Shown here: positions 1 to 64,000 of the stretch, piece after piece | Layout: the number at the start of each line of letters is the position of its first letter | Position numbering within the stretch: position 1 is the first letter of the stretch | Source of the DNA: Desulfobacula sp. | GTDB lineage: Bacteria > Desulfobacterota > Desulfobacteria > Desulfobacterales > Desulfobacteraceae | Reading direction: 5' to 3' (one strand) | NCBI RefSeq assembly: GCF_018645325.1 | Contig: NZ_JABGOU010000019.1 | DNA length: 64,000 nucleotides | Position numbers and translations under genes: made by a program | The notes under the pieces: generated by a model | The model's input: the letters and a program-made list of their open reading frames with translations, nothing else | Database searches by the model: none | Told to the model about the DNA's origin: nothing

Positions 1-90
1 CTCATCCAAGGCAAATTGACCTGAACTAGTTGCTGTGCCGACAATTACAATCATTGTAAGGAATAACAGAACAAAATATTGTTTACATGC
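1..90 (+). repeat. Partial copy of dispersed intergenic repeat family A (cut by window start)
   Basis: ctcatccaaggcaaattgacctgaactagttgctgtgcc...aaaatattgtttacatgc is nearly identical to ~29496-29585 and related to the minus-strand copy at ~7673-7774. Confidence 0.9.
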
Positions 91-276
91 ATTGGCCCTG
101 ATTTCATTCTCAATTTTTGTTTCTTCTTTGTTAAATCTTTGTTGTTGTCAATTGTTGAATCTGTTATAAAATAATTATCTGTTTAATACCTGATAAAAGA
201 TACATAAAATTAAGAAATATTGCATTTTTTTTAATAGCTCAAGTGATGAGACTGACAAATTTAAGGAATAATTCAA

Positions 277-1704
277 ATGGATAAGGCCCGCCTGAAAAAA
301 ATAAAAAAGACCGTTCAGAAAATGGAAACCCTGGTTTTTGATCAACTGAGTCAAAAGCAGGAAAAGCAACTTTTTAAATTCAATGAAAACTATAAAAAAT
401 TTTTAAATAAATCCAAGACTGAAAGAAAGGCAGCCATACAAATTGTCAAAGCCTCCGAGGCTCAAGGTTTTGTAAATATTGATACATTGTTAACAAAAAA
501 ATCAAAAAATATTAATAAGGTTTATAAGGTTTTTCAAGGTCGTTGTGTAGCCCTGGCCATTTTAGGGAAAAAACCGCTTCTTTCAGGCGCCAACATAATC
601 GCTTCCCACATTGATTCACCCAGACTTGATTTAAAACAGGTTCCATTTTATGAAGACTTGAGTATGGGATTAATAAAAACTCATTATTATGGCGGTATTA
701 GAAAATACCATTGGCTTGCCATCCCTTTGGCGCTTCACGGAACAATTATAACATCCAATAATAAAAATATTGAAATTACCATTGGTGAAGACCCTGATGA
801 TCCGGTTTTCACAGTGACTGATCTTCTGCCGCATCTGGCTGGAAAAATCCAGGCAAACACAAAATTATCAGAAGCCTTTGAGGGTGAAAAATTAAATCTT
901 ATTGCCGGCAGCATACCTCTGGGTAATGATGAAGAAAAAAATCGATTTAAATTAGGTTTATTAAATCTTTTATATAAAAAATATGATTTTACTGAAGAAG
1001 ATTTCGTCAGTGCGGAAATTGAGGCAGTTCCTGCTGAGAAGGCAAGAGATATTGGCTTTGACAGATCAATGATCGGTTCTTATGGCCAGGATGACAGGGT
1101 GTGTGCCTATACGAGCCTCGAGGCTATTTTGAATACCCAACCTCCAGATAAAACCGCCATTGCTCTATTTTTTGACAAGGAAGAAATAGGCAGTGAAGGG
1201 AGCAGTGGTGCTAAATCGAATTTTCTTGAAGACTTTATGTCTGATCTGCTCTTTATCAGTGGGCAGGGCACTGACAATAGATCCCTTAGAAAATCCTTGA
1301 TCAACTCATCTTGTCTTTCAGCTGATGTAAATGCAGCTATGGACCCTGATTTTAAAGACGTTCATGAGACAATGAATGCGGCAAAATTAGGGTTTGGTAT
1401 CTGTATAACAAAATTTACCGGAACGGGCGGAAAATCCGGATCAAGTGATGCCAGTGCTGAATTTGTAGGTAAAATCAGACAGATATTCAATAAAAATAAA
1501 ATAGTATGGCAAACAGGGGAACTTGGAAAAATTGACCAGGGCGGGGGCGGTACTGTTGCTAAATTCCTTGCAAAATTTGGGATGAATGTTCTTGACTGCG
1601 GGCCTGCAATACTTTCAATGCATTCACCCTTTGAAGTATCAAGCAAGGCAGATGTTTATATGACCTATCTTGGATATAAAGCGTTTTATTCTGATAATGA
1701 TTGA
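277..1704 (+). CDS. apeA: M18 family aminopeptidase (ApeA type)
   Basis: Metal-binding motifs HIDSPRLDLK, QDDRVCAY, DKEEIGSEG, SADV, SMHSPFE; 475 aa. Confidence 0.85.
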   Translation: MDKARLKKIKKTVQKMETLVFDQLSQKQEKQLFKFNENYKKFLNKSKTERKAAIQIVKASEAQGFVNIDTLLTKKSKNINKVYKVFQGRCVALAILGKKPLLSGANIIASHIDSPRLDLKQVPFYEDLSMGLIKTHYYGGIRKYHWLAIPLALHGTIITSNNKNIEITIGEDPDDPVFTVTDLLPHLAGKIQANTKLSEAFEGEKLNLIAGSIPLGNDEEKNRFKLGLLNLLYKKYDFTEEDFVSAEIEAVPAEKARDIGFDRSMIGSYGQDDRVCAYTSLEAILNTQPPDKTAIALFFDKEEIGSEGSSGAKSNFLEDFMSDLLFISGQGTDNRSLRKSLINSSCLSADVNAAMDPDFKDVHETMNAAKLGFGICITKFTGTGGKSGSSDASAEFVGKIRQIFNKNKIVWQTGELGKIDQGGGGTVAKFLAKFGMNVLDCGPAILSMHSPFEVSSKADVYMTYLGYKAFYSDND

Positions 1705-1876
1705 TGACGTCGTAAAAAGTCTCCATCGACTGCGTTGCGGTGCCTGACCGGAAGTTCGACATACTGCATATGTATGCCTTCACTCCCGATCAGGCTCCAC
1801 GCCTTGTAGATGAAGATTTTTACTTAGCCATCGATTTGACTTTTTATGGTCGATTTGACTTTTTATGAGTGCATCA
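1702..1876. mobile_element. MITE-like palindromic element (TGATG..TCGTAAAAAGTC family), non-autonomous
   Basis: Imperfect terminal inverted repeats tgatgacgtcgtaaaaagtc / gactttttatgagtgcatca; internal hairpins; 18-bp tandem duplication at 1831-1848 and 1850-1867; no coding capacity. Confidence 0.75.
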
Positions 1877-3090
1877 TGATTAATATAAGAATAACTATCG
1901 TTTCTATTTTTCTTTTCACTATTTTTACTATCGGGTTATTTATAAACCCATGTATTTATGCAAAAGATTTGAACCCAGGCATTGTTCTGGCAGATGACCA
2001 TGGGAATATTCTTTATGCCCAAAACAGGGAAAAGCTGTTTGTACCCGCCTCAATTTTAAAAATCCTCACCAGCCTTGCCGCCATTAATATCCTTGGAGAA
2101 GATTATCGTTTTCCAACAGATTATTTTTTTGATAAACACTCCAAAAATCTTTATATCAAAGGATTTGGAGACCCTTTATTTATTTCAGAAGTTATTGATC
2201 AATTCTGTCGTGAAATTATTTTAAAAACAAAGGCCACACAAATTCATAATATCATTCTTGATCAAACTTATTTTTTTGAACTAATCAAAGTTCCGGGCAA
2301 AGGAATTTCTTTAAACCCCTATGATGCTCCTGTTGGGGCTTTATCTGCTAATTTCAATACAATTATGTTTAAATGGAGTTTGAACAAAAAAGGATTTGTC
2401 AGTGCCGAGGCACAGACACCTCTGCTTGATTTCTTTCATTCCAGCATTAAAAAAGCCGGGGTTAAAAAGGGGCGGATCATACTTACAAAACAGCAGAGCC
2501 TTTTTTATCCAGGGCTTTTGATCGAATATTTTTTTAAACAAAACAATATTAATATCACAGGTTCAGTATTACAGGGAAAGTTTGAAGTAAGCAAAGGGGA
2601 AAAATACTCTTTTCTTTCTCAGTTTGAAATAAAAGAAGTTGTGCAAAGACTTTTAGAATACTCCAGCAATTATATTGCCAATCAGCTTTTGTTAACCATT
2701 GGTGCAAAAAAATATGGAGCACCGGCCACAATTGAAAAAGGTATTAAAGCAATTAAGGATTTTTCAAAACAAAATTTAAAACTGGACGGGATTACTATTG
2801 TTGAAGGGTCTGGTCTTTCAAGGTTAAACCAGGTCTCTGCTGATGAGATGCTGAAAATTCTTATTGAATTTATGCCCTTCCATTCATTATTAAAAAACCA
2901 TGGAAATGATTTTTTTAAAACAGGAACTCTTCATGGAGTAAGAACCCGTGCAGGCTATATTTCAGGAAAGGATCAAAGGCTTTACCCCTATGTAATTATG
3001 GTGAATCAGAAAAATAAAGGGTATGAATCCATTCGAAAAGATCTAAACTACAGGGTTTCTCAAGTGGTTCAGCAGTCCATAGGTCAATGA
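1876..3090 (+). CDS. dacB: D-alanyl-D-alanine carboxypeptidase/endopeptidase (peptidase S13, PBP4)
   Basis: SxxK (ASILK), SxN (YSSNY), KTG (KTGTL), GFGDP, GSGLSR; N-terminal hydrophobic signal. Start moved from 1846 to ATG 1876 because the first 10 codons lie in the MITE. Confidence 0.88.
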   Translation: MINIRITIVSIFLFTIFTIGLFINPCIYAKDLNPGIVLADDHGNILYAQNREKLFVPASILKILTSLAAINILGEDYRFPTDYFFDKHSKNLYIKGFGDPLFISEVIDQFCREIILKTKATQIHNIILDQTYFFELIKVPGKGISLNPYDAPVGALSANFNTIMFKWSLNKKGFVSAEAQTPLLDFFHSSIKKAGVKKGRIILTKQQSLFYPGLLIEYFFKQNNINITGSVLQGKFEVSKGEKYSFLSQFEIKEVVQRLLEYSSNYIANQLLLTIGAKKYGAPATIEKGIKAIKDFSKQNLKLDGITIVEGSGLSRLNQVSADEMLKILIEFMPFHSLLKNHGNDFFKTGTLHGVRTRAGYISGKDQRLYPYVIMVNQKNKGYESIRKDLNYRVSQVVQQSIGQ

Positions 3091-4224
3091 TAAAAAAAGT
3101 AAAGTGCCCGTATTCAGTATCTGGGTATCAAACATCCCGCCTAAAAAAAGAACAATGCAAGCAGAAAAGACAAAATATCCAAGAGCTGTGTTCCTTAAGC
3201 GCCAGGAAGTCTTAAACATTTTCCAGAAAAGCCAGAAACAGGCTGCAATACCGAGAATTCCATAGCTTGCACCCATATAGAGAAAATTATTGTGGGGATG
3301 AGTCACCAGGTGTCCTCTTGCTTTTGTCGGTTCAGTAATACTTCCTGTACCAATGCCCATAAAGGGATGTGCCATAATAATCCTGACAGATTCACGAACC
3401 ATAAAAAACCGGGAAAGCTCAACAACGTATTCACCCTTTAGAATGTTTTCCTTTTGTTCATTTAACTTGACAAAGGTTCCCTTTACCTCTTCTTTGACAA
3501 TAGGAGATAGTAAAAGAAAACAGACAAGAATTACAGCAACTGCAATTTTAATTTTCCGGGAAAACTTGTACATCAAATTATTGGCAACAAAGGGAGAGAT
3601 AATTCCAAAGATCAGATAACCGGTTCTGCCCCTGAGCACTGCCAGGTGAAATAAAAATGCAAGGATCAGAAAAAGAAATACAAAGCGGCCATTCCAGGAT
3701 CCTGTGTTTTTAAAATAGAATGAAGCAGTAAGGATTCCCGTTATAAGGTACATGCACAAAAGGGTATGCACAATACCAAACCCAAGATACTCTTGTTGGA
3801 TCGGAGTCACAATTCCCATAACCTGTATCAGTGCAAGAAAGGCACCCATTAAGAGACCGGCCCAGAACCATTTCAAAAGTATAAACACCTTTTCTTCATC
3901 AAAAGCAAACCCTGCCGTTATGAATATCACAAGCCAATACTTTGTCTTTAGTGCATAATCCATTCCAAGGTCAGTATTTTGTGAGTACAAAAGCCCTATC
4001 CAGGGTAAGACTAAAAACGGTATCACAGGATAAAACCAGGGTTGCATGATGATTTTCTTAATATGGGCTATTTTTCCTGAAACCAGCCATATCAATGCGG
4101 CCAGTCCAATAGCAATCAAAGGGGGAGCAGTTCCAGTGGGTAAGGCAAAGAATGTTAAAACTATAAAATAAAAAATTAAATCGTTTGGTTTAATGGTCAA
4201 TAATCGCTGCTTTAAATTCTGCAT
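3043..4224 (-). CDS. O-antigen ligase (Wzy_C) family membrane protein
   Basis: Many TM segments; RGRTG, HPFMGIGTG and HPHNNFL motifs typical of WaaL-like proteins. Confidence 0.8.
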   Translation of the reverse strand: MQNLKQRLLTIKPNDLIFYFIVLTFFALPTGTAPPLIAIGLAALIWLVSGKIAHIKKIIMQPWFYPVIPFLVLPWIGLLYSQNTDLGMDYALKTKYWLVIFITAGFAFDEEKVFILLKWFWAGLLMGAFLALIQVMGIVTPIQQEYLGFGIVHTLLCMYLITGILTASFYFKNTGSWNGRFVFLFLILAFLFHLAVLRGRTGYLIFGIISPFVANNLMYKFSRKIKIAVAVILVCFLLLSPIVKEEVKGTFVKLNEQKENILKGEYVVELSRFFMVRESVRIIMAHPFMGIGTGSITEPTKARGHLVTHPHNNFLYMGASYGILGIAACFWLFWKMFKTSWRLRNTALGYFVFSACIVLFLGGMFDTQILNTGTLLFLSLTYGLLNHLRNPVV

Positions 4225-4235
4225 AAAAAATTCAA

Positions 4236-5015
4236 TTACGAAATCAAGGATTTTTCAATATAGGCATAGGCGCTGTGATTATGTATGGATTCAAAATTTT
4301 CAGCACTTACGGAAAACCAGGTGATATTTTCATCTGCCATTAATTCTTTTGCCACATCTCTTGCGATATCTTCCACAAATTTAGGATTTTCATAGGCTTT
4401 TTCAGTGACAAACTTTTCATCCTGTCTTTTTAAAACGGAAAAAATATCACAGGAAGCTGTGGCCTCAACAAGATTGACAATTTCTTCTATCCAGATAAAC
4501 TTGTCAAACCTTGTACTGACCAGCACTTCACCACGCTGATTATGGGCACCATATTCACTTATTTCTTTTGAACATGGACAAACAGATGTAATGGGAACCG
4601 CAACCTTTAAAACAATATCCGTATCTGATTTTCCATTGGACGACCCTATGATGGAGCAGGTATAGTCCATAAGCCCCTTGGAATTTGTCAAAGGAGATTG
4701 TTTTTCAATAAAATAGGGAAAGGTAATTTCAATATGAGATGATTTAGCCCCGAGAATTTTCTTCATATCTTCCAGGATATTGGTCAAAGACTCCAAAGAG
4801 ACCTTAGTTCTAAACAGGTGTAAAATTTCAACAAACCTGCTCATATGTGTGCCCTTGCAGTGGTGGGGCAGATCAACATACATGTTGATCTGGGCAACAG
4901 TTGATTGAAGTCCCGTGGTCTTATCCAGAACTTTAACAGGATATTTCAATCCTTTTATCCCGACTTTATCAATTGGAATCTTCCTAAAATCAGGTAGATT
5001 TTGAATGTCTTTCAT
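4236..5015 (-). CDS. folE2: GTP cyclohydrolase I type 2 (FolE2)
   Basis: MKDIQ..D.RKIPIDKVGI, KGTHMSRF, VCPCSKEIS, AHNQR, ENPKFVED, ESIHNHSA. Confidence 0.95.
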   Translation of the reverse strand: MKDIQNLPDFRKIPIDKVGIKGLKYPVKVLDKTTGLQSTVAQINMYVDLPHHCKGTHMSRFVEILHLFRTKVSLESLTNILEDMKKILGAKSSHIEITFPYFIEKQSPLTNSKGLMDYTCSIIGSSNGKSDTDIVLKVAVPITSVCPCSKEISEYGAHNQRGEVLVSTRFDKFIWIEEIVNLVEATASCDIFSVLKRQDEKFVTEKAYENPKFVEDIARDVAKELMADENITWFSVSAENFESIHNHSAYAYIEKSLIS

Positions 5016-5092
5016 TTTTTATGTCTATAAGATAATCAGTTGCAACACTACTCATTGCGCTGAATATATTACCTTTAATATTTTTATTATGT

Positions 5093-5302
5093 TTATTTAC
5101 CCTTGGGCTTTTCATCCTTTTTTTCAATAACCCTGCCTGCGGCGATCTCTCTTAAAACTGTAACAACGTCTTCATTGTTGGATGATTTAACTAAAAGGTC
5201 CGAGCCTTCTCTTACCTGTCTTACCCTTTTTGCCGCAAGGTGAACAAGGGTAAATCTATTGTCAACATTTTTCAAACAATCTTCAATGGTAACTCTTGCC
5301 AA
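5093..5302 (-). CDS. rpoZ: RNA polymerase omega subunit
   Basis: MARVTIEDCL..VDNRFTLVHLAAKRVRQ...LREIAAG; TTG start with GGAGG RBS. Confidence 0.95.
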   Translation of the reverse strand: MARVTIEDCLKNVDNRFTLVHLAAKRVRQVREGSDLLVKSSNNEDVVTVLREIAAGRVIEKKDEKPKGK

Positions 5303-5322
5303 AACTTGTACCTCCTCTATGT

Positions 5323-5790
5323 TTAGAGAATATCTATTATCTCATATATTCTTTTTCCGCCGGGAGCCTGCACTATTGCTTCATCTCCCGGCTTTTTACC
5401 TATCAATGCACTGCCTAAAGGAGAAGATACTGAAATTTTCCCCTTTTTTATATCAGCTTCGTCTGCACCTACAAGCATGTATTCAATTTTCTCTCCTGAA
5501 TCCAGATTTTCAACAAGGACCCGGCATGCAAACCTTACACAATCTTTTGGTACGGTTTCAGGATCAATAATTTTAGCAGTTCCAAGCTTATAGCCTATTT
5601 CGCCGATCCTGCCTTCTAAAAATGACTGCCTTTCCTTGGCAGCATGATATTCAGCATTTTCAGACAGATCGCCATGGGCCCTTGCCACTTCAATGGCCTT
5701 GATATTTTCAGGCCTCTCAATAGTTTTTAATCTTTCGAATTCTTTTTTTAAGGCTGCATAGCCTTGTTTTGTAATGGGTATTTGTTCCAA
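5323..5790 (-). CDS. greA: Transcription elongation factor GreA
   Basis: IPITKQGY, ARAHGDLSENAEYHAAKERQ, ISVSSPLGSALIGK. Start reassigned to TTG at 5790 to match the family N-terminus. Confidence 0.93.
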   Translation of the reverse strand: MEQIPITKQGYAALKKEFERLKTIERPENIKAIEVARAHGDLSENAEYHAAKERQSFLEGRIGEIGYKLGTAKIIDPETVPKDCVRFACRVLVENLDSGEKIEYMLVGADEADIKKGKISVSSPLGSALIGKKPGDEAIVQAPGGKRIYEIIDIL

Positions 5791-5821
5791 CTTACACCTG
5801 ACTTTATATGATTTATTTTTC

Positions 5822-6565
5822 CTAAAACCCTTTATCAACCCGGGCTGTTTTGTCTTTTTTTGAATATTTCTGAAAAACCAGTGCCAAGACAGGTCCTGAC
5901 ACAACATATGTCAAGGATACTGCAAACAGCAGTATGGAAGGTTCCGTGGCAATGGCAACAAGAACGAGAATGAGTCCTGCAAGCCTGTTAAATTTCATGC
6001 TTTTAAAAACAAACCCTTTTTTAAAACTTTTATATCTAAAAGAACTCACCATACAAAAAGAAAGTATGAACATCAGTACAAGAATAACCAGTTTAAAAGG
6101 CTCCGGGTTTATTTCCAGCCTGGAAAAAAACAATACCACGGAAACATTCATTGCAGCAGCTGCCGGGATGGGCAAGCCCTCAAAATCACTGCTGGATGAA
6201 GTACTGCTATTAAATCTGGCAAGTCTTAATGCCCCGCATATGATAAATAAAAACGCAGCTGACCAGCCCGGTCTGCCGGCAGATTCAAGTACCCATAAAA
6301 ACATTAAAACTGCAGGTGCAAGCCCAAAGCTAATCAGATCTGCTAATGAATCATATTCAACACCAAATTTACTGGTAGTATTGGTGGCTCTTGCAATTTT
6401 ACCGTCTAAAAGATCAAACACACCGCCAATTATTATTGCAATGGCAGCATCAACAAATCGCTGCTGGATAGATGCCGTAATTGCATAGTAACCGCAGAAC
6501 AAATTTATGGATGTCAATAAATTAGGAAGAATATAAATACTTTTTTTAACATTATTATTATGCAT
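5822..6565 (-). CDS. pssA: CDP-diacylglycerol--serine O-phosphatidyltransferase
   Basis: LPNLLT, CDP-alcohol motif DLLDGKIARATNTTSKFGVEYDSLAD, LRLARFN, FEGLPIPAAA; adjacent to psd. Confidence 0.93.
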   Translation of the reverse strand: MHNNNVKKSIYILPNLLTSINLFCGYYAITASIQQRFVDAAIAIIIGGVFDLLDGKIARATNTTSKFGVEYDSLADLISFGLAPAVLMFLWVLESAGRPGWSAAFLFIICGALRLARFNSSTSSSSDFEGLPIPAAAAMNVSVVLFFSRLEINPEPFKLVILVLMFILSFCMVSSFRYKSFKKGFVFKSMKFNRLAGLILVLVAIATEPSILLFAVSLTYVVSGPVLALVFQKYSKKDKTARVDKGF

Positions 6566-6582
6566 ATGTTTTTTACCCTTCC

Positions 6583-7245
6583 CTATTGCATATATCCGAT
6601 TATAGTAGACCCTGCCTTTGTTTTTTCGCCGATCTTAACAGCTATCTTAAAATCTTCTGGTAAATATAAATCAAGGCGGGAACCGAACTGAATCATACCA
6701 TACCGATCCCCTTTTTTTACTGTTTCTCCCTCTTTAACACAATTTACTATCCTTCTGGCTACAAGACCTGCTATCTGGACTACTGCAAAACTTTTATCAT
6801 CATCAGTTCTAATCATTAAGGCATTTCTCTCATTATGACTAGATGCTTTATCAAAGGATGCATTCATAAATTTTCCAGGATGATATTCAACCTTTTGAAC
6901 CTTCCCATTAAAGGGAATTCGATTCACATGAACATTGAACACATTCATAAAAATACTGACCTTGATGCACGGGCCTTTCAAATAGTCACATTGTCCCTGT
7001 TTTTCAAGAATAATAATCTTTCCGTCAGCAGGAGATATAAGACAGTTTTCCTCTTCAGGGGCGGCCCGGTCAGGATCTCGAAAAAACCAGCAGATAAATA
7101 ATGTAACGGCAAAAAAGATCCAGGCAGATAAAATCCACCCAAAATAAAAAAGCATCCCCGTAAAGAGGATGGTAATTAATATAAACTTCAGGCCTGGTTG
7201 CGCAATAGGTAAAATTGCGCGTACCGGCCACTTAGAACTATCCAT
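6583..7245 (-). CDS. psd: Phosphatidylserine decarboxylase proenzyme
   Basis: FFRDPDR, SPADG, SIFMNVFNVHVNR, QIAGLVARRI, cleavage motif FGSR. Confidence 0.93.
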   Translation of the reverse strand: MDSSKWPVRAILPIAQPGLKFILITILFTGMLFYFGWILSAWIFFAVTLFICWFFRDPDRAAPEEENCLISPADGKIIILEKQGQCDYLKGPCIKVSIFMNVFNVHVNRIPFNGKVQKVEYHPGKFMNASFDKASSHNERNALMIRTDDDKSFAVVQIAGLVARRIVNCVKEGETVKKGDRYGMIQFGSRLDLYLPEDFKIAVKIGEKTKAGSTIIGYMQ

Positions 7246-7286
7246 AATTTAATGTTCCGCAGCTGTAATCATTTTATAAGCCTGTC

Positions 7287-7316
7287 AATATAGCAAAATA
7301 TTCATTACAATGTCAA
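7287..7316 (-). promoter_or_regulatory. Putative sigma70 promoter of the psd-pssA-greA-rpoZ-folE2 unit
   Basis: Minus strand TTGACA-18 nt-TATATT, about 40 nt upstream of the psd ATG. Confidence 0.5.
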
Positions 7317-7342
7317 TATTCTTATTTTTCCATCTAATCAAC

Positions 7343-7782
7343 ACCCGTGCCGGTCTGCTCACCTTACAATTTCTGGTGCCTGAACGGGTAAAGCAATTCT
7401 CGGTGGCAAATAATTATCAACTCGAATTATGAAGAATTTTGTATGCTGTATTAAATATTGGTGGTCATTACCCGTTCCGGACTGCTTACCCTGCATTCGC
7501 TGGCTGGACAGTTTGACAAGATCTAATTTCACTTCTCTAAACAGCAAAAACTGCGGGCAGGTGTGTCCTCAAACAATTTGCTGTTCTTAACGTTCCGCTT
7601 CATTAAGACCTTGTAACAAACTGATCCAAATGCTCATTACAAGGTAAGCAGACCGGAACTGGAAGCTGTTTGTGTAATTGCTGGCACTGCAACTAGTTCA
7701 GGTCAATTTGACTTGGATAACCATTTTGGGACCTGTCAATTATTCCCATCCAGCGATGGAAAGTCAAACTGGCCTGACCCCA
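7343..7782. repeat. Composite of abutting miniature palindromic elements
   Basis: acccgtgccgg...cctgaacgggtaa (7343-7391); ttacccgttccggactgcttacc...ggtaagcagaccggaactggaa (7468-7664); family A on minus strand (7673-7774); REP half gcctgacccca (7772-7782). Confidence 0.75.
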
Positions 7783-8453
7783 TGCCTTAGTTGCGCATCC
7801 GACTTTCTAATATATGAAGGATTAAGAATATTTTTGGGGTTATCTAAAAAATTGTCGTTGGATGAAAGGGACAAAACCAATGCCGCTGCATTAACAGAAT
7901 CTAAAAAACTGTGGGCAATTAAAGATTGACCTGCAGTTTGTTCAATTATGTCTTTATAGACTTTTGATCCTGACCCTGCAAACAATGTGGGCCCCTTTGT
8001 CATTTTTACGGCTTGTTCAGGGCTGACAACTTTTTCCCGGCTTTTGAAAACAAGACAGCCATTATCAAATTGATAGGTTGCACAATAAACTTCGTTTCTT
8101 CTGGCATCCATCATGATGCATACGGGCATGGATGAATAAGCAAAACGAAAGGCTATACCGTCAAGACTTGAAACACCAATGCCTGGTTTTCCCATGGCAA
8201 ATGCCAGGCCTTTGATTACACTTATGCCGATACGAAGTCCGGTAAAGCTGCCCGGCCCTTTTGCAGCAATAAAGGCATCAATATCAGAAAGTTCCATGCC
8301 CGCTCTTTTTTCAAGCAAATGTTCAATCATTGTTAAAAGCCGTTTGGAATGGGTCTGCCTGATTTCCCAGAACTCTTCACAAACAGGAGCATCCCCGTTA
8401 ATAATCGCCAGGCTGCATCCTTGTTCAGCAGTGCTCAGACAAAGGAATTTCAC
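7764..8453 (-). CDS. tsaB: tRNA threonylcarbamoyladenosine biosynthesis protein TsaB
   Basis: HSKRLL, GPGSFTGLRIG, VSSLDGIA, MDARRNEVY, C-terminal PSYIR. Confidence 0.92.
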   Translation of the reverse strand: MKFLCLSTAEQGCSLAIINGDAPVCEEFWEIRQTHSKRLLTMIEHLLEKRAGMELSDIDAFIAAKGPGSFTGLRIGISVIKGLAFAMGKPGIGVSSLDGIAFRFAYSSMPVCIMMDARRNEVYCATYQFDNGCLVFKSREKVVSPEQAVKMTKGPTLFAGSGSKVYKDIIEQTAGQSLIAHSFLDSVNAAALVLSLSSNDNFLDNPKNILNPSYIRKSDAQLRHGVRPV

Positions 8454-8458
8454 TTTGT

Positions 8459-10852
8459 TTATGCCTTTTTGGGTTCAATTTTCTCTTCAAGGGCAATTTC
8501 AAGAACCTCCCTGATATCCTTAACACAGGTAAACTTTATTTTCTTCTTGATCACCTTTGGCATATCATATAAATCATTCTTATTTTTTTCCGGAATGATT
8601 ATGTGATCAATCCCGGCCCTTAAAGCACCAAGGGCTTTTTCTTTAAGTCCGCCAATAGGCAAAACTCTTCCCCTCAGAGAAATTTCGCCAGTCATGCCGA
8701 CTTTATTGTTTACTTTACGTCCTGTAAATGCGGAAATCAATGCAGTAGCCATGGCTATTCCGGCTGAAGGGCCGTCTTTTGGAATTGCCCCTGCCGGCAC
8801 GTGAATATGTATATCGTTACTATCAATATCTTCTTTACTTATATCAAATTTATCTGCATTGGCTTTTGTATATGTAAGTGCTGCCCTGGCAGACTCCTGC
8901 ATAACTTCACCAATCTGTCCTGTGACAAGCAATTCTCCTTTCCCCTGATAAAGAGACACTTCAATATAAAGCTGCTCCCCGCCGACTTCAGTCCAGGCAA
9001 GCCCGGTTGCAAGACCCACCTGGCTTTCTTCCTGGTCAAGCTCAGAAAGATATTTTGGCGGTCCCAGATATTTTGTGAGATTTTGCTTGGTTATTGAGAA
9101 CTTACCTTTTTTTCCCTCTGCAATCTTTCTTGCAATTTTTCTACAAATCGCGTCCAGGTTTCTTTCAAGACCCCTTAAGCCCGCTTCCAATGTATAGTCT
9201 GCAATAATTGACTCCATGGCGCCCGAACTTATATGGATTGATCTTCGAATAAGGCCATTATCCTTTAATTTTCTTGGAAACAGATGTCTTTGTGCAATCA
9301 CCTTTTTTTCCTGGCGCGTATATCCTGAGATTCTTATCACCTCCATCCTGTCCAGCAAGGCTGAGGGAATCGTATCTGACATATTGGCTGTTAAAATAAA
9401 CAGCACCTTGGAAAGGTCAAAGGGCATATTCAGATAATGATCTGAAAATTCAAAGTTCTGTTCAGGATCAAGTGCCTCTAAGAGGGCAGAAGAAGGATCT
9501 CCCCTGAAATCATTTCCCAGCTTGTCTATTTCATCTAACATAAATACGGGGTTATTTGTCTTACATTGTCTTAATCCCTGTAAAATTCTTCCCGGCATGG
9601 AACCGATATAGGTTCTTCGATGCCCTCTGATTTCAGCCTCATCCCTGATTCCACCCAAAGACACCCGATGAAATTTTCGTTTCATAGCTTTGGCTATGGC
9701 TTGTCCAAGAGATGTTTTGCCAACACCCGGAGGACCGACAAAACAAATAATCTGGCCCTTTTTTTTAGGGTTTAATTTTCTGACACTCAAATATTCAAGA
9801 ATTCTTTCTTTGACCTTATCCAGACCAAAATGGTTTGTATCCAAAACTTCTTCTGATTTTTTAATATCAAGAAAATCTTTTGTTGATTTGCTCCATGGCA
9901 ATTCAACTATACAGTCAAGATAGGTTCTGACAACCGAAGCTTCAGAGGAGTCAGAATGCATCTGTTCAAGACGTTTAAGCTGTTTTTTAGTCTCTTTTTC
10001 ACAGTCCAGGGGCATTTTGCATTTTTTTATCTTTGCTTTGAATTCTTTTATTTCAGCAAGCTTTTCATCACTCTCTCCAAGCTCCCTGTGAATTGCCTTA
10101 ACCTGTTCTCTAAGATAATAATCTCTTTGATTTCTGGAAATCTCATCCTTGACATCTATTTGAATTTTGGCTTGAACAGTTGAAAGATCCAGCTCTCTTG
10201 CCAAAAGGTCATTCACCTTTTTCAAGCGTTCGGTTCCATCCATAATTTCAAGTAAAATCTGCGCATCCTCAACCTTTAAATTTATATTAGAAGCAACCAG
10301 GTCGGCAAGTTTACCCGGAGATTCAATATGAGACAGCAAATCGCCTACATCCCCTGAAAGCTCCCCTTTGAGAGCCAGTAATTTTTCACTGGCCTCTTTA
10401 ACATTCCGCATCAAAGCTTCCTCTTCGATATTGAGTTCCAGGGGATCTGCATCCTTTAAAATTTCAATATCAACTTTGAAAAAAGGTTTCTTTTTAACAC
10501 ACTCCAATACTTTTGCCTTGGCTAATCCTTGAACCAGAGCCTTAATTCTGCCATCGGGCAACTTGATCATTTTTTGAATTCTACCAATAGTACCGACTGA
10601 ATAAAGATCCTCCAATCCTGGATTCTCCAGTTCAGAATCTTTCTGAGCTGCAAGGAAAATGTAACGGTCATATTCAACACACTCCTCAACTGCCCTAATG
10701 GATTTTTTACGGCCGACAAACAACGGCAAGAGCATATCGGTAAACACAACTATGTCTCTTACCGGCATCATGGGAAGACTTTTGGGAATTTTTTCTAAAT
10801 TGCTTTCTTTTTCAATGATTTCAATCAGATCATCAATATCTGCTTCAGCCAT
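8459..10852 (-). CDS. lon: ATP-dependent protease La
   Basis: Walker A GPPGVGKT, RRTYIGSMPG, LDEIDK, HVPAGAIPKDGPSAG (catalytic Ser), IGGLKEK; 797 aa. Confidence 0.98.
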   Translation of the reverse strand: MAEADIDDLIEIIEKESNLEKIPKSLPMMPVRDIVVFTDMLLPLFVGRKKSIRAVEECVEYDRYIFLAAQKDSELENPGLEDLYSVGTIGRIQKMIKLPDGRIKALVQGLAKAKVLECVKKKPFFKVDIEILKDADPLELNIEEEALMRNVKEASEKLLALKGELSGDVGDLLSHIESPGKLADLVASNINLKVEDAQILLEIMDGTERLKKVNDLLARELDLSTVQAKIQIDVKDEISRNQRDYYLREQVKAIHRELGESDEKLAEIKEFKAKIKKCKMPLDCEKETKKQLKRLEQMHSDSSEASVVRTYLDCIVELPWSKSTKDFLDIKKSEEVLDTNHFGLDKVKERILEYLSVRKLNPKKKGQIICFVGPPGVGKTSLGQAIAKAMKRKFHRVSLGGIRDEAEIRGHRRTYIGSMPGRILQGLRQCKTNNPVFMLDEIDKLGNDFRGDPSSALLEALDPEQNFEFSDHYLNMPFDLSKVLFILTANMSDTIPSALLDRMEVIRISGYTRQEKKVIAQRHLFPRKLKDNGLIRRSIHISSGAMESIIADYTLEAGLRGLERNLDAICRKIARKIAEGKKGKFSITKQNLTKYLGPPKYLSELDQEESQVGLATGLAWTEVGGEQLYIEVSLYQGKGELLVTGQIGEVMQESARAALTYTKANADKFDISKEDIDSNDIHIHVPAGAIPKDGPSAGIAMATALISAFTGRKVNNKVGMTGEISLRGRVLPIGGLKEKALGALRAGIDHIIIPEKNKNDLYDMPKVIKKKIKFTCVKDIREVLEIALEEKIEPKKA

Positions 10853-10865
10853 TTTAACTCCTTTA

Positions 10866-11003
10866 TTTATAAAGTGGAGTCAGGCTTGCGTTTATAAAGT
10901 GGGGTCAGGCTTGCGTAGTTGCGCTTATTGAATGATAAGCACAACTACGCAAGCCTGACCCCATATATTTTACGCAACAACGCAAGCCTGACCCCATATA
11001 TTT
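10866..11003. repeat. REP-like palindrome cluster, family C (GGGGTCAGGCTTGCG / CGCAAGCCTGACCCC)
   Basis: Two tandem 25-bp left arms (10866-10890, 10891-10915), central hairpin (10916-10947), two right arms (10948-10970, 10981-11003). Confidence 0.9.
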
Positions 11004-11130
11004 GGCTCTCTAAGTTCTTTTTTATTTGCTCCTTTACAATAAAACATATTTTTTATTTTACAACATCCTTGGAAAAATATTTTTAAGGTATTATATAAAG
11101 AAAAATCACAAACTAAAGGGAAACAATAAA

Positions 11131-11922
11131 ATGATTATATTTGGCCACACTTCCTATTTTGCCGTATTTATTTTTATCATTGGCGCTTGCATTGGAAGCT
11201 TTTTAAATGTTTGTATTTACAGGATTCCTGAAAATAATTCCATTATTACTCCGGGTTCATTCTGTCCTGCCTGTAAAAAAGGTATTCCTTTTTACTGCAA
11301 TATTCCCGTTTTAAGCTATTTATTTTTAAAAGGCCGATGCAAGTTCTGCCATAAGCCTATTTCCATACGATACCCTATAATTGAGATTTTGGCCGGTATG
11401 TTTGCAGTGGTGCTGTTCTATAAATTCGGCATAGGGCAGGTCATGGTTTACTGGTTTATCTTCACAAGTGTTTTGATCACCATTTCCTTTATTGATATAG
11501 ACCATCAGATTATTCCGGATGTAATATCGCTTCCCGGTATCCTGGTATTTGCATCTTCTTTTTATTTTTTACCTGAAATGACACTTAAAAATACCCTGCT
11601 GGGTATTGTTGCCGGCGGCGGCAGTTTATATGCCGTGGCTTTTTTATACTACCTGTTGAAAAAACAGGAAGGCATGGGCGGCGGGGACATAAAACTTCTG
11701 GCCATGATCGGGGCGGCAATTGGAATTAAAGGTGTTTTTTTTACTATTTTTGCAGGGTCATTATTTGGTACATTTTTCGGACTTTTAATCATGATTTATA
11801 CCAAAATAGCCGATTCAAAGTTAAAAATTCCTTTTGGACCATTCCTGTCCATGGGTGCGATTTTATATATTTTTTTTGGAGAACAATTAATCCTTTGGTA
11901 TTTAGGAATTTTAAGAACTTAA
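11131..11922 (+). CDS. pilD: Prepilin peptidase / N-methyltransferase
   Basis: GSFLNVCIYRIP, SFCPAC, NIPVLSYLFLKGRCKFC, IDIDHQIIPD, GMGGGDIKL, IPFGPFL. Start moved to ATG 11131 (aaagggaaa RBS-like upstream). Confidence 0.93.
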   Translation: MIIFGHTSYFAVFIFIIGACIGSFLNVCIYRIPENNSIITPGSFCPACKKGIPFYCNIPVLSYLFLKGRCKFCHKPISIRYPIIEILAGMFAVVLFYKFGIGQVMVYWFIFTSVLITISFIDIDHQIIPDVISLPGILVFASSFYFLPEMTLKNTLLGIVAGGGSLYAVAFLYYLLKKQEGMGGGDIKLLAMIGAAIGIKGVFFTIFAGSLFGTFFGLLIMIYTKIADSKLKIPFGPFLSMGAILYIFFGEQLILWYLGILRT

Positions 11923-12008
11923 AACCCCTTGCCACCATGATTTTTATCAATTTCATGTTTTTCTTTTTCATTCTTGCGAGAAATTTCAAAAAAAATGTGA
12001 ATAAATAC

Positions 12009-12037
12009 TTGACACACACTTCTCAACGACGTAACGT
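12009..12037 (+). promoter_or_regulatory. Putative sigma70 promoter for the HU gene
   Basis: TTGACA-17 nt-TAACGT upstream of the HU RBS (aaaggag). Confidence 0.55.
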
Positions 12038-12131
12038 ACGCTAAATGCAGGTTTCAGTTAACTTTATTTTAGAAAATCATTTTAAGTATGGATTTTGAAA
12101 ATTTCTAAAACCTAAAAAAAGGAGTGTTAAG

Positions 12132-12401
12132 ATGAACAAAGGTGATTTAATCAACAAGGTTTCAGAAGTGCTCAGCAGTAAAAAAGAAGCCCAGGCTGCA
12201 GTTGATCAAACAATCAAAGCAATCACAGAAGCACTTTCCGGTAATGACTCAGTTACACTGGTTGGCTTTGGAACATTTAAAACAGCCAATAGAAAAGCCA
12301 GAAAGGGAAGAAATCCCCAGACAGGCAAAGAAATTAACATCCCTGCCAGAAACGTTCCCAAATTTGTCCCTGGAAAAGCATTAAAAGACGCAGTAAAATA
12401 A
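12132..12401 (+). CDS. hup: DNA-binding protein HU
   Basis: [48 protein letters not shown]. Confidence 0.96.
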
Positions 12402-12416
12402 GCTATTCAAAACTCA

Positions 12417-12452
12417 TTCAGGCAGTATTTACTCATCAAGATACTGCCTGAA
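12417..12452. terminator. Hairpin between convergent hup and sbcB, likely terminator
   Basis: ttcaggcagtat / atactgcctgaa 12-bp perfect stem. Confidence 0.7.
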
Positions 12453-12485
12453 TATTTTATTACCCTGAATATTTTATTATACGGA

Positions 12486-13931
12486 TTACAGGGCTTCAAT
12501 ATATTTTTTTAACCACCCGAGCATACTTTTTGTTTCCTGATCAGGATTTAAAAGAGATTGTCTTGTTGTTTCCAAATCGTCCAATCCTTGTCTGCGATTA
12601 AATTTTATGTCATTTCTGTATCCGATTATATGATCTTTTTCCATGGAAGATTTAAGTCTGTTTACGTGTTGACGATATTCTGTCTGGTCAGTATGTCCTG
12701 AAATATTATTGCAATTTCGTGCCAGAATACGATTTGCCAGAATTTTAATCCTTTGGCTTTTTATTTTATTTATGGTTTTCGTTTTATCAGGATTTAAATT
12801 CGTCAATATCAAATTTGAAAAAGTTTGATGAAACAAATTAATTTCTTGTTTCTCCTTAAAAGAAAAAAACCCATCCTGATAAAGGGCTGCATCAGGGTCC
12901 ATATCAGGAATAAAAGGATATTTGTAATTCAGATGATATTGAATAAATTTGAAAAATTTTTCCTTGTGGGAGCCAATTTTCATTATATTTTCCCTGACCG
13001 TCTGCCTGGATTCTTCCGACAGTTTATCTAAAAATCTTTCAAGAGCCGGTAACACGATCAAGGCATCTGCGGCCTTTTTTCGCAGAACAAAGGTCTCCTT
13101 TATATCCAGACCTGCATTTATCCCTAAAATATCATCTGAATCAAGCCTCAGCCAGAGACTTTGATTTTTATATGCCAAAGATGATCCAAGGTGAATAACC
13201 TGCGCCATATAATTACTTTTTGAGCCGAAAGATGCCGACATCATGATGCAATGCCTGAATGGAGTATTTTGAATATTCAGTGTTTTATTAATATTATTTA
13301 TTCTGATCTCATCCCGTGTTTTATTAAAAAAATCCAGAGAATAATTCCAGATATCTTTTTGAAAAAACATTTTTTTACTCAATTCAATCACAGCTTCAAC
13401 ATCGTTCAGAGCCTCGTGGGCCCTGCCAGTTGTTACAAAGTTATTTTCCCGGCTTATTAAATCAAGTTTCAAACTTGGTTTCCCATCAATATGAGGCCAG
13501 TTTAAACTATCTTTTTGAAATATCCTGAAAAGAACGGTGATGGGCAGAATATCCATTCTGGAACAACCATTGGCATATTGATGGGTATATGGGTCCAAAA
13601 GATTACGATAAAACAAGAACCTTAAAAAATCATCGTCAAATCCCAGTGAATTATATCCCAGGCTTATGGTATCGGGTGTATTTAATATTTTATGTATTTT
13701 AAGTGCAGCTTCATACTCATTGATTCCGCAAGATAATTCATCAAAGGTTAAGCCGTGAGTTAAAAAAGCCTGTGGTGAAGGAACAATATCCTTTCGGAGG
13801 CGAATGGTGATGGTCTGCCTTTTGATCTCATTGAGACCCGGGTCGGTCCGTATGCATGCAAAGGTTAAAATCTGATCAAAAGCAGGATTTAATCCGCTGG
13901 TTTCAACATCATAAAACAAAAATGTCTTCAT
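12486..13931 (-). CDS. sbcB: Exodeoxyribonuclease I (DEDDh)
   Basis: Exo I FYDVETSG, Exo II GYNSLGFDD, Exo III AHEALNDV; FLRFLFYRNLLDPY; 481 aa. Confidence 0.85.
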   Translation of the reverse strand: MKTFLFYDVETSGLNPAFDQILTFACIRTDPGLNEIKRQTITIRLRKDIVPSPQAFLTHGLTFDELSCGINEYEAALKIHKILNTPDTISLGYNSLGFDDDFLRFLFYRNLLDPYTHQYANGCSRMDILPITVLFRIFQKDSLNWPHIDGKPSLKLDLISRENNFVTTGRAHEALNDVEAVIELSKKMFFQKDIWNYSLDFFNKTRDEIRINNINKTLNIQNTPFRHCIMMSASFGSKSNYMAQVIHLGSSLAYKNQSLWLRLDSDDILGINAGLDIKETFVLRKKAADALIVLPALERFLDKLSEESRQTVRENIMKIGSHKEKFFKFIQYHLNYKYPFIPDMDPDAALYQDGFFSFKEKQEINLFHQTFSNLILTNLNPDKTKTINKIKSQRIKILANRILARNCNNISGHTDQTEYRQHVNRLKSSMEKDHIIGYRNDIKFNRRQGLDDLETTRQSLLNPDQETKSMLGWLKKYIEAL

Positions 13932-13947
13932 TTTTTATTCCCATCAC

Positions 13948-13977
13948 AAAAAGGGGCTAAAGAATTCTCTTTGCCCC
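13948..13977 (-). terminator. Rho-independent terminator downstream of rpsI
   Basis: ggggc..aaaga/tcttt..gcccc stem followed by a T-run on the minus strand. Confidence 0.65.
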
Positions 13978-14029
13978 CCATGGTATATAAATTTGATATA
14001 ATAAATAATTTTTGAAATATATATAAAAA

Positions 14030-14425
14030 CTATCTTTTTGAAAACTGAAAGCTTGCTCTTGCGCCTTTTTTCCCGTATTTTTTTCGTTCTTTTGTTCTTG
14101 AATCCCTTGTCAGAAATCCTGCACTTTTTAAAACGCCTCGAAGGTCAGGATCTAAAAGGACAAGCGCTTTGGACACACCAAGACGAATAGCACCAGCCTG
14201 GCCGGATTTACCACCGCCCATTACTCTCACTTTAATATCAAAGTCATTGCTTTTTTCAGTGAGGACCAAAGGAGATGAAAGCAAATCCCTTGTTACATTC
14301 AATTCAAAGTATTCATCCAGATCTCTATTATTGACCACAATCTTACCATTGCCGGGTATTAACCATACTTTGGCTACAGAATCTTTTCTCTTACCCGTCG
14401 CATAAAACACGTTTCCACTTTCCAT
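14030..14425 (-). CDS. rpsI: 30S ribosomal protein S9
   Basis: [34 protein letters not shown]...RASFQFSKR. Confidence 0.98.
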
Positions 14426-14450
14426 TGATAATTATCGCGTCCTTTTTTAC

Positions 14451-14894
14451 TTAAATTTCAACAGGCTCTGGTTTTTGAGCAACATGGGGATGCTGATCAC
14501 CTGAGTATACAAATAATTTTTTGCCAAGTTTTCGACCCAGTCGATTTTTCGGGAGCATCCCTATAATCGCCTTTTTAACAACCTCATTAGGTTTTTTCTC
14601 TAACAATTCTTTTGCTGTATCAGATTTAAGACTGCCTATATATCCTGAATGGCGGTAATATCTTTTCTGATCCAATTTATTCCCTGTCAGGCGAATTTTA
14701 TCTGCATTGATAATAATAACCCAGTCCCCAGTGTCTACATGGGGTGTAAAAAGCGGGTTATGTTTCCCCCGGATTCTGTATGCTACCTGGGAAGCCAGCC
14801 TGCCAAGAATTTTATCCTTTGCATCAATAACACACCAATTTTCTTTATTATCTGATCTTTTTGCACTATATGTATATTTTTTCAATTTTTTCAA
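14451..14894 (-). CDS. rplM: 50S ribosomal protein L13
   Basis: [47 protein letters not shown]. Confidence 0.98.
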
Positions 14895-14923
14895 TGCTCC
14901 TAATTCATAAACACAATCTGCGA

Positions 14924-14952
14924 ACTTTACATAAATTTCATACCGATGTCAA
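14924..14952 (-). promoter_or_regulatory. Putative sigma70 promoter of rplM-rpsI
   Basis: Minus strand TTGACA-17 nt-TAAAGT. Confidence 0.65.
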
Positions 14953-14959
14953 GCAGAAT

Positions 14960-15361
14960 TTAGGCTTCCACTTCTTTTAATTTACCATGCCCAAAGACAG
15001 GCTGATCTTTTATTTCTGATAAACTGTTAGTTGTCTTGCAAGACACTTCGGCATTCAAAATTCCACCATTTTCAACAATCAGATCTTTACACCTCACTTT
15101 GCCTGCACAAATCCCTGTGGAAAGGACAATTAATTCTTTGGATGCAGTCAGATCCCCTTGAAAATTTCCCGCAATGGTAATGCTGGATACTTTTGTGTCA
15201 CTGGAGTTCACCCGTCCATCCTCGGCAATAATCACCACATCTCCTTTAATTGTCCCGATAACATGGCCCTTTATAATTAATTTGCCTGTGCTTGATACAG
15301 ACCCTTCAATTTGAAGTTCTCGATCAATTATTGAAAGGTTTTTATAATTTTTCTTCCCCAC
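14960..15361 (-). CDS. Bactofilin (polymer-forming cytoskeletal protein)
   Basis: SIIDRELQIEGSV...LIIKGHVIGTI...ITIAG...GKV..KDLIVENGGILNAEV beta-helix pattern; start set at GTG 15361 after aggag. Confidence 0.8.
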   Translation of the reverse strand: MGKKNYKNLSIIDRELQIEGSVSSTGKLIIKGHVIGTIKGDVVIIAEDGRVNSSDTKVSSITIAGNFQGDLTASKELIVLSTGICAGKVRCKDLIVENGGILNAEVSCKTTNSLSEIKDQPVFGHGKLKEVEA

Positions 15362-15451
15362 TTCATTTCTCCTCGCTTGCCAGTTATTTATTGCCCGGCC
15401 TGAAGCCATCAAATTTCGAAATTATTTTTCCGGGGTTATATTTTATCCTGC

Positions 15452-16357
15452 TTATTCAACGGAATCAGTAATATTGATCAATTTCTCAAAAATCAAATCT
15501 TCCTGTTCATTAAAAACAAAAACAGATGCTCTTTTATAAAAATCAGAATATCCGGGATGCTTGACCCTGAATTTAACCGGTTTAAAATGGGCTATAGAAA
15601 AATATTGTCCTTTCCTATATTCAGAAGGGATACCATTTATTATGGCTGATTTTGGCACCACCAGCCATTGATCTTCATAATCATTATCAGGTTTTAATAC
15701 TGTAAATATTCTTCCGGAAACATCTCCGGCTTTCTTGGAAATATTTCGTATATCAAATCGAACCAGAATATCTCCTGTTTCACCATCCTTTACTACAGTG
15801 AATTTCTCAAGGTCAACGGTTTTTTCAATTATCCTTGGAGATTCAGTCTCAAACGGCGTGTCAGATAAATCATCCATTTTGTTTAAAGGGGTATTCATCT
15901 TTATTTTTTCATGATCTTCCTTTAAAGGATCATTTATCCGATCCTCTCCTTCAGGCACGGGAGAGGCAGGAAATTTTTCTTCAATGGTTGCAACAGGAAG
16001 GGCCTCTTCCTTTTCTTTTGCAATCACAGGATCTTTCCCTGACAAAACAAGCCTTGCCATTAATATTTCTTTTTCCCGGGTCAGCTCAAAGACCTTTTTT
16101 TCCGCTAAGGTAAGTCTTTCTTTAATAATGCGTGTTTCCCGGGATAACCCGGTATAAAAATGATAAAACAGTGAACCTGCTAAAATACAGACACAAGAAA
16201 TAATAGATAAAAGCTTAACAAAAAACTTTAAATATTCACCGGATTTCATCTCTCCAAAATCATCAACAATAATAATTCTTGCCCTGCGATTCTGCTTGTA
16301 GGGTTTTGGTCTGGATTGGCCTGTTTCTATTTGCTTCACTTTTGACCTATTGTCCAT
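15452..16357 (-). CDS. Hypothetical bitopic membrane protein with coiled coil
   Basis: 301-aa ORF; one TM (LLSIISCVCILAGSLFY), heptad stretch, acidic/Pro linker, C-terminal beta-rich domain; same strand between ruvB and bactofilin. Confidence 0.7.
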   Translation of the reverse strand: MDNRSKVKQIETGQSRPKPYKQNRRARIIIVDDFGEMKSGEYLKFFVKLLSIISCVCILAGSLFYHFYTGLSRETRIIKERLTLAEKKVFELTREKEILMARLVLSGKDPVIAKEKEEALPVATIEEKFPASPVPEGEDRINDPLKEDHEKIKMNTPLNKMDDLSDTPFETESPRIIEKTVDLEKFTVVKDGETGDILVRFDIRNISKKAGDVSGRIFTVLKPDNDYEDQWLVVPKSAIINGIPSEYRKGQYFSIAHFKPVKFRVKHPGYSDFYKRASVFVFNEQEDLIFEKLINITDSVE

Positions 16358-16379
16358 AATCCACCTTTAGTGTTTATAT

Positions 16380-17429
16380 TCACAATGAAGGTTTGATCTT
16401 AAAATGTAGATATGCTTTTTCCGAAGCTCTTCTGCCGCTTGAGGTTCGAAGTACCATTCCTATTTTTAATAAAAAAGGTTCCACAACATCCACAAGAGTG
16501 TCTGTTTCTTCCTGCAATGTTGCTGCTATGGCTTCAATCCCCACAGGCCCTCCCTTGTAAAAATCTATTATCGTTTTTAGATAATGCCTGTCAAGAGATG
16601 TCAACCCAAGCCCGTCAATCCCTTCAAGTTCAAGGGCAGCCTGCACACTTTGTCTTGTTACTCGCCCATGTGATTTTACCTGTGAATAATCCCTGACCCG
16701 CTTTAATAACCTGTTGGCGATCCTGGGCGTTCCCCTGGACCGCCTGGCAAGTTCATTAGCGCCGTTTTCAGAAATAATCGTATCCAAGATAGCTGCAGAC
16801 CGCTTAATAATAATAACCAATTGCTCCACCGAATAAAAATCAAGGGTGCGAAAAAGACCGAATCGATCCCTGAGAGGAGAGGACAAAAGACCTACCCTGG
16901 TGGTTGCACCTATAAGGACAAACTGCTTTAGCCGATATCGATGGCTCCTTGCATGAATCCCTTTATCAAATATAAAATCAACGGCGAAATCTTCCATGGC
17001 AGGATATAAAAACTCCTCAACAATCTTTGGGATTCGGTGAATTTCATCTATAAAAAAAATATCGCCTTCTCCTAGATTGGTTAATATACCGATGAGATCT
17101 CCCCCTTTTTCCAGGGCTGGTCCTGAAGTAACGACTAAATTTTTTTCCATTTCATTGGCAATGATATGAGAAATGGTCGTCTTGCCTAAACCAGGAGGGC
17201 CGTGCAGTAATATGTGGTCTAAGGATTCACTTCTCATTTTGGCCGCCTGTATGGCTATTTTAAGGGTTTCCACCGTATCATCCTGGCCAATATATTCTTT
17301 AAAACTATTGGGTCTTAAAGATACTATTTCAGCGGATAGATCATCTTTTGTATTTATTGATGTAACAATGCCTTTTTTATCTGAAAGATGGGTTTTATCA
17401 GAAGAATAGGAAATAATATCATCACTCAT
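16380..17429 (-). CDS. ruvB: Holliday junction branch migration ATPase RuvB
   Basis: [56 protein letters not shown]. Confidence 0.98.
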
Positions 17430-17432
17430 TAT

Positions 17433-18056
17433 TTATCTTTTCTCCTTAAAGATTTCATCAAAAAGATCTTCAGGAGTCAAAATGGCAGTGTTTCTTTCAT
17501 AGGCTTCTTTGATCATTCTTTTAGCAGAGGCAGAAGAATGGCCCAGCTGCTCGATTAAAACATCTGCAACTTGTTGATTTATTGTATTCATCTCAACAGG
17601 AAATTTTTCCTTGTCCATGATATTTGTATGATCTGTCAAGGCAATAAAACTTTCCATTTTTCCATGGAGGGTGGCAATAATTTTTTCCGCTGTTCTTTTA
17701 CCGATCCCGTTTAAGCCTGTTAAAAATTTAACATCCTTTTTTTCAATGGCATTTGCTATCTCACCCACAGACCTTGACATGGCTTTCACAGCTTTCATGG
17801 GCCCTATGGCAGCAACTGTAATAAAGGTTTGAAAAAACGCTTTGTCTCCAATTGTCTCAAAACCAATAAGAACAGGTTTTGGCTGTCTTTCAGTCAAGTG
17901 ATAATAAATATATAAGGACACTTCACTTGTCTCAGCAGACCTCAGTTTTTCAATCATTTGCGGGGTCAATACAATTTCATATCCAATATCACCTGTCAGC
18001 AGTAAAATGCCATCAGACTCAAAATGAAGAATAATGCCTTTAAGAAATCCGATCAT
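17433..18056 (-). CDS. ruvA: Holliday junction branch migration protein RuvA
   Basis: MIGFLKG, IGYEI, HhH motifs IGPMKA and GIGKRTAEKII; between ruvC and ruvB. Confidence 0.92.
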   Translation of the reverse strand: MIGFLKGIILHFESDGILLLTGDIGYEIVLTPQMIEKLRSAETSEVSLYIYYHLTERQPKPVLIGFETIGDKAFFQTFITVAAIGPMKAVKAMSRSVGEIANAIEKKDVKFLTGLNGIGKRTAEKIIATLHGKMESFIALTDHTNIMDKEKFPVEMNTINQQVADVLIEQLGHSSASAKRMIKEAYERNTAILTPEDLFDEIFKEKR

Positions 18057-18544
18057 AGTCTTCTTTTATACCTGAAATATCCAGTTATGGCCAGCCCCAG
18101 GGCATCTGACGCATGGAAAGGCCGGATAGGTTCCTTGTGCTTTAATAAGTTCCTAACAGCCCTTTCCATTTGAAATTTATCAGCACTTCCATTGCCGGAA
18201 ATAATTTTTTTTACTTCCCTTACGGGAATTTCTTCTACATCCAGCCCTGCTTTGTATGCTGCCAAGAGTAGAACACCTGAAACTTTGCCAAGAATAATAC
18301 CGGATCTAGGATATTTTTCAAGGGAGAATATATCTTCAATAACCACGTATTCCGGTTGAATCTTGCAAAGCAATTCCAGTGTTTTGGAATAAATCCTGTT
18401 AAGCCTGAAAGGGATCGGATCTTTTACATCCGTTGAGATGCTGCCAAATGAATACCCGCATATCTCTTTTGAATTCCCCTCTATTACTCCAATGCCCGTA
18501 CCTGCTAATCCAGGATCAATACCGACAATTTTTATCCCAGACAT
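18053..18544 (-). CDS. ruvC: Crossover junction endodeoxyribonuclease RuvC
   Basis: IVGIDPG, VVIED, GNGSADK.QM, SDALGLA. Confidence 0.93.
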   Translation of the reverse strand: MSGIKIVGIDPGLAGTGIGVIEGNSKEICGYSFGSISTDVKDPIPFRLNRIYSKTLELLCKIQPEYVVIEDIFSLEKYPRSGIILGKVSGVLLLAAYKAGLDVEEIPVREVKKIISGNGSADKFQMERAVRNLLKHKEPIRPFHASDALGLAITGYFRYKRRL

Positions 18545-18552
18545 TAATTACT

Positions 18553-19431
18553 TCACTTTAATTTTTTTAATTTTTCCCGGGCATATTTTGCTTCGTTTGT
18601 GTCGGGATGTTTTTTTATTAATTCTTTTAAAATCAGCCTGGCATTTGCCTTTTCCCCCAGCTCAGCAAAAGCATATCCCTGTTTCAGTCTTGCTGCAGCA
18701 AGTTTGTTGCTGTCTGGATATTCTTCCATTACTTTCTGGTACTCCAGAATGGCTTTTTCAAACCATTTTTCTACATAATAACTGTCGGCAATCCAAAATC
18801 TTGCATTATCTGCATTATCAGAATCAGGATGTTTATTGATAAAATTTTCAAACTGAATGCGTGCATTTTCATGATCCCCACTATCAAAAATATTTTTAGC
18901 AGCATTATATGATTGCTGGGCAGAACTTTTTTCAGATCCTGTTGACGGCTGGGTTTTTTCGTTCAACTCTCCTGCAACTGAAGGCTCAAATCCCATATAT
19001 TTTTCCAGTTTGATCACTCGTTCATAATTTTTAGAAATAGCCTGATCAAGCCGTTCCATTTTCTCCTCAATGGTTCCACCAGTACTTTCCCTTTGTCCTG
19101 TAAAACTATGCTTCATTTCTTCAATCTGCCCGTCAAGACGTTGAAGTCCTTCTTTAAGTGATTTAATTGTGTAGTTTAGTTCTGCATAGTCTTCCTGGGT
19201 GATCGTATTTCGATCACTTAACCTTTTTTCCAGGGCATCTATCTTTAACTGATTCTGCCGACTTAAAATGGCAGAGGCGTTTAATTTTTCCTTTTGCATG
19301 GAAAGCTGCTGTTCATTTTCCTTTTCCAGGACTGCCACCTTGGTTTCAAGGGCAACAAACTGCTGGGGTTCCACACATCCTAAAAGAAGAACAATAACAA
19401 TAATACTAAAAAAAATATGCATTCTTTTCAT
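18553..19431 (-). CDS. cpoB: Tol-Pal system protein YbgF/CpoB (lipoprotein, TPR)
   Basis: Lipobox-like LLGC, coiled coil, TPR repeats ADNARFWIADSYY; follows pal. Start moved to ATG 19431 (ORF extension runs through a REP). Confidence 0.88.
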   Translation of the reverse strand: MKRMHIFFSIIVIVLLLGCVEPQQFVALETKVAVLEKENEQQLSMQKEKLNASAILSRQNQLKIDALEKRLSDRNTITQEDYAELNYTIKSLKEGLQRLDGQIEEMKHSFTGQRESTGGTIEEKMERLDQAISKNYERVIKLEKYMGFEPSVAGELNEKTQPSTGSEKSSAQQSYNAAKNIFDSGDHENARIQFENFINKHPDSDNADNARFWIADSYYVEKWFEKAILEYQKVMEEYPDSNKLAAARLKQGYAFAELGEKANARLILKELIKKHPDTNEAKYAREKLKKLK

Positions 19432-19456
19432 AAGCAAGCTCCAAAGTGATTGTACT

Positions 19457-19482
19457 GTGGGGTCACGCAAGCCTGACCCCAC
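19457..19482. repeat. Collapsed family C REP hairpin
   Basis: gtggggtca-cgcaagcc-tgaccccac. Confidence 0.8.
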
Positions 19483-19541
19483 TGTGTGCACTACGCATGT
19501 AACCCCTTTTATTCACTGAATTAATTTGTTTTTACACCAAA

Positions 19542-20138
19542 TTAATTAATTGCAAAATGGGCACGCCTGTTTTTTCTAAAAGCACTTTCAGTTTTCCCGG
19601 AATCTATGGGCATTTCTTCCCCATAACTGATGGTTTTCAAGCGGTAAGCTGCAACACCCAGATTACCCATATAACTTTTAACAGTGTTTGCACGGCGGTC
19701 ACCAAGAGCAAGATTATATTCCGTTGTACCACGCTCGTCACAATGTCCTTCTATGGATACAATTACCGAAGGATTTGCCTTTAACCATACAGCCTTTTCC
19801 TTCAGTCCTGTCTTTGCCATGGCAGTTAATTGTGAACTGTCATATTCAAAATGAATGTCCTGGTTTACAAAACGTTTTTTTGCAGCCAGAACCTGAGCTT
19901 CCTTCTGCGCTTTATCATTGGCCATCTGATCTACAAGCTTCTGCTGGGCAATACGCTCAGCCTCTTTTTTTGCATCAGCCTCAAGTTTGGCTTTTGCATC
20001 AGCTTCAAGTTTGGCTTTTTCCTGATCTTCTATGGTTGTTGCATCAGTCACAACGGTTTTTTTTGCACATGAGGCAGTTAAAAAAAGCCCTGCCACAAGA
20101 ATTGCCATTAAAAGATTAATCCACACTCTGTTTTTCAT
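19542..20138 (-). CDS. pal: Peptidoglycan-associated lipoprotein
   Basis: Lipobox LTASC, IHFEYDSS, IEGHCDERGTTEYNLALGDRRA, NRRAHF. Confidence 0.97.
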   Translation of the reverse strand: MKNRVWINLLMAILVAGLFLTASCAKKTVVTDATTIEDQEKAKLEADAKAKLEADAKKEAERIAQQKLVDQMANDKAQKEAQVLAAKKRFVNQDIHFEYDSSQLTAMAKTGLKEKAVWLKANPSVIVSIEGHCDERGTTEYNLALGDRRANTVKSYMGNLGVAAYRLKTISYGEEMPIDSGKTESAFRKNRRAHFAIN

Positions 20139-20172
20139 TCCCTTATCTCCTCTTTTAATTAAATATCTAAAA

Positions 20173-21549
20173 TCAATTTTCCGTACCTTTTGATAAAGAC
20201 CAGTCCGGCTGGGTCTGTCTGCCTTTCAAGCTCAGAAGTCTTCTCGGGTCTGAACCTGATGCATTCATGACAAAAATTCTTGAGACACCTCCTTCCCTTG
20301 TAGTTGTAAACGCCAGCATACTTCCATCCGGCGACCAGGAAGGATCTTCATTGTCTCCTTGATTCATGGTCAATTGAACCGGTGTACCCGTATCAAGGGG
20401 CATCACAAAAATATCAATATTGTTATCTTCTATTCCAACATAGGCGATCTTCTTGCCGTCCGGTGACCAGGCTGGAGATGTATTATTCTTCCCATTAAAG
20501 GTAAGCCTTATCGGACGATCTGATTCAAAATCTTTTATATATATCTGAGGAGTTCCCGACCTTTTTGAGCTGAACACTATTTTTTTACCATCCGGTGAAA
20601 AATCAGGTGACACATCAATTCCCCAGCTTTTTGTTATTCTTTTAATAATTTCTCCCTTTAGGGTCAATAAATAAATTTCCTGGTCCCCTGAAAAACTTAA
20701 TGCTGCCGCAAGTTTTTTCTGACCGGGCATCCAGTCCGGAGAAATATTCATTCCCTTGTAATTTATAATCGACCCACGCTTTTCTTCAAGGTTTTTAATA
20801 AAAAGATCTGGTTTACCATTTGCATAGGATACATAGGCAAGCCATTTACCGTCGGAAGACCAGGATGGAGAAAGGGATATGCTTTTATGACTGGTTATCT
20901 GTTTGATGTTATGTCCATCAAAATCACAGGAAAATATTTCTTTTTTTCCATTTATCGTTGAAACAAAAGCTATCTTACTATTAAATATTCCCCATTTTCC
21001 CGTGAGCTGATAGGATATTTCACTGCAAAAAAGGTGAATCATTTTTCTAACCTGGGATTGGGGGCCTGTATATATCTTGCCAATAAGAAGTTTTGTATTA
21101 AAGGTATCAAAAAGTCTTAATTTAAGAGTTATTTTTCCATCGACTTCACTAATCCCCCCGGTAATTAAGAGGTCAGCCCCAATACCTGTCCAGTCCCGAA
21201 AATTGATTTGACCCAGCTGGATTCCGGATTCAGCCGGGTTTGATAAAAAAGCAACGGGATTCATTGTTTTAAGATATCCGGTAAAATCAAGGGCTTCTTT
21301 TAAAATGCCAATTGCTGTTTTCCCTATGTTTAACTCTTCAGCGTGGCCGTTGAAAGTCTTAAAATCAGTCACAGCCACTGGAGTTTTCTTTAAAAAGGGG
21401 TTTGTGACATTGATATAGTCATAATCCCTGGCATATAAGGGGACTAAGAAAAACAGGTGCAGGCCCAGACAATAAAAGAGTGTATACAAAATAATTTTAT
21501 TAACCATATGCCAGCTACAATAGCGTTTATTCATTGTAAAAGAAACCAT
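20173..21549 (-). CDS. tolB: Tol-Pal system beta-propeller protein TolB
   Basis: Repeated PSWSSDG/PDFSPDG/PAWSPDG PD40 repeats; operon position. Confidence 0.95.
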   Translation of the reverse strand: MVSFTMNKRYCSWHMVNKIILYTLFYCLGLHLFFLVPLYARDYDYINVTNPFLKKTPVAVTDFKTFNGHAEELNIGKTAIGILKEALDFTGYLKTMNPVAFLSNPAESGIQLGQINFRDWTGIGADLLITGGISEVDGKITLKLRLFDTFNTKLLIGKIYTGPQSQVRKMIHLFCSEISYQLTGKWGIFNSKIAFVSTINGKKEIFSCDFDGHNIKQITSHKSISLSPSWSSDGKWLAYVSYANGKPDLFIKNLEEKRGSIINYKGMNISPDWMPGQKKLAAALSFSGDQEIYLLTLKGEIIKRITKSWGIDVSPDFSPDGKKIVFSSKRSGTPQIYIKDFESDRPIRLTFNGKNNTSPAWSPDGKKIAYVGIEDNNIDIFVMPLDTGTPVQLTMNQGDNEDPSWSPDGSMLAFTTTREGGVSRIFVMNASGSDPRRLLSLKGRQTQPDWSLSKGTEN

Positions 21550-21551
21550 TT

Positions 21552-22448
21552 TTATTTCAGCCCTTTAGGTGTAAAAATCACAACCACATCATAGGAATAC
21601 ATTCCAGGGGGTAATGGTGGCAAAGGATTTGTCTTTTTAATTGCTTTTTTTGCAGATTCATCAAGGTATCGATTTCCAGACCTGGTTTCATAAATAATAT
21701 CTCTTACTTCCCCGCTTTTTAATATCTTGATCAGGATTCTGACTTCAAGTTTCTGATCCAGCTTGGCAAGTACTTCATTGAATACCCAGTTTTGTTCTAT
21801 TTTTTGGCCCAACACCATTTTATACAGGTCAATGGGTTTATAGCCCTTTTTACCTGCAGTTTCATGACTTCCCTTTCCCTGTTTTGTTGTACTCTGGCCC
21901 TTTACCTTTTTTTGAAGACGGCTTAAGGCCTGGGCAATTGTATTTTTGTCCTGATTTTCAATTTTCTTTTCCAGAGCCTTATCAGTATCAATGTTTTTTT
22001 TGGGTTTTAGAACCGGTTTTTTCTCTTTTTTCTTATCAGGCAGTTTCTTTTTTTTCTCCTGCTGAGCCATCAAATCTTTTAAATTTTTAGGTTTTGTTTT
22101 TAAACTGATATCTGGTTTAATACTGGGAATTTCCCGGACCTTGGGAGTGGGCGGGAGTGGGGTTACAGGTATTGCGTCTTCTTTAGGAATCTCTTCTAAA
22201 ATTTCTTCTTTCACTGGTGCTTCTTGAATCACAGGCTCTTCTGAAAAAGAAACCAGATCCACCTGGATGACAGGCGGCAGGGGTTTGGGCAGTCTAAATC
22301 CCTGGAAAAAAATTATTCCATAAAAAGACAGGGCATGCAAAATCAGAGAAATACAAAAAAAAATAAACCCAATTTTCCTGTTTCCATCAAAAGATGCGGA
22401 AAGAAATTGCCTTCCGGTTATAAAATTTTCTGGAGAACTCATACGCAT
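21552..22448 (-). CDS. tolA: TolA / TonB-family energy transducer
   Basis: N-terminal TM with SLILH, Pro/Lys-rich linker, TonB_C-like end SGNRYLDESAKKAI; between tolR and tolB. Confidence 0.85.
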   Translation of the reverse strand: MRMSSPENFITGRQFLSASFDGNRKIGFIFFCISLILHALSFYGIIFFQGFRLPKPLPPVIQVDLVSFSEEPVIQEAPVKEEILEEIPKEDAIPVTPLPPTPKVREIPSIKPDISLKTKPKNLKDLMAQQEKKKKLPDKKKEKKPVLKPKKNIDTDKALEKKIENQDKNTIAQALSRLQKKVKGQSTTKQGKGSHETAGKKGYKPIDLYKMVLGQKIEQNWVFNEVLAKLDQKLEVRILIKILKSGEVRDIIYETRSGNRYLDESAKKAIKKTNPLPPLPPGMYSYDVVVIFTPKGLK

Positions 22449-22451
22449 TAA

Positions 22452-22868
22452 TCAGGATTCATCTTTATTTTCAGGAAGTGTAATCATCCCCAGGCTGTCT
22501 ACTCCTGCCTTTTTTATCTTTGAAATTACATTGACAACAATGCCATATGGTACCTTTTTATCTGCCCTGAGATAAACATTCTTTTTATCAAAATTTTCCA
22601 GTATGGCCCCCAGTTTCTGAGTTAAAAATTCCACACTGACAACCTGCTCGTTAATAAATACTTTATGGGCATCATCAATGGAGATAATCAAACGATCCTC
22701 GCTGCCTTTCAAGGCTTTTGAGGTGGCCTTGGGCAAGTCCACATCAACCCCCTGAACCATCATGGGAGCGGTCACCATAAAAATAATCAAAAGAACCAGC
22801 ATCACATCCACAAAAGGGGTAACATTAATCTCGGACATGAGCTGATCATTACCAGAACCTAATTGCAT
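22452..22868 (-). CDS. tolR: TolR / ExbD
   Basis: SEINVTPFVDVMLVLLIIFMVTAP, LRADKKVPYG. Confidence 0.95.
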   Translation of the reverse strand: MQLGSGNDQLMSEINVTPFVDVMLVLLIIFMVTAPMMVQGVDVDLPKATSKALKGSEDRLIISIDDAHKVFINEQVVSVEFLTQKLGAILENFDKKNVYLRADKKVPYGIVVNVISKIKKAGVDSLGMITLPENKDES

Positions 22869-23578
22869 TATCCCTCCATCTGCTTTTGAACATCACGTTC
22901 AATTATATTTAACAAATCTGCAGAATAGCTCTGCCATTCAGAATCCAGGGCCCTTATCTTATCAGTAAAATAATTGTAGGCAATAACTGAAGGGATTGCC
23001 ACTGCAAGTCCTGCTGCAGTTGCAATGAGTGCTTCTGAAATACCGGGAGCGACAACAGCCAGACTTGCAGACCCGCTTAATCCTATTTCGTGGAAGGTTC
23101 CCATGATACCCCATACCGTTCCAAAAAGACCGATAAAAGGGGCAGTATTACCTGCTGTAGCTAAAAAGGGAACCAATTGAACCAGCCTTCTGATTTCAAC
23201 ACCGATGGATCTGTTTAATGATCGTTTTATACTGCCTATAATTTGAAAATAGGAATTTTCTGTTCTTTTTCTCTGTATGTTTTTCTTGTCTTTATTTTCA
23301 GACCTTGCCATTTCCATATATGCGGCAATAAAAATTCTTGCCGCAGGACTTGATCTCAGTCCCTTTGCCTTTGAAAATGCATCGGAAAGATTTTGGCTCT
23401 GCCAGAACATATCCGTGAAATCGTTAGATTCCTTAAATGCTTTTCGGATATACCTGAACTTAATAAATATAATGGCCCATGATGTTATTGAAAAAAATAA
23501 CAAAAGCAGCATGACGGATTTAACAACCGGCCCGGCATCACTCAACATGTAAAACAATCCAATGGTTTCCGTGGTCAT
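22868..23578 (-). CDS. tolQ: TolQ / MotA-ExbB proton channel
   Basis: FLATAGNTAPFIGLFGTVWGIM, VVAPGISEALIATAAGLAVAIP. Confidence 0.96.
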   Translation of the reverse strand: MTTETIGLFYMLSDAGPVVKSVMLLLLFFSITSWAIIFIKFRYIRKAFKESNDFTDMFWQSQNLSDAFSKAKGLRSSPAARIFIAAYMEMARSENKDKKNIQRKRTENSYFQIIGSIKRSLNRSIGVEIRRLVQLVPFLATAGNTAPFIGLFGTVWGIMGTFHEIGLSGSASLAVVAPGISEALIATAAGLAVAIPSVIAYNYFTDKIRALDSEWQSYSADLLNIIERDVQKQMEG

Positions 23579-23683
23579 ATACCCTCTCTTACAAATTTAG
23601 AATCGGAAATGAAAATAATAAATAAAATTTAATAAAACTAAGTATATGAGCCAGCATTTCATGTCAAGTTCTTATTAAATAAC

Positions 23684-23722
23684 AAAGCCCCTGCACATAA
23701 TTATATGCGCAGGGGCTTTTTT
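23684..23722. terminator. Terminator hairpin downstream of groEL
   Basis: aaagcccctgc / gcaggggcttt stem with A/T flanks. Confidence 0.75.
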
Positions 23723-23738
23723 CAACTTAATAACAGGA

Positions 23739-23793
23739 GGGTTCGGGTTTGCGGTGCTGCGTTTATTGCTCAATCATACGCAAACCTGAACCC
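23739..23793. repeat. Diverged family C REP hairpin
   Basis: gggttcgggtttgcg ... cgcaaacctgaaccc; loop shares tgcg(c/t)ttattg with 10916-10947. Confidence 0.7.
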
Positions 23794-23800
23794 ACTCAAA

Positions 23801-25498
<1,698 letters not shown>

Positions 25499-25503
25499 TT
25501 AAC

Positions 25504-25791
25504 TTATTCAATTACCCCAAGAACATCATCCTGACGCAGGATAAGATAATCACTGCCATCAATTTTCACGTCTGTTCCGCCATATTTGCTGAAAAGAATA
25601 CGGTCTCCAACTTTTACATCCATTGGAATCAGTTTTCCATCTTCACCCATGCGGCCATTACCCATGGAAACAATCTTTCCCTCTGCCGGTTTTTCTTTTG
25701 CTGTATCAGGGATGATAATACCGCCTTTGGTTTTTGCATCCTCTTCAACACGCTCAACTAGAATTCTGTCACTAAGTGGTCTTAAACTCAT
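25504..25791 (-). CDS. groS: Co-chaperonin GroES
   Basis: [38 protein letters not shown]. Confidence 0.99.
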
Positions 25792-25802
25792 GTTAATTTC
25801 TC

Positions 25803-25842
25803 CTTTACAAATTGTTTGTTGTCTTTACACATTGTTTGTTGT
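25803..25842. repeat. 20-bp tandem direct repeat abutting the groES RBS
   Basis: ctttacaaattgtttgttgt / ctttacacattgtttgttgt, one mismatch. Confidence 0.9.
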
Positions 25843-25871
25843 GTTAATGTAATCGATGTATTTTTTCAACT

Positions 25872-26204
25872 TCACTTTTTTGGTTCTGATATTTTTTTTG
25901 AAGTTGTTTTAGATTCTTTTACTTCTTTTTTTTGAGTATCAGATTTTGTGTCGGCTTTAGTTCCTGGTTTTGTGTCTGCTTCTGTATCAGATTTTGTTTC
26001 CGGTTTTGTTTCCAAAGGATTTTTCGCTCCACCATAATCCGTCACATACCATCCGGAACCTTTCAGATGAAACGTGCTTTGAGATATAAGTTTTTTTAAA
26101 TGTCCCTTACAATGTGAGCAGGTTTCAAGAGGTGAATCAGAAATTTTTTGAAGTGCTTCTTCGATTTGTCCACACTCTTTACATTGATATTCATAAACTG
26201 GCAT
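25872..26204 (-). CDS. FmdB family zinc-ribbon protein
   Basis: MPVYEYQCKECG...CSHC...FHLKGSGWYVTDY plus low-complexity K/T/D tail. Confidence 0.92.
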   Translation of the reverse strand: MPVYEYQCKECGQIEEALQKISDSPLETCSHCKGHLKKLISQSTFHLKGSGWYVTDYGGAKNPLETKPETKSDTEADTKPGTKADTKSDTQKKEVKESKTTSKKISEPKK

Positions 26205-26302
26205 TTCACGTCTCTCCGTTCTTCATTTAGTCTTCTTGAAAAATCAAAGATAAAATAGTAAGTCTTTCACCCTTGTCAAGCAGGTTTTTCCAATTTTTTT
26301 AA

Positions 26303-26842
26303 CTATGTTTTAGATTCTGGATTCTTAAGCCAATCTTTATAAAATTCACATACTTTGCTTAAGCCCGGAACAGACACCGACTTTAAAATAGTATGGGTTA
26401 AAACATGCACTTTTCTTTCTTCATCCAATGTTACATCAACTTCATTCTTGTTTTCATATCTTTGTTTAAATTTTGAGAACCTGACAATATGAATCAGTTC
26501 ATGGGTCAGTATATATAAAAGGAAAGGCTCCAAGAAAAGGTCATCATTTTTTAAAACCATTGCAAGAATGGCATTGTCCTGAAGGCAAACCTTGTAAAGA
26601 CTGAATGAAGAAGACCCGAGAGAAACGTCTTTTTTACGGCCTTCATATTTGATGACCTGGGCAAAAGGGCCGTCAATACATTCATGGAGTGCAAGATCTT
26701 TGGCAGTTTTTATATCATACCTGTTTTTAAGCCACTGCCCGGAAGACATTTTAAAATAATTATTGACCAGTTCTTCCGAAGCTTTTACAGCTCCATCAAC
26801 CTTTGAAAGTTCTTCTGTATTAAAGCGTTTTAATCCTTGCAT
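26303..26842 (-). CDS. Hypothetical protein with HExxH motif
   Basis: 179-aa ORF containing LTHELIH. Confidence 0.7.
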   Translation of the reverse strand: MQGLKRFNTEELSKVDGAVKASEELVNNYFKMSSGQWLKNRYDIKTAKDLALHECIDGPFAQVIKYEGRKKDVSLGSSSFSLYKVCLQDNAILAMVLKNDDLFLEPFLLYILTHELIHIVRFSKFKQRYENKNEVDVTLDEERKVHVLTHTILKSVSVPGLSKVCEFYKDWLKNPESKT

Positions 26843-26953
26843 CAGGGTCTTTTGATCTACAATAAAAAAGTGGACATTTAAACAAATATTATGCTATAGT
26901 TCTTAGTTAGCTAATTTAAAATAATATAATCAGACCTAAAGGAGGTGATTTTT

Positions 26954-27049
26954 TTGAGTAGTGTAATGAAAAAAAGAAAAAAGAAGATGAGGAAGCATAA
27001 ACACAGAAAACTCCTTGCTAAGACCAGACATCAGAGAAATAAAAAATAG
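26954..27049 (+). CDS. Small basic bS22 / AURKAIP1-COX24-like peptide (not in ORF track)
   Basis: GGAGG RBS, TTG start, MSSVMKKRKKKMRKHKHRKLLAKTRHQRNKK*; matches the S.xKKRRKKM.KHK.RKL.xxTR pattern. Confidence 0.88.
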   Translation: MSSVMKKRKKKMRKHKHRKLLAKTRHQRNKK

Positions 27050-27060
27050 CGGTTAAAATA

Positions 27061-27105
27061 TTTTGGAGTATTGAGTTAAAGGCTATTCAACTCAATACTC
27101 CAAAA
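27061..27105. terminator. Bidirectional terminator hairpin between the bS22-like gene and hflC
   Basis: 17-bp perfect stem ttttggagtattgagtt / aactcaatactccaaaa. Confidence 0.75.
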
Positions 27106-27114
27106 GGTGTCTTA

Positions 27115-28053
27115 CTATTCAATTCCTTTAAAATATTTCATAAAATCAGAATCTGTTGAAAGAACCAGTGAGGTATCTTTTTTCAAAGTTTCCTTATAGA
27201 CTTCCATTGTCTTTACAAATGCATAAAATTCAGGATCCTTACTATAGGCATCTGCATAAATCTTTGTGGCTGTAGCATCGGCTTCACCCTTAATCGTCTG
27301 AGAGTCTTTATAGGCCTGGGATTTGATGACCTGAAGTTCTTTTTCTTTCTCACCCCTTATATTACTTGCTTCACCCTGACCTTCTGCACGATACTTTTCT
27401 GCAATCTGATTTCTTTCGGCAATCATCCTGTTATAGACAGCGTCCCGAACATTTTCAATATAGTTAATCCGTTTAATTTTCACATCGACAAGTTCAATAC
27501 CAAACTGGGTAAGTTTTTCGCTGGCCTGTTTTAAGATTCGTTTTGTAATCTCATCCCGGCCCAAATCAACTTTATATTGTACCCGTTCTTTGTGTTCATC
27601 CACCATAGATTCCAAAGTATCCATCCGTCGATCCGTGTTCCGTACGCTTTCGACCAATGGATAGGAGGTCACAAGATTCCTCATGGCAGGATCAATAAGA
27701 TCATCCAGACGTTCAATGGCGGCAATTTCATGGGTAACTGTCTGAAAATATTTTATAGGGTCAACAATCTTCCATCTTGCAAAGGCATCCACCCAGATAT
27801 AGGTTTTGTCTTTTGTGGGCACCTGACCTGGTTCACCATCCCAGGTCAACAGATTTTTCGGGAAAAAATTGGCGACTTGTAAAAACGGCAGCTTGAATTT
27901 TAAACCGGGCAAGGTCACAGGTTTACCCACTACTCTACCAAACTGGGTGATCAATACCTGCTCAGTTTCATCAACAACATAGGCAGCGCTATACACCAAT
28001 AGGATACCAGCTGCGATGACAATCAAAAATAAAGTTTTAATAATACTGTTCAT
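27115..28053 (-). CDS. hflC: FtsH modulator HflC
   Basis: N-terminal TM, VVDETEQVLITQFG, PGLKFKLPF, DVKIKRI, MIAER, DPEFYAF. Confidence 0.95.
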   Translation of the reverse strand: MNSIIKTLFLIVIAAGILLVYSAAYVVDETEQVLITQFGRVVGKPVTLPGLKFKLPFLQVANFFPKNLLTWDGEPGQVPTKDKTYIWVDAFARWKIVDPIKYFQTVTHEIAAIERLDDLIDPAMRNLVTSYPLVESVRNTDRRMDTLESMVDEHKERVQYKVDLGRDEITKRILKQASEKLTQFGIELVDVKIKRINYIENVRDAVYNRMIAERNQIAEKYRAEGQGEASNIRGEKEKELQVIKSQAYKDSQTIKGEADATATKIYADAYSKDPEFYAFVKTMEVYKETLKKDTSLVLSTDSDFMKYFKGIE

Positions 28054-28056
28054 TTT

Positions 28057-29151
28057 TTACTCGCTTTTTTTAAGGAAACTATTTTGAGAGATTGCAGTGG
28101 AAGAGCCCACACCCATATTTAAAAAGGGCAATACATTTTTCTGGTCAGAATCAATAATATACTTTGTTCCAAGGTTAGGAAAAATTTCCAGCATTGATTC
28201 CAGATACATCCGCTTTTTTGTAACATCCTTTGCCAGGGCATAAGCCTTATAAACAGCTAAAAATTTGGTGGCATCCCCCTGGGCGCGGTTAATCCGGTCA
28301 ATGGCATACCCTTCTGCATCCTTTATCACTCTTTTGGCTTCACCACGGGCTAAAGGCACTGCTTTATTATATTCTTCCCTTGCCTTATAAATGGTTTGTT
28401 CTTTTTCCTGGATGGCCTGGTTCACTTCATTAAAAGAAGACTGAACCGGTCCTGGAACATTTGTCTTTTTCATTTCAAGGTTAACAATTTTAATACCGGA
28501 CTCTGCGGAATCCATCTCTTTTTGAAGCATATCTTTGGCAGCCAAAGCGATCTCTTCACGCTTGCTGATAACCTCATTAATGCTTCTATCCCCCACAACC
28601 GTTCTCATGGTGGCCTCTGACATATCCCTTAAAATGGCTCTTACGTCTTTGACCTTGAATAGATAATCACTGGGATTGGAAATTTTGTATTGTACTATCC
28701 AGGGAACCACTGCTACGTTCAGGTCACCGGTTAGCATCAGGCTGCTTCCCTGAGAAGAACTCTCACTGGCTGACCTGTAATTACTGGAAGTACTGTCCGA
28801 CTGTAACCCGAACTCTTCCTTATATATTCTTTTCACCTTTACCTTGGTGACTTTTTCAATACCCGAGGGTAATTTAAAGTTCAAGCCGGGCTGTGCAATT
28901 CTCTTGTATTTCCCAAACCGCTGGATAACGCCGACTTCTTCTGTTTTTATTGTAAAAAAAGTGGACGATCCGAAAAATAAAACCAAAAGGACAATCACAA
29001 TAAGAAAAATCCCCGGTAATTTAAAGTTTTTAAATTTGTTCAAAAGTTCATCCATCTGGGGAGGCATCGGCGGCATACTGGGCCCACCACCCTCTCTCTT
29101 GTTCTCAAACTTCTGTTGATTTTGTCTTAGTTTTTCCCAATCCCAATTCAT
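28057..29151 (-). CDS. hflK: FtsH modulator HflK
   Basis: MNWDW, EVGVIQRFGK, PGLNFKLP, LMLTGDLN, ARGEA, RMYLE. Confidence 0.95.
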   Translation of the reverse strand: MNWDWEKLRQNQQKFENKREGGGPSMPPMPPQMDELLNKFKNFKLPGIFLIVIVLLVLFFGSSTFFTIKTEEVGVIQRFGKYKRIAQPGLNFKLPSGIEKVTKVKVKRIYKEEFGLQSDSTSSNYRSASESSSQGSSLMLTGDLNVAVVPWIVQYKISNPSDYLFKVKDVRAILRDMSEATMRTVVGDRSINEVISKREEIALAAKDMLQKEMDSAESGIKIVNLEMKKTNVPGPVQSSFNEVNQAIQEKEQTIYKAREEYNKAVPLARGEAKRVIKDAEGYAIDRINRAQGDATKFLAVYKAYALAKDVTKKRMYLESMLEIFPNLGTKYIIDSDQKNVLPFLNMGVGSSTAISQNSFLKKSE

Positions 29152-29335
29152 AAAATAATCCCTGTAAATTAATATTGTTTAAAGCTGCATTCTCGAAGTA
29201 AGGTATAACCATATTTATATTTATCAACCTAAAAAGGCAATATTTATTTAAATGCAATTGTAATAATGGTATTTAAAAGGCTTCCACTCTAAAACATCAG
29301 GGCAATCACATGGTGTGTTTTTTATGATCAGCTTT

Positions 29336-29585
29336 ATACCCGTTCTGGCCAGTTTACCTTTCCATCGCTGGATGGTAAATATTGACAGGCTCTATGTCGG
29401 GCTACACTTGTGGCGGAAAAACTTAGGTTCCCTCAAACAGTTCCCGCCATTTAACGTTACGCCCGCCAGAGCCTTTAACAACACGTTCCAAAATGCTCAT
29501 CCAAGGCAAATTGACCTGAACTAGTTGCTGTGCCTACAATTACAATCATTGTAGCGGATAGCAGAGCAAAATATTGTTTACATGC
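29336..29585 (+). repeat. Long copy of repeat family A with an extra internal hairpin
   Basis: Starts tacccgttctggccagttt; shares tttccatcgctggatgg..ttgacagg and ccaaaatg..atccaag..caaattgacctgaactagttgc with the 7673-7774 copy; ~29390-29487 absent from that copy; 3' part matches 1-90. Confidence 0.85.
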
Positions 29586-29657
29586 TTTAAAACCAGTATA
29601 AAATATCTTTCTGGTATATTCAGATTAAATAATATGCTATGGAACTAAATTAGAAAA

Positions 29658-30005
29658 ATGATCCTTAATTTAAGGCCTATTCAATTGAACAAAAAGAATA
29701 AAGACGGTGACCTGATTCACATCAGTGACATATTGGCGTCTGCTCTTGGCAGATACAGGCCTGCCATGGATACTCAAATGACAAGGATCTGGGATGTCTG
29801 GGATGAGGCTGTTGGAAAACCCATTGCCATGAATGCTAAACCGGATTCTTTTAAGGAAGGGATACTCATTGTCAATGTGTCAAGCTCTGCCTGGATTCAT
29901 CAGTTAAAATTTCTTGAAAAAGAAATGATCTTGAATATCAATAAAAAACTTGACCATATCCTGGTCAAACAGCTTCGGTTTAAAATTGGAAAAATTCTCA
30001 GCTGA
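29658..30005 (+). CDS. DUF721 / DciA family protein
   Basis: WDEAVGKPIA, GILIVNVSSSAWIHQLKFLE, LRFKIG; start uncertain. Confidence 0.85.
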   Translation: MILNLRPIQLNKKNKDGDLIHISDILASALGRYRPAMDTQMTRIWDVWDEAVGKPIAMNAKPDSFKEGILIVNVSSSAWIHQLKFLEKEMILNINKKLDHILVKQLRFKIGKILS

Positions 30006-30708
30006 TCTTTTATTCAGCTCCCAAAAAAAAATATCCCAGCCTGAAAAAGGCTATCGTTTTTCCTTGGATTCATTTATCCTGGCTGCCCATATTAAACCAA
30101 AGGGTTTTGAAAAAATCATTGATGTTGGATGTGGCTGTGGAATCATGCCTTTGATCCTGGCCGCAAGATATCCAGATCTTAGAATCACAGGTATTGAAAT
30201 TCAAAAAGAACTATATAAGTTTGCCAGAAAAAACATCCTTGCAAACAAACTGGAAAATAAAATATATATTATTCATGAAAACATTAAAAATATAATGCCT
30301 TCCGACATAAAGGGGAAAGCAGATATCATAATTTCAAACCCTCCCTATAAAAAGAAAAATTCCGGCAGACTTAACCCTGATCCTCAAAAAGCAATTGCGC
30401 GCCATGAAATCACCCTTGATATTGATTTATTGTTTAAATGTTCAAAAAGACTGCTCAATGAACAGGGCCGCTTATACATTATTTTTCCTGCGCAAAGGTT
30501 TTCCAGCCTGATACAGACAATGGGACAATATAAATTTGTCCCTGAATTTATCAGGTTTGTCCATATAAAAAAAAACGCAGCGGCAAAAAGAGTTATTATC
30601 CGTGCGGCAAAAAATAGTGGTAAGCCCTGTACCACAGCCCCGCCCTTTTACATATATGGTTCTGACAACAAATATACAAATGACTATGCTTGTCTGTTTA
30701 AACCTTGA
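29950..30708 (+). CDS. tRNA1(Val) A37 N6-methyltransferase-like SAM-dependent methyltransferase
   Basis: QPEKGYRFSLDS, DVGCGCG, NPPY, ARHE; true start probably slightly downstream. Confidence 0.85.
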   Translation: MTISWSNSFGLKLEKFSADLLFSSQKKISQPEKGYRFSLDSFILAAHIKPKGFEKIIDVGCGCGIMPLILAARYPDLRITGIEIQKELYKFARKNILANKLENKIYIIHENIKNIMPSDIKGKADIIISNPPYKKKNSGRLNPDPQKAIARHEITLDIDLLFKCSKRLLNEQGRLYIIFPAQRFSSLIQTMGQYKFVPEFIRFVHIKKNAAAKRVIIRAAKNSGKPCTTAPPFYIYGSDNKYTNDYACLFKP

Positions 30709-30753
30709 CACTTTACCAAAAAGATACTATTTTGCGTTGAATTAATTTAATGA

Positions 30754-30844
<91 letters not shown>

Positions 30845-30873
30845 CTTATCATAATGGCTCATATTAAGATAAC

Positions 30874-32562
30874 ATGTCATACCAAGTATTAGCATTAAAA
30901 TATCGGCCCCAGACATTTGATGACGTTGTAGGCCAGGCACATGTTACAACCACCCTTTCCAATGCAATTTCTTCTGACAGGGTTGCCCATGCCATTCTTT
31001 TCACAGGGCCCAGGGGTACTGGAAAAACAACCATTGCAAGGATTTTAGCCAAGGCAATGAATTGTAAAAAAGGGCCGACACCACTTCCCTGCAACACGTG
31101 TAAAACGTGTTTAGATATTATTGAAGGGCATTGCACAGATGTTTTTGAGATAGACGGTGCATCAAACAACAGTGTTGATCAAATCAGGGATTTAAGGGAA
31201 AATGTCACTTATATGCCTTCATCGGCAGCCTATAAAATATATATTATCGATGAAGTACATATGCTTTCTACTGCTGCATTTAATGCCCTGCTTAAAACTC
31301 TTGAAGAACCGCCTGAACATGTAATGTTCATTTTTGCAACAACGGAAGTACACAAAATCCCTGCTACCATACTTTCAAGATGTCAGCGCCATGACCTTGG
31401 CAGAATTTCCCTGGAAATGATTTCAAATCATTTACAAAAACTTTGCAAAGATGAAGGGTTCAATATTGAAAAACAGGCCCTTGATCTGATTGCCCAGGAA
31501 GCTGACGGCTCCATCAGAGATGCCTTAAGCCTTCTTGACAGGGTTTTATCTGCCTCTTTAAACAAAGAGATCAAACTTGATTTTGTGCTGGACAGTCTTG
31601 GCATCCAGGATCTACAAGTCATGCACGACATATCAGGGGCGATCTTTGAAAATAATGGCTCCCGGCTCATAGAGATTATAGAACGAGTAAACGACTCAGG
31701 AATTGACCTTAAAAAATTTTATGCTGATATTATTTCCCATTTCAGGAATCTGAATGTCATTAAACTCTGCGGTAAAGAAAGCCTTTGTGTTAATATCACA
31801 GATTCTGAAAAAGAAAAAATTTTCCTGACTGTTGCATCATTGTCCAGCGGCTTTATCAATACTATTTTACAAATTCTTTTAGATGAAGAATCCATTATCA
31901 AATATTCATCCCATACAAGAACGGCAATTGAAATGGTCCTGTTAAAACTGCTTCAAGTAAACCCGGGGGCCCAGATCGACAATATCATCAGCAAGCTCGA
32001 TATACTTGCCGCAAAGATAGGTTCGAACAAAACAGTCTCAAACCCGATGCATTCAAAACCCTCAACCCTGCCCCAGGGATTAAAACCTGCACAAAAGGCT
32101 TTTGTGAAAGAGTCTTTGCCCGGGAATAAGGAGGTTCATGAAGTCCGGGAATCAATTCCCACACCCGGATATCAAACAGATTTGCCTCCTTCACCAGAAA
32201 GCGATAAAAAAAGCCGAACATGGCAGGATTTTTTAAACAAGATAGAACCTGAATATCCATTTATGTTTGCCCTGTTTTCCAAAGGAAAGGTAATTGAAAA
32301 AAGCCCTGGAGAACTTATGGTTGAAATTAAAAACGGCTCGTCCTTTGATAAGAAAAGACTTGAAAAAAAAAGGGTGGGGCTGCAAAATATTTGCAAACAA
32401 TTTCTTGGAAAAAATCTTACAATCAAGATAATTTCTAAAAAAAACAAGACTGTTCAAACCAATAACAAGAGAAAAAAAAGAAAAGCCCTACAGGAAGCCT
32501 TAAACCATCCCCTGGTTATTGAAGCTCAAAAAATATTTGATGGCGAGATAATCAATCAATAA
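30874..32562 (+). CDS. dnaX: DNA polymerase III subunit gamma/tau
   Basis: LALKYRPQTF, GPRGTGKTT, EIDGASN, IIDEVHML, NALLKTLEEPP, TILSRCQ. Confidence 0.98.
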   Translation: MSYQVLALKYRPQTFDDVVGQAHVTTTLSNAISSDRVAHAILFTGPRGTGKTTIARILAKAMNCKKGPTPLPCNTCKTCLDIIEGHCTDVFEIDGASNNSVDQIRDLRENVTYMPSSAAYKIYIIDEVHMLSTAAFNALLKTLEEPPEHVMFIFATTEVHKIPATILSRCQRHDLGRISLEMISNHLQKLCKDEGFNIEKQALDLIAQEADGSIRDALSLLDRVLSASLNKEIKLDFVLDSLGIQDLQVMHDISGAIFENNGSRLIEIIERVNDSGIDLKKFYADIISHFRNLNVIKLCGKESLCVNITDSEKEKIFLTVASLSSGFINTILQILLDEESIIKYSSHTRTAIEMVLLKLLQVNPGAQIDNIISKLDILAAKIGSNKTVSNPMHSKPSTLPQGLKPAQKAFVKESLPGNKEVHEVRESIPTPGYQTDLPPSPESDKKSRTWQDFLNKIEPEYPFMFALFSKGKVIEKSPGELMVEIKNGSSFDKKRLEKKRVGLQNICKQFLGKNLTIKIISKKNKTVQTNNKRKKRKALQEALNHPLVIEAQKIFDGEIINQ

Positions 32563-32576
32563 GATAGGAGTAATAA

Positions 32577-32888
32577 ATGATGAAAAATATGAACTCAATG
32601 ATGAAGCAGGCCCAGAATCTTCAGAAAAAAATGATGAAAACTCAAGCAGAACTTGCAAAAAAAACAGTTGAAGCATCTTCTGGCGGAGGCATGGTAAAGG
32701 TCATTGCCAATGGCGGCCAGAAAATCGAATCCATTATTTTTGAAAAAGAAATAATTGATCCAGATGATATTGAAATGCTCCAGGATCTTGTTTTAGCTGC
32801 AGTAAATGATGCATTAAACAAATCCCAGGAAATGGTATCCGCTGAAATGGGTAAACTTACAGGTGGACTCAATATTCCCGGTCTGTAA
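32577..32888 (+). CDS. ybaB: YbaB/EbfC nucleoid-associated protein
   Basis: MMKQAQ, SGGGMVKV, DDIEMLQDLVLAAVNDA; between dnaX and recR. Confidence 0.96.
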   Translation: MMKNMNSMMKQAQNLQKKMMKTQAELAKKTVEASSGGGMVKVIANGGQKIESIIFEKEIIDPDDIEMLQDLVLAAVNDALNKSQEMVSAEMGKLTGGLNIPGL

Positions 32889-32896
32889 AAAAAATG

Positions 32897-33030
32897 GTAA
32901 CTATTCAGCTCTTATTCTTGAAACCGCCCTATCCGATAGATATTTGTTTCGATGCTAAACGCTTAACCTCCTTCAAATATCCATCAGACAGGGCTTTAAG
33001 ATTACTTCTTTTAACGGGCTAAACAATTAC
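32897..33030. mobile_element. 134-bp MITE-like element, family D (GTAACTATTCAG-type ends)
   Basis: Imperfect 15-bp terminal IR gtaactattcagctc / gggctaaacaattac; internal stem gccct..gatatttg / caaatatc..agggc; second copy at 37403-37529. Confidence 0.8.
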
Positions 33031-33035
33031 AAAAA

Positions 33036-33635
33036 ATGAATCATTATCCAAAACCCATTTTAAACCTCATTAACAGCCTGTCAAAGCTTCCTGGTATTGG
33101 GAAAAATACGGCAGAACGACTTGCACTGCACATTCTCCATGCCCCGAATCATGAGGCCGCCAACCTGGCCTGTGACATAATTGAATTGAAAAACAGCATT
33201 CAAATATGTTCAGTTTGCTTTTCCCTGAGTGACAAGGATAAATGCCGGATATGTAATGATCCGCAAAGGGACCAGACCTGTATCTGTGTTGTAGAGAATC
33301 CGGCAGACATGGCAGCCATAGAAAAATCAAATTCTTTTTTTGGAACCTACCATATATTGGGAGGTGCACTGTCTCCCATTGACGGTATCGGACCGGATGA
33401 CATAAGGATAAAAGAGTTATTTCAAAGAGCTAAGTCCCGGACAATCAAAGAAATCATCCTTGCCACCAAAACAAATGTTGAAGGAGAAACCACTGCTTCC
33501 TATATTCTTGAAAAGCTTAAAAAGACCAGGGTCAAACTCACAAGAATAGCATCCGGCATCCCCATGGGGGGTGATTTGCAGTATATTGACCGATTGACTA
33601 TGCAAAAAGCAATGGAAAAAAGATATAATGCCTGA
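33036..33635 (+). CDS. recR: Recombination mediator RecR
   Basis: LPGIGKNTAERLA, C4 zinc finger CSVC..CRIC, ICVVE, EGETTA, IASGIPMGGDLQYID. Confidence 0.97.
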   Translation: MNHYPKPILNLINSLSKLPGIGKNTAERLALHILHAPNHEAANLACDIIELKNSIQICSVCFSLSDKDKCRICNDPQRDQTCICVVENPADMAAIEKSNSFFGTYHILGGALSPIDGIGPDDIRIKELFQRAKSRTIKEIILATKTNVEGETTASYILEKLKKTRVKLTRIASGIPMGGDLQYIDRLTMQKAMEKRYNA

Positions 33636-34065
33636 GAATAAAACCGGAATTGATATTTTTGAATGCCGGCTCTGCGGGGAGTGCTGCAAAGGATTTGGAG
33701 GTACTTATGTTACAAGGCAGGATATCATAAATATCTCAACATTTATTAATTTTGATCCTGAAAAGTTTATCGCCCGATATTGTGACAAATCCGGGTCCCG
33801 AAATGTTTTGACCCGGGGTAAGGACGGGTATTGTATTTTTTTTGACAAGATCAAACAATGTACGATCCATCCGGTAAAGCCTTATATGTGCAAAGCCTGG
33901 CCATATATACAAGTAATCCTTGACCATCCTGAAAACTGGAATGCCATGGCCAATTCCTGTCCGGGCATGAAAAAGGATGTCCCTGATAAAGATCTTCAAA
34001 AGATTGTGGCCGCAGAAAAACAAAGATTGGATAATCCTTCACAGGACATATCATCCCAGAACTAA
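33628..34065 (+). CDS. YkgJ family cysteine-cluster protein
   Basis: CRLCGECC, YCIF, CTIHPVKPYMCKAWP, CPG. Confidence 0.88.
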   Translation: MPENKTGIDIFECRLCGECCKGFGGTYVTRQDIINISTFINFDPEKFIARYCDKSGSRNVLTRGKDGYCIFFDKIKQCTIHPVKPYMCKAWPYIQVILDHPENWNAMANSCPGMKKDVPDKDLQKIVAAEKQRLDNPSQDISSQN

Positions 34066-34180
34066 AAGGCCCTCTATCCATAACCCGTTCCGGTCTGCTT
34101 TTGAATATCCCTCATGAATCGCCTTGGTATCCTCCAGGGCAGGATTGCCATGATCTTGAGGATCGATCCGAGGACAATTT

Positions 34181-34230
34181 ATCACCATTTAGGGAAAATG
34201 GCGGTACTGTCATTTTCCCTAAATGGTGAT
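34181..34230. repeat. Perfect 20-bp inverted repeat
   Basis: atcaccatttagggaaaatg-(gcggtactgt)-cattttccctaaatggtgat. Confidence 0.9.
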
Positions 34231-34498
34231 TTACCCTTAGAAGAATACCTTGAATTTATAGCGACTTTTTGAATCCTGAAAAATTTAAGCTACTATCCAG
34301 AATGGGCCGCTTCAATTTGTTAGTAAGTTTAGTGAGAAAAAATGGTCTATTTGAAATTTTATATAAAATTGAATTTCCTTGAATGCCAGATTCTCAACCT
34401 TATGGAGACTTAAAATCATTTTTAAAACTCAATCTCATTCAATTTTTTGAAAATATTAGCAAAATTATATATTGGTTGGAACGGGATCTTGCTGAGGA

Positions 34499-34673
34499 GG
34501 CAGGGGTATGGGTTGCAGACCATCGTTGATTGGCCTTCTGTACAGGATCTTAACGCAGTGGAGCTTTAAGACTGCCAAGTGTTTGAGCGATAGCGAGTTT
34601 TGGCGGTCAGCGCAACGGAGGTTAGAGCCTGTAAGAAGTTCAAATCGGATGAGCCGCAACCCATGCCACTGCC
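34499..34673. repeat. Long imperfect hairpin element (REP-like)
   Basis: Arms ggcaggggtatgggttgc / gcaacccatgccactgcc; internal tgtttgagcgatagcgagtt; GC-rich against AT-rich flanks. Confidence 0.65.
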
Positions 34674-34831
34674 GGGTTAATGCAAAATAAACATTTTAAA
34701 ACATATCCTTTTTTATATGGAATTACCTGGGCAAGCGATTGAGACAGTGGGGTTAAATTATTCACTCAACTTTCGGAGCTGCCGGATTTGAGTGAGGACA
34801 GGCTTGCAAGGATTTAAGGTCTAAAATTGAG

Positions 34832-35389
34832 TTATTCAGAATAATCGTTCATCCACCATTCGTCCCAACTGGTTTCCATAATATTCTTTGCTATGTTTTT
34901 ACCCATATCTGTTTTAAGTCTTTGCATTACAACAGGCAGCCATTTTTCAGGACCTTTTGCCCCAGTATCCTTTAATTTTTTTAATTCAAGAATAAAAGAT
35001 ATCTGGTCTGCATCCTGCACAAGTTTTGCTTCTTTTGTCTCACTTAAATTAAACTCTTCTATAAGATTTTTAATATCCTTTCCAAATGGAATATTTTTTA
35101 CCAAATGAGAAATTGCTTTATCTTCATCAATTATTGAATATTTTTTTTCAACATAATTAAAATCTCCTGTCCTTGCTTCGGCAATATCGTGAACCAGGGC
35201 CATTGTCACAAGCTTTTCAGTATCAATATCTGCATCTATTTTTGCCATGGCAAGGCAAATAAAGGCTGTCATAAAACTGTGCTCAGCTATACTTTCTTTG
35301 CCTGTCCCTAAAAAAGCATATCCAGATCTGACAATATCCTTTAGTATCCTCACCTCAAACAAAAGGTTGGCAATATGTTTCATTTTCAA
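34832..35389 (-). CDS. HD-domain phosphohydrolase (YfbR-like)
   Basis: RSGY, ESIAEHSF, ALVHDIAEARTGD, DADQI. Confidence 0.88.
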   Translation of the reverse strand: MKMKHIANLLFEVRILKDIVRSGYAFLGTGKESIAEHSFMTAFICLAMAKIDADIDTEKLVTMALVHDIAEARTGDFNYVEKKYSIIDEDKAISHLVKNIPFGKDIKNLIEEFNLSETKEAKLVQDADQISFILELKKLKDTGAKGPEKWLPVVMQRLKTDMGKNIAKNIMETSWDEWWMNDYSE

Positions 35390-35492
35390 TCCAATCCCTT
35401 AATAACAGTAACAATTCTTGACTTTTTATAGAACAGGCAGTTAAATAAAGTCAAGAATTGACGAACAAACAAAAACAGAGCAGGAGTATATT

Positions 35493-36521
35493 ATGTCAGG
35501 CAAAAAAACAATGGCAGCCCTATTCGTGTTAATTTTTTGGATACTTGTTTTTTGTTCAACAGGACTTGCCCAGGTGGAAACTAAATTTATACCAGGAGAA
35601 AACTCAGGGTTTTATTACACCATAAAAAAAGGGGATACATTGTGGAATTTATCTGAAAAATTCTACCATTCACAATGGGACTGGCCCGGGCTCTGGGAGA
35701 TGAATAAAGATATTAAAAATCCCCATTGGATATATCCCGGACAAAAGATACAAGTTTTTTTAAAGGAAAAAACAATTTTAAGACCAAAACTTGCAAATAA
35801 TCCGGAATCCCCGAAAAAAGACTATCCTGTTAAGGTTGAAACCAGTTTTTCTTTTTCTAAAATGGATCATCTGGGATTTCTTAAAAATAGGGCAGAACCC
35901 TCTCTGGGTCAGATTATCAAAGCGCATGACGACAAATTGATGATGTCTGCCAATGATATTGTTTATATAAAACCTTCGACTAAAGATGCCTTGATTTTGG
36001 GTAAGACATATCACATTTTTACAATGGAGACGGTGAAAAAAAAAATCAACCATAATGTGTTTAAGGGAGTAAAGCACATCATAAAAGCCCAGGTTAAAAT
36101 ACTTGAGCATAAACAAAACTATGTCATAGGTTCCATAACTCATGCATACAGGCCTGTAAACAAAGACGACCTGATTATGGAATACTATGAGCGGGTTCCT
36201 GTTTTAACTGTTAAAGATAACCCTGCCCCCATAGATGCAAGACTTATCTGTTCTGAAGATAATCATATCATGATAAATGACTATGTGATTGCTTTTATTG
36301 ATGCAGGCAGTGCCAGAGTTAAACCAGGACAAATATATTCAATTCTCAGAAAAAATAAAATTAAAGACAACAACCAATGGTCTTTAATAAAGGAGAAAAC
36401 TATTCAGCTTGAGAATCTTGAATCCGGGAAATTAATTGTTCTTCATACGGAAGAAACCGCCTCCACAGTCATGATTCTATCTTCAAAGCATGCTATTTTC
36501 CCCAATGACATTATAAATTAG
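35493..36521 (+). CDS. Secreted LysM peptidoglycan-binding protein
   Basis: Signal peptide; YTIKKGDTLWNLS..W.WP.LW.MN..IKNPHWIYPGQ. Confidence 0.9.
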   Translation: MSGKKTMAALFVLIFWILVFCSTGLAQVETKFIPGENSGFYYTIKKGDTLWNLSEKFYHSQWDWPGLWEMNKDIKNPHWIYPGQKIQVFLKEKTILRPKLANNPESPKKDYPVKVETSFSFSKMDHLGFLKNRAEPSLGQIIKAHDDKLMMSANDIVYIKPSTKDALILGKTYHIFTMETVKKKINHNVFKGVKHIIKAQVKILEHKQNYVIGSITHAYRPVNKDDLIMEYYERVPVLTVKDNPAPIDARLICSEDNHIMINDYVIAFIDAGSARVKPGQIYSILRKNKIKDNNQWSLIKEKTIQLENLESGKLIVLHTEETASTVMILSSKHAIFPNDIIN

Positions 36522-36542
36522 TTGGGGACTATTGGGGGATTA

Positions 36543-37382
36543 TTATTCTGCTTTTTCTCTTAAAGCCCTGTAGAGTTTTTGGGTGATCTCTCCTGGTTTA
36601 CCTTTACCCAATGGCACGCCGTCAATTGTTTTTATCCCGAGAATTTCAGTAATCGTGCCAGTTAAGAATGCTTCCTGGGCAGAAAAAAGTTCTGTTTTTG
36701 AAATAAATTTTTCTTGAATCTTTATTCCTATATTGCGGGCGAGATCCATTATTACCATTCTGGTTATGCCGGGAAGAATATTCTTTGTCAAAGGATGGGT
36801 TATGATATTACCATCTTTGACAAGAAAAAAATTTGAACTGGTTCCCTCCCTTACGATTCCGTCCTTTGAAACAAAAATTGCATCAAAGGCGCCCTGATCT
36901 TTGGCTTTTTGTTTAGCCATGGAATTGAAAAGAATCTGTACCGTCTTGATATCACAATTTGACCATCTTTCATCCTGCACAGTGATTATGTCTATTCCTT
37001 TTTTTCTTATTTCAGGATCAAGCTCATTCACCTTTTTTATGGTCATTATTATCTGCAGTTTTATATCTTTTTCCCAGGCATGATCCCTTGGTGCAACCCC
37101 CCTTGAAATCTGGATATAAATACCGGCTCTTTGCATGCCGGCTTTTTTAAAAAGATCATGAACAGCACTTTCTATAAACTCTTTGTCCAGTTTTGGGAAT
37201 GACAGACCTTCCATGGACTTTTGCAGCCTGTCCAAATGTTCTTTCAGACAAAAAAGCTTTCCATTGTAACTTGCTATAAATTCATAAACGGCATCTCCAA
37301 ACTGATACCCTCTGTCCTCAATTGGGACATAGGTCTCTTTAATGGGGCGTATGTCCCCGTTTAGATAGGCTAATTCAGGCAT
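36543..37382 (-). CDS. dat: D-amino acid aminotransferase (PLP fold IV)
   Basis: EDRGYQFGDAVYE, HLDRL, RGVAPRDH, CDIKT, EGTSSNFF, ILPGITR. Confidence 0.85.
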   Translation of the reverse strand: MPELAYLNGDIRPIKETYVPIEDRGYQFGDAVYEFIASYNGKLFCLKEHLDRLQKSMEGLSFPKLDKEFIESAVHDLFKKAGMQRAGIYIQISRGVAPRDHAWEKDIKLQIIMTIKKVNELDPEIRKKGIDIITVQDERWSNCDIKTVQILFNSMAKQKAKDQGAFDAIFVSKDGIVREGTSSNFFLVKDGNIITHPLTKNILPGITRMVIMDLARNIGIKIQEKFISKTELFSAQEAFLTGTITEILGIKTIDGVPLGKGKPGEITQKLYRALREKAE

Positions 37383-37402
37383 ATTTTACTCCTTAAAAAA
37401 TT

Positions 37403-37529
37403 TTCAGCTCTTATGATTGAAACCGCCCTGTCTGATAGATATTTGTTTCGATGCTAAACGCTTAACCTCCTGCAAATATCCATCAGACAAGGCTTTGGGT
37501 ATAACTTTTTTTAAGGGCTGAACAATTAC
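37403..37529. mobile_element. Second copy of family D element (left end eroded)
   Basis: Aligns without gaps to 32904-33030 with scattered substitutions; right end gggctgaacaattac. Confidence 0.85.
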
Positions 37530-37538
37530 AAATAAACT

Positions 37539-38867
37539 TTAATTAAAAAATTCTATTATTGAGGATTTTATTGTTTTAACCAGAATCTCCATCTCTTCAT
37601 CTTTAATAATATAAGGAGGGGCGATTACAAGGGCATCCCCATCAACACCTGCAAGCCCGCTGGATTTATATATTATATAGCCTTTTTCAAAAAGATTATC
37701 CCAGATACCTTCCACAATTTTTAACGAACGTTTAAAGGGCTGTTTTGTTTTCTTATCCTTTACAATCTCAATGCCCCACATAAACCCTTTGCCCCGGACA
37801 TCTCCCACCTGGGGTATGGGCAACAAATGTTTTTTAAGCAAATCCCCTAATTTTTGACCCTTTAATTTCACTCTTTGAACAAGTTTTTCCTTTTCAAGAA
37901 TTTCAAATAAAGCAAGTCCGGCTGCTGCTGCAACACTGTGGTGAGTAAAGGTTCCACCATGCATAAAACCGCCGCTATTGTCCTTAATCGTATTAAAATG
38001 ACTTTCTTTAACCCCAAAGGCGGAAAGCGCCATGACGCCGCCGGCAAGCCCTTTGCCAAGGGTTACAATATCCGGAACAACATCAAAGTGATTACAGGCA
38101 AAAAATTCACCTGTCCTGCCCATGCCACACATTACCTCATCTAAAATAAGAAGTACATTATGGTGCTGACAAATTTTAGCAATTGTATCTAAATATTCTT
38201 TAGGCGGGAAACAAGCTGCTATGGTTGCTCCTGGAACAGTTTCTGCAATAAAGGCCGATATTGTCTGGGGTCCTGCATTTTCAATCATCTCATCTAGGGC
38301 CAAGGCGCATCTCAACTTGCATGAAGGATATTTAAGGCCATAGGCGCACCTATAACAATAGGGAGCCGGGATATGCAGATTTTCCTTTAAAAGTGGGGTA
38401 AAATAAGTCTTAAAACTTGTCCTTCCCATGGCTGCAAGTGAACCCAGGGTTAATCCATGGTATGACTTCCATCTTCCAATAAGACGATACTTAGTTTCAT
38501 CACCATGTTCAATATGAATCTGCCGGGCAAGCTTTATGGCTGCCTCATTGGCTTCAGACCCGCCTGAAAAAAAATAGAACCGGTTAATATCTCCGGGAGC
38601 TTTTTTAGCAAGACTTTTTGCAAGCATCTCAACAGGTTTGGATGCAAACATGGTGGGATGGATATAATCATGGGATAAGACCTGATTATAAATGGCCTTT
38701 GCAATCGTTTGTCTGCCATGGCCTGCATTAACCACAACAGCTCCCCCGCTTGCGTCCATATATTTTTTGCCGTTTTCATCCTCAATATAAATACCATGGG
38801 CGCTTTTAGCCATTGGCAGGCATGTATCTAATCTTCTATGAAACACATTTCCCGGAATTTCTAACAT
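37539..38867 (-). CDS. Class III PLP aminotransferase (YodT / omega-amino-acid type)
   Basis: DASGGAVVVNAGHG, SGGSEANEAAIKLAR, SYHG.TLGSL, LDEVMCGMGRTG, TLGKG, HGGTF. Confidence 0.9.
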   Translation of the reverse strand: MLEIPGNVFHRRLDTCLPMAKSAHGIYIEDENGKKYMDASGGAVVVNAGHGRQTIAKAIYNQVLSHDYIHPTMFASKPVEMLAKSLAKKAPGDINRFYFFSGGSEANEAAIKLARQIHIEHGDETKYRLIGRWKSYHGLTLGSLAAMGRTSFKTYFTPLLKENLHIPAPYCYRCAYGLKYPSCKLRCALALDEMIENAGPQTISAFIAETVPGATIAACFPPKEYLDTIAKICQHHNVLLILDEVMCGMGRTGEFFACNHFDVVPDIVTLGKGLAGGVMALSAFGVKESHFNTIKDNSGGFMHGGTFTHHSVAAAAGLALFEILEKEKLVQRVKLKGQKLGDLLKKHLLPIPQVGDVRGKGFMWGIEIVKDKKTKQPFKRSLKIVEGIWDNLFEKGYIIYKSSGLAGVDGDALVIAPPYIIKDEEMEILVKTIKSSIIEFFN

Positions 38868-38878
38868 TTCTTATCCTT

Positions 38879-39706
38879 TTATGTAGGTGGGGTCAGGCTT
38901 AAACCAAGGATTTGTCTTGCCTCATCCGGTGTTGCAATTTCTCTGTCCAATATTCCACTTATCTGAGCAATGCGCTTTACGAGCTGCTCATTGGAAGCAA
39001 GCTTTCCCTTGCTGAAATAAATGCAATCTTCAAGCCCTACTCTCACATGCCCACCCATATTTATGGCATGGACAGACATGGGCAGCTGGCTTGCCCCGAT
39101 CCCGGCCACCGTCCATGTTGACCCTTTAGGGATGCTGTTTTTAAGGTGGACCAGGTTTTCTATTGTTGCGGGAATCGCACCCTTTAAACCCATGACAAAA
39201 TCGAAATGTAGGGGCTTGCCCATGATACCCTGATCAGCCAGATCAAGAGCATTTTGAACCATGCTTACGTCAAAAACTTCGATTTCAGGCTTAATACCAT
39301 ATGTTTTCATATCTTTTGCCAAAGCACAAATAAGATCAGGGCTATTGATATAGACAGATGTCGGGAAATTAACAGAGCCTGTTGTTAAACTTGCCATTTC
39401 AGGTGCCAGAGATAGTCTTTTACTTCGTTTTTCATACTCCATACCCGCTCTTCCACCCGTGGAAATCTGAAGGATTAGATTTGTTTCCTTTTTAAGACCT
39501 TGATAGATTTGTCTAAAAATATGGAAATCTGTTGATGCAGTTTCATCAACGGGATTTCGGGCATGAATATGAATTATGGATGCCCCGGCTTTTTCACATA
39601 AAATTCCTGTTTGAATAATTTCATCCGGGCTTATGGGTACATGTGGATTATTTTTTTTTGTGGGAAGTGAACCGGTTGGTGCAATGGTTATAATTAATTT
39701 TTCCAT
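38879..39706 (-). CDS. Beta-keto acid cleavage enzyme (BKACE / Kce-like, DUF849)
   Basis: IITIAPTG, GASIIHIHAR (Zn HxH), STGG, PEIEVFD, GGHVRVGLED; start set at ATG 39706. Confidence 0.92.
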   Translation of the reverse strand: MEKLIITIAPTGSLPTKKNNPHVPISPDEIIQTGILCEKAGASIIHIHARNPVDETASTDFHIFRQIYQGLKKETNLILQISTGGRAGMEYEKRSKRLSLAPEMASLTTGSVNFPTSVYINSPDLICALAKDMKTYGIKPEIEVFDVSMVQNALDLADQGIMGKPLHFDFVMGLKGAIPATIENLVHLKNSIPKGSTWTVAGIGASQLPMSVHAINMGGHVRVGLEDCIYFSKGKLASNEQLVKRIAQISGILDREIATPDEARQILGLSLTPPT

Positions 39707-39864
39707 GTTTACCTTAATTTTATATAAGCTGAAATAATAGTTTTTTAACAATCTCTATCATTGTCAGGAGCTATATTAAATCCAAATCAAAGTTGTCAAT
39801 AACAAACTTATGTTTCATTATTTTATAAAATTTTCATCTTATATTTCAAATAAATTATAAAATT

Positions 39865-40038
39865 TTTAAAGAACTTAAAACCGCCTTTGACTTAGATAGC
39901 GCTCGTAAAGAAGCGCAACGCTTTTATTCATGCGGTGATCCATTCGGCAAATTCAGGACCTGCTGGTTCTGTCTGCCCTGTGAAATAGAGTGCCCCAATG
40001 ATGCACTTTATGTTGAAATTCCGTATTTGATGCGATAA
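39865..40038 (+). pseudogene. 3' remnant of a FAD/Fe-S oxidoreductase (GltD/NfnB-like tail plus 4Fe-4S ferredoxin motif)
   Basis: Frame reads FKELKTAFDLDSARKEAQRFYSCGDPFGKFRTCWFCLPCEIECPNDALYVEIPYLMR*; CxxCxxCxxxCP intact; in-frame TAA at 39826, no ATG start or clear RBS between it and the conserved part. Confidence 0.8.
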
Positions 40039-40165
40039 AAGGGTTCAAAATTTACAAATGATTGAAAATAAAGAAATTGGTTGTTTGAAAATCAGAACCA
40101 TCTGGCCTTTTCCCGAAGATAAAATTAAATTGTGACAAATTACAAAACAATTAAAGGAAATTAAA

Positions 40166-41335
40166 ATGAAGTTAGCCAAAAGAATGGATATTATTCCATT
40201 TCAACGGATCAGAATAATCGTTGAAGAAGTAACCCGCCGTGAACGCCTGGGTGAAAAAATTATTCACCTGGAAATAGGAAGACCTGATTTTGACACGCCT
40301 TCCCATATAAAGGAAGCCGCTATTGAAGCCATTTCAAAAGGGAAAGTACATTATACCTCCAATTATGGAATTATAGAACTCAGAAATGAGATTGCCGCCA
40401 AGTTTAAACAGGATAATGGCCTTACCTATGACCCTTTAGATGAGATAATTGTTACTGTTGGTGCTACGGAAGGCATATTTTTGTCCATGATGGCTCTTTT
40501 AGACCCAGGTGATGAAGTGCTCATTTTCAGCCCATCATTTCCTGCTTATGCCCAATGCGCCAACATGATAGAAGCCATTCCGGTTTTTGTCCCCTTAAAA
40601 CAGGATAACGATTTTGAACCCATTATTGAAGATTTAAAGTCCAAAATCACATCTAAGACTAAGATGATTGTTATCAATACTCCCCACAATCCCACGGGGG
40701 CTGTTTATTCAGAAAAAACGCTGACAGCGCTTGCTCAGATTGCCTTAGAGAATGATCTTCTTGTACTCTCAGATGAAATTTATGAAAAAAATATTTATGA
40801 TGGTTATGAACATTTTTCCATTGCAAGTTTACCGGGAATGCAGGAACGAACCATTACCTTGAACGGATTTTCCAAAAGTCATTGCATGACAGGCTGGCGC
40901 CTTGGCTATCTTGCATCCAGTAAAGAAATTATAGGCGGACTTATACGCATCCATCAGTATGCAACGGTCTGTGCTACAAGTTTTGCCCAGCATGGTGCTG
41001 TGGCAGCCCTGAAAGGCCCCCAGGATGATGTTGAGCTAATGGGCAAAGAGTTCAGCAGAAGAAGGGTGATGATGGTGGAACGTCTTCAAAAAATGCCGGG
41101 TCTTTCAGTATTCAAGCCCAAGGGAGCTTTCTATATTTTTATTAATGTTGAAAAACTTGGAATGACATCCCAGAAACTTGCCACATATCTTTTGGATGAA
41201 GCAACCATGGCAGTTGTACCATGGGGAGACAAGAACATTAGAATTTCCTATGCCAATTCCTATGAAAACCTTGAAAAAGCAATGGACAATATGGAAGCCG
41301 CTCTGAAAAAATTAAAAATTAATTATCAAAAATAA
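40166..41335 (+). CDS. Class I/II PLP aminotransferase (aspartate aminotransferase family)
   Basis: LEIGRPDFDTP, YTSNYG, NTPHNPTGAV, SDEIYE, GFSKSHCMTGWRLGY, PKGAFY. Confidence 0.93.
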   Translation: MKLAKRMDIIPFQRIRIIVEEVTRRERLGEKIIHLEIGRPDFDTPSHIKEAAIEAISKGKVHYTSNYGIIELRNEIAAKFKQDNGLTYDPLDEIIVTVGATEGIFLSMMALLDPGDEVLIFSPSFPAYAQCANMIEAIPVFVPLKQDNDFEPIIEDLKSKITSKTKMIVINTPHNPTGAVYSEKTLTALAQIALENDLLVLSDEIYEKNIYDGYEHFSIASLPGMQERTITLNGFSKSHCMTGWRLGYLASSKEIIGGLIRIHQYATVCATSFAQHGAVAALKGPQDDVELMGKEFSRRRVMMVERLQKMPGLSVFKPKGAFYIFINVEKLGMTSQKLATYLLDEATMAVVPWGDKNIRISYANSYENLEKAMDNMEAALKKLKINYQK

Positions 41336-41346
41336 GGAGAACAAAC

Positions 41347-42108
41347 TTGTTTACAAGAGCTATCGTTAAAACACCCTGCAAAAATATGGTCAATGGAATC
41401 AGCACGGCTAACCTTGGTAAGCCGGATTATACGCTTGCCCAGGATCAGCATAAAGGCTATATTGATGCCCTTAAAAAATGCGGTCTTAAAGTAACCATAC
41501 TTGATTCGGACGAAAATTTCCCGGATTCAACCTTTATTGAAGACGTCTGTCTTATAACACCTAAATGCGCTATCATCACTAATCCTGGGGCTGCATCAAG
41601 AAGGGGGGAAACCATAGAGATTTCAAAAGCCATTGAAGAACTGGACCTGCCTGTGGAAAGAATCCAAAATTCCGGAACCCTTGATGCAGGGGATATTATG
41701 ATGGTAAATGATCATTATTTTGCAGGATTATCTGATCGGACAAACATTGAAGGGGCATCCCAGTTAAACCTTATATTGAAAAAATATGGATACACTTCAT
41801 CAAATATTACCCTTAAAAGCGTTCTTCATTTAAAAACAGGTATTTCTTATCTGGAAAACAACAATTTGCTTGCCTTTGGTGAATTTTTAAACCACCCTGC
41901 CCTGTCTGTTTTTAATCTCCTTGCGGTTGATCCGGATGAATCCTATGCAGCCAACTCTGTCTGGATTAATGGAAAAGTACTTGTTCCAATGGGATTTTCT
42001 AAAACTAATGAAATGATAAAAGCTGCAGGGTATCAGACCATTGAAGTTAATGTGTCGGAATTTAGAAAACTTGACGGAGGATTAAGTTGCCTGTCTCTCA
42101 GGTTCTAA
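41347..42108 (+). CDS. N(G),N(G)-dimethylarginine dimethylaminohydrolase (amidinotransferase superfamily)
   Basis: FTRAIV, PDSTFIEDV, RRGE, LDAGD, HLKTG, KLDGGLSCLS; TTG start after aaggag. Confidence 0.9.
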   Translation: MFTRAIVKTPCKNMVNGISTANLGKPDYTLAQDQHKGYIDALKKCGLKVTILDSDENFPDSTFIEDVCLITPKCAIITNPGAASRRGETIEISKAIEELDLPVERIQNSGTLDAGDIMMVNDHYFAGLSDRTNIEGASQLNLILKKYGYTSSNITLKSVLHLKTGISYLENNNLLAFGEFLNHPALSVFNLLAVDPDESYAANSVWINGKVLVPMGFSKTNEMIKAAGYQTIEVNVSEFRKLDGGLSCLSLRF

Positions 42109-42188
42109 AAACATCATGTAGATTTTAAAACAAGCGCTATAAAAATATTACAAGCAACCTGATCGTTGTGACAAAAAGTTAAAATAAG

Positions 42189-42223
42189 AAATGCCGGGAA
42201 ATGGTAACCATACCCGGCATTTT
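42189..42223. terminator. Terminator hairpin between convergent DDAH and ferredoxin genes
   Basis: aaatgccggg / cccggcattt stem. Confidence 0.7.
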
Positions 42224-42250
42224 ATCTATTGTCAGAAGCTTTGTTGTGAA

Positions 42251-42439
42251 TCAGTCTTCTTCAACTACAATAGCATCTTCTTCACAAACTTCCACGCAGC
42301 TTTCGCAGCCCATGCATTCTTCAGCATTTACTGGAACTGATTTGTCATTTTCCATTTCAAAAACTTCCACTGGACATACGTCTACACATTCTTCGCAACC
42401 AACACATTTTTCTTGGTCAACAATTGGATTAAATGCCAT
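42251..42439 (-). CDS. 2x[4Fe-4S] ferredoxin
   Basis: CVGCEECVDVCP and CMGCESCVEVCE; 62 aa, acidic. Confidence 0.96.
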   Translation of the reverse strand: MAFNPIVDQEKCVGCEECVDVCPVEVFEMENDKSVPVNAEECMGCESCVEVCEEDAIVVEED

Positions 42440-42552
42440 ATTAATAGCCTCCTTAAAAAATTAACATTATTATATTGCAAACTCATTCTTAAAATATAAT
42501 TTGTATAAAAAACGCTTTTATAACATTATATTAATTAAAATCAAGTTTTTTA

Positions 42553-43524
42553 TCACTTTAATTTAATCAAACATACAAATATTTGTTTACCTGAGTAATT
42601 AAAGAGTTTGCAAATATCATTCCCGGAAAAGACACACAATTTGATTTGCCCTGAAAAAGAACAATTATCATTTACTTCAGGCAGTTGATTTTCCCGGCTG
42701 ACAACTCCCTGAACTGCACGAGTCAAATAATCAAAAAACTGATCTTGCCACTCGCTTTTATTGCCACATCCATTCTCATGCACTTTTATCCTGTCAATGT
42801 CAAGGGCATTTACAACATCTTTACAATTCGACTCAAGATAGTTAAATACGGCATCACTGCTAGTCATAAATAATGGTGTGTCTCCTTCAGGATTCAATCC
42901 ACCCATCCGGGCCATGCATCTTGACCAAGCGCAGATCCGCTGCCGGGTCATGACAGCTCCCACATCTTTACCTTCCAAAGGTTTTCTTTCTTCAGCTTCA
43001 TCTGGAAAGCTTTCTAATCCTCGCAGGTTTGAAATCAATTTGCCGTGACTTATATCCATATCGTTCAAGACCAGATCAATGCCTTCATTCTGTTCATCAT
43101 ATAATTTCGCCATCTTTAAAAACAAAAGGTCCTGCATCAGTGCTGATTCATCGTGCAAAGCAAATTCCAGGTTTTCTTTTTCACCTTTACCCTTCTTGAG
43201 CTGTGATTTAATGGCTGTCACATCTGAATCATCTGTAAAATAAGGGGTATTCTTTAAAAGTGATTTAAGATTTACTTCATTCCCCTTGTGTATACTTGCC
43301 CAGGAAAGATACTGCTCAAGGTTTTGATCTATAGTCACAGCCTGGTCATCAGATAAAAAAAACGGTGTAACCTTACCCTGTCCAAGCAATTTGTGCAATT
43401 TTGGATGAAGTTCAAAATTTTGTGTCATGGGTAGATATTCAAAGGACTTGAAAAAAGTCAAAACGGTGTCCAACTTGTTTCCAGAGATATGGGTGAAGGG
43501 GAAAAATAATAATCTTATTGCCAT
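42553..43524 (-). CDS. Hypothetical protein, translationally coupled to the cysteine synthase fusion
   Basis: 323-aa ORF overlapping the upstream stop by 10 bp; begins LLFFPFTHI; no motif recognised. Confidence 0.7.
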   Translation of the reverse strand: MAIRLLFFPFTHISGNKLDTVLTFFKSFEYLPMTQNFELHPKLHKLLGQGKVTPFFLSDDQAVTIDQNLEQYLSWASIHKGNEVNLKSLLKNTPYFTDDSDVTAIKSQLKKGKGEKENLEFALHDESALMQDLLFLKMAKLYDEQNEGIDLVLNDMDISHGKLISNLRGLESFPDEAEERKPLEGKDVGAVMTRQRICAWSRCMARMGGLNPEGDTPLFMTSSDAVFNYLESNCKDVVNALDIDRIKVHENGCGNKSEWQDQFFDYLTRAVQGVVSRENQLPEVNDNCSFSGQIKLCVFSGNDICKLFNYSGKQIFVCLIKLK

Positions 43525-45806
43525 TGGTTAACCTTTTTATCGTGAACATTGATACCTAAATTTGTCAATCGTTTCCTTATCTTATCAGCCAGTTGAAAAT
43601 CATTTTGCTGTCTTGCCAGGTTCCGCTCTTTTATAAGATTTTTAATTTGCCTTGAATATTCCATTTTTTCTTCAAAACTGAAGATCTTAAGAACAGAATC
43701 TATTTCTTTAAAACAGCATACAAATTTTTGAGCGTCTTCAGCATTGATTTTATTTTGGTTGATAAGTTTGTTGATGGTTTTAACATTTGCCAGCATTGAA
43801 GAAATAACTCCTGAAATTTTTAAATCATCTTCCATGGACTGAAAAAAAGCAGATTTCATATCATATATAAATTGATCTGTTTCTTCAAATCCAGATCCGT
43901 TTTCAATTATACTTAGAGTGGAAATGCACCGATTGATTTTATCCAGAGTATATCGGGCCTGTTTCAGAGCCTGCTCTGATAAAATCAAGGTTTTCCGATA
44001 ATGATTGGAAATCATCCATAATCGGATAGTTTTTAATTCCCATCCCATGTTAACAAGGGTTTCAAGGGTTAAAGATTCCATACTATGGTCACCTAAAGAG
44101 CCATCATATCTCACTGGATCACAATGCAGCCAATACCTTGCCAGGGTTACTCCATTGCAAGCCCTTGCAATGGCAACTTCGTTTTCATGATGAGGGAAGA
44201 TAAGTTCACGGCTTCCAGTCTGAATATCAAACTTTTCTCCAAAAAATTTCATGGCAATGGCAGCACATTGCAAATGAAGAGAAGGACGTACATTACCCCA
44301 TTGGGTCTTAATTCCGATGCCCCTTTTCAATTCTGAAAGGCGAACTCTTTTCAATAATGTAAAATCCTTTGGGTTACCCTTTTCATAGGCATCAAGATCC
44401 ACTGTAGCACCGGATTTGATTTTATCCAGATTTGTACTTGAAAAGTCGCCATACTCTTTCTGACTGGCAATATCAAAATACAGAGAATGCAATTTTTCAT
44501 AAGCATGTCTTTTTGATTGGAGTTGTCTTGCCACATCAATCATTTCATCAAAATGATCTGATACTTTTGGATAGGCATCTGCCGGGCGGATATTTAAATT
44601 TGAAAGGTCTTGTTTAAACAGATCAATAAAGGTTTGTGTGAACTTTGAAAGTGGTTCCCCAGCCTTTAAAGACCCCTGGATTGTCTTGTCATCATAATCA
44701 GTAATATTTACCACATGATTGACTGCAATCTTATGATATTCAATATATCTTATCAGCAAATCAGTAAATGCATATCTTCGTAACCGACCGACATCTATCC
44801 TTTCATGAACAGTTGGCCCGCAGGTATAAATAGATATTTTTCCTTTTTCCAGCGGTTTAAATGGCATCTTGGATTTCGAAAGCGTATTAAAAAGGGACAG
44901 GGCAATATGATTTTTTACCGAAAAGAGATTAGTGGACAGATACCTTTCTCCGCCGTCGGGAAAAATAACGACAATACAGCCTTTTTTAATCTGATGCGCT
45001 TCTTCAAGTGCTGCAGCCATGGCAGCACCACTGCTCATCCCAACAAAAATGCCTTCCTTTATTGCAAGACTTCGTACATTATCAAAAGCTGTTTCATCAT
45101 CAATATTAATTTTTTGGTCAAAACGATTTTTTTCCATAATCTCAGGGATATAAGATTCCTTCAGATTTTTAAGCCCCTGGATCTTATGTCCGAGATAGGG
45201 TTCTACACATACAATCCTGATATCTTTATTATACTCTTTTAATTTTCTGGAAACCCCCATCAGGGTACCGGTTGTCCCTATGGTTGCAACAAGAGAAGAA
45301 ATCTTTCCATGGGTCTGTTCAAAAATTTCAGGTCCTGTGGTTTCATAATGTGCCTTCCAATTAGATTCATTATTATACTGGTCAGTCAAAAAATACTTAT
45401 CAGGATTTTCTCTTGCAAGTCTGTATGCTTCTTCGATGGCACCATCAGATCCCAGATGTCTTGGGGTTAGAATAATCTGTGCTCCTCTTGCGCGTAAAAT
45501 ATTTTTACGTTCTTCACTTGCATTTTCCGCCATGGTCAGCGCAAGTTTGTAACCTTTGACAGCACAAATCATGGCAAGCCCGATCCCTGTATTCCCGCTG
45601 GTGGCTTCGATAACAATTTTATCTTTGGTCAACTCCCCGGACTTTTCCGCTGCATTAATCATATACAGAGCCGGTCGATCTTTAACTGAACCACCCGGAT
45701 TCATATATTCAAGCTTTGCAAAAATTTTAACCCCTTTTACAGGATTCATTTTTGTTATCTCAACAATAGGGGTGTTGCCTATGGCATCTATAACTGAAAC
45801 TGTCAT
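43515..45806 (-). CDS. Cysteine synthase (CysK/CysM) fused to a non-canonical cysteinyl-tRNA synthetase-like domain
   Basis: aa ~1-295: NPGGSVKDR, EATSGNTG, GTTGT, SSG, PDGGERYLS. aa ~300-763: YTCGPTV, NITDYDDK, RPSLHLQC, FPHHENE, YWLH, C-terminal ARQQNDFQLADKIR; HIGH and KMSKS not conserved. Confidence 0.92.
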   Translation of the reverse strand: MTVSVIDAIGNTPIVEITKMNPVKGVKIFAKLEYMNPGGSVKDRPALYMINAAEKSGELTKDKIVIEATSGNTGIGLAMICAVKGYKLALTMAENASEERKNILRARGAQIILTPRHLGSDGAIEEAYRLARENPDKYFLTDQYNNESNWKAHYETTGPEIFEQTHGKISSLVATIGTTGTLMGVSRKLKEYNKDIRIVCVEPYLGHKIQGLKNLKESYIPEIMEKNRFDQKINIDDETAFDNVRSLAIKEGIFVGMSSGAAMAAALEEAHQIKKGCIVVIFPDGGERYLSTNLFSVKNHIALSLFNTLSKSKMPFKPLEKGKISIYTCGPTVHERIDVGRLRRYAFTDLLIRYIEYHKIAVNHVVNITDYDDKTIQGSLKAGEPLSKFTQTFIDLFKQDLSNLNIRPADAYPKVSDHFDEMIDVARQLQSKRHAYEKLHSLYFDIASQKEYGDFSSTNLDKIKSGATVDLDAYEKGNPKDFTLLKRVRLSELKRGIGIKTQWGNVRPSLHLQCAAIAMKFFGEKFDIQTGSRELIFPHHENEVAIARACNGVTLARYWLHCDPVRYDGSLGDHSMESLTLETLVNMGWELKTIRLWMISNHYRKTLILSEQALKQARYTLDKINRCISTLSIIENGSGFEETDQFIYDMKSAFFQSMEDDLKISGVISSMLANVKTINKLINQNKINAEDAQKFVCCFKEIDSVLKIFSFEEKMEYSRQIKNLIKERNLARQQNDFQLADKIRKRLTNLGINVHDKKVNQWQ

Positions 45807-45905
45807 TTAAACACTTTTTATCCTTTGCCATGATGAAGCCATCAATTCATATATTCTGTCTTGACTTTTAAAATATAAAATGGCTTTATACAGTAATTTT
45901 AAGAG

Positions 45906-48152
45906 ATGCGCAATTTTTTTACTGGAAAGAACATGTTCTGTTTATTGAAACAAAAGCTTTTATCATTTTTTGTATTCTCTGTTTTTTTTCTCTCATTCAT
46001 ATCCTTAAATGGGGTTGCAGCAGCAAGCGGGTTACCTGAAAACCCTGAACAAATTGCCTGGCATATATCTGCCCGGGCAGTAACCTTTGATAATAAAAAA
46101 AACCTTTACATTGCCGAAGAAGATGTAGTCATAACCGGTGGTAAAACAAGACTTGAAGCCGAATATATCGAATTTTCCAATAAAACAAAAGACGCTTTTG
46201 CCAGGGGCAATGTTCTTTTAATATCTGGAGAAGATTTTATATCCTGCAATGCAATGAATATAAACCTTGCAACCCAGACCGGCACCATAACCAAAGGTAC
46301 TATTTTTATCCAGAAAAATAATTTCTATATTAATGGTGAAAATATTAAAAAACTCGGCAAATTTTCCTATAGCGCAGATAAAGGGTCCATAACATCCTGT
46401 TCCGGCGAATCTCCAGACTGGAAAATTTCCGCCAGGGACATAAAAGTCACAATTGAAGGATACGGCACTGCCAGGGATACTATTCTCTGGGCTAAAAATA
46501 TCCCCGCATTATACAGCCCGTTTCTCTGGTTTCCAGTCCAGACCAAACGACAGACAGGCTTTTTAATCCCCAGGGTTACTTCCTCGGACAGAAAAGGATT
46601 TGGATATGAGCAGCCTTTATTTCTAGCAGTTTCAAGGAATATGGATGCAACAATTTATGCAGACTATATGACTGACCGCGGCACAAAAATTGGATCAGAA
46701 TTCAGATATATCCTGGATAATAAAACAAAGGGCTCAATATTTTTAGATTTTCTTGAAGATGATAAAATTGATGACGCAACTGATAAGACAAAAAATTATA
46801 GTTTTTCCACAACCCCCCAGAGGACAAACTCAGACAGGTTCTGGTTCAGGATGAAACACGACCAGGACCTTGGCTATGGATTTACAGGCAAGCTTGATAT
46901 TGATGTGGTTGGTGATGAAGATTATCTTCAAGAGTTTAAGGATGGATTCACAGGCTATTATGAAACCAAGGAATATTTTGAAAAAGAATTTGGCCGGAGT
47001 CTTGATGAATATGATAACAATATCCGGAAAAACCAATTGAATATAAATAAATCCTGGTCCACTTATTCTTTTATATTTGATGCGGTGTGGTATGACAATA
47101 TTTATGCCCGGAGGCAGAATATTGATGATACAATCCTGCAGACACTTCCAAGCATTCAGTTTGATGCCTTTATGCAGCAAATCGGTCCTTCAAAATTCTT
47201 TTATTCACTGGGTAGCGAATACACTTCTTTTTACAGACAAGATACAAGTACATCGCTTGTGAACGGGCAAAGACTAGACATATATCCTAAAGTTTTTCTA
47301 CCCATAAAACTTGGCAAATTTTTTAATTTCGAACCTTATGCTGGTGTAAGGCAGACTATCTGGCATACCACTGAATTCACGGATATTAACAGTAATTCAG
47401 ACGACTTCAGGACAAGGCAGATGTATGATATAGGTGCACAATTATCCACAAAACTTATAAAAATATTTGATCTCAATAATAATTTTGCAGATAAAATTAA
47501 ACAAGAGATCATCCCGGAACTTGAATATGCATTCATCCCGGGCATCATTCAAGATGATCTGCCTTATTTTGATGATCTGGACAAGATTGAAGAGAAAAAT
47601 ACCCTCACCTGGTCCTTGACAAGCAATTTTACTTCCAAAAAATCAAGGATATCACCTAAGGGAAAAGAAATAACCGACTATCGTGATATTGCTTACATAA
47701 AACTTTTCCAAAGTTATGATATTAAAAAAGAACGGGACAAGGAAACAAGGCCTTTTTCAGAAATAGGACTGGAAACTGAACTTGCTCCAAACGATTTTAT
47801 CTCTCTTGATATGGATGTTTTCTGGTCTCCATATGACAGCCATTTTAAAACCTTAAACATTGGGAATACACTTAAAGACAAAAGAGGCGACAGTTTAAGG
47901 ACTGAATATAGATATACCAGCAACACATCAGAATCCCTGTATTCTAAAATTGATATCAACCTTACCAATGAGTTAAGTGCATTTTATTCCATTGAAAAAA
48001 ATATAGAGGTAAAAAAAACAATTGAAACAAGGGCTGGAATTGGTTTTAAAAAACCCTGCTGGGCATTGAATCTTTATTTTTTAAAATCCAGCGATGAACA
48101 GAGTATTACCTTTCTTATAAAACTTAATGGAATCGGAGAGTTTGGTATATAA
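45906..48152 (+). CDS. lptD: LPS-assembly protein LptD
   Basis: Signal peptide, OstA-like N-domain, ITSC...PDWKISA, KRQTGFLIP, aromatic-rich barrel; 748 aa. Confidence 0.85.
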   Translation: MRNFFTGKNMFCLLKQKLLSFFVFSVFFLSFISLNGVAAASGLPENPEQIAWHISARAVTFDNKKNLYIAEEDVVITGGKTRLEAEYIEFSNKTKDAFARGNVLLISGEDFISCNAMNINLATQTGTITKGTIFIQKNNFYINGENIKKLGKFSYSADKGSITSCSGESPDWKISARDIKVTIEGYGTARDTILWAKNIPALYSPFLWFPVQTKRQTGFLIPRVTSSDRKGFGYEQPLFLAVSRNMDATIYADYMTDRGTKIGSEFRYILDNKTKGSIFLDFLEDDKIDDATDKTKNYSFSTTPQRTNSDRFWFRMKHDQDLGYGFTGKLDIDVVGDEDYLQEFKDGFTGYYETKEYFEKEFGRSLDEYDNNIRKNQLNINKSWSTYSFIFDAVWYDNIYARRQNIDDTILQTLPSIQFDAFMQQIGPSKFFYSLGSEYTSFYRQDTSTSLVNGQRLDIYPKVFLPIKLGKFFNFEPYAGVRQTIWHTTEFTDINSNSDDFRTRQMYDIGAQLSTKLIKIFDLNNNFADKIKQEIIPELEYAFIPGIIQDDLPYFDDLDKIEEKNTLTWSLTSNFTSKKSRISPKGKEITDYRDIAYIKLFQSYDIKKERDKETRPFSEIGLETELAPNDFISLDMDVFWSPYDSHFKTLNIGNTLKDKRGDSLRTEYRYTSNTSESLYSKIDINLTNELSAFYSIEKNIEVKKTIETRAGIGFKKPCWALNLYFLKSSDEQSITFLIKLNGIGEFGI

Positions 48153-48676
48153 TGAGTAAAAACCTAAATTGGTTTGCCCTTTTGACACGGAGCAACTTTG
48201 AGCAAACAGTGTACACTGCTATTGTTAATAAAAAAATTGAAGCATTTTTGCCTAAAATGAAGCGGAAAAGCAGTCGTAAAGATAGAAATCTCATGATAGA
48301 AACCCCTCTTTTTCCGGGATATCTTTTTGTGAAATCAAACTTTGAAGCTGCAAATCAGCTGCAAATTTTAAAAACGGTGGGTGCTGTCAGGCTATTGGGG
48401 AACCAATCCGGACCACTTTCCATACCTCCGGCCCAGATTGAGTCCTTGAAAATACTGACAAGTACCAGCATGGACCTTATCACAGGAGTAAATATCCGCT
48501 TAAAAAAAGGGGACCCTGTGATGATCATAAAAGGCCCCATGGCAGGGGCAAAAGGTGAATTTTCACGGCATAAAGGTCGAGGACGTGTTGTTATCAAAAT
48601 AGACGTTTTAGGACAATATGCAGGTGTTGAGGTTGATGGAAATAATGTTGAAAAACTCCCTGAGTTTTTATCATAA
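48152..48676 (+). CDS. NusG paralog, UpxY/LoaP/RfaH-type antiterminator
   Basis: WFALLTRSNFEQ, PLFPGYLFV, KOW motif GDPVMIIKGPMAG. Confidence 0.9.
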   Translation: MSKNLNWFALLTRSNFEQTVYTAIVNKKIEAFLPKMKRKSSRKDRNLMIETPLFPGYLFVKSNFEAANQLQILKTVGAVRLLGNQSGPLSIPPAQIESLKILTSTSMDLITGVNIRLKKGDPVMIIKGPMAGAKGEFSRHKGRGRVVIKIDVLGQYAGVEVDGNNVEKLPEFLS

Positions 48677-48680
48677 CCCC

Positions 48681-48709
48681 TTGACTTTTTATCAAATTTT
48701 AATTAGGGT
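48681..48709 (+). promoter_or_regulatory. Putative sigma70 promoter upstream of the IHF-like gene
   Basis: TTGACT-17 nt-TAGGGT. Confidence 0.45.
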
Positions 48710-48758
48710 CATATAAAAAAAATACTGAAATTCGATTATTTAATATAAAAGAGGCCGC

Positions 48759-49034
48759 ATGAATAAACTTGAATTGATTTCCACATTAAAAGAAAAAGCA
48801 AACCTGACAAAAAGTGAAGCGGCAGAGGTCATTAAAATATTTTTTGATTCGCTTTCCGATTCATTTGTAAAAGGAGAAAGGGTTGAAATAAGAGGTTTTT
48901 GCAGTTTCCATATCAAACGATACAAAAGCTACACAGGCCGAAACCCTAAAAGCAGCCAAAAAGTAATTATACCACCCAAACGTCTTCCATTTTTCAAATG
49001 CGGAAAAGAATTAAAGGAGCGGGTGGATTATTAA
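48759..49034 (+). CDS. ihfB: Integration host factor / HU family protein (IHF-beta-like)
   Basis: MNKLELI, GERVEIRGFCSF, GRNPKS, PFFKCGKELKERV. Confidence 0.85.
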   Translation: MNKLELISTLKEKANLTKSEAAEVIKIFFDSLSDSFVKGERVEIRGFCSFHIKRYKSYTGRNPKSSQKVIIPPKRLPFFKCGKELKERVDY

Positions 49035-49037
49035 CAA

Positions 49038-50090
49038 ATGGGTATTGATCAAACCATGTATGATTTTGATCAAATGCAATACCAAACCCGTGCCGTATCT
49101 GAATTAACAGGACTCATTCAGGCAAAAAAAATTCCAAACGCCATTCTTTTCATGGGAAATGAAAATATTGGAAAAAAAGAGGCAGCCTTTTTTTTTGCCA
49201 AAGGATGTAATTGTTCGAGCAAAGAACAATTTGTCTGCAATAATTGTAAGTCCTGCCGCAAGATAAATGCAAAAACTCACCCTGATATCCTTTGTATCCA
49301 TCTCAAGAAAGGTAAAAAAATAATTTCCATTTCCCAGATTCGTGAGATGGGATTGACCATTTCCTCTAAACCCAACGAAGCTAAATTCAGGATGGTTCTG
49401 ATTTCAAACGCCGAACTAATGAATGTCCAGGCACAGAATGCACTATTAAAAAGGCTTGAAGAACCTCCTGAAAAAACATTTTTCATTTTAATTGCCTCCA
49501 AAATTTCTTTTCTTTTGCCCACCATTATTTCAAGGTGTCGCATCATTAGATTTAAGCCATTGACAGACAAATTCATTGAACAATATCTGATCAACGAATT
49601 CAAAGCAGACAGACAAATGGCAATGATCGCATCAAAAACTGCTGATTCCGATCTGAAAAAGGCAATGATATATTTAGATTTAAGCACTGATAATGAAAGC
49701 CTCAATTGGATAAACAAAAGAAAATGGATACTGAATAGTCTTACAGATATTATTAAAACAGACACTTGCGACTGCATATCAAAAGGATTGATGCTGTCAC
49801 AAAAATTAAGTACTGAGCCTGGCCTTATAGATGATGCTATTGCCATAATGAAGACTTTTTTCCGGGATTTGATAATTTTTCCATTTCATCCAAAAAAAAT
49901 AGTTAACCTTGATTTTTCTGATTTTTTTGCTGATATTGGTCAGAGAATTGAAACAAAAAAAACGGATGAATGGATCAAAGAGCTTTTTGAAACTGAAAAA
50001 AGGATAAACTCAAACAGCACACTGAGATTAGCATTGGATAGCTTTTTCCTTAAAATTATTACTCACAAAGGAAACCTGATTTATGGTTAA
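49038..50090 (+). CDS. holB: DNA polymerase III subunit delta'
   Basis: AILFMGNENIGK, Zn motif CNNCKSC, HPDI, AQNALLKRLEEPP, LPTIISRC. Confidence 0.93.
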   Translation: MGIDQTMYDFDQMQYQTRAVSELTGLIQAKKIPNAILFMGNENIGKKEAAFFFAKGCNCSSKEQFVCNNCKSCRKINAKTHPDILCIHLKKGKKIISISQIREMGLTISSKPNEAKFRMVLISNAELMNVQAQNALLKRLEEPPEKTFFILIASKISFLLPTIISRCRIIRFKPLTDKFIEQYLINEFKADRQMAMIASKTADSDLKKAMIYLDLSTDNESLNWINKRKWILNSLTDIIKTDTCDCISKGLMLSQKLSTEPGLIDDAIAIMKTFFRDLIIFPFHPKKIVNLDFSDFFADIGQRIETKKTDEWIKELFETEKRINSNSTLRLALDSFFLKIITHKGNLIYG

Positions 50091-50892
50091 AATTGCTGGT
50101 GTGAAATTTAAAACAGCAGGTAAAATATATGATTTCAATAGCAGCGCTTTTGTGCTGAAGGAAGGCGACCCTGTTATAGTAGAAACAGAACAGGGTCTTG
50201 GCTTTGGTAGAATTGCCATCCCGCCTGTTGAAGTTGAGAATACAAAAAAAAAATTAAAACAGATTGTCCGTGTTGCCACTGAAGATGATTTTCTCAGAAG
50301 AGAAGAAATTAAAAAAACTGAAAAAAAAGCCTTTGAATTTTGCCTCGGATGCATTGATGATTTAGGTCTTCTCATGAACCTGTTCAGTGTTGAAAGTACG
50401 TTCGACCAAAAAAAATTGACCTTTTTTTATACTGCTGACGGCAGGATTGATTTCAGGGAGTTAATTAAACTTCTGGTAAAAAATTTTTCTATTCGAATTG
50501 AAATGCGCCAGGTGGGCATTCGTAACCTTTCTAAGCACTGCGGTGGTTTGGGCAAATGCGGAAGAGAGATTTGCTGTTCTTCTTTCATGCATACCTTTGA
50601 ACCGGTTTCCATAAAAATGGCAAAAGAGCAGGGATTGTCATTGAATCCTGCAAAAATATCCGGGGTTTGCGGCCGTTTAATGTGCTGCCTGACCTTTGAA
50701 AACGATACCTATAAACGTCTTAAATATGAAATGCCAAAGCTTGGAAAAAAAATCACCCTGGAAGAAGGAAAAGGAAAAATAGTCAGACAGAATGTATTAA
50801 AAGAGAGCGTGACTATTCGTTTAGAAGATAATACTGAAATAGAAAAAAAAATAAAACAACTGGACAACTCCATTACAGGAATAAAAAAATAA
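50083..50892 (+). CDS. ricT: PSP1-domain protein (YaaT/RicT)
   Basis: GVKFKTAGKIYDF, FYTADGRIDFRELIK, RIEMRQVG, CGREICCS, LNPAKISGVCGRLMCCL. Confidence 0.92.
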   Translation: MVKIAGVKFKTAGKIYDFNSSAFVLKEGDPVIVETEQGLGFGRIAIPPVEVENTKKKLKQIVRVATEDDFLRREEIKKTEKKAFEFCLGCIDDLGLLMNLFSVESTFDQKKLTFFYTADGRIDFRELIKLLVKNFSIRIEMRQVGIRNLSKHCGGLGKCGREICCSSFMHTFEPVSIKMAKEQGLSLNPAKISGVCGRLMCCLTFENDTYKRLKYEMPKLGKKITLEEGKGKIVRQNVLKESVTIRLEDNTEIEKKIKQLDNSITGIKK

Positions 50893-52820
50893 TGACGACA
50901 AAAAAACAATTTTTTACCACCCCCATATATTATGTTAATGCCAAGCCCCACCTGGGGCATGCATATACTTCCATTGCAACTGATGTTGCGACAAGATTCA
51001 AACAAATGGATAATCATGAAACTTTTTTTCTGACGGGAACAGATGAGCACGGGGACAAGATTGTTCAGGCAGCACAGGCCCAGGGAAATACACCTAAAGA
51101 GTATGCTGATCAAATCAGCACGCTTTTTCAAAACCTTCTGCCAAAATTAAATGTTAAAAACAATCATTTTATCAGAACAACTGATCCGGACCATATCAAT
51201 GTTGTTAAAAAGGTTCTTTCCAAAATTTATGATTCAGGGGATATTTATTTTTCAAATTATGAGGGACTTTATTGTTTTGGCTGCGAGAGGTTTTACCAGG
51301 AAAGGGAACTTACAGATGGTAAATGTCCGGACCATGGAAAAGCTCCCACTGTCATCAAAGAGTCTAATTATTTTTTCAAGATGAGCAAATATCAGGAATG
51401 GCTCATAAACCACATAAAAACTAATCCAGACTTTATTCGGCCTGCGCAGTACAAGAAAGAGCTGCTCTCCTTTTTAAAAGAACCTTTGGAAGATCTTTGC
51501 ATTTCACGTCCGAAATCCCGTCTGACCTGGGGAATAACCCTGCCGTTTGATGAAGATTATGTGACTTATGTATGGTTTGATGCTCTTGTAAATTATATTT
51601 CAGCTCTGGGGTATCCTGATGGTGAGTTGTTTAAAAAATTCTGGGCAGATACCCGGCATTTTGTTGCAAAAGATATTATAAAACCCCATGGAATTTACTG
51701 GCCCATTATGCTTAAAGCTGCAGGCATACCGATTTATAAGGGATTAAACGTTCATGGATTCTGGAACGTCAAAGGAAGCAAAATGTCAAAAAGTATCGGC
51801 AATGTTACAGATCCTGTAAAAGTAACCGATATTTATGGAATCGACTCGTTCAGATATTTTCTGATGAGGGAAATGGTCTTTGGCCTGGATGCAAATTTCA
51901 CCGAAGAAACCATAATATCAAGAATTAACGCTGACCTTGCCAATGATCTTGGGAACACTTTTTCACGGATACTTTCCATGAACCTGCGATATTTTGATGG
52001 TGAAGTTAAAGGTTATGACAGCAAAATTGAAAAAGACAAAGGACTGTCTTTGTCGTCTGATGCAAGCCTCGCTATTGATGAGTTTAAAAAGGCAATGGAA
52101 TTGTGCGAATTTCACAAAGGGATTGGAGCCATCTGGCAATTTATCAGCACCATGAATAAATATATAGATAAAAATAAACCCTGGACTCTGGCCAAGGATG
52201 AAGCAAATATTCGCGTTCTTGAAACTATTCTCTATAATCTTGTCGAGGGATTAAGGGTTGTTTCATGCCTGATCTACCCCATTATGCCCCAGACGTCTTT
52301 TAAAATGCAAAAAGCCCTTTCTATGGAAAAAGAAAATAAGGGGTTTTATACACTCGACGAAATATCTGCCTGGGGACAGGTTAAAAAAGGCACCCTGATT
52401 GCAAAGCCGGATAGTTTATTTCCCAGGATTGAAAAGGATAAAATCAAACCCAAAGAAACCGCCGGACAAACCAAAATGTTTAAACCGGCGTTAAAAGAGG
52501 AAATCACAATTGATGATTTTGCAAAAATTGATTTAAGAACCGGTACTGTAATAAGTGCTGAAAAGATTGAAAAATCAAATAAACTTTTAAAGCTCAAGGT
52601 AGATCTTGGTGCCCAAACAAGACAAATTATTGCCGGTATTGCAAAAAATTATAATCCAGACCAGATTATCGGCAAACAGGTCATTGTAGTTGCCAATTTA
52701 AAAGAAGCAACGCTTATGGGAGAAACATCCCAGGGAATGATCCTTGCAACTGATAATAAAAAAAAGCTGGTATTATCAGGTTTTGATAAAGAAATCCTAC
52801 CTGGAAATCCGGTAAAATGA
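50892..52820 (+). CDS. metG: Methionine--tRNA ligase
   Basis: YYVNAKPHLGH, TGTDEHG, YVWFDAL, KMSKS, C-terminal tRNA-binding OB domain. Confidence 0.98.
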   Translation: MTTKKQFFTTPIYYVNAKPHLGHAYTSIATDVATRFKQMDNHETFFLTGTDEHGDKIVQAAQAQGNTPKEYADQISTLFQNLLPKLNVKNNHFIRTTDPDHINVVKKVLSKIYDSGDIYFSNYEGLYCFGCERFYQERELTDGKCPDHGKAPTVIKESNYFFKMSKYQEWLINHIKTNPDFIRPAQYKKELLSFLKEPLEDLCISRPKSRLTWGITLPFDEDYVTYVWFDALVNYISALGYPDGELFKKFWADTRHFVAKDIIKPHGIYWPIMLKAAGIPIYKGLNVHGFWNVKGSKMSKSIGNVTDPVKVTDIYGIDSFRYFLMREMVFGLDANFTEETIISRINADLANDLGNTFSRILSMNLRYFDGEVKGYDSKIEKDKGLSLSSDASLAIDEFKKAMELCEFHKGIGAIWQFISTMNKYIDKNKPWTLAKDEANIRVLETILYNLVEGLRVVSCLIYPIMPQTSFKMQKALSMEKENKGFYTLDEISAWGQVKKGTLIAKPDSLFPRIEKDKIKPKETAGQTKMFKPALKEEITIDDFAKIDLRTGTVISAEKIEKSNKLLKLKVDLGAQTRQIIAGIAKNYNPDQIIGKQVIVVANLKEATLMGETSQGMILATDNKKKLVLSGFDKEILPGNPVK

Positions 52821-54148
52821 GCGAAAACTCATGGCGTAATTTTCAATCCGGCTATATTTTAGGTGAAAAAAAGAAATCTCTTTTTTGTAAATCCAAAAAA
52901 TCCATAATAGGAATGATAGTCTTTCTGATTTTAATTCCAGGCATTTTTTATTTTAAAATCAATACCCCGGAAAAAAAAGATATTCTTCCAAAGGCCATTA
53001 AGAAACAAGTTCAATTATCAAAAAACCAATTAAGCCAGATCATAAGCAATACAAAATTTAACAAAATTGATAAAAACATCTTTATTGAGGATACACCTGA
53101 AGGCAAGTATAAAATTACCACAAGCATTGATGTTTATCTTCAGCAATATTTACTATCCCTGATGGATCGTCTCAAGCCCCTTACCCGTGGGAAACCCCAG
53201 CGGATTGCACTGGTTGTCATGGAACCTGATACGGGGAAAATTATTGCCATGACAGGGTTTGATCTAAAAAACCCTGATACCAATCCCTGTATGGAATCAG
53301 ATTATCCTGCAGCAAGTATCTTTAAGATTGTAACGGCTGCGGCTGCGGTTGAAACCCTGGGCTACAAGCCTAATACGAAATTGTATTTCAACGGAAACAA
53401 GCACACCTTATATAAACGTCAGCTCAAGGATGTTAAGAATAAATACACCAGTAAAACAACATTTTCCAGGGCTTTTGCAGAATCAATAAACCCGATATTC
53501 GGAAAAATAGGCAAAAACTATCTTGGGAAAGAAAAATTAGACCACTATGCCGGGGCTTTTGGATTTAACCAGGTTATTCCTGCTGAATTTGCCTTTGAGT
53601 CAGGCACATTTAAATCCGACGGCAATGAATACCATCTGGCTGAACTTGGATGCGGGTTTAACACTGATACAACCATTTCGCCGATATTTGGGGCTATGCT
53701 TATCTCTGCAATTGTTAATTCCGGCAATATCATTTTGCCCAGTATTGTTGAACATGTAAATGGTTCTGATGGCCAAATCATTTACAAAAATAAAACAACG
53801 CCCTATAAAGAAGCCTTACAGCCCCAAACTGCAGCAATCATGATGAAGTTGATGGAAAGAACTATAACAAAAGGGACTGCTAAAAAATCATTCCGAGGAG
53901 TTAAAAGAGATAAAGTACTTTCAAAAATTTTGATTGGAGGAAAAACAGGATCACTGTATAACAAGGGCCATACTATAAAATATGACTGGTTTACAGGCTT
54001 TGGAAAAGAAAAAACAACGGATCGAAAAATTGTTTTATCCATTGTTGTCGGCCATGGAAAATATATCGGAACAAGGGCAAGTGCTTATGCAAAGATGATT
54101 TTAAAACAATATTTTAAAAAAACCTTGGATGCCACAGCTAAATTATAA
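52817..54148 (+). CDS. Penicillin-binding transpeptidase-domain protein
   Basis: One N-terminal TM; SxxK (ASIFK), SxN (ESIN), KTG (GKTGS). Confidence 0.88.
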   Translation: MSENSWRNFQSGYILGEKKKSLFCKSKKSIIGMIVFLILIPGIFYFKINTPEKKDILPKAIKKQVQLSKNQLSQIISNTKFNKIDKNIFIEDTPEGKYKITTSIDVYLQQYLLSLMDRLKPLTRGKPQRIALVVMEPDTGKIIAMTGFDLKNPDTNPCMESDYPAASIFKIVTAAAAVETLGYKPNTKLYFNGNKHTLYKRQLKDVKNKYTSKTTFSRAFAESINPIFGKIGKNYLGKEKLDHYAGAFGFNQVIPAEFAFESGTFKSDGNEYHLAELGCGFNTDTTISPIFGAMLISAIVNSGNIILPSIVEHVNGSDGQIIYKNKTTPYKEALQPQTAAIMMKLMERTITKGTAKKSFRGVKRDKVLSKILIGGKTGSLYNKGHTIKYDWFTGFGKEKTTDRKIVLSIVVGHGKYIGTRASAYAKMILKQYFKKTLDATAKL

Positions 54149-54156
54149 TCAAATAA

Positions 54157-57100
54157 ATGGGGTCAATAATGCTTTTAATAAAGCTGATTAAAAAATTATT
54201 TTCAATCAATGTTGAAATAGGCAAACAGATAAACCAGGTAAAAGAAAACTCCATACTATTCTTCCCAATCCAACCGAATACAGTTTCATGCGGCATTTCC
54301 GCATTTATAGCATTTAAAGGCAGCAATCCTTGCCAGTCCATTAATTTAATGCCAATTGAAAATATGGTGATTTCATTAAAGGCAAAAGGATTATTGGATA
54401 CGAAAAAGCCTGTTCAGGATAATTTTTTCGAAAGCCATGACCTTTTATGTGAATTGTTTGAAGCCTGCCGGGAATTGAAACAGGAAGCTGTTTTTTCTGA
54501 CCTCTTCTTTAATAAAAGCAAAATTAAAACCCTTTTATCCATTTCACAAACCATTGAGCAATTAATACTGGATCAGACTGCTGCATTTAATAAAAAATTT
54601 GCATTTCTTTCTTCTTCGGATATTGATGCCATTTCCTCGGACCTTGAAAACCTCCAGGATATTTCCTGGTGCCTTAAAAAGGAGATATTGAAAAATATCC
54701 ATGATATCGGCAACCTTTCCATGGGCTTGGAAAGGTCCCACAATAATGAGGGTTTAAAAATATTCAAAAGGATTAATGCAGTACTCAACAGTATTGACCG
54801 GCTTGAAGTCAGGGGAAGAGATTCTGCCGGAATTTCAATAATGTTTACATTGACCAAAAAGGAATTTGAAAAATTTTTGGAAAGTCTTTCAATAGACGGT
54901 CTTTCAGAACGGTTTAAAAAAAGGACAAATCATCTGGTATTATCCAACAATAGTATTACCATCAAAGATAGCTTTGCCGAAAACGGCAGCCACTTTGTAA
55001 CTATTTCATTTGCCTATAAATTTGCAGCAGAAATCGGTGCGCTTGGAGACAATGTATCCTTTATCCGAAGCCAGATCAAAAATGATTCCATGCTTCAACA
55101 CCTTTCAAATTATCACTTTGCTGCCAATTCCATATCAGCTCACACCCGTTGGGCTTCTGTTGGAGATATTACAATTGCCAACTGCCATCCCCAGGACAAC
55201 ACCCCGACGGACAGGGAACTTGGCAGCACTGGAATCATTCATGTCTGCCTGAATGGAGATATTGACAATTATCTTGAATTAAAGACAGAGTATGAGGCAA
55301 GATATGATCAAATTCATAAAGACATTAATACGGATACCAAACTGATTCCTCTCCAGATCGAGCATTACCTGAAACAAAATAATACCATTGAAGAGGCCTT
55401 CAGGTTAGCAGTCAATGACTTTGAAGGTTCACATGCCATCAGCATGCATTCAAATCTTGCACCAGGTAAATTATTTTTAGCCCAGAAGGGCAGCGGCCAG
55501 GCTATTTTCGTCGGAATTGCCAAAGACCACTATATTGCAGCATCAGAGCTCTATGGTATTGTGGAACAAACCCCTGTTTACATCAAGCTCAATGGTGAAG
55601 ACAAAGGACAGATTGTCATTCTGGATCAAAACTCATCAGGTGGAGTATCCGGAATTCACTCTTTTTGTTACGATAATACCCCAATTACAATACTGGACAG
55701 CCATGTATTGACAAGCCAGATAACATCAAGGGACATTGACCGGCAAAATTTCCCCCACTATTTTTTAAAAGAAATTTGTGAATCCCCGAATTCCGTTAAA
55801 AAAACCCTGGAAAATAAGATCAGATTTTTAAATGAGTCAAACCTGTTTACCACAAACCTTTCCAAAACAATGCTTCCAAAAACAATTGAAGGTGAGTTTA
55901 AAAATAAAAGGATAAAAAAAGTCTATTTTATTGGCCAGGGGACTGCAGGAATTGCAGCTCAGGGCTGTGCTGATCTGTTAAATTACTATCTGGGTGATAA
56001 AGATATTGACATCAGGGCATTAAAATCATCAGAACTCTCCGGATTCAATATTGTTGAAGGAAAAAACAAAAAAAAATCAATGACAAATATCCTTGTCGTG
56101 GCGATCAGCCAGTCCGGTACCACAACTGATACAAACAGGACCATTGACATGGTAAAAGCTTGTGGCGCAAAAACTCTGGCTATTGTGAACAGGAGAGATT
56201 CCGATCTGACCTTTAAAACGGATGGAGTATTATATACAAGCTCCGGGCGCGACATTGAGATGTCTGTGGCTTCGACAAAAGCCTTTTATTCACAGATTAC
56301 TGCCGGAGCCATTTTAGGCCTTCACATAGCCGGCATAACTCAATCAAGATCCAGTGAGTTTATAGCAGAACAGATCAATGAAATTATGAGTCTGCCGGAT
56401 AAAATGCAAACCATACTTGGGATGAAAGATCAAATCAAAGATTCTGCCTTCAGGCTTGCTGTCTCAAAAGATTATTGGGCAACGGTAGGATCAGGATCAA
56501 ACAAGACATCTGCCGATGAAATCAGGATCAAACTAAGTGAGCTTTGTTATAAAACCATTTCGTCTGATTTTATTGAAGACAAAAAACATATAGATCTTTC
56601 CAGCGAACCTTTGATCATCATCTGTGCTGCAGGAACAAGGGAAAGTGTATTGGGTGATATAATAAAGGACACAGCCATCTTCCATGCTCATAAGGCAACC
56701 CCTGTGGTTATCACCACCATTGGAGAAGACAGGTTTGATATATATGCCAGGGATGTATTTAAAATTCCTGAAACAAAAGAACATTTTGCACCTATACTGA
56801 ATACACTTGTCGGACATATCTGGGGATATTATGCCGCCCTTGCTATTAATGAGGGTTCAAAATTTATGTTTAAAGGAAGGAACGAAATAAAGGATCTTCT
56901 GGACGAATATAGCGGTATGGGGCATGATGTCTATGAAATTCTTCTGGAGAAACGATTCAGGGAAGCAATTGCGCAATTTTACAACATCTTTTCAAAAAAA
57001 CGGCGTCAGGGAGCCTTCCCGGCTGTTATGGGGCTTGATACCGTTGCTAATATCACCCTGTTGTTAAAATATCTGTCAGGCAGACTGCCGGTTTCTGATT

Positions 57101-57852
57101 TTGAAATTGATTTTGGAGTAAAAGGCACTCCTTCCAATATGATAAATGCTTTTTTTGATAATATTGGTCACGCCATAAACACCCTGGCAAGACCGGTTGA
57201 TGCCATAAAACACCAGGCCAAAACAGTTACTGTCGGCACCAGCAGAATCAGTGAAAAATTTGAGGGAATTATCTTTGATGCACTTGCTGCCAATAATATT
57301 CAATTGTCCCAGATTACCAATAAAAATGTTCTGGTGATCAAAAACCTCCAGGAAGTTATTTCCAAAGTCAAAGGTGCATTTCTATATCGTATTTCAGGCC
57401 TGAGCCTGCTAGGCGAGGTCACGGCTGAGACCAAAATAAAAATAGAAAATAAAACCGGGGCCTTAAAAGACGATACTTCAAGAGTGGAAACAGATCCCAG
57501 ACTAAAAGGAACTAAAAATATTATTGTAAGAGAAGGAAATGTCTATATTGGAAAAGGCAGGAAAGACAATAAAAATATTCTGGTAATCCCGGGTATTTCT
57601 TCAAACCCTGCCACCCCCAACATTATTGAATATATCCTGTCTTTAAATATAAGTTTTAATACTTCAAGTGAGGTCTCGCTATTAAAAAAGATCAAGGCTC
57701 TGGGCGGCAAATATAACAGGCTTAAAGACTGGATACTGGAAAGTGATAATATCCTGTGGGATGATAAATATCTAAATCTCATTGAAGTTGAAACCCTGTT
57801 TGGGGATACTGCTGAAAAAGTAGTTGAAAAAATAATAGAAAAAATTAAATAG
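54157..57852 (+). CDS. Expanded GlmS-like glutamine amidotransferase/SIS protein (1231 aa)
   Basis: CGI (aa 45), LEVRGRDSAG, HTRWA, LNGDIDN, HYFLKEI, ISQSGTTTDT, VASTKAF, KKHID, AKTVTV (aa ~1021), with large inserts and a C-terminal extension. Confidence 0.88.
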   Translation: MGSIMLLIKLIKKLFSINVEIGKQINQVKENSILFFPIQPNTVSCGISAFIAFKGSNPCQSINLMPIENMVISLKAKGLLDTKKPVQDNFFESHDLLCELFEACRELKQEAVFSDLFFNKSKIKTLLSISQTIEQLILDQTAAFNKKFAFLSSSDIDAISSDLENLQDISWCLKKEILKNIHDIGNLSMGLERSHNNEGLKIFKRINAVLNSIDRLEVRGRDSAGISIMFTLTKKEFEKFLESLSIDGLSERFKKRTNHLVLSNNSITIKDSFAENGSHFVTISFAYKFAAEIGALGDNVSFIRSQIKNDSMLQHLSNYHFAANSISAHTRWASVGDITIANCHPQDNTPTDRELGSTGIIHVCLNGDIDNYLELKTEYEARYDQIHKDINTDTKLIPLQIEHYLKQNNTIEEAFRLAVNDFEGSHAISMHSNLAPGKLFLAQKGSGQAIFVGIAKDHYIAASELYGIVEQTPVYIKLNGEDKGQIVILDQNSSGGVSGIHSFCYDNTPITILDSHVLTSQITSRDIDRQNFPHYFLKEICESPNSVKKTLENKIRFLNESNLFTTNLSKTMLPKTIEGEFKNKRIKKVYFIGQGTAGIAAQGCADLLNYYLGDKDIDIRALKSSELSGFNIVEGKNKKKSMTNILVVAISQSGTTTDTNRTIDMVKACGAKTLAIVNRRDSDLTFKTDGVLYTSSGRDIEMSVASTKAFYSQITAGAILGLHIAGITQSRSSEFIAEQINEIMSLPDKMQTILGMKDQIKDSAFRLAVSKDYWATVGSGSNKTSADEIRIKLSELCYKTISSDFIEDKKHIDLSSEPLIIICAAGTRESVLGDIIKDTAIFHAHKATPVVITTIGEDRFDIYARDVFKIPETKEHFAPILNTLVGHIWGYYAALAINEGSKFMFKGRNEIKDLLDEYSGMGHDVYEILLEKRFREAIAQFYNIFSKKRRQGAFPAVMGLDTVANITLLLKYLSGRLPVSDFEIDFGVKGTPSNMINAFFDNIGHAINTLARPVDAIKHQAKTVTVGTSRISEKFEGIIFDALAANNIQLSQITNKNVLVIKNLQEVISKVKGAFLYRISGLSLLGEVTAETKIKIENKTGALKDDTSRVETDPRLKGTKNIIVREGNVYIGKGRKDNKNILVIPGISSNPATPNIIEYILSLNISFNTSSEVSLLKKIKALGGKYNRLKDWILESDNILWDDKYLNLIEVETLFGDTAEKVVEKIIEKIK

Positions 57853-57866
57853 AAAAAGATCGCTGA

Positions 57867-59009
57867 ATGCCTGATTATAAAAAAAAACAGATGTATTTCT
57901 ATCTGATTGTTTTAAGTGTTTGTTCCACAGCAGGGCTTCAATGCTGGCAAACCCTTTTTGACAATTTCAGTGTTAATGTTGTAGGCCTTGACGGTCACCA
58001 TATAGGGGCTTTGCAGTCTGTTCGTGAAATTCCGGGATTTCTTGCTTTACTTGTCACCTACGTGATTTTAATCATTAAAGAACACAAATTGTCTGCCCTG
58101 TCTATTATCATCCTTGGGGCAGGCCTTTTTGCAACCGGATTTTTACCAAGCTTTTCCGGCCTTATTTTAACAACTATGATAATGAGTTTCGGGTTCCACT
58201 ATTTTGAAACAACAAACAAGTCGCTGACACTCCAGTATTTTGACAAACTTTCATCCCCTCTTGTTTTAAGCGCACAAAGAAGCTATGCCGCAGGTGCAAG
58301 TGTTGTGGTCGGCATCATTATATTCTTGATCGCTCCAATATTAAGCTATAAAACCATGTATATTATTTTTGGCAGTATAATCATAGTCTGCGGTTTATGG
58401 GCCATCACAAAGAATCCTTCAAAAAAAGATATCATTCCCCAGAAAAAACAATTGGTATTGAAAAAAGAGTACTGGCTCTATTATTTTTTAACTTTCATGG
58501 CAGGTGCGAGGCGACAGATTTTTATGGCATTTGCCATATTTTTACTGGTAAAAAAATTTGGATTTTCAGTTCAGGATATAACCCTGCTCTTTCTTTTAAA
58601 CAATGGGATCAATTTTTTCATCAATCCTTTAATCGGAAAATTTATCGTAAAATATGGAGAACGCAAACTTCTTTCAATGGAATATTTTTTCCTTATACTG
58701 GTTTTTATCTCCTATGCTTATGTTGACTCAAGATCTTTAGTCGCAATCTTATATATCCTTGATCACATGTTTTTTAATTTTTCCACGGCCATTAATACCT
58801 ATTTCCAAAAAATTGCTGATCCCCGGGATATTGCATCCAGTGCTGCAGTTGGGTTTACCATAAACCATATTGCAGCCGTGATCCTGCCCGTAATAGGAGG
58901 ATTGTTATGGATAGTCGATTATAAAATCCCTTTTTTGGTCGGAGCTTTCTTCAGTCTTATATCTCTTGTTTTTGTACAGTTTATAAGGACTGAAAAGATA
59001 TCTGCATAG
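57867..59009 (+). CDS. MFS transporter
   Basis: About 12 hydrophobic segments; SVREIPGFL; GKFIVKYGERK loop motif. Confidence 0.88.
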   Translation: MPDYKKKQMYFYLIVLSVCSTAGLQCWQTLFDNFSVNVVGLDGHHIGALQSVREIPGFLALLVTYVILIIKEHKLSALSIIILGAGLFATGFLPSFSGLILTTMIMSFGFHYFETTNKSLTLQYFDKLSSPLVLSAQRSYAAGASVVVGIIIFLIAPILSYKTMYIIFGSIIIVCGLWAITKNPSKKDIIPQKKQLVLKKEYWLYYFLTFMAGARRQIFMAFAIFLLVKKFGFSVQDITLLFLLNNGINFFINPLIGKFIVKYGERKLLSMEYFFLILVFISYAYVDSRSLVAILYILDHMFFNFSTAINTYFQKIADPRDIASSAAVGFTINHIAAVILPVIGGLLWIVDYKIPFLVGAFFSLISLVFVQFIRTEKISA

Positions 59010-59213
59010 AAAAATTATTGTATATATATAGCCTTTACTCCCTCTTATTTTAAACAATATGAGTTTATCTATTGACCAAGTAATTCAGCATTGCTAAAGA
59101 TTACTCGTGCAAATAATAATCAAATGCAAAACCAGGAATGGTGAAACACAGGGATAAAATTCTCCGGCTGGAACGATAGTCAGATTGGTTTCAGGATATT
59201 CAGTTTTTTTAAT

Positions 59214-61379
59214 ATGGGAAAAGAAATGAAAAAGAAACTCTTTGTAGGATTAGCTGCAGGATTATTTATACTTGGAATGTTTGGACTTGCCGGGGCAAAT
59301 AGTATAGTCATAAATGATCATTTTGATGACAATACATTGGATCCTTCCTGGTCAACCAGTTTTGAAAAAGCCACAGGGTGGTCTTATACAGAAAGCGGAA
59401 CCAGCTTAAAAGTCACAGATATGATAACTACTGCCCCGGGATGGGCCAGCGTTAATCTAACCCAGTATATCACTCCGCTATCAGACTTTAACATTAGTTT
59501 TAAATTTTCATGGGACTCAGAAAACAATGTCAAGGCTGTTCAGAACGTGATAATTCAAGCATATGCTCAGGATGGTACAAAAATCGCTGAGGCAGGGTTT
59601 TCAGATGGATGGATTAATTCGGAAGGGGCAGGATATGGTATGATAGAAGGTAACCAATATGATACGGGACCAGATTCCTTAAGTTCTTCTGGTTCTGCAG
59701 TGGTTACCATCGCCCGGAAAGGCAATGATATAAAGATTTTGTGGGATGGCGCCATTTTAATTGAAGGTACGAGCAGTGACTTACTCTATAGAGTCGATTT
59801 GGTTTTTTCACATAATTTAATGGCTGATTCTTTTTTTGGGAATGAGGCAATAGATGCAGTAAAGGTGGAGGGGTCTTACACCCCTGTATCAGAACCCTCC
59901 ACAAATTCAACTTCAATCAGTCAGATTTATACCATAGCTCCGGCCAGTAACGAAACACTCAGTTTCGGGTCTGCAAATGGCCAGTTGGCATTCGCATTCA
60001 GTAAAATAACAGATGCAACAAAATATTTGCTCACCCTTCAAATGAATGACTTGATCAATTCTACCATGGCTCCAATATCAATTGAGCTCGTTCCAGAGGT
60101 GAGTGGAACCTTGTTTTTGCCACCAACAGCAGCCACCCCAGGATTTTCTGAAACTTTCCTTGGAATGACTTACAATCTCCCGCTTGACAAGGCAACATGG
60201 GATTCAATGGCATTGTATAAAATAAAATGGGGAATTGAAGCCTATAATAGTTCAGACGTCTTAATTGGATCTACATATAAATCCTTGGTTCCGGATAAAT
60301 ATGCCTGTAGTTTTAAGCTTCTATCTAGTACAGCAATAGCAATGACCAGCCCTGCTCCGGGATCTGAACTTAACCTGTCTGATTCACCACCCGTATTTAA
60401 ATGGGATCTTTATTCAGGCGTTGCCGAATATGAACTAATTCTTGCAAGAGTGGATGGAGCATCATTTTCTCCTGTTATTCCCTTTTCAAACCTAACCTTT
60501 AATCTTCTGACAATGGATGCTGCAACATGGCAGTCAATGCCGGCAGGCACCTGGTATTGGACTGTTCTTGGATCTGATCCTATGGGGAATAAAATGCCAT
60601 CAAAGTTTACAATGTTTGACTTTGAAGTTTCAGGAACCCCCGTGACAACTCCGACAAATCCCAGTACCAGCTCCAATTCCCTGGGTATGGACTTTGTTTA
60701 CATCGCTCCAGGAGCCTTTATGATGGGCTCAACTTTGGATAAACCGGGTATGAATGGCGATGAGACTCTACATCAAGAGACTCTGACCAAGGGTTATTAC
60801 ATGCAAACCACGGAAGTCAGCCAGTCCCAGTGGGAGGCCTTGATGGGCAGCAATCCATCGTTTTTCAAATGCTCAGATTGTCCTGTGGAGCAAGTCTCCT
60901 GGAATGATGCACAAGTGTTCATTCAAAAATTGAATCAAAAAGGAGAAGGCACGTATATGCTGCCAACAGAGGCCCAGTGGGAATATGCTGCCCGGGCAGG
61001 CTCTACTTCATCCTTTGCCAACGGGGCAATTACAGCAACCGGATCTGGGTATGATCCAAATCTTGATGCCATGGGCTGGTATACATATAATTCAAATTCT
61101 ATGACCAACCCAGTTGCACAAAAAATGCCCAACGCCTGGGGATTATATGATATGCATGGCAATGTTCTGGAGTGGTGCCAGGACTGGTATGGCAGCTATA
61201 ATTCAGGATCTGTAACGGATTCGGTTGGTCCATCATCGGGATCAACTCGTGTTATACGGGGTGGAAGCTGGGTCAATGATTCAGAGGGCTGCCCCTCAGC
61301 TGTCCGATACTATGGCAACCCGGAAGGTTCGATCAACCTTCTTGGCTTTCGGCTTGCCCTTGCCCTGGATAAGCAATAA
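59214..61379 (+). CDS. Secreted multidomain protein with C-terminal FGE-sulfatase (SUMF1/EgtB-like) fold
   Basis: Signal peptide; C-terminal FMMGS, PVEQVSWNDA, LPTEAQWEYAARAG, PNAWGLYDMHGNVLEWC, RVIRGGSW, GFRL. Confidence 0.88.
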   Translation: MGKEMKKKLFVGLAAGLFILGMFGLAGANSIVINDHFDDNTLDPSWSTSFEKATGWSYTESGTSLKVTDMITTAPGWASVNLTQYITPLSDFNISFKFSWDSENNVKAVQNVIIQAYAQDGTKIAEAGFSDGWINSEGAGYGMIEGNQYDTGPDSLSSSGSAVVTIARKGNDIKILWDGAILIEGTSSDLLYRVDLVFSHNLMADSFFGNEAIDAVKVEGSYTPVSEPSTNSTSISQIYTIAPASNETLSFGSANGQLAFAFSKITDATKYLLTLQMNDLINSTMAPISIELVPEVSGTLFLPPTAATPGFSETFLGMTYNLPLDKATWDSMALYKIKWGIEAYNSSDVLIGSTYKSLVPDKYACSFKLLSSTAIAMTSPAPGSELNLSDSPPVFKWDLYSGVAEYELILARVDGASFSPVIPFSNLTFNLLTMDAATWQSMPAGTWYWTVLGSDPMGNKMPSKFTMFDFEVSGTPVTTPTNPSTSSNSLGMDFVYIAPGAFMMGSTLDKPGMNGDETLHQETLTKGYYMQTTEVSQSQWEALMGSNPSFFKCSDCPVEQVSWNDAQVFIQKLNQKGEGTYMLPTEAQWEYAARAGSTSSFANGAITATGSGYDPNLDAMGWYTYNSNSMTNPVAQKMPNAWGLYDMHGNVLEWCQDWYGSYNSGSVTDSVGPSSGSTRVIRGGSWVNDSEGCPSAVRYYGNPEGSINLLGFRLALALDKQ

Positions 61380-61495
61380 AACAGAAAAAAATTATTAGAT
61401 CCTGAATAGCCGTTTGTAAAAATCAGCTTGAGAATAAAATGATTTATAATAAATTCTGTGCTAAAATAGAATTTATCAGCATACCTTTCCAATAG

Positions 61496-63121
61496 ATGGG
61501 AACTATGAAAAAAATTATTTTTCTTTTTTTAATAACTCAACTCTCTTTTTTATTGCCCTGCAATGCCGTCACAGGGAGTCAAGATCCTGTCCCTGATATA
61601 AAGGTCAATGGCTCTGATTCCTCTGTAATAGTTTCATCAACCGATACGATTACCATCAGTATCAGCCTGTCACCCGGTGATCAGACAGGTCAGATGGCTG
61701 ATTGGTGGATTCTTGCCGATACCCCCATGGGCCAGTTTTCCTGGGTAAATCCAGGTGGCTGGACATCCGGGAACATTCAGGCAATTCAGCACCCACTGCT
61801 TTATTTACCGGCATTCACTATTTTTAATAGTCTCCTCCCGCAAGGAGATTATCTGATCAAATTCAGCATTGACAACACCCCTGATCAAACCAATGATAAC
61901 AACTGGTTTGATGCAGTGACCATCACAGTCAGCGATAATTCGTCAAATGACAACAGCACAAATACGCCGGCAAACCAGACTTGTGCAGACAATGACCCAG
62001 GAAATGGTGATACAATTATTTCCGGTCCTTCAGGGCCCGGCAGTAATGGGGCAGATAATGATTCGCCATTCAGGTCTTTAACTATACATCCAGACAATCC
62101 AGATATTGTGATACTCGGCACGGAGCGTAATGGGTTTGTAAAGAGCATGGATGGTGGATTAACCTGGAACAGGTTTAGAAAGGGATTACGCCATGAACAA
62201 TGGGGATACCCGGAAATATATGATATTGCCATGTCATCTGCCAACCCTGATATCATTTATGCAGCTAGTGTGGAATCTCCCGGCCCCTTATACGGAAATT
62301 ATCCCAGCACAAATGCCGGTGTATACAAAAGTGTGGACCAGGGTCAGACATGGCAGAGAAAAAATTGCGGGATAAAAAACGCGAGGGTCACTTCAGTCTA
62401 TGTCAGCCCTTTGGACCCGGATATTTCAATCATTGCCGCTGCAGGTGGATATCCATCTTTCACAGGGACAGATGTAGATGGAAAGTATTTTGAGGGCGGA
62501 TTGTTAAAAACAATAGACGGAGGGAATTCCTGGTCAAAAATAATAATCCATAATGATGACAATTACAATGAATTCAGGACAATCATACAACCAAATTCCG
62601 CAACAAATACAGTCTATACTTTTGGATTAAATAATAATGATTTAAGCTTAAATGTCGGATTTGTAAAAAGCCTGGATGGAGGTAACACCTGGCAGCAGTT
62701 TGCACCGTTTTTGATAAACAAACACGTATCTTACTTTGATGTATCAAGTGATGGCAATGTGATATATGCTGTTGAAAGAGACTTGATGAAAATAGCAAAA
62801 TCTTCGGATGGAGGGAAAAACTGGACAGAACTGCCTATTTATTCTTCCGGATATGCCCTGGCCATGAGTCCATCAGACCCGGACCGGGTTTTGTACAGCA
62901 CCTATAACAGTCTCTATCTTTCCACGGATGGACTGAAAACCAGCACCCCGATTTTGGAAAATTTAAATCATCCTGTATCGGATATTGTTTTTGCTCCTTC
63001 CAATAACGATATTGTTTACGCTATCATAAGTGGATATATCCTTTATAAAAGTACTGATAAAGGGAATAGTTTCAACAAAATTATTGATATAAGAAACGAT
63101 ATTTTGAATACAATACCTTAA
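61496..63121 (+). CDS. Secreted BNR/Asp-box repeat beta-propeller protein
   Basis: Signal peptide; repeats KSMDGGLTW, KSVDQGQTW, KTIDGGNSW, KSLDGGNTW, KSSDGGKNW, KSTDKGNSF. Confidence 0.85.
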   Translation: MGTMKKIIFLFLITQLSFLLPCNAVTGSQDPVPDIKVNGSDSSVIVSSTDTITISISLSPGDQTGQMADWWILADTPMGQFSWVNPGGWTSGNIQAIQHPLLYLPAFTIFNSLLPQGDYLIKFSIDNTPDQTNDNNWFDAVTITVSDNSSNDNSTNTPANQTCADNDPGNGDTIISGPSGPGSNGADNDSPFRSLTIHPDNPDIVILGTERNGFVKSMDGGLTWNRFRKGLRHEQWGYPEIYDIAMSSANPDIIYAASVESPGPLYGNYPSTNAGVYKSVDQGQTWQRKNCGIKNARVTSVYVSPLDPDISIIAAAGGYPSFTGTDVDGKYFEGGLLKTIDGGNSWSKIIIHNDDNYNEFRTIIQPNSATNTVYTFGLNNNDLSLNVGFVKSLDGGNTWQQFAPFLINKHVSYFDVSSDGNVIYAVERDLMKIAKSSDGGKNWTELPIYSSGYALAMSPSDPDRVLYSTYNSLYLSTDGLKTSTPILENLNHPVSDIVFAPSNNDIVYAIISGYILYKSTDKGNSFNKIIDIRNDILNTIP

Positions 63122-63290
63122 CTGCCCACACCCTGCCATAACTAGTGTAAAAGGAGTTAAATCACTTTTTGCGGATAGACAAACAAGGAATAGCAGAATC
63201 CTTGACACAGAATTCATCATGTGTTTATTCTCAAATTACAGAATCATGAAAACATTTTTAGGACGCTCTATTTAAGATTAGAGAGGCAAA

Positions 63291-64000
63291 ATGAAAAAAG
63301 CCATATTGATCGTGGGAATACTCTTTTTTGGACTGGAAGCACATGCCCGGATGACGGCTGAAACCATAGTAAAAAATGCCTTTGATTATTGGCGGGGGAA
63401 AGCCTGTGTCTCAACTATAATCATGACCGTTCACCGTCCTGACTGGGAGCGCGTAATGACCATCAAGACATGGACCCGGGGCGAATCTGACTCTTTATTC
63501 GTTATTACCAGACCTGCAAAAGATAAAGGAAACGGCACCCTTAAAATTGACAAAGGAATGTGGATGTATAACCCAAAAGTAAACCGGGTTATCAAACTTC
63601 CTCCTTCCATGATGTCTCAAGGCTGGCAGGGATCGGATTTTTCCAACAACGACCTTGCAAAAAGCGATAGCCTTATCAAAGATTATGTGCATACTTTAGA
63701 AGACACAAAAATTGATCAGGGTAAAAAAATATATTTTATAAAATCAATGCCCAAACCCGAAGCCCCGGTTATCTGGGGCATGATCAAACTTGTCGTACGT
63801 GAAGACAATATCCTTTTAAGTGAAGAATTTTTTGATGAAGATCTTAAGGCCGTAAAAATAATGACGGCATGGGATATCCAAATGGCAGGAGACAAACTTT
63901 TCCCATTAAAATGGAAAATGCAGAAATCAGATGCTAAAGACGAGTATACCCAGTTTGTTTACGAGAAGATTGATTTTAAAAAAAGTTTGAGCAAAAATAT
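63291..64000 (+). CDS. Outer membrane lipoprotein-sorting (LolA-like) protein, 3' truncated by window end, not in ORF track
   Basis: gagagg RBS; MKKAILIVGILFFGLEAHA...PAKDKGNGTLK...WMYNPKVNRVIKLPPSMMSQGWQGSDFSNNDL; frame runs to the window end. Confidence 0.88.
   Translation, partial: MKKAILIVGILFFGLEAHARMTAETIVKNAFDYWRGKACVSTIIMTVHRPDWERVMTIKTWTRGESDSLFVITRPAKDKGNGTLKIDKGMWMYNPKVNRVIKLPPSMMSQGWQGSDFSNNDLAKSDSLIKDYVHTLEDTKIDQGKKIYFIKSMPKPEAPVIWGMIKLVVREDNILLSEEFFDEDLKAVKIMTAWDIQMAGDKLFPLKWKMQKSDAKDEYTQFVYEKIDFKKSLSKN

Follow-up and report, generated by a model that had tools for sequence, protein, structure and literature searches.

BKACE-family enzymes have been divided into subgroups (Bastard et al. 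2014, summarised in PMC4922564 and bioRxiv 10.1101/2023.02.15.528638). According to these summaries, G4 enzymes take anionic substrates and are active on both beta-ketoadipate and beta-ketoglutarate, with higher activity counts for beta-ketoadipate (PMC4922564 S1). Some G4 activity on the 6-acetamido substrate is also listed there (eight cases), acetamido substrates being used more by G1 and G5, while G6 is given as a non-cleaving beta-ketoglutarate decarboxylase with no beta-ketoadipate activity (PMC4922564). In the supplement of bioRxiv 10.1101/2023.02.15.528638, NetSyn cluster 14 combines a class III aminotransferase with the beta-ketoglutarate-decarboxylating G6 in Proteobacteria, and cluster 12 (G1) contains an aminotransferase, an acetyltransferase and an acetylpolyamine aminohydrolase. 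The concept of a class III aminotransferase joined to a BKACE-family gene is published for Proteobacteria, so the module is not undescribed; an earlier note on this DNA had called such a route little described in sulfate reducers. No description of the anaerobic G4 version or of an assay of the transaminase, and nothing relevant on beta-glutamate degradation or acetamido enzymes, was found in the searchable literature, outside which lies the original of Bastard et al. 2014, which may propose a beta-glutamate role.

The pair described here resembles cluster 14, where an aminotransferase of the same clade likewise lies by a gene of the BKACE family, transport genes of the TRAP or Glu/Asp kind are present and beta-ketoglutarate is the keto acid concerned. 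The partner in cluster 14, however, is under RpiR control, comes from aerobic Proteobacteria and is a decarboxylase with altered catalytic residues, whereas the present pair has an intact cleavage enzyme, predicted to be of the G4 type, and occurs in strict anaerobes. We see about an even chance, judging from sequence, that the pair degrades scavenged beta-glutamate via 3-oxoglutarate to malonyl-CoA and acetoacetate.

Layout of the locus

The window is a stretch of 64,000 nucleotides from Desulfobacula sp. (contig NZ_JABGOU010000019.1), a genus to which the closest homologues also assign the host. The earlier note had reported two adjacent, co-oriented genes 11 bp apart, and both ORFs, with that gap between them, were found intact on the minus strand, with the BKACE gene upstream and the aminotransferase gene downstream. 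The features of the region are as follows.

39820..39849, minus strand: candidate sigma-70-like site, the best one upstream of the BKACE gene (10/12 match)
39706-38879, minus strand: BKACE (DUF849), predicted G4-type, 275 aa, ORF intact (PF05853, E=5e-99)
38867-37539, minus strand: class III PLP aminotransferase, 442 aa, ORF intact (PF00202, E=2e-85)
36543..37382, minus strand: class IV enzyme (D-amino-acid transaminase-like), slightly below the TIGR01121 cut-off; its gene lies 156 bp downstream of the pair

A ribosome site precedes both genes of the pair; that of the BKACE is AAGG ahead of an ATG start, and a TTG at 39751 lengthens the frame. Promoter and terminator scans around the pair gave counts at chance level, and because this includes the sigma-70-like sites, the one listed is only a candidate. 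The class IV gene also stands behind the pair in three other genomes (G001, G020 and G260) and is absent there in more distant loci; whether it forms part of the unit is uncertain.

Between the BKACE gene and a divergent aminotransferase, gene debris was observed at 39862-40123 (plus strand). It comprises a 4Fe-4S ferredoxin tail lacking a start (weak Fer4 match) and a 25-aa remnant of domain II of a 2-oxoacid:ferredoxin oxidoreductase; a deletion probably left these scars, and the gap is smaller in the close relatives G001 and G020. Beyond it, at 40166-42108 (plus strand), lie a class I aminotransferase gene and then a DDAH-like gene (dimethylargininase, below cut-off). These two were considered as pathway members, but their linkage is confined to close kin and does not support such a role. 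Locus L035 has no class III transaminase, and there the DDAH-like gene comes immediately after that of the BKACE. A CysM-type cysteine synthase fused to a cysteinyl-tRNA synthetase domain (43515-45806, minus strand, 763 aa) also occurs in L035, as does the 323-aa protein encoded downstream of the fusion (42553-43524, minus strand), which is 40% conserved there and gave zero Pfam or NCBIfam matches.

Active site and subgroup of the BKACE

By profile, TIM barrel and residues, the BKACE is predicted to be catalytically competent, Tyr145 being the one expected residue that it lacks. The Zn ligands H46, H48 and E226 and the catalytic residues R222, D227 and E143 are all kept (Kce numbering E230, R226 and D231), together with S13-L14, R86 and Y119, and F145 occupies the site of Y145 in Kce. 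The structure model is a Kce-like TIM barrel, nearest to 3NO5. Kce itself (2Y7D) shares the fold, the Zn site, the catalytic residues and 41% identity, but differs in that the host enzyme has Arg86 and lacks Glu14, its motif reading TGSL, with Leu at the Glu14 site, where 2Y7D has TGAE. The score against the NCBIfam Kce model NF052387 was 344.7, below the cut-off of 382, and kamD, kal and kdd had no match in the host genome. None of the Kce/G2 marks (Glu14, a score above the NF052387 cut-off, a lysine fermentation context) was therefore found, and the earlier description of a non-Kce BKACE without the Kce Glu is borne out.

The positions of the G4 signature were transferred from printed active-site logos onto the alignment, so that the mapping is itself inferred. 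On this mapping, T108 (Ser there) is the one printed site at which the 20-site active-site string departs from that of the published G4 example, and the string of the Phaeobacter pca-operon 3-oxoadipate BKACE differs at one site, again T108. Signature residues S1, S5, Y13 and the loop Arg are present; position 11, Ser in the signature, is Thr108, a conservative change (3NO5 has Ala). The enzyme matches, on these residues, the G4 type predicted for anionic beta-keto diacids (3-oxoadipate, 3-oxoglutarate). Likeness to the G4 3-oxoadipate:acetyl-CoA acetyltransferase of pca operons (NetSyn cluster 5) extends from the signature to the fold (TM 0.93-0.96), with 45% identity to the Phaeobacter enzyme; the closest structures by sequence are 3NO5, 3CHV and 3FA5. 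In contrast to the pca operons, no protocatechuate genes lie nearby and the partner is a transaminase. The BKACE falls below the cut-off of every NCBIfam functional model, including the 3-oxoadipate model NF053568 (281.5, cut-off 350).

The near-identity to the pca-operon signature raises the alternative that the substrate is 3-aminoadipate, converted to 3-oxoadipate and then to succinyl-CoA and acetoacetate. The 3-aminoadipate would be taken up free or be made from beta-lysine, through an omega-transamination followed by oxidation by AOR. In PMC4922564, G4 activity cases are most numerous on beta-ketoadipate, as this alternative would have it, but the G6 proteins that accompany this transaminase clade use beta-ketoglutarate and not beta-ketoadipate. 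The score below the NCBIfam 3-oxoadipate cut-off also argues against it, and decarboxylation of 3-oxoadipate is established to give levulinate, a poor end for loci with G6 or CMD-family proteins. We regard 3-aminoadipate, which suits the G4 signature no less well than beta-glutamate and is the strongest of the alternatives, as an unlikely substrate.

The G6 marks R2, E6, I14, F18 and N21 and the G6 loss of E143 and D231 (Kce numbering) were not observed; the Zn ligands, E143, R222 and D227 are kept, and the BKACE is therefore not a G6 protein. This bears on a variant of the beta-glutamate reading in which 3-oxoglutarate would be decarboxylated or acetylated by the BKACE-family protein rather than cleaved to malonyl-CoA. 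The Phe found where Kce has Tyr145, a feature shared with the non-canonical BsfD, and the functional interchange of G6 and CMD-family proteins with BKACE are consistent with such a reaction. F145 is not disqualifying for cleavage, however, because the published G4 example likewise has Phe there, and E143, R222 and D227 are intact where G6 loses E143 and D227. A non-cleaving reaction is accordingly improbable.

Among 80 related loci, 19 BKACEs are linked to the transaminase clade, with Arg86 in 17 and Arg14 in two, and 0 of the 22 Glu14 Kce genes in these loci adjoin a transaminase of this clade. Taken together, the G4 signature, Arg86 in the linked BKACEs and the Kce-like fold point to a beta-keto diacid as the most likely substrate, within a class that does not separate 3-oxoglutarate from 3-oxoadipate. 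An Arg14-type BKACE with intact catalytic residues, linked to the same transaminase clade, was observed in Syntrophales-like genomes (L088, L111, L206-L209, L249-L258) and is without a match among the published BKACE groups. In a Pseudobdellovibrionaceae genome (L116:8902-10861), a 72%-identical G4 BKACE lies beside an ATP-grasp protein, with no transaminase partner.

The transaminase clade and conservation of the pair

The aminotransferase has intact D243 (PLP Asp) and K272 (PLP Lys) and the clade residues R11, H70 and H303. Its best model was PRK07483 (NF005685; 451.4, cut-off 485), with 421.9 against the YodT equivalog (PRK06917, NF005375; cut-off 535) and 283.6 against the BioA model (cut-off 405). 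In a quick ML tree, calculated without bootstrap, it forms one clade (SH-aLRT 99) with YodT, the partner transaminases of Bacillota and the PRK07483 enzymes of Proteobacteria, and Kat-like proteins fall far outside (best match 29% over 126 aa). A role in which the transaminase follows the BKACE and takes a 3-aminoacyl-CoA, like Kat in the alternative lysine fermentation route, would fit the Kce-Kat pairs that exist and are alike at Pfam level (L050, L071). Given the distance of the Kat-like proteins, a BKACE lacking Glu14 and a genome lacking kamD, kdd and kal, this role is largely refuted and we find it scarcely credible.

R11, H70 and H303 occur in each of the five partner types, and both YodT sequences have other residues at these positions. 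Bacillus YodT (PRK06917) shares the clade and 40% identity, but besides lacking these residues it has, in place of a BKACE, a CoA-transferase, a deacylase, an acetyltransferase and KamA as partners. The phylogeny proposed in the earlier note as a check thus sets Kat-like proteins apart and keeps YodT as a clade member that lacks these three residues. By its residues the aminotransferase groups with the partners of beta-ketoglutarate decarboxylases and not with YodT. From the clade residues and its partners, it is predicted to be a beta-amino-diacid transaminase.

The substrate favoured in the earlier note was N-epsilon-acetyl-beta-lysine, which would pass through 6-acetamido-3-oxohexanoate to 4-acetamidobutyryl-CoA and acetoacetate. 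Transamination and cleavage chemistry of N-acetyl-beta-lysine was reportedly described in Barker's Pseudomonas work. The nesting of YodT, from an operon of the yodT-yodSR-yodQ-yodP-kamA type, in the same clade speaks for this substrate, as do the eight 6-acetamido cases for G4 in PMC4922564. The link between YodT and N-acetyl-beta-lysine is one of operon context and nothing beyond it, YodT being listed as uncharacterised (PMC6522883). Against the substrate stand Arg86 and the anionic signature of the BKACE, and the transaminase residues that YodT lacks. No deacetylase, GABA or acetyltransferase genes were recognised in the linked loci, nor a deacetylase in the host cluster; neither ablA nor ablB was found above cut-off in the host genome, and ablB occurs in one of 24 pair-bearing genomes. 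Acetamido substrates are, moreover, rather a G1/G5 use, and it is the G1 cluster 12 that contains the acetylpolyamine aminohydrolase. N-acetyl-beta-lysine is very improbable as the substrate, and assignment of the BKACE to G4 from its active-site residues, another check suggested earlier, likewise does not favour an acetamido compound.

A second BKACE of the host (L131, G000:C152:2053-6576) has a G1-like signature and is widespread in the genus. Its neighbours are an AsnC-type regulator, a distant class III aminotransferase (27%), an AMP-ligase and a TRAP transporter. L131 was considered as an N-acetyl-beta-lysine locus and rejected; with its G1-like signature and these neighbours it is a separate system.

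Whether the pair is conserved together in other genomes had been posed as a test, and it is. Among 51 Desulfobacula genomes, 12 have an orthologue of the transaminase and 11 a close BKACE; all 11 of the latter also have the transaminase, adjacent wherever contigs allow. In a 401-genome sample of the phylum, 42 further genomes have a close transaminase, and in 15 of these a BKACE lies within ~9 kb. These counts include kin and are hence not independent. The pair turns up elsewhere in the Desulfobacterota as well as in Bacillota and Spirochaetes, in the order BKACE-aminotransferase, aminotransferase-BKACE or with TAXI-TRAP and DUF1850 in between, and because the order is reshuffled across phyla, conservation argues for functional coupling. 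Around some close G4 orthologues (L037, L038, L122), a transaminase of this kind is missing from the surrounding 8-10 kb.

Other loci contain ABC binders for Gln or Glu/Asp, DAACS carriers, and AtoDA or GDH, those of the pair in Bacillota and Spirochaetes sometimes AtoDA, TAXI or DAACS carriers. In the closest relatives a TAXI-TRAP is inserted, whose binder has the Thermus Glu/Gln binder 1US5 as its best structural relative. The binder keeps four of six VcGluP ligand residues (Y45, S75, Q93 and E125), Tyr200 and Met201 being replaced by Phe and Thr, and the transporter is predicted to be of the glutamate type. Proteobacterial members of the clade adjoin RpiR, Gln or Glu/Asp transport genes and a BKACE-like or CMD-family gene, the BKACE-like neighbours carrying the G6 marks R2, E6, I14 and N21. 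CMD-family genes replace the BKACE in some loci and flank the transaminase in some Desulfobacterota too.

A recurrent Desulfobacterota module was also observed (L260-L263, L267, L271, L038, L040, L122), composed of IclR, BKACE, class III transaminase, Liv-type ABC, AOR-MoaD and sometimes GDH. The 3-aminoadipate alternative would account for this recurrence of AOR and GDH, but no AOR adjoins the host pair or its closest TAXI-linked relatives.

A proposed route from beta-glutamate

The simplest keto acid that a G4 cleaver and a G6 decarboxylase could both use would be 3-oxoglutarate, formed by transamination of beta-glutamate. Decarboxylation of 3-oxoglutarate yields usable acetoacetate, consistent with the CMD-family partner genes. 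In the proposed route, imported beta-glutamate (3-aminoglutarate), which methanogens and some bacteria are known to use as an osmolyte, would be the substrate of the pair. The class III enzyme would pass its beta-amino group on to a 2-oxo acid, for which 2-oxoglutarate, regenerated by glutamate dehydrogenase, is the probable candidate, and so form 3-oxoglutarate. With acetyl-CoA, the G4 BKACE would then cleave 3-oxoglutarate to malonyl-CoA and acetoacetate, Arg86 holding the distal carboxylate. Acetoacetate-CoA ligase and thiolase, encoded elsewhere in the genome, could return the acetoacetate to acetyl-CoA, and malonyl-CoA may enter lipid synthesis or be decarboxylated; the genome also encodes GDH, carboxyltransferases and a Na+-decarboxylase beta subunit. 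The energy of the carbon-carbon bond would be kept as a thioester, in contrast to the plain 3-oxoglutarate decarboxylation of the proteobacterial version. The two-step sequence put forward in the earlier note, from beta-amino acid to beta-keto acid to cleavage, is well supported by the cross-lineage pairing, the varied gene order and the fitting enzymes.

The substrate would have to be scavenged, because glutamate 2,3-aminomutase (eam) was not found above cut-off in the host genome or in 24 pair-bearing genomes, and the route looks like scavenging rather than glutamate fermentation. Several observations count against beta-glutamate: the AOR and MoaD of the wider deltaproteobacterial module have no role in the scheme, F145 stands in place of the canonical Tyr, and the 90%-complete host genome has no orthologous TAXI transporter (best TAXI 36%). 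More tentatively, and at somewhat below an even chance, beta-glutamate consumption conserving energy as malonyl-CoA may be widespread in anaerobes, with one transaminase clade having recruited at least four downstream enzymes (G4 BKACE, Arg14-type BKACE, G6 decarboxylase and CMD-family protein).

Beta-amino-acid osmolytes accumulate because their producers barely turn them over (PMC1224877), and the pair is a two-enzyme candidate for their recycling by sulfate reducers in anoxic sediment. If correct, beta-glutamate as used here would make a methanogen osmolyte food for a sulfate reducer, give G4 beta-ketoglutarate cleavage a physiological role and provide a substrate for a large unannotated transaminase family (PRK07483). 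Relatives of the pair occur in cultured Bacillota, e.g. Anaerospora hongkongensis. Elsewhere in the host genome (L272, G000:C109:17196-20456), two KamA-like radical SAM genes score under the ablA and eam cut-offs; a glutaminase-like gene and an ABC transporter for polar amino acids are close by.
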